Shown: positions 1 through 12,714 of the stretch, one piece after another
Layout of the letters: the number at the start of each line of letters is the position of its first letter
Position numbering within the stretch: position 1 is the first letter of the stretch
Origin: Promethearchaeota archaeon
Lineage (GTDB): Archaea; Asgardarchaeota; Odinarchaeia; Odinarchaeales; JBHLKK01
Length of the DNA: 12,714 nt
Direction: 5' to 3'
Assembly: GCA_048939465.1 (NCBI GenBank)
Contig: JBHLPL010000054.1
Span: 1-12,714, forward strand
The notes under the pieces: model-generated
Databases searched by the model: none
Told to the model about the DNA's origin: nothing
What the model saw: only the letters and a program-made list of their open reading frames with translations
Program-made: the position numbers and the translations under genes

Positions 1-36
1 ACAGAAGATGAAGAGAATCCAAGAGACCTCTAAAAA

Positions 37-582
37 ATGTTCTCAGATTTCGTGGATGTCTTTGATCATATCGCATCATATTTAGCGTCTCAGCCGTCGC
101 ATCTAGAAGTAGATGATGTCCCAACTAAGGAGAAATTCAAACAGTTTCTCAAAAGATTCGAGGATGCTCAGCACTTATCTGATCTTTTGAAGGAATGGGT
201 TCAGTCGAGGCATAGATCGGTTAATCAATTGATAAGAATTCTGGATGTAATTGATGAGATGAAAGACGAATCTGAAGATTTACAGCGCAAGGTCGGCTTG
301 CTTGTTCTTCCGCTATTCAGGGAATTCATAAAATATCTAGAAATCAATAGGAAGAATTCCATCAAAATTCTTCAAGTTGCCTTTGATATCCGGAGGATAA
401 TTGATGATGTGACCTCCACCATTCAGAAGATAGAACTTGCGTTTAAGGCACTGGGCTACGATCTCCAATCAGAATCAGAAATTGAGAAATTCCTCGAGGG
501 ATTGAGAGGCGGGAAGCTGGAGGATGCAAAAATCTATCTTGTCAAAATCGTAGAGAGATCGAGGATTCTTCTGAAGAGCTAG
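37..582 (+). CDS. Hypothetical all-alpha-helical protein (181 aa); may be part of a longer, interrupted gene
   Basis: The ORF has amphipathic-helix composition rich in E/K/L/I and no recognisable motif. The same frame is open at 1-30 (TEDEENPRDL, TAA 31-33) and again at 583-630 after the TAG. Confidence 0.6.
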   Translation: MFSDFVDVFDHIASYLASQPSHLEVDDVPTKEKFKQFLKRFEDAQHLSDLLKEWVQSRHRSVNQLIRILDVIDEMKDESEDLQRKVGLLVLPLFREFIKYLEINRKNSIKILQVAFDIRRIIDDVTSTIQKIELAFKALGYDLQSESEIEKFLEGLRGGKLEDAKIYLVKIVERSRILLKS

Positions 583-661
583 AACTCGGAACCGAAACGC
601 CTTTTGCACAAGATTCTTGCCAAACAAGATTAGACTGAGCTGATAAGAACAACATCGTTGA

Positions 662-979
662 TTGCTCCTTTCTTTTGGCAAAGACAGCGGTACCTATACA
701 ACGAATTCTTCGACAACGCCCTTTGGCACCTTTAAGGCAATGTATGAGGGTCATAAGGATTCTGTATCTTCATTCAACGTTACCAGTCAAATGTACTTCA
801 TGACAATCGGTTTCACAAATTGGGATAGCTACAGCGTTGACAATGATCCAGAATTCGTTGTATTTCCTGAGACGTTCCAGGGAGTCGTTGGGGATTCAAT
901 GCTCTTTATCGCTATGGGAGCAGCAGGAGTCGTGGTATTAGTAGCTGCAGTACTGGTTGTAAAAAGAAGACGCATTTAA
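662..979 (+). pseudogene. C-terminal fragment of a membrane-anchored secreted/surface protein (probably 5'-truncated)
   Basis: It has a beta-rich, S/T/F-rich segment with an NVT sequon and a YFMTIGF..WDSYSVDNDPEF motif. A hydrophobic helix (MLFIAMGAAGVVVLVAAVLVV) and a KRRRI stop-transfer tail follow. There is no signal peptide or SD, and in-frame stops lie directly upstream (TGA 659-661, TGA TAA 641-646). Confidence 0.6.
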
Positions 980-994
980 CCCCCCCCTTTTTTT
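980..994 (+). terminator. Archaeal oligo-T terminator (C8T7)
   Basis: CCCCCCCCTTTTTTT starts immediately after the TAA at 977-979. Oligo-T tracts are the established archaeal intrinsic terminator. Confidence 0.6.
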
Positions 995-1010
995 ACCTTC
1001 CTCTCCGCAA

Positions 1011-1043
1011 GAAGACTCCATCCGGAAGGGTGGAGTAGTTTAC
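1011..1043 (+). repeat. Orphan copy of the IS200/IS605 right end (GAAG guide, hairpin, TAGTTTAC)
   Basis: GAAGACTCCATCCGGAAGGGTGGAGTAGTTTAC matches 2814-2845 (GAAGCCCCATCCTTTAGGGTGGAGTAGTTCAC) at 27/33 positions. The 14-mer AGGGTGGAGTAGTT is exact at 1027-1040 and 2829-2842. Confidence 0.85.
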
Positions 1044-1066
1044 CTACGCCGGTAGTAACCTTTGAC

Positions 1067-1115
1067 TTATTCGGTGGGAAGTCCCCCTCCGAAAGGTGGA
1101 GAGATAAAAGCCAAA
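1067..1115 (+). repeat. IS left end: imperfect hairpin with outer stem
   Basis: The inner hairpin is TCCCCCTCC-GAAA-GGTGGAGA (1082-1102, two mismatches and a bulge). TTCGGT (1069/70-1075) can pair imperfectly with GCCAAA (1110-1115) as an outer stem. Confidence 0.65.
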
Positions 1116-1126
1116 AGGCATTTATA
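1113..1126 (+). promoter_or_regulatory. Archaeal BRE/TATA promoter of tnpA (probably leaderless)
   Basis: Purine-rich AAAAGGCA is followed by TTTATA (1121-1126), about 24-29 nt upstream of the ATG at 1150. There is no SD. Confidence 0.55.
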
Positions 1127-1149
1127 GTTATAAACGAAGAATCATAACT

Positions 1150-1557
1150 ATGCGATATAAGCTAGATAAGTCATCACATTCGGTGCATGCGCTGCAATAT
1201 CATCTTGTTCAGTGCGTCAAACACAGGCGAGATGTACTGGATAGCAAAGAGATTGTAAACCTTCTCAAACAAAAGATACATGATATAAGTGCAACTTTTG
1301 AAGTGGGTGTGCTCAACATAGAATGTGACAAAGATTATTTTCATATGATTTTCAGAAGTAAACCTACTTTAGACATACCAAGATATATGAATGCCCTAAA
1401 AACCATCACCTCCCGAGAAATACAGCGCAATTTCCCAGCAGTCAAGGAAAAACTCTGGAAGGGAGCATTCTGGTCACGATCATATTTTTTGACTACCACA
1501 GGACAGGTCACTTTTGAACAGCTGAAGAAATACATTGAAAATCAGGGGATGAGATAA
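1150..1557 (+). CDS. tnpA: IS200/IS605 Y1 (HUH) transposase TnpA, probably inactive (HUH reads Y-F-H)
   Basis: It has the YHLVxCVKxRR, LWxGAFWSRSYF and KKYIENQ (catalytic Tyr128) motifs. The expected DHxH reads DYFH (codon TAT at 1336-1338). Its TAA overlaps the tnpB ATG (TAATG). Confidence 0.93.
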   Translation: MRYKLDKSSHSVHALQYHLVQCVKHRRDVLDSKEIVNLLKQKIHDISATFEVGVLNIECDKDYFHMIFRSKPTLDIPRYMNALKTITSREIQRNFPAVKEKLWKGAFWSRSYFLTTTGQVTFEQLKKYIENQGMR

Positions 1558-2840
1558 TGTACCTAACACAAAACATTAGGATTTTTCCTGCACCAGAACA
1601 AGAAGAGGTACTCTGGATACTCTCAGAGAAATGTAGACTTATCTATAATTTTGCGCTGGCTGAACGTAGGCACGCTTATAAAAACGGAATCAAGGGTATA
1701 GACTATACTAAACAGCAAAATGACCTCCCCTACATTAAAGAACAACACCCCGAATACAAATGGGTGCATTCCAAAGTCTTACAATCGGTTCTCAGAATAT
1801 TAGATGCCGATTATGCATCTTTCTCTGCTCTTCGAAAAAACGGACATACTATGGCTCGACATCCGTGCTTCAAAGGCAAGAAGTACTTTACCACTATGAT
1901 TTACAACCAGTCTGGGTTCAAAATCGACCACGGCAAAATCTCTTTTTCTCATAACTACGACGGAGTGTCACTGGAGTTTGTCATACCCGAAAAATTCTCG
2001 TTCATTAAAGATGCAGAAGTCAAGCAAATCGCCATTTTCAAGAAGCGTGAGAAGTATTTTGTGGGCATAACATATGAAGTCAAAGCCCCCACTTATGCAG
2101 ATAATGGTAGGTACCAAGCCATAGACTTGGGCATTACCAACATCGTAACCGCCGTAAATTCTGTGGGAAAATTCCTAGTGGTGAAAAATCGACGTCCAGA
2201 CAAATACTGGAATCCAAGAATCGCCAAGGTACAAGCGCGGAGGGACAGATGCAAGAAATATAGTCGAAGGTGGAACTTGTTCAACAGTATCAAACGAAGG
2301 TACGAATGGAAACGTGATAATCAGGTAAGGGATTTCCAGCACAAATTTAGCAAGAAGTTAGTAGAGAATACCAGGGCTAATACTATCATAGTGGGCGATC
2401 TTGAGGTCAAAACGATGCCCAAGTCAAATACAGTGCCGAAACCAATAAGGAAGGGGTTAAACCGTGCAACACAGAACACAGGTGCGATGGGACGGTTCGT
2501 ACAGTTTCTAGCCTACAAAGCCATGAAAGTAGGTAAAAGAATAATAGAATTTGACGAACGCAACTCGACCAAAGAGTGTTGCGTGTGTGGTAAACTCCAT
2601 TCCATGCCGATTTGGAAACGAGTTATGAAGTGTAATTGTGGTAACGTGATTGCAAGAGACAAGAACAGTTGTGTGGTGCTTATGAAGCGTTACTTATTAC
2701 AGAATGCCAAGTGGACAGGCTGTCAAGAATTTCTTGATAATCTGCGACACACAGCCGAAGGTAAAACGAAAGTACCCAATCCGTTTTTTGGATATGGTTC
2801 GGAGGACTCGCAGGAAGCCCCATCCTTTAGGGTGGAGTAG
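1557..2840 (+). CDS. tnpB: RNA-guided endonuclease TnpB (IS605 OrfB), rearranged-RuvC type
   Basis: The N-terminal HTH is IRIFPAPEQEEVL..CRLIYN. RuvC-I is AIDLG (D190), RuvC-II is IIVGDL (G280), followed by FDERNST (E334). The Zn finger is CCVC..CNC and RuvC-III is RDKN (D368). Confidence 0.95.
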   Translation: MYLTQNIRIFPAPEQEEVLWILSEKCRLIYNFALAERRHAYKNGIKGIDYTKQQNDLPYIKEQHPEYKWVHSKVLQSVLRILDADYASFSALRKNGHTMARHPCFKGKKYFTTMIYNQSGFKIDHGKISFSHNYDGVSLEFVIPEKFSFIKDAEVKQIAIFKKREKYFVGITYEVKAPTYADNGRYQAIDLGITNIVTAVNSVGKFLVVKNRRPDKYWNPRIAKVQARRDRCKKYSRRWNLFNSIKRRYEWKRDNQVRDFQHKFSKKLVENTRANTIIVGDLEVKTMPKSNTVPKPIRKGLNRATQNTGAMGRFVQFLAYKAMKVGKRIIEFDERNSTKECCVCGKLHSMPIWKRVMKCNCGNVIARDKNSCVVLMKRYLLQNAKWTGCQEFLDNLRHTAEGKTKVPNPFFGYGSEDSQEAPSFRVE

Positions 2841-2865
2841 TTCACGGAGTGAAAATATCTTAGAA
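2740..2865 (+). ncRNA. Predicted TnpB omegaRNA (reRNA): 3' part of the scaffold plus a flanking guide; true 5' end not determinable
   Basis: Nested stems: CTGCGA 2742-2747/TCGCAG 2808-2813; CCGAA 2755-2759/TTCGG 2798-2802; GT..AC-GAAA-GT-AC 2761-2775; CCAATCC 2776-2782/GGAT(A)TGG 2790-2797; right-end hairpin 2818-2837. The guide is inferred as the ~20 nt after TCAC (GGAGTGAAAATATCTTAGAA). Confidence 0.65.
2814..2845 (+). repeat. IS right end (guide GAAG, hairpin, cleavage site TCAC)
   Basis: The sequence is GAAG-CCCCATCC-TTTA-GGGTGGAG-TAGT-TCAC. The tnpB stop codon TAG (2838-2840) lies inside it. Confidence 0.85.
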
Positions 2866-2898
2866 TAGTTTAGTAACTTGTCGGTGGAGGCAGGATTC

Positions 2899-4989
2899 TT
2901 GCTCCGTAGTCTATATATATTCTCTAAGACCGGTGATACCCTTTTCACCAAATTCTTCGGGGAAGATATGATTGATGAACAGCTATTCTCGGGCTTTGTA
3001 AGTGCACTGTTCTCCCTGGCTCAGGAATTCGGGCATCGGGGCATGGAAATCATGAAAATGGATAATCTGAAGTTCTTTTACGATTTTACCGACAGACTGA
3101 TTTTTGCCATCTCGGCAGATGAAGGGGACGAAGAAATCGCTATTAAGAATCTATTGGCCACGATCCGCGATAGGTTTCTTGAAAGGTTCGGCAAGGTATT
3201 GACAGATTGGAGGGGTGGAGACGTATCCGCATTCAAGGATTTTGAAAGCGACGTCTGGGAGATTACGAAATACGGAATTCCTCCCGAAGGACTGAAACTG
3301 TTTTTGGCTCCTCCTTTCTCCTTTAACAGAAGAAAGTTGAAGAGCGCACGGACTGGGGCAAAGAATCTGGAAGCCGATGTAGACGTATCTCACTCTTTGG
3401 ATAGCGAAATCGCCACAATGTTTGCACTGGTTGAGGATAGGAGATTCAAAGGGAGTGGCTTTCTTAGAAAAAGGCCTGCAGAGACCATCGATTTTATCTC
3501 ACGCATTTTATGGCCTATTTGGTTTGTTAAGATTGATGAAGAGAGATTTATGCCTCTGGACGGCCTGTCCGGAGAAGATCTGTCGGTCCCAAGACTTGAT
3601 ATGAAAAATCTGGAGAATATTGAAAAGGCTATTAAGAAATTGTCTTTGGATGAATCTGTTGAGGGGCTGAGCGATATAGAAAAGAACTTAGCAAAGACTA
3701 TCGATGAGACTATCATTACAAAGGCACTCGTGAGCTTTGAGGTTTTGAAAGCAGTAAGAAAAGTGGCTCCTTATGCCAAATATCAGAGTCTAAATCTGAC
3801 TGCCGCAATTCGCCCCTCACTGTCCTTGAAAGAGGCACTTGGGATCGGTGATAATCTTAGAGAAACTCTGCGAAACACCAACACGATTGCTCTAAAGCTG
3901 GAAGAGGTTGCAAAGGCAGTAGACGAGGTCACTAACAGACTACTCAGTGAGATTGAGAGCGGTGTATCTTCTATTGAGGCGGATTACTCAGGCAAAATCG
4001 AAGAAGCCCAGAAGAAGGTCGACGCGAGAATCTCGGATATCGAGAAAAGGAAGATCCAGGAGCTTAGCCCAGTTGAGCAGTGGAGGGAGGAGGAGCGGAC
4101 AAGAATCGTTAACGAGTTCAGAGTCTTTCTGTTGCCACTAGAGCAGAGTTTTGCGAATCTTTACAATTTGATTAAGACACATTGTGAGAATTTATCGAAG
4201 ACTGAAGAAGTTCGGGCATTCCTTGACATTGTCAATGTTTCTTTTGACCAAGTAACTGAGGCCTTCAAGGAGTCTCAGGCAGTGCTGGACGAGATTAGGA
4301 TCAAAGCGGATCAGTATCTTGAGCAATTAAGAATGGTAGATGAAAGAACTGAAACCAGCAAGAGTCAGATAAACGACAAGTACGAAAACATGGTCAAGGA
4401 GCAAAGAAAGCAGCTATCAGTTTTCAAGGAAGAGAAGGAACGGATGCTGAAGGAGAAGGAGGCTCTCAGGCAATCCATAATCGAAAAGAAAGAAGCGATT
4501 CTTTCCAGAGTCTCTGAGATCAAAGAGAAGTCTCTGAGTGAGGAACATCGTCTCACAGGATTCCTTCTCGAGATCCCCGACCCGTTAAGGATTCAAAGGA
4601 TTTTTAGATTCCACATCCCTCTGTATGTGGCCAAGTATCTCGCTCCAAAGAATGAAACAAGGTATTTTGTGTCGTCTCCCTTGGTCTTTCCCGCTGGGAA
4701 AAATCTGAGGAGAGAATCTTATCTCGAGCAGACGATCCCTGTGGAACCGTTTGATGATGTACTGACAAGCCTGAACATAAATCTGGAAAAAATGATAAAC
4801 GAGAGAAAGAGACTTCAAAAAACCATTGATGCCTCGGCTAAGAAGAGCAACCTCCTTGACAAACCTAAAGTAAGATCCGTCATTGCCGAGGGACTCGATA
4901 AGTTCGAAAGGACCGAGCTGATTAACAGGAAGGATCTCTTGAGATTAAAGGAAGCTCTGGTAGAAGCATTCAGAAAAGGAACAGATTGA
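2899..4989 (+). CDS. Longin-domain / long coiled-coil fusion protein (Asgard-type eukaryotic signature domain); ~696 aa from TTG 2899, 703 aa from TTG 2878
   Basis: The N-terminal ~120 aa (LYIFSKTGDTLF..LFSGFVSALFSLAQEF..LIFAISAD..FLERF..WRGGDVSAFKDF) have the beta-beta-alpha-beta-beta-beta-alpha-alpha longin pattern. About 320 aa of E/K/L-rich heptad helix follow at 3590-4550. SD GGTGGAGG (2883-2890) sits 8 nt before TTG 2899. Confidence 0.8.
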   Translation: MLRSLYIFSKTGDTLFTKFFGEDMIDEQLFSGFVSALFSLAQEFGHRGMEIMKMDNLKFFYDFTDRLIFAISADEGDEEIAIKNLLATIRDRFLERFGKVLTDWRGGDVSAFKDFESDVWEITKYGIPPEGLKLFLAPPFSFNRRKLKSARTGAKNLEADVDVSHSLDSEIATMFALVEDRRFKGSGFLRKRPAETIDFISRILWPIWFVKIDEERFMPLDGLSGEDLSVPRLDMKNLENIEKAIKKLSLDESVEGLSDIEKNLAKTIDETIITKALVSFEVLKAVRKVAPYAKYQSLNLTAAIRPSLSLKEALGIGDNLRETLRNTNTIALKLEEVAKAVDEVTNRLLSEIESGVSSIEADYSGKIEEAQKKVDARISDIEKRKIQELSPVEQWREEERTRIVNEFRVFLLPLEQSFANLYNLIKTHCENLSKTEEVRAFLDIVNVSFDQVTEAFKESQAVLDEIRIKADQYLEQLRMVDERTETSKSQINDKYENMVKEQRKQLSVFKEEKERMLKEKEALRQSIIEKKEAILSRVSEIKEKSLSEEHRLTGFLLEIPDPLRIQRIFRFHIPLYVAKYLAPKNETRYFVSSPLVFPAGKNLRRESYLEQTIPVEPFDDVLTSLNINLEKMINERKRLQKTIDASAKKSNLLDKPKVRSVIAEGLDKFERTELINRKDLLRLKEALVEAFRKGTD

Positions 4990-4996
4990 GCTGCTA

Positions 4997-5317
4997 TCAT
5001 GTCGTGTATGTGCTCGTGGCTGGCTTCTTGTCTGGCATCCTACCTACTTTGATCTCTCCGTACTTCTTTTCAAATTCGCTGATGTTCTTGCCCAATGCCA
5101 TGAACAGCTGTTTGGCGGTTATCGGGGAAGTCTGTATTTCTACCTCGAATACGCGTTTTACTTCGCTTGGCGGTCGATCTACTTCTGTAAGCATGATCCT
5201 GTCATTGTAGAATGTTAAGCTGAAAACCACCGGATTGTGTGCCATAACTGCTCCCATGCTATAGATCTGGCGGAAGTCATCACTGTCGACTATTTTGATT
5301 TTAGGCTTAAAACTCAA
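4997..5317 (-). CDS. DUF3467 family protein
   Basis: The pattern IYSxG..AHN...FSLTF ... EIQTSPITAKQLFMALGKNISEFEKKYGEI matches the DUF3467 consensus as recalled. SD GGAGGTGA (complement of 5324-5331) sits 6 nt before the TTG. Confidence 0.8.
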   Translation of the reverse strand: MSFKPKIKIVDSDDFRQIYSMGAVMAHNPVVFSLTFYNDRIMLTEVDRPPSEVKRVFEVEIQTSPITAKQLFMALGKNISEFEKKYGEIKVGRMPDKKPATSTYTT

Positions 5318-5342
5318 AGATCTTCACCTCCCTACTCTCTAA

Positions 5343-7094
5343 CTATTTCGGCTTCGTCTTAAAAAATGTGGCGATTCCAATGACGAGTATTACGCCGGAT
5401 ACGGCGCCAAAAATCCAAACACTGGAGGACTCATAGGTGTTCTCCCGGACAACCACGGTGGAACCATCGGCAGCAACCGACACTATTACATGCTCTGCAC
5501 CGTCCCTACCGTAGAACAAACTGCCAATTTGGAATTCTCCTTCGTTCTCGTCTTCAAACACCCCGTCATTGTTTATATCGATTTTGATTGCATATCCGCC
5601 CGTGTCATTATAGACTCCATTACTGTTATTGTCTGCAAGTATGACCAGATAGTCCCCGTCTAGGAGGTTCAGGGTACCGTTATAGTACGTTTCGGAGAAT
5701 ATCCTCGCTCTCGAACCATTTCCGGCGAAATCTGTCCGATAAAGCCTTGTATCAATTGTCACGTTGCCATCTAGGGTTGCATTTTCCCCGCTCGCATAAC
5801 TGTTGTTCTGATCAGCATCAATATCAATATGATCGTATACTCCGTCCGAGTCTGCATCAACCAAGACATAATTTAGCTGTCCTGCTGTGTGAGTGAAGCC
5901 GCTTTCGAAGTATGAAAGTGCGGTTATGTTCGCTGAAAGAGCGTAATCCCAGGCGAAATTGAATGCACGGTCCAGCGATACGATGAAGTTGACGCTGGTC
6001 GTTATGAGCAACTCGTCTTGCGTGATATTCTGATCCCCGTTGAGGTCAAAGCACGAGACGTTGAAGACGTTGATTGAGTTATTATCGATGAATACTGCAT
6101 AAATGCTTTCATTTTCGATGGATACACCATCGCCATCCAGGTCAAGATTGAACGCTCTGTAGTGATAGTGTGCCATTATGGTGGCATTGTGGGTGACGTT
6201 TTCCCAGTAAAGCTCGAAGTAATAGCCATTCACTGTAATTGTTGTCTCCGTGCTGTTGAACTTCTCATAGGAATCAAAAGTGTTGTTCTTGTCCAAGTCG
6301 ATATCAATCTGATCGTATACGCCGTTACTGTCTAGATCAACCAGTGTGAAATTGAGGATTTCGAGTGTTTGGTCCTCATCCATATCGACCGAAAAGCCTC
6401 CGTCTCTATAATAGGAAAGGAGGCCGAGGTCCACATATACTGGATCGCCTCCTACCTGGCTTGCGTTCAGAATGAATACCGTGAAATTGTTATCCAAAAG
6501 GGTAACTACTCCTCTGTCAGGTATCGCTGTTGCATCTGACATATTATCGTCGCCATTGAAATCGATATAAACGGTATCCCACACATAATCGCTGTCGTTA
6601 TCATCTATGCCGAACCACAGACTTTGAGTCTGACCTAGAGAAGCATTCACCAGAACCTCTATTTGGCCCCACGTTCCATTATTGAGGGTGGGAGAATCTG
6701 ATACCAAAGGATTGACCGCGAGATTGAAATACGTATCTCCGATTTGCTGGGTACGATTTGTGGCACCGGTCAGGGTTGCGTTAACCAAGGCTGTGGTCTG
6801 ACTCTGGTTGTTAGGTTGCGGTGTGTTATTGACAGGAGAAGTTAGACCGTGATCAAAGTCTGCCCCCGCTTGCGGATCTACCTGGGTGAGAGGGGGGATC
6901 GCCAGTTGCGTTATGGTACGCAGAATGGGCTGACTTGAGAGCGGCGAGTTTGCAGGCGACCCTTCGGGCTCAGAGGTTGTTGCTGTAAGGCTGGTGCTGT
7001 ACTGGGCTGCGCTAACGCCTGATATGAAGAGTGATAGCATTAGGATAGCTGCCAGACTTGTCATTACGAAATGTTGTTTTAGTATTCTTATCAT
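5343..7094 (-). CDS. Membrane-anchored cell-surface glycoprotein with five ~80-aa Dx[DN]xDG-type (putative Ca2+-binding) repeats; ~583 aa from ATG 7094, 595 aa from GTG 7130
   Basis: It has a Sec-type signal peptide (MIRILKQHFVMTSLAAILMLSLFISGVSA-A) and a P/S/T/Q-rich linker. The repeated motif is LVD.DS.GVYD.IDID.D.NN, and there are about 27 N-x-S/T sequons. The C-terminus has a TM helix and a KTKPK tail. SD GGAGG (complement of 7102-7106) sits 7 nt before ATG 7094. Confidence 0.85.
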   Translation of the reverse strand: MIRILKQHFVMTSLAAILMLSLFISGVSAAQYSTSLTATTSEPEGSPANSPLSSQPILRTITQLAIPPLTQVDPQAGADFDHGLTSPVNNTPQPNNQSQTTALVNATLTGATNRTQQIGDTYFNLAVNPLVSDSPTLNNGTWGQIEVLVNASLGQTQSLWFGIDDNDSDYVWDTVYIDFNGDDNMSDATAIPDRGVVTLLDNNFTVFILNASQVGGDPVYVDLGLLSYYRDGGFSVDMDEDQTLEILNFTLVDLDSNGVYDQIDIDLDKNNTFDSYEKFNSTETTITVNGYYFELYWENVTHNATIMAHYHYRAFNLDLDGDGVSIENESIYAVFIDNNSINVFNVSCFDLNGDQNITQDELLITTSVNFIVSLDRAFNFAWDYALSANITALSYFESGFTHTAGQLNYVLVDADSDGVYDHIDIDADQNNSYASGENATLDGNVTIDTRLYRTDFAGNGSRARIFSETYYNGTLNLLDGDYLVILADNNSNGVYNDTGGYAIKIDINNDGVFEDENEGEFQIGSLFYGRDGAEHVIVSVAADGSTVVVRENTYESSSVWIFGAVSGVILVIGIATFFKTKPK

Positions 7095-7264
7095 CTCTGG
7101 CCCTCCGCTGGCTTCTCCTTTAATTGCCACTTACTAATTAATCTTTTTGATTTGTGATAGAAGAAGGGATTAAATCCGAAAGCCGAACCCAGATTTTAGT
7201 CGATAGTTAAATATAGTTACACATAGTAATATACGAACAAGGCCGGGTTGGTCTGAAATTAGAC

Positions 7265-8002
7265 TTGCATTTGGAAGGGCAGAAATTGAAGCTTTCCATA
7301 ATAATGCCAGCCTACAATGAAGAGAAAAGAATTGAGGGGGCCATCAAGAGGACCGAACGCACCCTGGACCAACTTGGCGTAGACTATGAGGTCATAGTAG
7401 TTGATGATGGAAGCCATGACAATACCTTTGAAAAGGCACACAAGACAGCCAGAAGAAGCAACAACGATCACATAAAGATCATAGGATACGAGAAGAATCA
7501 CGGAAAGGGAAATGCCTTAAAATATGGAGCTATGCACGCAACAGGCGATATTATAATCTTTTTGGATAGTGACTTAGAAATTCCACCGGAGCAGATTAAG
7601 AGATACCTTAGGTTACTGAAACGTGGGGACATACTAATTCCATCGAAGAAGCATCCAAGGTCCAAAGTTGATTCACCACTGATTCGAAGGGTCTTAGGAA
7701 GGGTCTTTAACATATTAGTACGATTTTTGATTGGCCTCAAATATAGGGACACGCAAAGCGGGCTAAAGGCATTGAAGGCTAATGTTCTAAGAAAAGTGAT
7801 GCCAAAACTAACCATTGACCGATATGCTTTCGATGTTGAACTTCTGACTGTGGCAGATTTGTATGGATTCAAAGCTATCGAGCTGCCAATTTCCGTCAAG
7901 ATGAATGGAATGATTAAGATAAAAGAAATCATCAGGATGTTTCATGATCTTCTTGAAATAGCTTACAGACATAAAATTCTTAACTGGTATGATGGAAATT
8001 AA
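7265..8002 (+). CDS. GT2 glycosyltransferase, DPM1/GtrB-like (probable polyprenyl-phosphate sugar synthase)
   Basis: The motifs are SIIMPAYNEE, VVDDGSHD, GKGNAL, FLDSDL (DxD), DTQSGLK and FDVELL. The 245-aa length fits the DPM1-like subgroup. Confidence 0.9.
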   Translation: MHLEGQKLKLSIIMPAYNEEKRIEGAIKRTERTLDQLGVDYEVIVVDDGSHDNTFEKAHKTARRSNNDHIKIIGYEKNHGKGNALKYGAMHATGDIIIFLDSDLEIPPEQIKRYLRLLKRGDILIPSKKHPRSKVDSPLIRRVLGRVFNILVRFLIGLKYRDTQSGLKALKANVLRKVMPKLTIDRYAFDVELLTVADLYGFKAIELPISVKMNGMIKIKEIIRMFHDLLEIAYRHKILNWYDGN

Positions 8003-8189
8003 AGGCACAGAAATTAGAACATAAGTTCCAATGTTCCCAACACAGATTCTTTTGATTCTGTTTGTGAGGAAATTGAAGAAAAAACAATATTATACTCGTT
8101 TTGCATATCAATCAATGAACCTTCGGTTATATTACAGTAGCTGACTACGTTATACTATTATCAATGAGTATCATAATCGGGTAACTGCG

Positions 8190-9299
8190 ATGGTTAAACT
8201 TAAGATCCTCATATTTAACTGGAGATGCTGGCTCAATCCCGCAGCGGGTGGTGCGGAGGTTTTTACACATGAATGTGCCAAAAGGTTCGTAAAAGCAGGC
8301 AATGAAGTTACCCTCTTCACCTCAAAATACCCTGGCTGTGAGAATGAAGAAAACCTAGAAGGAATAGAAGTAATCCGAGCCGGAGGTAAGTATACTGTAT
8401 ACTTCAGAGCGAAGCAATACTACAAGAAACGTTTCAAAGGCAGATATGATATCCTAGTGGATGAGATTAACACTCGCCCGTTCATGACTGCTAAGTTTGC
8501 AAAGGGAGAAAAAATAGTTGCGCTAATCCATCAGCTAGCGCGGGAGTACTGGTATTATGAAACTCCATTTCCCATCTCCATAGTGGGAAGGTATTTTCTG
8601 GAAGACTATTGGCTCAGAAGATATAAGAATATACCCACAGTAACTGTCTCCGAAAGCACAAAGGATGACCTAGAAAAACTGGGGTTCAAAAGAATCTTCA
8701 TAGTTCCGGAAGGACTAAACATTAAACCTCTAACCAAAGTACCTAGCAAAAACTCTGAACCTACAGTAATCTATGTAGGAAGGCTTAGAAAGGTGAAACA
8801 ACCCAATCACGCCTTAGATTCCTTCAGAATCGTTAGAAAACGGATACCTAACGCTAGACTATGGATAGTGGGAGATGGTCCCCTAAAAGAAAAGCTAGAA
8901 ATGAAAGCATTCGACGGAGTAAAAATATATGGAAGAGTTCCTAAGGAAAAGAAAACGGAACTCCTGAAGAAGGCCCATCTTTTGGTTTTTCCCGGAATAA
9001 GAGAGGGGTGGGGACTAACAGTAATCGAGGCTGCCTCACAAGGAACCCCAACCATTGCATATAATGTTTCTGGACTAAAAGACTCAGTAAGGCATATGGA
9101 AACAGGCATACTGACGCCGCCCAACCAGATAAACAAACTGGCAGAAGCTGTGATTCAACTAATAAACAATAAAGGATTACTCCATAAACTGTCAGAAAAC
9201 GCACTCAAACATAGCAAAAACTTCAATTGGAACGAAACATCAGAGAATTTAATGAAAATAATAGATGCCACCGTTAACGATGGTCTGGCATTAGAATGA
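8190..9299 (+). CDS. GT4 (GT-B fold) glycosyltransferase
   Basis: The motifs are NWRxxxNPxAGGAE, YVGRLRKVKQ, IVGDGP, EGWGLTVIEA (E-x7-E) and GLKDSVRHMETG. Confidence 0.92.
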   Translation: MVKLKILIFNWRCWLNPAAGGAEVFTHECAKRFVKAGNEVTLFTSKYPGCENEENLEGIEVIRAGGKYTVYFRAKQYYKKRFKGRYDILVDEINTRPFMTAKFAKGEKIVALIHQLAREYWYYETPFPISIVGRYFLEDYWLRRYKNIPTVTVSESTKDDLEKLGFKRIFIVPEGLNIKPLTKVPSKNSEPTVIYVGRLRKVKQPNHALDSFRIVRKRIPNARLWIVGDGPLKEKLEMKAFDGVKIYGRVPKEKKTELLKKAHLLVFPGIREGWGLTVIEAASQGTPTIAYNVSGLKDSVRHMETGILTPPNQINKLAEAVIQLINNKGLLHKLSENALKHSKNFNWNETSENLMKIIDATVNDGLALE

Positions 9300-9332
9300 A
9301 CCCTTTGTATTATTTGATTGAGGATTGGTCAC

Positions 9333-10238
9333 ATGTTAGAGGTTTGCATAGGGATCCCTGTATACAATGAGGCTGGTAACATATATTCGCTATGTGTTTC
9401 TCTACTCAACCAGAAAGGAGATGGTTGGAGGATAAAGAGAATCATAGTCGTCAATGATGGATCAACAGACGACACACTGAATAGAATTAAGTACTTTGAA
9501 AAAGGATTTTCTGGAACACTCCTAGCTCGCAAAATCAAGCTAGAAATTATAAGCTTGGAGCAGAATATAGGAAAAGCTAACGCTTTGAATATTATATTTG
9601 AAAAAGCTCGAACAAGTGTATTAGTGCTGCTTGATTCGGATGTTGTTTTATGTAATCCTTCTACTATAGATACGCTATTGAAGGGCTTTGAAAATTCTAG
9701 CATTGGATTAGTTGGAGGATGGTCTACTATCCACATCTCCTCCAAAATTGGCTTTGTTGAAAGAGCCATGAGGTTCTCTGTGAATTTCTTGGAGAAAGCA
9801 GGCTACTATGGAAATAATATACTCTGTGCATGGGGAGGCCTAATGGCTATAGCCAGAGACATTTACAAAAGGATAGAACTGCCCACAGCGTTAATGAGAA
9901 TTGATGCGTTCTTGTATCTTTGCACAATGAAACTGGGCAAAAGATTTAGATTCATACCTTCTGCCAAAGTGGTTGTAAAATTGGCAAAAAAGAACCCTTA
10001 CTGGTTTATTAAGATCCAAAGAAGGGTCAGAAGATTTCCACGGGCATTTAGACACTGCTTTTCAGGAATTTTGGAGGAGGAATATTCATCAATACCGATT
10101 TCCACACTAGTCAAAAGAATCATTTCACAATTTCTGGAATCTCCATTAGATGGGTTATTTTACATTACCGCTAAACTCATGTCTTCTATAATAAATAGTT
10201 TGTTTAATATTCAGATATCTCATAGATGGAGAAGTTAA
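9333..10238 (+). CDS. GT2 (GT-A fold) glycosyltransferase (alternative start TTG 9318)
   Basis: The motifs are IGIPVYNE, VNDGSTDDT, GKANALN, LLDSDV and WGGLMA. GAGGA at 9320-9324 precedes ATG 9333. Confidence 0.88.
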   Translation: MLEVCIGIPVYNEAGNIYSLCVSLLNQKGDGWRIKRIIVVNDGSTDDTLNRIKYFEKGFSGTLLARKIKLEIISLEQNIGKANALNIIFEKARTSVLVLLDSDVVLCNPSTIDTLLKGFENSSIGLVGGWSTIHISSKIGFVERAMRFSVNFLEKAGYYGNNILCAWGGLMAIARDIYKRIELPTALMRIDAFLYLCTMKLGKRFRFIPSAKVVVKLAKKNPYWFIKIQRRVRRFPRAFRHCFSGILEEEYSSIPISTLVKRIISQFLESPLDGLFYITAKLMSSIINSLFNIQISHRWRS

Positions 10239-10263
10239 GATTTGAGATGGAGAATTAATAGCA

Positions 10264-10992
10264 GTGAAAGACAAAAACAAAATCTATCAGAAAGGCTGGC
10301 AGAAGAATTGGTTTAATCAATGTTATTCCTCTCGAAAAAAACCACATAAACTTGATCATTTCTATGATTTGTCTCGCGTAATCCTAATGTACAAGCATTC
10401 CCCCCCTCAAGGGCTAATATTGGATGTCGGGGCTGGAGAATGTAAAATATCCTCAGTATTGAGCAGAGTATTAGGCAAGAAAGTCAAAATCGTTGCCCTG
10501 GACTTCTCATCAACTGGTTTATCTAAATGTAAACATCGTGGATTTAGGGGATGCTTAATTATGGGAGATTGCCACAATTTGCCATTCAGAACGGATGTGT
10601 TCGATACGATCTCATGCTTGGAAGTTATTGAGCATGTTGGTTCTCCCAAACTTCTTATTAGATCCATCAGGAGAGCACTAAAAGAAAATGGCACTTTGAT
10701 ACTAACAACACCCAACGGAAACCGTATTATACGAATTATGGGGAGATTACTATATAGAGACATAAAGATTGACTACTCTCACATTCACGAATTCTCAATC
10801 AAGGAAATTGCTGGAATACTCCATAAAGAAAAGTTGAAAATAGTTAATTCAATAGGGCTTTCGTTTGACGTACCCTATCCTATCTTAGTTCGAATGCCCG
10901 ATTCAATAATAAGGATTCTGTTGACATTGATGAAAAGAAAGACCCCTTTGGTCTTTTTTAAATTCCTAGGGGTAATATCGAAGAAAATATAA
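10264..10992 (+). CDS. Class I SAM-dependent methyltransferase (glycan-cluster type)
   Basis: The motifs are ILDVGAGE (motif I), ALDFS, GDCHNLPF, FDTISCLEVIEHV and LKENGTLILTTPN. Confidence 0.9.
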   Translation: MKDKNKIYQKGWQKNWFNQCYSSRKKPHKLDHFYDLSRVILMYKHSPPQGLILDVGAGECKISSVLSRVLGKKVKIVALDFSSTGLSKCKHRGFRGCLIMGDCHNLPFRTDVFDTISCLEVIEHVGSPKLLIRSIRRALKENGTLILTTPNGNRIIRIMGRLLYRDIKIDYSHIHEFSIKEIAGILHKEKLKIVNSIGLSFDVPYPILVRMPDSIIRILLTLMKRKTPLVFFKFLGVISKKI

Positions 10993-11083
10993 GAGCAATT
11001 GCCAAATCCAATCAACAACTAAATCTACGAATATTAATATCATTTAACATTTCTATGCAGCTAAGGATGCTGGTGACAGAAAA

Positions 11084-12714
11084 TTGGTCCTCAAGGTAAG
11101 ACAAATACATGTATCCCTAATCTTCGTATTTGCCGCGTCCATCACTGTCTTATTAGTAGGAGATGGTTTCATCGGGGATTCAAATCAGTGGATTTTGAAT
11201 CCGCTGGAGAGATTGGAGAACATTTTCTACATATGGGATTCGCGTGTGCTTACTGGCGTATATGACCCGAGAGCAATTACATATATCTTCTTATTCCTGT
11301 TTTATGGTTCTTTTTCCATCCTCGGCATTCCAATTATAATAACACAACGGCTGTGGCTTGTACTTGTATTATCGTTCGTCGGATTGAGTATGTATGAATT
11401 ATACTCTTATATTTCCAATACGAAAAAAACAATTCCGGCGATAATAGCTGGATTATTCTATATGTTTAACCCATATACCTTAATGTTCCTTCATGGTCAA
11501 GCAAGTATATTTCTGTTAGCTTATGGCGCATTACCGTTAACACTGTATTTATACCTTAAGGGTATGGATAAGAAGCAGTATAGATATGCCCTATTAACAG
11601 GTTTAGTTTTCGTAATAACCAGTGGTTGCGGGGATCCTCCGCTGGTATTCATTAACGCAACCGCATTAGTAACGCTATGGCTATATTATTTCTTGACAAA
11701 GAAAGATATCAAATATCAAATTAAGTTCAACGCATTATTGACAGCGTGCGCAGTAATCTCCAACCTTTGGTGGATTTTGCCTGCAGCATACTATCTATTC
11801 GGAGAATGGACAACGGCCCTTTCAACTCTTTACGACAATATAGTGTGGACCAATTCTTATTCAAGCTTTCTTGAAATTCTACGATTACTGGGAGTTCCGA
11901 AGCTATATGAATATTCCGGGAAGTATGTCTCATTTTCAGATTATTACACGTCAGACTCTGTTACTGCTATAACGACTTTAGCCATACCTATCTTGAGTTT
12001 TTCTAGCTTGCTATTCAAGAAGCGTAACAAATATACTCTATATTTCTCAATCTTGCTGATCCTGGGAATCATACTGGCTGTAGGTGTGTACCCGCCTTGG
12101 GATCCTTACCTTACGGGAGAGGTATTCTTCTGGTTTTATAACAATTTCCCATTCTTCAGGATATTTAGAAATACGTATAAGTTTGCAACATTAATTTGCC
12201 TATCCAGTGGAATAATGTTGGCGTTTACTTCAGAGAATATTATAATTAAAGAACATAATCTCAGGATCTTTAAAAATAAGAAATTCTTAAAGCCGTTGTT
12301 TATTTTCTTAACTGTTGGCTTAATATTTGTAAATGCATTACCTATGATTTCAGGAAACATCTATGAACAGAATAGAAAAGTTGCGATTCCTGATTACTAC
12401 TATCAAGCAGCAGATTGGCTGGGATCAGATTCTGAGGCCTATAGAATATACAAACTTCCGTGGCAGAATTTCCCTATATTTAACTGGGGAGATCCAAGAT
12501 TCGACCCCCCGATTTTTCTTTTTGACAAGCCATTGATCTATCATTCTATTGTCCCATTTGGTTCACAGTATTTATCAGATTTGATTGATCTGAGTTACTT
12601 CGTATTTCATCAAAATCAAACAGAAGATTTCGGAAGACTGATCGGATTGATGGGCGTCAAATATGTTTTGCATGCCAAAGATGCCGATTGGGAAATCTAT
12701 GATAAAGACCCCCC
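11084..12714 (+). CDS. Large polytopic membrane protein, GT-C-like (DUF3367/AftD- or YfhO-like) glycosyltransferase; 3'-partial, >=543 aa
   Basis: Manual translation shows an uninterrupted frame from TTG 11084 to the window end, with SD GGTGA at 11072-11076. Sequence landmarks: MVLKVRQIHVSLIFVFAASITVLLVGDGFIGDSNQW..AGLFYMFNPY..YGALPL..NLWWILP..FPFFRIFRNTYKF..IPDYYYQAADWL..GVKYVLHAKD. It has many hydrophobic helices, followed by a soluble domain. Confidence 0.8.
   Translation, partial: MVLKVRQIHVSLIFVFAASITVLLVGDGFIGDSNQWILNPLERLENIFYIWDSRVLTGVYDPRAITYIFLFLFYGSFSILGIPIIITQRLWLVLVLSFVGLSMYELYSYISNTKKTIPAIIAGLFYMFNPYTLMFLHGQASIFLLAYGALPLTLYLYLKGMDKKQYRYALLTGLVFVITSGCGDPPLVFINATALVTLWLYYFLTKKDIKYQIKFNALLTACAVISNLWWILPAAYYLFGEWTTALSTLYDNIVWTNSYSSFLEILRLLGVPKLYEYSGKYVSFSDYYTSDSVTAITTLAIPILSFSSLLFKKRNKYTLYFSILLILGIILAVGVYPPWDPYLTGEVFFWFYNNFPFFRIFRNTYKFATLICLSSGIMLAFTSENIIIKEHNLRIFKNKKFLKPLFIFLTVGLIFVNALPMISGNIYEQNRKVAIPDYYYQAADWLGSDSEAYRIYKLPWQNFPIFNWGDPRFDPPIFLFDKPLIYHSIVPFGSQYLSDLIDLSYFVFHQNQTEDFGRLIGLMGVKYVLHAKDADWEIYDKDP

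Follow-up and report, generated by a model that had tools for sequence, protein, structure and literature searches.

What does it signify that a sequence resembling the right end of an IS605 transposon lies immediately upstream of the left end of such an element in an Asgard archaeal genome? The arrangement is found in a stretch of 12,714 nt (hereafter 'the window', to which all coordinates without a contig name refer; features are on the forward strand unless stated otherwise), and the sequence-only reading of this stretch described it as a second right-end copy at 1011-1043, followed by a spacer of 23 nt and the left end of the element at 1067. Three origins were proposed there, namely, the scar of an older related element with re-insertion at a hotspot, an imprecise circle or tandem reintegration that captured a guide-sized spacer, and a mini guide cassette used in trans. 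The MAG from which the window comes (G000; 1.96 Mb, 152 contigs, 91% complete) was compared with two congeneric MAGs, G001 and G002 (78% and 82% complete, respectively), whose core genes are 75-91% identical to those of G000.

The intergenic region in question begins after the TAA stop codon (977-979) of an ORF at 662-979, as delineated by the ORF list and the sequence. Directly after the stop codon, there is a tract of eight C and seven T residues (980-996) that resembles an archaeal terminator, and might function as one, and that ends in the pentamer TTTAC (992-996). This pentamer is the insertion target of a 47-nt element at 997-1043, a terminal-only PATE (hereafter 'solo') that was delimited using matches within its own genome, a left-end profile and the empty sites of sibling copies. 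The solo consists of a 19-nt left-end module (997-1015) that matches the family-1 left-end consensus in 18 of the 19 positions, a 20-nt hairpin (1016-1035) with an 8-bp stem (1016-1023 paired with 1028-1035) and the loop GGAA, and an 8-nt tail (1036-1043), the counterpart of a right-end tail, that ends in TTTAC, so that 19, 20 and 8 nt add up to the 47 nt of the element. In this copy, the target on the left and the end of the tail on the right are thus the identical pentamer. The element is too short for coding, and its two ends do not form inverted repeats. The position of the solo directly behind a gene is probably accounted for by the tract itself because an oligo-T terminator that ends in AC offers a TTTAC target.

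The similarity to the IS605 right end that attracted attention to this locus is real. The right end of the element spans 2818-2845 and includes a hairpin at 2818-2837 (loop TTTA, with one C.A mismatch) and a tail at 2838-2845 that ends in TTCAC. Exactly two occurrences of a 26-nt pattern that combines arm, 4-nt loop, arm and tail, 1018-1043 and 2820-2845, are present in the window, compared with none expected by chance (200 shuffles), and the same pair is recovered as repeat family D6, with 85% identity. The better-paired stem and the GGAA loop that had been noted for the upstream copy are confirmed as well: all 8 bp of the stem are formed, and the centroid structure of the DNA consists of this hairpin alone (-7.0 kcal/mol), whereas the right-end hairpin of the IS605 itself, with its C.A mismatch, is missing from the minimum-energy fold. 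The difference between the ends of the two tails, TTAC upstream and TCAC in the IS605, was likewise read correctly. The extent and the nature of the upstream copy were not: the unit is 997-1043 rather than 1011-1043, and the first 19 nt of it make up a left-end module rather than right-end sequence. When the two hairpins are used as the anchor, this 5' part matches the sequence 5' of the IS605 right-end hairpin in only 4 of the 19 positions in direct reading.

The identity of the solo becomes apparent from the rest of its genome. A search of G000 with the segment 980-1160 yielded about 40 matches, all of them within 990-1050 and none in the left end of the IS605, and about 35 were counted for the stretch 990-1046; the best of these are 92-95% identical to the solo stretch, and the closest one (95%), on contig C141, is a PATE left end. 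An nhmmer left-end profile gave 83 matches in this genome. The matches share the 5' part, that is, the 19-nt module followed by the 20-nt hairpin, but split into two classes. In the first class (about 50 copies), sequence from the interior of the element comes after the hairpin, and the right end is reached some 100-350 nt further on, so that these are gene-less PATEs. In the second class, the hairpin is directly joined to the 8-nt right-end tail; this class includes about 14 family-1 copies and 4 copies of a second family (about 18 solos altogether), and the window copy belongs here. The distance from the start of the profile to the end of the tail is 50 nt in every paired solo, which corresponds to the 47-nt element and 3 nt of the target.

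The sizes of the elements are discrete, at about 350, 300, 225, 143, 103 and 47 nt, a graded series that is in keeping with the stepwise loss of internal sequence. Altogether, the gene-less derivatives longer than the solos, at about 103-350 nt, number more than 50. Two of the sizes are represented by single-copy intermediates, on contig C84 (8667-8769, 103 nt) and contig C61 (13282-13424, 143 nt). The longer potential parents of the solos are present in the same genome: the family-1 left-end module also heads PATEs of about 225 nt and a 1.3-kb IS1341-like element on contig C2, which carries the only other tnpB gene of G000, 30% identical to that of the window (tblastn). A similar type of hairpin is present in the window IS605, the C2 element and the PATEs. 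Given that a family-1 left module, a hairpin and a right-end tail are all contained within 47 nt, the sequence comparison identifies the putative extra right end as a whole, collapsed, gene-less element of a family different from that of the neighboring IS605, rather than an orphan right end. The idea of a scar at this site is therefore retained, with the amendment that the scar is that of an entire element from another family.

The boundaries of the solo and the mode of its insertion can be gleaned from the sibling copies. Across 49 left-end modules, there is no sequence conservation upstream until the motif TT[T/C]A[T/C] that directly precedes the element. On contig C88, a tRNA-Pro gene is followed after 39 nt by a solo that G000 and G002 share and G001 lacks; the exact empty site in G001, with the junction after TTAT, fixes the 47-nt unit unambiguously. 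On contig C23, a PATE of about 300 nt is followed, 38 nt downstream, by a solo; neither is present in G001 or G002, where TTCAT and TATAT remain at the empty sites, and both relatives contain host DNA homologous to the stretch that separates the two elements. The C23 pair is, accordingly, the product of two separate insertions into host DNA. At both loci, the insertion occurred precisely after a TTAT-type target, without target duplication.

A less clear-cut case is that of contig C77 (37742-37791), where G000 contains a solo, and the corresponding site on contig C9 of G002 (L062) contains a truncated PATE of another subtype; the TTAT-type site is common to both, and the approximately 70 nt after each element differ, which implies either repeated use of one target or divergent decay. 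Elsewhere on C77, a second cluster (45.3-46.2 kb) is heavily rearranged compared with contig C33 of G002. With the C77 site being ambiguous, no orthologous pair of a full element and a solo was found among the compared sites. For the solo and the IS605 of the window itself, there is no empty site in the two congeneric MAGs, given that the G001 contig ends at the site and G002 lacks the locus, and the window locus was not found in two exact-pattern scans of metagenome contigs.

The dependence on draft assemblies brings up a false join at the repeated hairpin as a potential source of the arrangement. The MAG consists of 152 contigs, and in G001, the ortholog of the upstream ORF has the same ending as in the window, with the contig stopping right after the stop codon, that is, exactly at the site in question. 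The repeat is only 47 nt long, below the typical read length, and the sequences on its two sides lead into coherent genes and into an IS that is complete and has matched ends; hence an assembly artefact is very improbable. The G001 locus differs from the window further upstream: the segments that correspond to 400-630 and 689-984 are 59 nt apart in the window and about 3 kb apart on contig C38 of G001, a difference that is due to an indel located within the two upstream ORFs or in the sequence between them.

The neighboring IS605 can be delineated with confidence using its relatives. In four other Asgard genomes, 30 copies of the left end show variable flanks, then TTTAA in nearly all of them, and then the conserved left end, the first base of which corresponds to position 1066 of the window. 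The location of TTTAA directly before this base in the relatives places the element at 1066-2845 and its target, which is the transposon-adjacent motif as well, at 1061-1065, where the window has TTTGA instead of the consensus TTTAA. Placement of the left end at 1071, behind TTAT, as the PATE families would suggest, was considered; four other copies of the IS cast doubt on it, and it was rejected as incompatible with the TTTAA right before 1066 in the 30 copies. The left end (1066-1149, from the alignment of the Asgard copies) encompasses a 17-nt leader, an imperfect hairpin (1083-1101) and an AT-rich stretch that is promoter-like and might drive the tnpA gene that follows. This gene (1150-1557) encodes a Y1 (HUH) transposase of 135 amino acids (Pfam Y1_Tnp, E = 4.9e-37) and is the only one of its kind: a tblastn search with the window TnpA detected no second tnpA or Y1 gene in G000, a search that a distant RAYT could escape. 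The adjacent tnpB gene (1557-2840) encodes a protein of 427 amino acids with the Pfam domains OrfB_IS605, Cas12f1-like_TNB and HTH_OrfB_IS605, and its stop codon falls within the right-end tail. The flank at 2846-2865 would serve as the omegaRNA guide of the element according to established TnpB biology, as described by Meers et al. in 2023 (PMC10055086) and, reportedly, by Karvelis in 2021; within G000, this flank has no second site beyond the approximately one near-match that is expected by chance.

Further downstream, the 703-aa protein encoded at 2878-4989 contains a weak N-terminal match to the longin or clathrin-adaptor-small-chain domain (Pfam, E = 1.1e-4); the congeners encode several shorter paralogs that have just the longin-like domain in common with it, and an ortholog of the gene was not found in G001 or G002. 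Another, minus-strand ORF, of 595 amino acids, includes a 69-nt direct repeat (5795-5863 and 6275-6343, 75% identity, 480 nt apart) that presumably corresponds to a repeated protein domain.

This IS605 has its closest relatives among the elements of Borrarchaeum MAGs. Its left-end family is represented by a single copy in G000 and is abundant in genomes of the Borrarchaeum type, and its ends align with the copies from those genomes, with subterminal hairpins at both ends, a fixed target and no target duplication. The window TnpA is 86% identical to TnpA encoded in Candidatus Borrarchaeum MAGs, and the DNA of the element is 84-85% identical to copies (L085 on G043:C7 and L086 on G058:C91) that reside in Borrarchaeum-type genomes, which are from a different family than G000. 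The TnpA similarity and the longin-like domain of the neighboring gene are also what the window itself offers in favor of an Asgard affiliation. By comparison, the two congeneric MAGs, whose core genes show the 75-91% identity indicated above, yielded no copy of the element. Taken together, the similarity to the Borrarchaeum copies and the absence from the congeners suggest that the IS605 moved between Asgard lineages. The TTTGA target, against the near-universal TTTAA in the 30 left ends, implies that this copy, the only one in the MAG that carries tnpA, may be impaired in excision and in the TnpB recognition of the donor joint. In IS608, the left-end DNA guide sits 5' of the left hairpin; in the window, the bases 5' of the left hairpin are unchanged despite the substitution in the target.

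Among the Borrarchaeum copies, L065 and L066 are unusual in that their left ends depart from the family consensus over the first approximately 10 nt. In L065 (around 2415-2430 and 4195-4210), the 10 nt at the start of the left end are the same as the 10 nt after the right end, so that the rest of the IS in L065 and L066 is flanked by a 10-nt direct repeat, an odd feature for a family without target duplication that could be a trace of donor-joint repair or of a tandem junction.

With the boundaries of both elements defined, the gap between them can be reinterpreted. A short gap followed by the left end does exist, but the left end starts at 1066 rather than at 1067, and the 22 nt that separate it from the solo comprise 17 nt of ordinary host intergenic DNA (1044-1060) and the 5-nt target of the IS605. 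The assignment of the 17 nt to the host relies on the analogy with the C23 pair and on the lack of a significant match in the genome, where the spacer finds a single match, with 2 mismatches in 16 nt, which is about the chance expectation. The CTAC/GTAG mini-hairpin that was perceived in the spacer is no more stable than expected at random (-1.1 kcal/mol, z = -0.13, with equally good folding in 68 of 200 shuffles). The most plausible explanation of the locus, with a probability of roughly 0.85, is that two independent insertions share one short intergenic region.

Under the alternative in which the solo and the spacer make up a mini guide cassette, an RNA that ends in the 3' flank of the solo would be used by TnpB in trans. 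The one attractive aspect of this scheme is that, in both tnpB-carrying elements, the omegaRNA region terminates on its 3' side with the same hairpin and tail. What precedes the solo is no more than the end of the gene with its stop codon, the C8T7 run and the left-end module, so the omegaRNA scaffold is missing, as had been recognized from the absence of the 5' scaffold stems. Furthermore, the 3' flanks of the listed solos show no visible similarity, Rfam contains no relevant match for the solo region, and the spacer, with the chance-level match in G000 mentioned above, has no second genomic site of the kind expected of a guide, so that the cassette can be practically dismissed. The same holds for an imprecise circle junction, or a tandem reintegration of the IS605, in which a guide-sized spacer became trapped. 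The succession, on a single strand, of a right-end-like tail, a short gap and a left end is what such an event would leave behind, but the upstream piece brings its own target motif and a left-end module of another family, its 5' part is unlike the sequence preceding the IS605 right end, as shown by the 4/19 comparison, the gap ends in the normal target motif of the IS605, and the ends are 22 nt apart rather than abutting; in the parallel case on C23, the corresponding spacer is host DNA.

The proximity of the two elements might still have a cause, such that TnpA bound to the solo hairpin, or replication stalling there, steered an IS605 circle to the nearest TTTAA-like site. Under a crude null model, such closeness is expected in about 4% of the cases, given that approximately 3.7% of the non-coding TTTRA sites have an element module within 60 nt; a second pair on the same strand exists on C23; and the mobile elements of Haloquadratum show a tendency to insert into one another (PMC3119063). 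The arrangement does not recur, however: among the 30 copies in other Asgard genomes, no left end is preceded by a right-end tail at a distance of up to 150 nt, and among the 69 modules of G000, only one is, in the C23 pair itself, close element pairs being rare overall in this genome. Lack of recurrence is one of the two observations that, according to the sequence-only reading, would reduce the arrangement to a simple scar. The established mode of target choice, moreover, is the pairing of 4-5 nt with the left-end DNA guide. A single adjacency is weak evidence of attraction between elements because this case was picked precisely for looking adjacent, and a causal link, including re-insertion at a hotspot as suggested by the sequence-only reading, appears improbable.

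Two independent insertions could have come about in three steps. First, a family-1 PATE, with a left end like that of the C2 IS1341-like element, would have landed directly after TTTAC. Second, recombination or replication slippage between its two near-identical 20-nt hairpins would have removed the interior and left the fused termini; alternatively, the PATE might have arrived already collapsed to 47 nt. Third, a complete IS605, with tnpA and tnpB and a left end of the other family, would then have inserted after a TTTAA-type target, 17 nt further on. A similar collapse appears to recur in a second Asgard lineage and in a second element family, outside the families of G000: in Borrarchaeum-type genomes, solos of about 45 nt that belong to the left-end family of the window IS605 itself were identified at four loci (L110, L113, L120 and L121, in G051 and G058), with the order TTTAA, left module, hairpin and right-end tail.

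The second step would be dispensable if the 47-nt element were itself mobile, as the smallest unit movable by TnpA, and had jumped as such, with the IS605 remaining an independent neighbor. Several observations are compatible with this possibility. The 14 family-1 solos outnumber the approximately 8 full PATEs of about 225 nt with the matching left-module subtype, the two clean presence-absence sites show only the solo form, and a CTTCCTC variant is found in 4 of the 14 solos compared with 1 of the 27 left ends (Fisher p = 0.039), a weak statistic because the variant was chosen after the fact. A comparable possibility has been raised for the 52-bp forms of Haloquadratum by Dyall-Smith et al. 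(PMC3119063). The excess of solos could, however, equally well result from recurrent deletion in one abundant parent subtype, which would produce identical counts. The biochemistry of IS608 poses a further difficulty: there, a TnpA dimer holds two hairpins, whereas a solo offers only one hairpin and one DNA guide. On balance, a jump of the 47-nt form is conceivable but rather doubtful. A slightly bolder version, that solos in general are the smallest functional substrates of the single TnpA, which would employ the one hairpin and its guide for both cleavages, and that they still transpose and hence outnumber their parents, is to be viewed with even more reservation. The solo of the window is, most likely, an inert relic, and would serve at most as a spare TnpA-binding hairpin or as a hairpin in the 3'-UTR of the upstream gene.

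The conclusion that follows is a modest one: the feature in the window is real but ordinary, a relic of a type that is already described, namely, the 52-bp terminal-only PATEs. This result does away with the tempting but wrong notion of a guide-sized spacer trapped between right and left ends, and it defines the layout of the single IS605 with a tnpA gene in the MAG, with the element at 1066-2845, the target TTTGA and 17 nt of host DNA as the spacer. It also extends the repeat-mediated collapse of IS200/IS605 elements to stubs of about 50 nt, known in haloarchaea, to the Asgard archaea. Such stubs are of importance for genome annotation because they mimic orphan omegaRNA 3' ends.

The closest precedent comes from Haloquadratum walsbyi, in which PATEs were defined by Dyall-Smith et al. 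in 2011 (PMC3119063). In that archaeon, deletion between the two near-terminal palindromes converted HqIRS46 (390 bp) and ISHwa23 (1.5 kb) into 52-bp terminal-only forms, the deletion was caught in place at an orthologous site in four cases, and the authors asked whether the resulting stubs are mobilized (PMC3119063). Like those 52-bp forms, the Asgard solos are gene-less IS200/IS605 derivatives with fused termini and a single near-terminal palindrome, are about 50 nt long, show no terminal inverted repeats and no target duplication, use a 4-5-nt target, and occur alongside full PATEs in which the two palindromes are directly repeated. They differ in the host, which is an Asgard archaeon, in the length of 47 nt and in their unrelated sequences, and no deletion in place at an orthologous site was detected in the genomes compared here.

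A second point of reference is provided by the ISGst families of Geobacillus stearothermophilus, in which PATE-like elements are served in trans by one TnpA, and a left-flanking motif is common to TnpA, as the target, and to TnpB, as the TAM (Meers et al. 2023, PMC10055086). As in that bacterium, many non-autonomous elements in G000 have ends similar to those of one tnpA-bearing IS; the ISGst PATEs often retain the omegaRNA scaffold (PMC10055086), which the solo lacks. By the same token, the near-identical hairpins suggest that the window TnpA might act on the solo family.

The solos are also reminiscent of the REP and BIME sequences associated with RAYT (TnpA-REP), which are short, dispersed extragenic hairpins tied to IS200/IS605 ends and often located after genes. 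Unlike those, the solos are single and not arranged in inverted pairs (none of which were seen in the pair listing of G000), and they carry the left-module and right-tail sequences of resident elements. Finally, although they belong to another class of transposons, and the recombining unit would be a 20-nt hairpin, the solos may be likened to solo LTRs, as remnants of recombination between the direct-repeat ends of an element.

Follow-up and report, generated by a model that had tools for sequence, protein, structure and literature searches.

Relocation of the RuvC-II glutamate in a TnpB nuclease of an IS200/IS605 element from an Asgard archaeon

TnpB nucleases whose RuvC-II glutamate lies at another position were named 'TnpB2' by Jiang et al. 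(2023, PMC10530073), and the same class corresponds to the 'Ealt + D-Phi-G' clade of Yoon et al. (2023, PMC10711439). Altae-Tran et al. (2023, PMC10691335) described such enzymes as RIIr branches, with RIIr-5 characterized by the exchange of Glu for Gly and a compensating Glu. An earlier note on the DNA studied here had stated that this swap is common to Fanzors and that such enzymes can be active, in agreement with the literature (PMC10530073, PMC11832414, PMC10691335, PMC10711439): TvTnpB from Thermoplasma volcanium is active with an NTGAC TAM and without collateral cleavage (PMC10530073), and the ApmFanzor variant E467A is dead (PMC10530073; see also PMC11832414). Fanzors and pro-Fanzors are defined by the motif DPG in RuvC-I (PMC10711439), and published trees trace Fanzors back to cyanobacterial IS607 TnpBs (PMC10711439).

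The window, i.e., the whole stretch of 12,714 nucleotides that was analyzed, encodes at 1557-2840 a protein of 427 amino acids that belongs to TnpB, the RNA-guided nuclease family of IS200/IS605 elements. The Pfam domains PF12323, PF01385, and PF07282 all exceeded their gathering cut-offs and occurred in the order known from TnpB. The element spans 1067-2845 and carries a Y1 tnpA and the tnpB gene; it is preceded by the TAM TTGAC, its right end is sharp, and its omega-RNA shows covariation. We are highly confident that the region under study forms the nuclease core (RuvC) of an intact TnpB within a complete IS200/IS605 element, and that the enzyme is a member of the known class with a moved glutamate, with a triad D190-E334-D368 and, by analogy, guidance by an omega-RNA. 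Given the codon positions of D190 and D368, the interval 2124-2660 of the earlier note spans exactly these two residues. Compared to positions conserved in at least 90% of homologues, the protein carried non-consensus residues at just four sites, all of them non-catalytic. By analogy with characterized members of the class, this intact copy is probably active. The features of the locus are summarized in Table 1.

Table 1. Features of the IS200/IS605 element and its surroundings, with positions in the window.
Feature	Position	Strand	Evidence
RE-like mini-element, ~47 nt, 23 nt upstream of LE, outside the IS	996..1043	+	genome copies
TAM TTGAC, directly 5' of the left end	1062..1066	+	boundary comparison with L096 and multi-copy genomes
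Left end (LE), subterminal hairpin region GGGAAGTCCCCCTCCGAAAGGTGGAG	1067..1149	+	kept in L017, L018, L096, Borrarchaeum and Methanosarcina copies
tnpA, Y1 (HUH) transposase, 135 aa	1150..1557	+	Pfam Y1_Tnp, E = 4.9e-37
tnpB, 427 aa, HTH_OrfB + OrfB_IS605 (RuvC) + TNB zinc-ribbon	1557..2840	+	Pfam, AF2 model
D190, RuvC-I Asp (AIDLG, motif DLG), end of strand 186-190	2124..2126	+	120/120 homologues
G280 (VGDLE), canonical RuvC-II Glu position, end of strand 276-280	2394..2396	+	Gly in 119/120 homologues
E334 (FDERNST), alternative RuvC-II Glu	2556..2558	+	Glu in 118/120 homologues; aligns with Glu467 of 9b0l
Zinc finger C341, C344, C359, C361; second knuckle CxC, not CxxC	2577..2642	+	residue mapping, homologue alignment
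D368, RuvC-III Asp (ARDKN), start of helix 367-383	2658..2660	+	Asp in 118/120 homologues
Predicted omega-RNA scaffold, overlapping the tnpB 3' end, including the right-end hairpin, ending ...GTAGTTCAC	2640..2845	+	RNAalifold
Inferred guide segment, first ~20 nt of the right flank	2846..2865	+	right-end boundary and TnpB paradigm

The residues named in the earlier note (D190, G280 in place of the RuvC-II Glu, E334, and D368) were exact in the translation, and alignments placed them at homologous positions. E334 lies 54 residues past G280, two past the strand 328-332, and six before C341. HMMER comparisons with PDB chains aligned D190 with D191 of ISDra2 TnpB, and G280-D-L with E-D-L of the canonical nuclease 9yyg. 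Glu467 and Asp501 of the mimivirus Fanzor2 9b0l corresponded to E334 and D368, the latter also being aligned with the RuvC-III Asp of ISDra2. Against P0125, the canonical TnpB encoded in this genome, BLASTP paired G280 with the E of VFENL and E334 with the P of VNPRGTTQ. As judged from the aligned sequences, the catalytic glutamate is gone from the end of beta-4, where Gly280 now stands, and is located in the loop just after beta-5 as Glu334. This relocation from G280 to E334 yields the predicted triad D190-E334-D368.

The AF2 model of the protein (pLDDT 82.5) gave a TnpB/Cas12f fold in a Foldseek search (E = 2e-18). The best structural match was ISDra2 TnpB (8h1j; Z 24.9, rmsd 5.5 Å over 350 aligned residues), and ApmFanzor2 was matched with Z 19.0. 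D190, G280, and E334 were modeled at or just past the C-terminal ends of the strands 186-190, 276-280, and 328-332. Together with D368, which opens the helix 367-383, this arrangement is RNase H-fold geometry in the predicted structure. The loop 285-307 following G280 was poorly modeled, with a pLDDT of about 50. From this topology and the alignment with 9b0l, E334 is predicted to lie close to D190 and D368 in three dimensions.

The pairing of residues at the two glutamate positions was explored in 327 aligned TnpB and Fanzor2-like proteins (columns 280 and 334). A glycine or proline at column 280 was combined with glutamate at column 334 in 264 proteins, and glutamate at column 280 with another residue at column 334 in 59. 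Glutamate was found at both columns in none of the 327, at neither in three, and one row was gapped. Glutamate at column 280 and glutamate at column 334 are mutually exclusive, and the pattern is not due to chance; only 2-3 changes of state are needed on the trees to account for the pair. The RuvC-I motif DLG was present in 112 of 115 family rows.

These data bear on two other explanations of the missing glutamate. The exchange of Glu for Gly may have killed the nuclease and left a dead, possibly exapted RNA-guided DNA binder. The canonical RuvC-II Glu is indeed missing, the element is single-copy in its genome, the HUH motif of its tnpA is altered, and inactivated TnpB branches exist (PMC10691335). 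However, each of D190, E334, and D368 is present in 118-120 of the 120 homologues, the Gly/Glu pair covaries over the 327 proteins, ApmFanzor2 and TvTnpB are proven to be active with the same arrangement (PMC10530073), and the family is multi-copy and tnpA-linked in other genomes. We therefore consider loss of the nuclease very unlikely. Alternatively, D281 or E283 in the old RuvC-II strand could provide the third carboxylate, with E334 being incidental, as VGDLE retains two acidic residues at most three positions from the canonical site. Neither residue is conserved, whereas E334 is found in 118 of 120 homologues: position 281 was occupied by D, E, A, K, N, or Q and position 283 by N, E, S, D, A, or Q. 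Moreover, the D of the canonical E-D-L is common and non-catalytic (VEDL in 9yyg, FENL in P0125). On the conservation in the 120 homologues, D281 and E283 were rejected as substitute catalytic residues, and this explanation has next to no probability left. The relocated glutamate E334 is the reading retained below.

The CxC of the second zinc-finger knuckle was considered as a derived trait common with giant-virus Fanzor2. It was rejected, as no group lacked CxC and 13 of the 56 canonical Ecan representatives had it as well. Occurring in every TnpB group examined, CxC is not diagnostic.

The left boundary of the element was set by comparison with L096, the closest relative, and with multi-copy genomes. 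In L096, similarity started right after its TTAAC, and among eight Borrarchaeum and six Methanosarcina copies similarity was lost immediately before an invariant TTTAAC or TTTACC at the corresponding place. L017 and L018 were uninformative on the left boundary because both of their flanks are shared. The TAM TTGAC predicted in the earlier note was located exactly at the boundary site where relatives carry TTAAC or TTTAAC. On the right side, the similarity shared by 11 copies and by L096 broke off exactly after TTCAC. The hairpins of the two ends resemble each other and are conserved in relatives, with the motif TTGAC on the left and TTCAC at the right end; the DNA fold of the left end gave z = -2.2.

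The omega-RNA fold predicted by RNAalifold from 10 copies contained 45 pairs, seven of them with compensatory changes. An Rfam scan of 900-3000 revealed no omega-RNA family and returned only two chance lncRNA matches (E 0.12 and 0.95). A second site for the 18-mer 2846-2863 at the start of the putative guide was sought genome-wide and none was found; matches with three mismatches were about as frequent as with the reversed-pattern control. Apart from the element's own flank, no target in a host gene is therefore indicated. By analogy with described systems, TnpB would bind an omega-RNA whose template comprises about 2640-2845 and some 20 nt of the right flank, and would recognize a TAM of the TTGAC type. 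It would then cut DNA matching the guide, i.e., the donor site emptied by excision of the element, and such cleavage may help the element to persist. Nuclease activity and TAM specificity are those that we infer from these systems.

The transposase encoded upstream retains the catalytic Tyr128 (KKYIENQ). The first His of its HUH motif is replaced by Tyr63 (DYFHM, codon TAT at 1336-1338), whereas all eight relatives carry DHFHM. Tyr63 may be a sequencing error. With a tyrosine in place of the first HUH histidine, this copy may no longer transpose. As a separate observation, about 19 further copies of the RE-like mini-element were present in the genome, each of them after TTTAY and mostly ending with GTAGTTCAC; its hairpin fold gave z = -2.1. 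The replacement of His63 in tnpA, like the 47-nt mini-elements, offers a minor clue to the mobility of the element in its host genome.

The assignment to an Asgard host, regarded as probable in the earlier note, agreed with the surroundings of the gene. The only named homologue of the neighboring gene is from Hodarchaeota, and the nearest TnpBs belong to Borrarchaeum and Promethearchaeota. The genome (91% complete) holds a single copy of the element, and a genome-wide search detected no second one, although copy number is unreliable in a MAG of 152 contigs. The sole other TnpB of the genome is the canonical P0125 on contig C2, with 32% identity. Elsewhere, the family is present in seven copies in Borrarchaeum weybense and in five near-identical copies in Methanosarcina hadiensis, and is mobile in these other genomes. 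A Y1 tnpA was found directly upstream of tnpB in 25 of 80 family loci.

A further proposal of the earlier note was that the Asgard setting is informative on the route by which TnpB reached eukaryotes. According to this proposal, the Asgard TnpB lineage would be specifically related or ancestral to Fanzors, and the present copy would mark a route into eukaryotes via an archaeal host. The host is an Asgard archaeon, and the Ealt arrangement is common to Fanzor2, with E334 aligned to E467. In addition, IQ-TREE joined the Ealt super-family of this TnpB and the Fanzor2-like clade, along with two Ecan rows, at one unresolved node; the tree set contained no cyanobacterial pro-Fanzors identified by name. 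A forced union of the Asgard tip clade with the Fanzor2 clade was only just rejected (delta lnL 36.6, p-AU 0.049; LG+G4, 44 rows). Against this stand the RuvC-I motif, which is DLG and lacks the Fanzor fingerprint DPG, and the partner transposase, which is a Y1 TnpA, not an IS607 serine-recombinase TnpA. The protein belongs to a tip clade with 100% support, which lies several supported nodes inside a larger family; this family is also found in methanogens, Thermoplasmata, Bathyarchaeota, and DPANN, as well as in some bacteria. Its 95%-supported clade is separate from the Fanzor2-like clade, which is 100%-supported and sits on a long stem (1.29); in the phylogeny of TnpB and Fanzor2-like proteins, this TnpB fell outside the latter. 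A core-Fanzor2 profile scored a median of 57 bits in the Asgard subclade, compared to 68 in the rest of the family and 66 in canonical TnpBs, and 89 bits with the canonical P0125 from this genome. By these sequence scores, the protein does not resemble Fanzor2 more closely than canonical TnpBs do. Considering also the cyanobacterial IS607 origin of Fanzors in published phylogenies (PMC10711439), a special link between the Asgard lineage and Fanzors is highly improbable.

A related view is that the relocated glutamate had a single origin, with the archaeal Y1 family as sister to the Fanzor2/pro-Fanzor stem and a contribution of an archaeal, possibly Asgard-host, element to the Fanzor ancestor. 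It can be put forward because the Ealt clades meet at that one node and because the AU rejection is marginal. If true, an archaeal reservoir, and not cyanobacterial IS607 elements alone, would have fed the Fanzor ancestor. We give this view very little credence.

Overall, the interpretation of the earlier note stood with respect to the relocated RuvC-II Glu, to the occurrence of this arrangement in Fanzors, and to the activity of such enzymes, but not in its link to the eukaryotic route. Its caveat that the signature alone is no proof of Fanzor ancestry was a correct reading, and our results give no evidence on the entry of TnpB into eukaryotes. The value of the locus lies mainly in its correct annotation as one more copy of an abundant, described class. 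Elements with the relocated glutamate are common and mobile in Asgard archaea of the Borr- and Hod-type. TnpBs of this kind attract some interest as compact genome editors, reportedly without collateral cleavage.

Compared to ISDra2 TnpB (8h1j, 8exa), the protein and its element share the domain order, the fold, the Y1 TnpA of IS200/IS605, a TAM, and an omega-RNA. ISDra2 TnpB differs in keeping the canonical RuvC-II Glu278 and a Pro-type VxPxxTS where E334 is located here, and sequence identity is about 21-23%. Furthermore, collateral cleavage of ssDNA is known for ISDra2, whereas the rearranged enzymes are reportedly free of it (PMC10530073). With the Fanzor2 ApmFz2 (9b0l), the relocated Glu, the Gly at the canonical site, and the overall fold are shared. 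Fanzors and pro-Fanzors are distinguished by DPG and an IS607 serine recombinase, and Fanzor2 by an N-terminal extension, whereas the TnpB described here has DLG, a Y1 TnpA, and no N-terminal extension, and falls in a clade separate from Fanzor2.

The TnpB2/Ealt/RIIr enzymes resemble the present protein in the Gly at the RuvC-II Glu position, the conserved Glu located six residues ahead of the zinc finger, and the D-hydrophobic-G motif of RuvC-I (D190-L-G). The published regular expression used for counting Ealt TnpBs (CxxC...CxxC) misses this family, because its second knuckle is CxC. While close relatives mostly carry TTAAC or TTTAAC, the left boundary here is TTGAC and of the TGAC type, like the NTGAC in the published description of TvTnpB. 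The archaeal host, the IS605 Y1 TnpA, and the right-end omega-RNA are also common to both. The relocated glutamate of this TnpB is real, yet it represents an already described and widespread variant.

A complete IS200/IS605 element, whose features are compiled in the table, encodes the TnpB in the window (P0001) as its nuclease. Pfam assigned HTH_OrfB_IS605, OrfB_IS605, and Cas12f1-like TNB domains to P0001. Translation and residue mapping placed D190, G280, E334 (54 residues past G280), and D368 as the earlier note had claimed; the two Asp residues, of RuvC-I and RuvC-III, are thus the exact limits of the noted span, 2124-2660.

Features of the element and its surroundings in the window
Feature	Position	Strand	Basis or remark
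~47-nt mini-element	996-1043		Two hairpins; 23 nt 5' of the IS left end
TAM position, TTGAC	1062-1066		Left-boundary comparisons
IS200/IS605 element	1067-2845		
tnpA, Y1 IS200-type transposase	1150-1557		Directly upstream of tnpB; Pfam E = 4.9e-37
tnpA codon 63	1336-1338		TAT
tnpB ORF	1557-2840	+	427-aa product P0001
D190, RuvC-I Asp, motif AIDLG	2124-2126	+	Residue mapping
G280, motif VGDLE	2394-2396	+	Residue mapping
E334, motif FDERNST	2556-2558	+	Residue mapping
D368, RuvC-III Asp, motif ARDKN	2658-2660	+	Residue mapping
Inferred guide	2846-2863		
Longin-containing neighbour gene	2878-4989		Directly 3' of the IS right end

The replacement of the RuvC-II Glu by Gly, with a Glu in place of the Pro of the VxP motif, as the earlier note describes it, is exactly the pattern seen by BLASTP against P0125, the canonical and sole other TnpB found in the genome (30% identity in this alignment, 32% in the genome search). 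VFENL of P0125 lies over IIVGDL, with its Glu on G280, and VNPRGTTQ over FDERNSTK, with its Pro on E334. One Asgard genome thus carries both arrangements of the active site. P0125 is encoded at C2:26102-27181 (L014:1501-2580) and has a CxxC second zinc knuckle. In HMMER searches against all PDB chains, D190 paired with D191 of ISDra2 TnpB and G280-D-L with V-E-D-L of the canonical TnpB-type nuclease 9yyg. Mimivirus Fanzor2 (ApmFz2, 9b0l) matched the C-terminal half, Glu467 being the counterpart of E334 and Asp501 that of D368. The Fanzor2 triad comprises Asp324, Glu467, and Asp501, Glu467 lying ~50 residues off the canonical position (PMC11832414), and the exchange E467A abolished cleavage (PMC10530073).

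Among P0001 and its 119 best homologues, D190 was kept in 120/120, G280 in 119, and E334 and D368 in 118 each. Positions 281 (D, E, A, K, N, Q) and 283 (N, E, S, D, A, Q) varied, so the acidic neighbours of G280 are without catalytic constraint. A further alignment joined the P0001 family to P0125, 98 representatives from an exhaustive HMMER scan, and 113 Fanzor2-like proteins, 327 proteins in all. In 264 rows, column 280 held Gly or Pro and column 334 Glu; in 59, column 280 held Glu and column 334 another residue. No row had Glu in both columns, three had neither state, and one was gapped. Only three changes of state were required on the FastTree tree (327 rows) and two on the IQ-TREE tree (76 rows).

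An AlphaFold2 model built from a 46-sequence alignment (mean pLDDT 82.5) matched ISDra2 TnpB with Z 24.9 and ApmFz2 with Z 19.0. D190 and G280 end strands 186-190 and 276-280, E334 lies two residues past strand 328-332, and D368 starts helix 367-383. The modelled topology is that of the RNase H fold, where a Glu following beta-5 can stand in for one following beta-4, as described for RIIr-5 and RuvX (Altae-Tran et al., PMC10691335). From homology to solved and mutated relatives, we infer that E334 would be placed in the RuvC site. On the same basis, P0001 is very likely an active RNA-guided nuclease with D190-E334-D368 as its triad.

The right end was delimited by eleven copies and the closest relative (L096; TnpB identity 80%), in which DNA similarity ends exactly past GTAGTTCAC, five bases beyond the tnpB stop codon. 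On the left, similarity to L096 begins with the base that follows TTGAC in the window and TTAAC in L096, and eight Borrarchaeum and six Methanosarcina copies diverge just 5' of an invariant TTTAAC or TTTACC. These boundaries mark TTGAC as the TAM position, bearing out the TAM predicted earlier and agreeing with NTGAC of Thermoplasma volcanium TnpB (TvTnpB). In two orthologous copies (L017, Borrarchaeum weybense; L018, B. yapensis), the 10 nt spanning the left boundary (ATAGAC|TTGG) recur immediately past the right end (ATAGACTTGG), a flank duplication not expected of IS200/IS605 insertion.

The final ~200 nt of tnpB showed DNA conservation far above expectation from protein identity and a consensus fold of 45 pairs, seven with compensatory changes; this is the predicted omega-RNA scaffold expected there. 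The Rfam search returned no model for the region. Cutting the empty donor site is the standard TnpB role, and the single occurrence of the inferred guide in the genome fits it. The guide falls in the upstream region of the longin-containing neighbour gene.

The TnpB of this copy looks intact: it is full length with all catalytic and zinc-binding residues, and departs at only four positions of at least 90% conservation (Y71H, L264F, T319A, S381L; catalytic 0/4). In tnpA, the sole one in the assembly, codon 63 gives DYFHM where 8/8 relatives compared, including L096, have DHFHM. Tyr63 replaces the first His of the HUH metal-binding motif, and the catalytic Tyr128 is retained. Barring an assembly error at codon 63, this copy may thus have lost the ability to transpose.

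The ~47-nt mini-element (consensus CTTCYTCTCCGCAAGAAGACTCCATCCGAAAGGGTGGAGTAGTTCAC) recurs in ~19 further copies in the genome (contigs C73, C141, C5, C68, C88, C23, C77, C16, C137, and others; L002-L012). TTTAT or TTTAC stands 5' of each, most end in GTAGTTCAC like the IS right end, and three (L003, L010, L012) differ in the 3' part. It resembles a non-autonomous derivative of the PATE/MITE type, and TnpA of the P0001 family could mobilise it.

Borrarchaeum, Sifarchaeum, and other Promethearchaeota encode the nearest relatives of P0001 (70-80% identity). At 50-60%, the family extends to Hod-, Wukong-, Hermod-, and Odinarchaeota, other archaea (Methanosarcina, Methanoperedens, Methanoculleus, Thermoplasmata, Bathyarchaeota, DPANN), and some bacteria (Pedobacter, WOR-3, Actinomycetota, CPR). 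Several genomes are multi-copy (B. weybense, 7 loci; B. yapensis and M. hadiensis, 5 each), and a Y1 tnpA lies directly 5' of tnpB in 25/80 family loci. The Asgard origin assumed earlier is credible, since the sole named homologue of the non-mobile, 703-aa longin-containing neighbour is from a Hodarchaeota MAG (72% identity). The N terminus of this protein weakly matches the clathrin-adaptor small-chain (longin-type) family (E = 1e-4), and a search of 5.8 billion proteins yielded just three homologues.

The earlier note also held this host relevant to the route of TnpB into eukaryotes. A Megavirus Fanzor2 gene, recovered via a motif scan of viral contigs, was the starting point for a set of 120 Fanzor2-like proteins, with mamavirus, Cotonvirus, and Megavirus courdo11 among their sources. 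With IQ-TREE (LG+C20 PMSF, 76 rows), P0001 joined P0003, P0004, P0012, P0017, and P0030 in a tip clade (support 100%) nested within a 95%-supported clade of 31 rows carrying the relocated Glu (Ealt). The 23 Fanzor2-like rows grouped in a clade of their own (support 100%), whose stem measured 1.29 substitutions per site; the branching order of both Ealt clades and two rows with the canonical Glu was left unresolved. Forcing the Asgard tip clade onto the Fanzor2 clade cost 36.6 log-likelihood units (LG+G4, 44 rows) and was marginally rejected (p-AU 0.049), the narrow margin being attributed to the long Fanzor2 stem. Scores against a core-Fanzor2 profile were 60 bits for P0001 and 89 bits for P0125, with medians of 57 bits for the Asgard subclade, 68 for the rest of the family, and 66 for canonical TnpBs, and thus gave no sign of a special affinity to Fanzors. 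In this sequence set, which is without named cyanobacterial pro-Fanzors, the P0001 lineage is not the placement of the Fanzors. Separate clades, no profile excess, and DLG with a Y1 TnpA leave the Asgard-to-eukaryote inference without support.

The Fanzor fingerprint is DPG with Ealt and an IS607 TnpA (Yoon et al., PMC10711439), whereas P0001 combines DLG and Ealt with a Y1 TnpA. Among 113 Fanzor2-like proteins, much of them unnamed metagenomic sequence, RuvC-I read DLG in 64 and DPG in 34, so DPG is not universal in this set. A giant-virus Fanzor2 homologue on a contig of Megavirus chilensis size (L095:418-1896; 1,259,197 bp) likewise has DLG, not DPG, and a CxC second knuckle. The second knuckle of P0001 is also C-x-C (C359, C361), unlike the published Ealt pattern CxxC...CxxC, a regular expression that would therefore miss the P0001 family. 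As CxC occurs in all groups examined, canonical TnpBs included, it carries no phylogenetic signal.

The relocated Glu is already well described: as 'TnpB2' (PMC10530073), in the D-Phi-G and DPG sub-clades of the Ealt clade (PMC10711439), and in the RIIr branches, the largest of which, RIIr-5, carries Gly instead of the Glu (PMC10691335). The archaeal IS605 member TvTnpB (E323) is an active omega-RNA-guided nuclease with a TGAC TAM and without collateral cleavage (PMC10530073). P0001 adds one more such TnpB; by its DLG, Ealt, and Y1 TnpA it belongs with the D-Phi-G/Ealt TnpBs and not with the pro-Fanzors.

Follow-up and report, generated by a model that had tools for sequence, protein, structure and literature searches.

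A longin domain fused to a widespread Asgard hairpin-stalk module: a candidate small-GTPase-coupled scaffold

Introduction

The longin fold serves as a docking site for small GTPase switches in the membrane traffic of eukaryotes, and some longins, for example those in SNAREs, act without GTPases. In Asgard archaea there are dozens of small GTPases, longins and Roadblock proteins, the targets of which are almost unknown and are seldom revealed by operon context (Tran et al., 2024, PMC10933270). The longin-GTPase (LG) fusions described in these organisms (Tran et al., 2024, PMC10933270; Liu et al., 2020, preprint 10.1101/2020.10.19.343400) have the same longin subtype as the protein analyzed here. 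They carry a G domain after the longin, whereas our protein carries a hairpin-stalk module of ~560 aa there and no Walker A motif anywhere.

Eukaryotic longin platforms include the N-terminal domains of AP sigma and mu, zeta-COP, TRAPPC4 (synbindin), the SRX domain of SR-alpha and the first longin of Mon1, Ccz1 and Fuz; the sequence match of our protein to these is marginal, and no eukaryotic counterpart of its module was detected. The tri-longin GEFs (Mon1/Ccz1, Fuz/Inturned and HPS1/HPS4) contain three consecutive longin/Roadblock-like domains; a single longin was detected here. Longin SNAREs (Sec22b, VAMP7, Ykt6) share with our protein an N-terminal longin followed by helical sequence, and SMC/Rad50 proteins share a split head with an antiparallel coiled coil.

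A broadly similar combination of a beta-rich part, a coiled coil and helical hairpins is present in Znr_CC_PH_SB (cog.011556), an Asgard-specific protein of ~650 aa that is not found in eukaryotes and has been proposed to be an Asgard ESCRT-I component (Makarova et al., 2024, PMC10936438). Znr_CC_PH_SB, with N-terminal Zn ribbons and a gene linked to Vps20, represents a different family from the protein presented here. We analyzed a stretch of 12,714 nucleotides (the window) from a Promethearchaeota archaeon of the order Odinarchaeales, which encodes a longin fused to a long helical protein.

Results

The gene is complete and maintained by purifying selection

The gene and its surroundings comprise the following features:

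994-2846, forward strand: IS200/IS605 element (Pfam, NCBIfam), context outside the protein
1150-1557 and 1557-2840, forward strand: tnpA and tnpB, respectively, within the IS200/IS605 element
2878/2899-4989, forward strand: open reading frame (ORF list)
2884-2891, forward strand: Shine-Dalgarno-like sequence GGTGGAGG, read from the sequence
2899-4989, forward strand: complete coding sequence, 696 codons plus stop codon at 4987-4989 (ORF list, translation)
4997-5317, reverse strand: convergent DUF3467 gene, 106 aa (Pfam PF11950, E 4e-12)

Translation probably starts from the TTG at 2899, since the Shine-Dalgarno-like sequence lies 7-8 nt upstream of it and three close homologues are exactly 696 aa long. 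The predicted product is a soluble protein of 80 kDa consisting of two units, the longin and the module. Comparison with the IS-free relatives L001 and L004 places the IS200/IS605 insertion ~52 bp upstream of the start codon, and the junction is identical in contigs from other samples. The DUF3467 gene occupies this position in L001, L002 and L004 too and is the sole neighbor kept among close relatives; it is not conserved next to the gene in other families.

The gene is no chance reading frame; it is under purifying selection and is maintained: dN/dS is ~0.16 in comparison to an 82%-identical orthologue and ~0.09 in comparison to a 72%-identical one. Fifteen of the 20 best-supported substitutions in other samples are synonymous and five nonsynonymous, and contigs from these samples contain no indels within the coding sequence. 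Constraint is strongest in the longin (dN 0.07), and the hairpin has the highest dN.

The N-terminal domain is a longin of a GTPase-fused subtype

An AlphaFold2 model (mean pLDDT 86) and sequence alignments divide the protein as follows, with all features on the forward strand:

2899-3273, forward: longin domain, residues 1-125, acidic, pI 4.6 (AlphaFold2 model; Pfam PF01217)
3274-3297, forward: linker, residues 126-133, pLDDT below 50 at residues 128-131
3298-3825, forward: N-terminal half of the head, residues 134-309, pI 8.7 (alignments, AlphaFold2 models)
3826-4197, forward: hairpin helix 1, residues 310-433, modelled as a single helix with pLDDT mostly above 90, periodicity 3.65
4198-4209, forward: hairpin tip, residues 434-437, four non-helical residues joining the long helices (AlphaFold2)
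4210-4557, forward: hairpin helix 2, residues 438-553, antiparallel to helix 1
4558-4755, forward: C-terminal half of the head, residues 554-619, with strands 568-581, 587-592 and 595-597 (AlphaFold2)
4756-4986, forward: C-terminal four-helix domain, residues 620-696, with helices 620-635, 637-649, 656-671 and 677-695 (AlphaFold2)

All segments listed in the initial annotation were recovered close to where it had placed them. Its first proposal, an N-terminal longin-like domain, holds as well: the domain is a true longin and not a PAS or GAF domain. The modelled element order is beta-beta-alpha-beta-beta-beta-alpha-alpha (DSSP strands 2-9 and 14-19, helix 27-43, strands 50-54, 57-63 and 67-74, helices 79-103 and 110-125). 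The Pfam match to PF01217 is above the gathering score and marginal (23.9 bits vs 22.5), spanning only positions 1-97 of the 142-position profile. Solved longin domains are significant matches of the domain, and the longin SNAREs Sec22b, VAMP7 and Ykt6 are among its best structural ones. The protein itself was rejected as a longin SNARE, because it has no PF00957 match and no transmembrane or lipid anchor, and because its helices of ~120 residues lie in an intramolecular hairpin. An AP sigma or COPI zeta orthologue was likewise rejected: those proteins stand alone at ~140-160 aa and assemble with adaptin large subunits, whereas the 696-aa protein combines a partial PF01217 match with an unrelated C-terminal module.

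Judged by its sequence relatives, the longin belongs to an Asgard subtype that has repeatedly been fused directly to Arf/Rag-like small GTPases. A Roc/Arf/Ras domain is present in the same polypeptide in 14 of the 111 nearest longin relatives, and 22 of the 111 match Fuz_longin_1. In its own genome the longin has paralogues in two longin-Arf-like GTPase fusions, whose longins are 33-36% identical to it (E 4e-22 and 1e-20). This genome contains 8 Roadblock loci, and 18 loci match an Arf GTPase model that also matches GTPases in 12 of 14 control genomes. Co-folding of longin residues 1-130 with one longin-Arf-like GTPase of the same genome yielded a score of 0.23 against a mark of 0.32 for this single pair, which counts neither for nor against binding.

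GAP longins of the FLCN/NPRL2/SMCR8 type carry a G-P motif directly before strand 2, beside the arginine finger (PMC12290439). Since the G-P dipeptide before strand 2 is absent from the longin sequence, a GAP role of this type is not indicated.

The module is a split head with an inserted hairpin

In the model, residues 310-433 and 438-553 (nt 3826-4557) form an antiparallel hairpin of ~18 nm with a 4-residue turn, which is inserted into the alpha/beta head, residues 134-309 preceding and residues 554-619 following it. The two helices, ~120 residues each, are amphipathic with a hydrophobic periodicity of 3.6-3.65 and not 3.5. The single heptad rod of ~320 residues suggested by the initial annotation gives way to two antiparallel helices folded back on each other.

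The most conserved parts of the module are motifs of the head and not the helices. In the N-terminal half of the head, the best-conserved motifs of the family are the P-F strand (residues 139-140), the E-L-A helix, the R-x-K-G-x-G loop, L-W-P-x-W and D-G-L (D221). Strands of the C-terminal half rejoin the sheet in the model, and here Y576 is conserved and P594 invariant. The four-helix domain contains a conserved N-L-L motif and a conserved G665; from residue 554 to the C-terminus the protein is basic (pI 9.7).

A transmembrane helix is absent, since the best 19-residue Kyte-Doolittle window reaches only 1.07; neither an anchor domain nor a GRIP, FYVE or lipidation signal was found in the protein. 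The lack of a transmembrane helix and of a lipidation motif agrees with what had been read from the sequence before. These data bear on the idea of a long-range vesicle tether of the eukaryotic kind, similar to golgins or EEA1. The combination of a longin with long helices, in genomes that encode trafficking-related proteins, speaks for such a tether. The modelled helices, however, form an intramolecular hairpin instead of a long parallel dimer, the signals named above are lacking, and no Pfam tether family scored above threshold. Tether-like logic as proposed in the initial annotation is not supported, because the modelled rod folds back to ~18 nm, no anchor is present and the globular-plus-hairpin module mostly occurs free of longins; we consider a tether hardly probable at all.

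A relationship to SMC/Rad50 was also rejected: an ABC ATPase head is missing, with neither a Walker A motif nor Pfam matches to SMC_N or AAA, and the hairpin is far shorter, with neither hinge nor zinc hook. The Walker A pattern [AG]x4GK[ST] is absent from the protein and occurs in one of 33 family members as a chance match. The searches also gave no sign of an ATP-synthase stalk, the other family that had been considered as an alternative.

The module defines a widespread Asgard family

Sequence, profile and Pfam searches matched the protein to no characterized family, as the initial annotation had anticipated for this architecture, and no description of the module family was found in the papers searched. 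PDB sequence searches with the single protein and with a profile returned only compositional helical matches (apolipoproteins, designed bundles, MCPs, haemagglutinin). Fold searches with the whole model gave only generic long-helix matches for the non-longin part. A separate model of the N-terminal half of the head, a piece that is not compact and lacks the C-terminal strands, had no PDB fold match and no longin or Roadblock match. In the ESM Atlas this piece matched only clusters of the family itself. These fold searches do not show a new fold, and feature searches with the two head halves gave nothing above 0.79.

Comparisons of sequences indicate that the module (~540 aa) is a conserved family and not a low-complexity coil. 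In an exhaustive phmmer search, matches covered residues ~135-693, and many proteins of ~540-550 aa matched residues ~160-690 only. These unfused members start just after the linker (residues 126-133). Our protein is a member of the family by homology from end to end over ~540 aa, which takes in the P-F strand, the E-L-A helix, L-W-P-x-W, D-G-L, the P-x-Y ... P-P strands and the long hairpin. The family profile, which matches the window with E 1e-163, was used for a survey of the Asgardarchaeota and detected the module in 236 of 301 sampled genomes, in 76 of the 90 high-quality genomes and in 62 of 70 genera, with one to six matches per genome. Members with names were found in MAGs labelled Hodarchaeota, Hermodarchaeota, Promethearchaeota, Helarchaeota, Freyarchaeota and Thorarchaeota, and the unfused module is encoded in the sampled genomes of family f9, taken here to be Lokiarchaeia. 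The core function of the module needs no longin, because most members have neither a longin nor any other N-terminal domain.

ESM Atlas clusters of the family were matched structurally by our protein with TM 0.65-0.80 by target. Clusters labelled Bathyarchaeota or Thermoproteota also turned up, so the family may not be confined to Asgard archaea.

The spread of the family, its multiple copies and its location in housekeeping neighborhoods would fit a self-assembling coiled-coil protein, a cytoskeleton-like or lattice scaffold to which the longin is one of several accessory heads. The amphipathic helices point in the same direction, as does the generic nature of the helical matches of the family (apolipoprotein, Smc coiled coil, BAR, YscO). 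Against it, there is no sign of polymerization, and conservation peaks in the head motifs whereas dN is highest in the hairpin. We regard such a scaffold as improbable.

The N-terminal position is exchanged between a longin and a Rab-like GTPase

Longin-fused forms are found in at least six GTDB families (that of the window, f12, f19, f16, f7 and f18), and a quick tree with unsupported backbone forces at least two changes between longin-fused and other forms. Genome G041 encodes a protein (G041:C7:109862-111931) in which a Ras-family domain (PF00071, E 3.7e-56) is followed by a Pro/Thr-rich linker and then by the module. The Rab-like GTPase of this paralogue occupies the position of the longin. 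Its orthologue in G058 is 94% identical, and this Rab-fused form is confined to two of the 301 genomes and to one genus. G041 also encodes a longin-fused paralogue and two unfused ones, as well as one with an N-terminal extension that matches no Pfam family.

No operon partners are conserved across families, neighborhoods being conserved only within families, and genes for GTPases, Roadblock proteins or longins are not among the conserved neighbors. The distance between the longin-fused gene and ESCRT-III genes is 6-9 kb in G041 and 11-16 kb in G038. This proximity, the Zn ribbons carried by some family members and the layout resembling Znr_CC_PH_SB (PMC10936438) could be taken to indicate an ESCRT-associated or membrane-remodelling component, such as a relative of cog.011556. 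Yet the genes between the two loci in G041 encode unrelated enzymes, and both lie on different contigs in all f12 genomes where they could be placed. In addition, Pfam searches as permissive as E<=1 linked no family member to Vps23, Vps28, Vps37 or CdvA. A cog.011556-type locus, located between the L35Ae and MetE genes and near Vps20, was recovered in G206 (L094:3753-5741) and in G170. Identity of the two families was rejected, as the G206 protein gave no match to the family HMM at E<=10 (hmmsearch) and an hhalign probability of 1.2%. An ESCRT-associated function is very unlikely.

Discussion

We tentatively propose that the protein is a small-GTPase-coupled scaffold, a reading that we hold with somewhat less than even confidence. 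On this view, work or assembly would fall to the hairpin-stalk module, and its N-terminal position would serve as an input socket, which lineages fill with nothing, with a longin or with a Rab-like GTPase. In trans, the longin would provide a docking site for a small GTPase or regulate it, or else it would form a pair with a second longin or a Roadblock domain, in the manner of eukaryotic longin platforms; the nucleotide state of the GTPase may thereby control localization or assembly of the module. The module itself might self-associate, or bind a partner or an anionic surface via its conserved basic head, which is a guess. A link to GTPases had been suggested initially, and what stands of it is indirect: a Rab-like GTPase takes the place of the longin, and the nearest longins are fused to Arf-like GTPases. 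Binding of a GTPase, any GEF or GAP activity and the action of the module are inferred. Several points were counted against the scaffold reading. The Rab-fused form is rare, and a domain found in place of the longin is not necessarily its partner. Conserved GTPase, Roadblock or longin neighbors are lacking, most family members do without any N-terminal domain, and some longins act without GTPases. The longin also lacks the G-P dipeptide of GAP longins, and no fold was assigned to the head.

Alternatively, the longin could work independently of GTPases and regulate the hairpin-stalk module by closing over it as an intramolecular lid, by targeting or by oligomerization, similar to the longins of Sec22, Ykt6 and VAMP7. 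Several structural alignments to sigma-type adaptins included a few model residues near 560-567 along with the longin, which suggests that the segment after the hairpin packs against the longin in the model, and no GTPase gene is linked. The nearest longin relatives, however, are fused to GTPases and not of the SNARE type, the protein has neither SNARE motif nor membrane anchor, and a Rab-like GTPase fills the same slot in the paralogue. We consider a GTPase-independent longin unlikely, though far from negligible.

Extended to the whole family, the GTPase-coupled scaffold reading would make the module a shared effector in a small-GTPase pathway specific to Asgard archaea, connected in cis to a Rab-like switch in some paralogues and to a longin-type GTPase platform in others, and free in the rest; this extension is unlikely, though by no means negligible. 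A module that is nearly phylum-wide and that carries a longin or a Rab-like GTPase at one and the same position is a candidate output of Asgard GTPase signalling. Should the link to GTPases prove false, there remains a widespread Asgard protein family that had no annotation in these searches. If it is true, it bears on the origin of GTPase-regulated cell organization before eukaryotes. On the extended reading, the module proteins would foreshadow in a prokaryote the eukaryotic combination of GTPase, longin regulator and effector scaffold, with a fold that has no known counterpart.

Gene integrity and selection

The frame covering the target gene (2899-4989, plus strand) is open without interruption from 2878 to 4989. 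We assign the start codon to the TTG at position 2899, with GGTGGAGG located 7-8 nt 5' of it. Three close database homologues were found, with identities of 100%, 82% and 72%; each is exactly 696 aa long, and the 72% homologue belongs to a MAG that carries the NCBI label Hodarchaeota. The dN/dS of the gene is ~0.16 in comparison to the 82% orthologue and ~0.09 in comparison to the 72% orthologue, and constraint was detected in all regions, being strongest in the longin (dN 0.07). The gene is also covered by contigs that other studies assembled from sediment and mangrove metagenomes, which differ from it by substitutions only and show no indel inside the coding sequence; 15 of the 20 best-supported differences are synonymous and five nonsynonymous. 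The target gene is thus real and under maintenance.

The N-terminal domain is a longin

The initial annotation had proposed a longin-like N-terminal domain, which was confirmed. Residues 1-99 match PF01217 (Clat_adaptor_s) with an E-value of 4.5e-5 and 23.9 bits, barely above the gathering score of 22.5. An AlphaFold2 model generated with a 36-sequence family alignment as input (mean pLDDT 86, pTM 0.66) shows the canonical longin order of strands and helices in residues 1-125, and Foldseek searches with residues 1-130 matched AP-2 sigma (E 5.5e-6, probability 1.0) as well as zeta-COP and Sec22b (TM 0.74 by target). Since Pfam, AlphaFold2 and Foldseek agree on a longin, a PAS or GAF fold can be discarded. 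GAP-type longins are weaker matches (GATOR1 10.8, C9orf72-SMCR8 9.6), and the G-P dipeptide of that class is absent from the loop preceding strand 2 in the target longin.

The long helices are predicted to form a folded-back hairpin

The model combines residues 134-309 and 554-619 into one alpha/beta head. Inserted between the head halves are two long helices (310-433 and 438-553), connected by a four-residue link and with pLDDT mostly above 90, and four further helices (620-695) form the end of the protein. The longin has an acidic pI of 4.6, the head segments have basic values of 8.7 and 9.7. Because the two long helices have ~120 residues each and both ends lie in one head, they have to be antiparallel in the model, so that the coiled coil would be a folded-back hairpin of ~18 nm instead of a 45 nm rod; its hydrophobic periodicity is 3.6-3.65 and not 3.5. 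Of the extended heptad rod annotated initially, the long helices therefore stand and the extended rod does not, while the reported absence of a TM helix agrees with hydropathy analysis, which found no transmembrane segment in the protein. A golgin-like tether was rejected, since the modelled helices form a hairpin within one chain and an anchoring domain is absent. The likeness to tether logic drawn from the long helices is thereby lost, and a role as long-range tether is very unlikely. An SMC-type family, considered as well, was rejected because neither a Walker A motif nor an SMC_N or AAA Pfam match was present.

Structure searches with the whole model returned generic long-helix matches only for the non-longin part. 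With the N-terminal head half modelled alone, that is without its partner strands, nothing matched in the PDB, and the ESM Atlas returned only the family's own clusters. These searches assigned no fold to the head, a result that does not prove a new fold.

A widespread family without annotation

An exhaustive phmmer search with the target protein yielded 267 proteins at E<=1e-3, which fall into three groups: full-length relatives of ~650-700 aa, many proteins of ~540-550 aa with the alignment confined to residues ~160-690, and ~110 proteins having the longin alone in common. No Pfam family matched the 540-aa forms; judged by these searches, the non-longin part (hereafter the module) is a large family without annotation. 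Conserved columns lie mainly in the head (a P-F strand, an E-L-A helix, an R-x-K-G-x-G loop, L-W-P-x-W and D-G-L), and its returning strands carry a conserved P-x-Y and an invariant proline. Among sampled genomes of the Asgard phylum, to which this count is confined, the family profile matches 236 of 301; it finds 76 of the 90 genomes of high quality and covers 62 of 70 genera. A matching genome has 1-6 hits, that of the window a single copy. The MAGs of the named members carry the labels Hodarchaeota, Hermodarchaeota, Promethearchaeota, Helarchaeota, Freyarchaeota and Thorarchaeota. The profile found no match in the 21 searched genomes of family f21, in the four of f2 (a family with small genomes that shares its order with the window's genome) or in the other two genomes of the window's genus (78-82% complete). 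Asgard genomes are known for multidomain longin proteins (Liu et al., 2020, preprint; Tran et al., 2024, PMC10933270); a description of the module or of its longin fusion was not found in the papers searched.

A variable socket at the N-terminus

Frames that include the longin measure 650-736 aa and were found in the window's own family, f12, f19, f16, f7 and f18; unfused frames of 520-590 aa predominate in f6, f9, f27 and others, and some members have a Zn ribbon at the end instead. Structural self-assembly of the module is unlikely as its function. The same N-terminal position is occupied by a GTPase in two fusions:

G041:C7:109862-111931, Rab-like GTPase-module fusion (P0164; loci L070/L078), 690 aa
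G058:C44:40912-42957, orthologue of this fusion (L079), 94% identical to the G041 protein

The G041 protein begins with a Ras-family GTPase domain (PF00071, residues 8-168, E 3.7e-56), continues with a linker rich in Pro, Thr and Val, and ends in the hairpin-stalk module. Full-length fusions of this kind were found only in these two genomes of one genus among the 301 sampled. G041 encodes five module paralogues: two are bare, one is fused to a longin and one to a Rab-like domain, and the fifth has an N-terminal extension to which no Pfam family matched. A quick tree of the module, built by maximum likelihood and with an unresolved backbone, shows longin-fused sequences, mixed among unfused ones, in at least four clades. 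It requires at least two changes and is compatible with a single or a repeated origin of the fusion.

Residues 1120-1377 of a giant protein (P0134, 1715 aa), which contains no Pfam family, match residues 5-265 of the query, i.e., the longin and first head half (E 1.8e-5). Furthermore, many genomes of f9 (probably Lokiarchaeia) encode Rab-like GTPases within open frames of 540-660 aa and hence with long C-terminal extensions, which the family profile did not recognise as the module. Examples are:

G088:C9:6596-7174, Rab-like GTPase
G212:C1:812084-812701, Rab-like GTPase
G019:C214:35398-36921, Rab-like GTPase

Indirect link to small GTPases

Among the 111 nearest longin relatives, 22 match Fuz_longin_1 and 14 carry a Roc, Arf or Ras domain in the same polypeptide; others are fused to RING, TRASH, TackOD1, TIR or a prenyltransferase toroid. 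In the window's own genome 18 loci match the Arf GTPase model; because this model also matches in 12 of 14 control genomes, they are small GTPases in the broad sense. Eight Roadblock loci and three longin-GTPase fusions are also present, and the target longin is 33-36% identical to the longins of two of these fusions (E 4e-22 and 1e-20). By sequence, the longin subtype is the one travelling with GTPases. Paralogy within the genome and the Rab swap are the two independent lines connecting the protein with small-GTPase biology, from which binding is inferred.

The main rival explanation, a longin that is regulatory or targeting independently of a GTPase, as in SNAREs, is possible, if doubtful; a longin SNARE proper was rejected, as SNARE motif and membrane anchor are both absent. 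The same longin subtype with other partner domains is seen in P0034, P0049, P0114, P0152 and members of the longin alignment, including a prenyltransferase alpha-alpha toroid (PF00432, E 5e-30) and RING/PHD fingers.

Genomic neighbourhood

No gene neighbours of the module conserved across families were found; in f19 and f7 it lies among housekeeping genes, e.g., Alba and CofG/H. In close relatives a 1042-aa surface glycoprotein gene is located 5' of the target and a convergent DUF3467 gene 3'. The window contains:

994-2846, IS200/IS605 element (tnpA, tnpB) in the short intergenic region, ending 52 bp 5' of the target start codon
4997-5317, minus strand, DUF3467 gene (106 aa), convergent, 7 nt past the target stop

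The glycoprotein of the relative L001 (6536-9900) carries 31 N-x-S/T sequons in addition to a signal peptide and a C-terminal TM anchor. Comparison with window positions 633-993 showed that in the window the gene is cut to its last 105 codons (ORF 662-979), with ~3 kb missing. Since contig X3 of another sample (record 10, 432-1389) crosses the same junction, this is probably a true deletion and not a misassembly. The junction between IS element and gene recurs in other-sample contigs X8 (1653-4345) and X7 (2796-5230). Further IS copies elsewhere are evident from loose ends at 992/1002/1035 and 2845. The DUF3467 gene keeps its position in close relatives only (L001, L002, L004).

In the window's lineage, surface glycoprotein genes flank the target on both sides (in the window 5343-7130, minus strand). 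In f12, large secreted sequon-rich proteins (1168 to 2481+ aa, with signal peptide) are encoded ~2 kb from the longin-fused gene; such proteins are absent near it in f19, f7 and f16:

L043:11564-17503, secreted sequon-rich protein gene of f12; also at L044, L045, L046, L055 and L056

Aconitase-family large and small subunit genes are normally adjacent; at L005:6706-10151 (MAG labelled Promethearchaeota) an unfused 540-aa module gene lies between them (PF00330 and PF00694).

Makarova et al. propose Znr_CC_PH_SB (asCOG cog.011556) as an Asgard ESCRT-I component (PMC10936438). We found its gene in the published context (L35Ae, MetE, Vps20) in two f9 genomes (G206, G170). Membership of the target in this family was rejected (no match of the recovered gene to the profile of the module family, hhalign probability 1.2%). 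A link to ESCRT was likewise rejected, since proximity to ESCRT-III genes is seen in two genomes, is not general, and the intervening genes are unrelated; an ESCRT-related role is very unlikely.

Proposed role

The best-supported explanation, which we hold tentatively, is that the target protein acts as a scaffold coupled to a GTPase. In this scheme the hairpin-stalk module would serve as conserved working part, with an N-terminal socket that would be filled by a longin, filled by a Rab-like GTPase or left empty. The longin found here may act in trans on a small GTPase, as its dock or regulator, or form a pair with a further longin or with a Roadblock domain.
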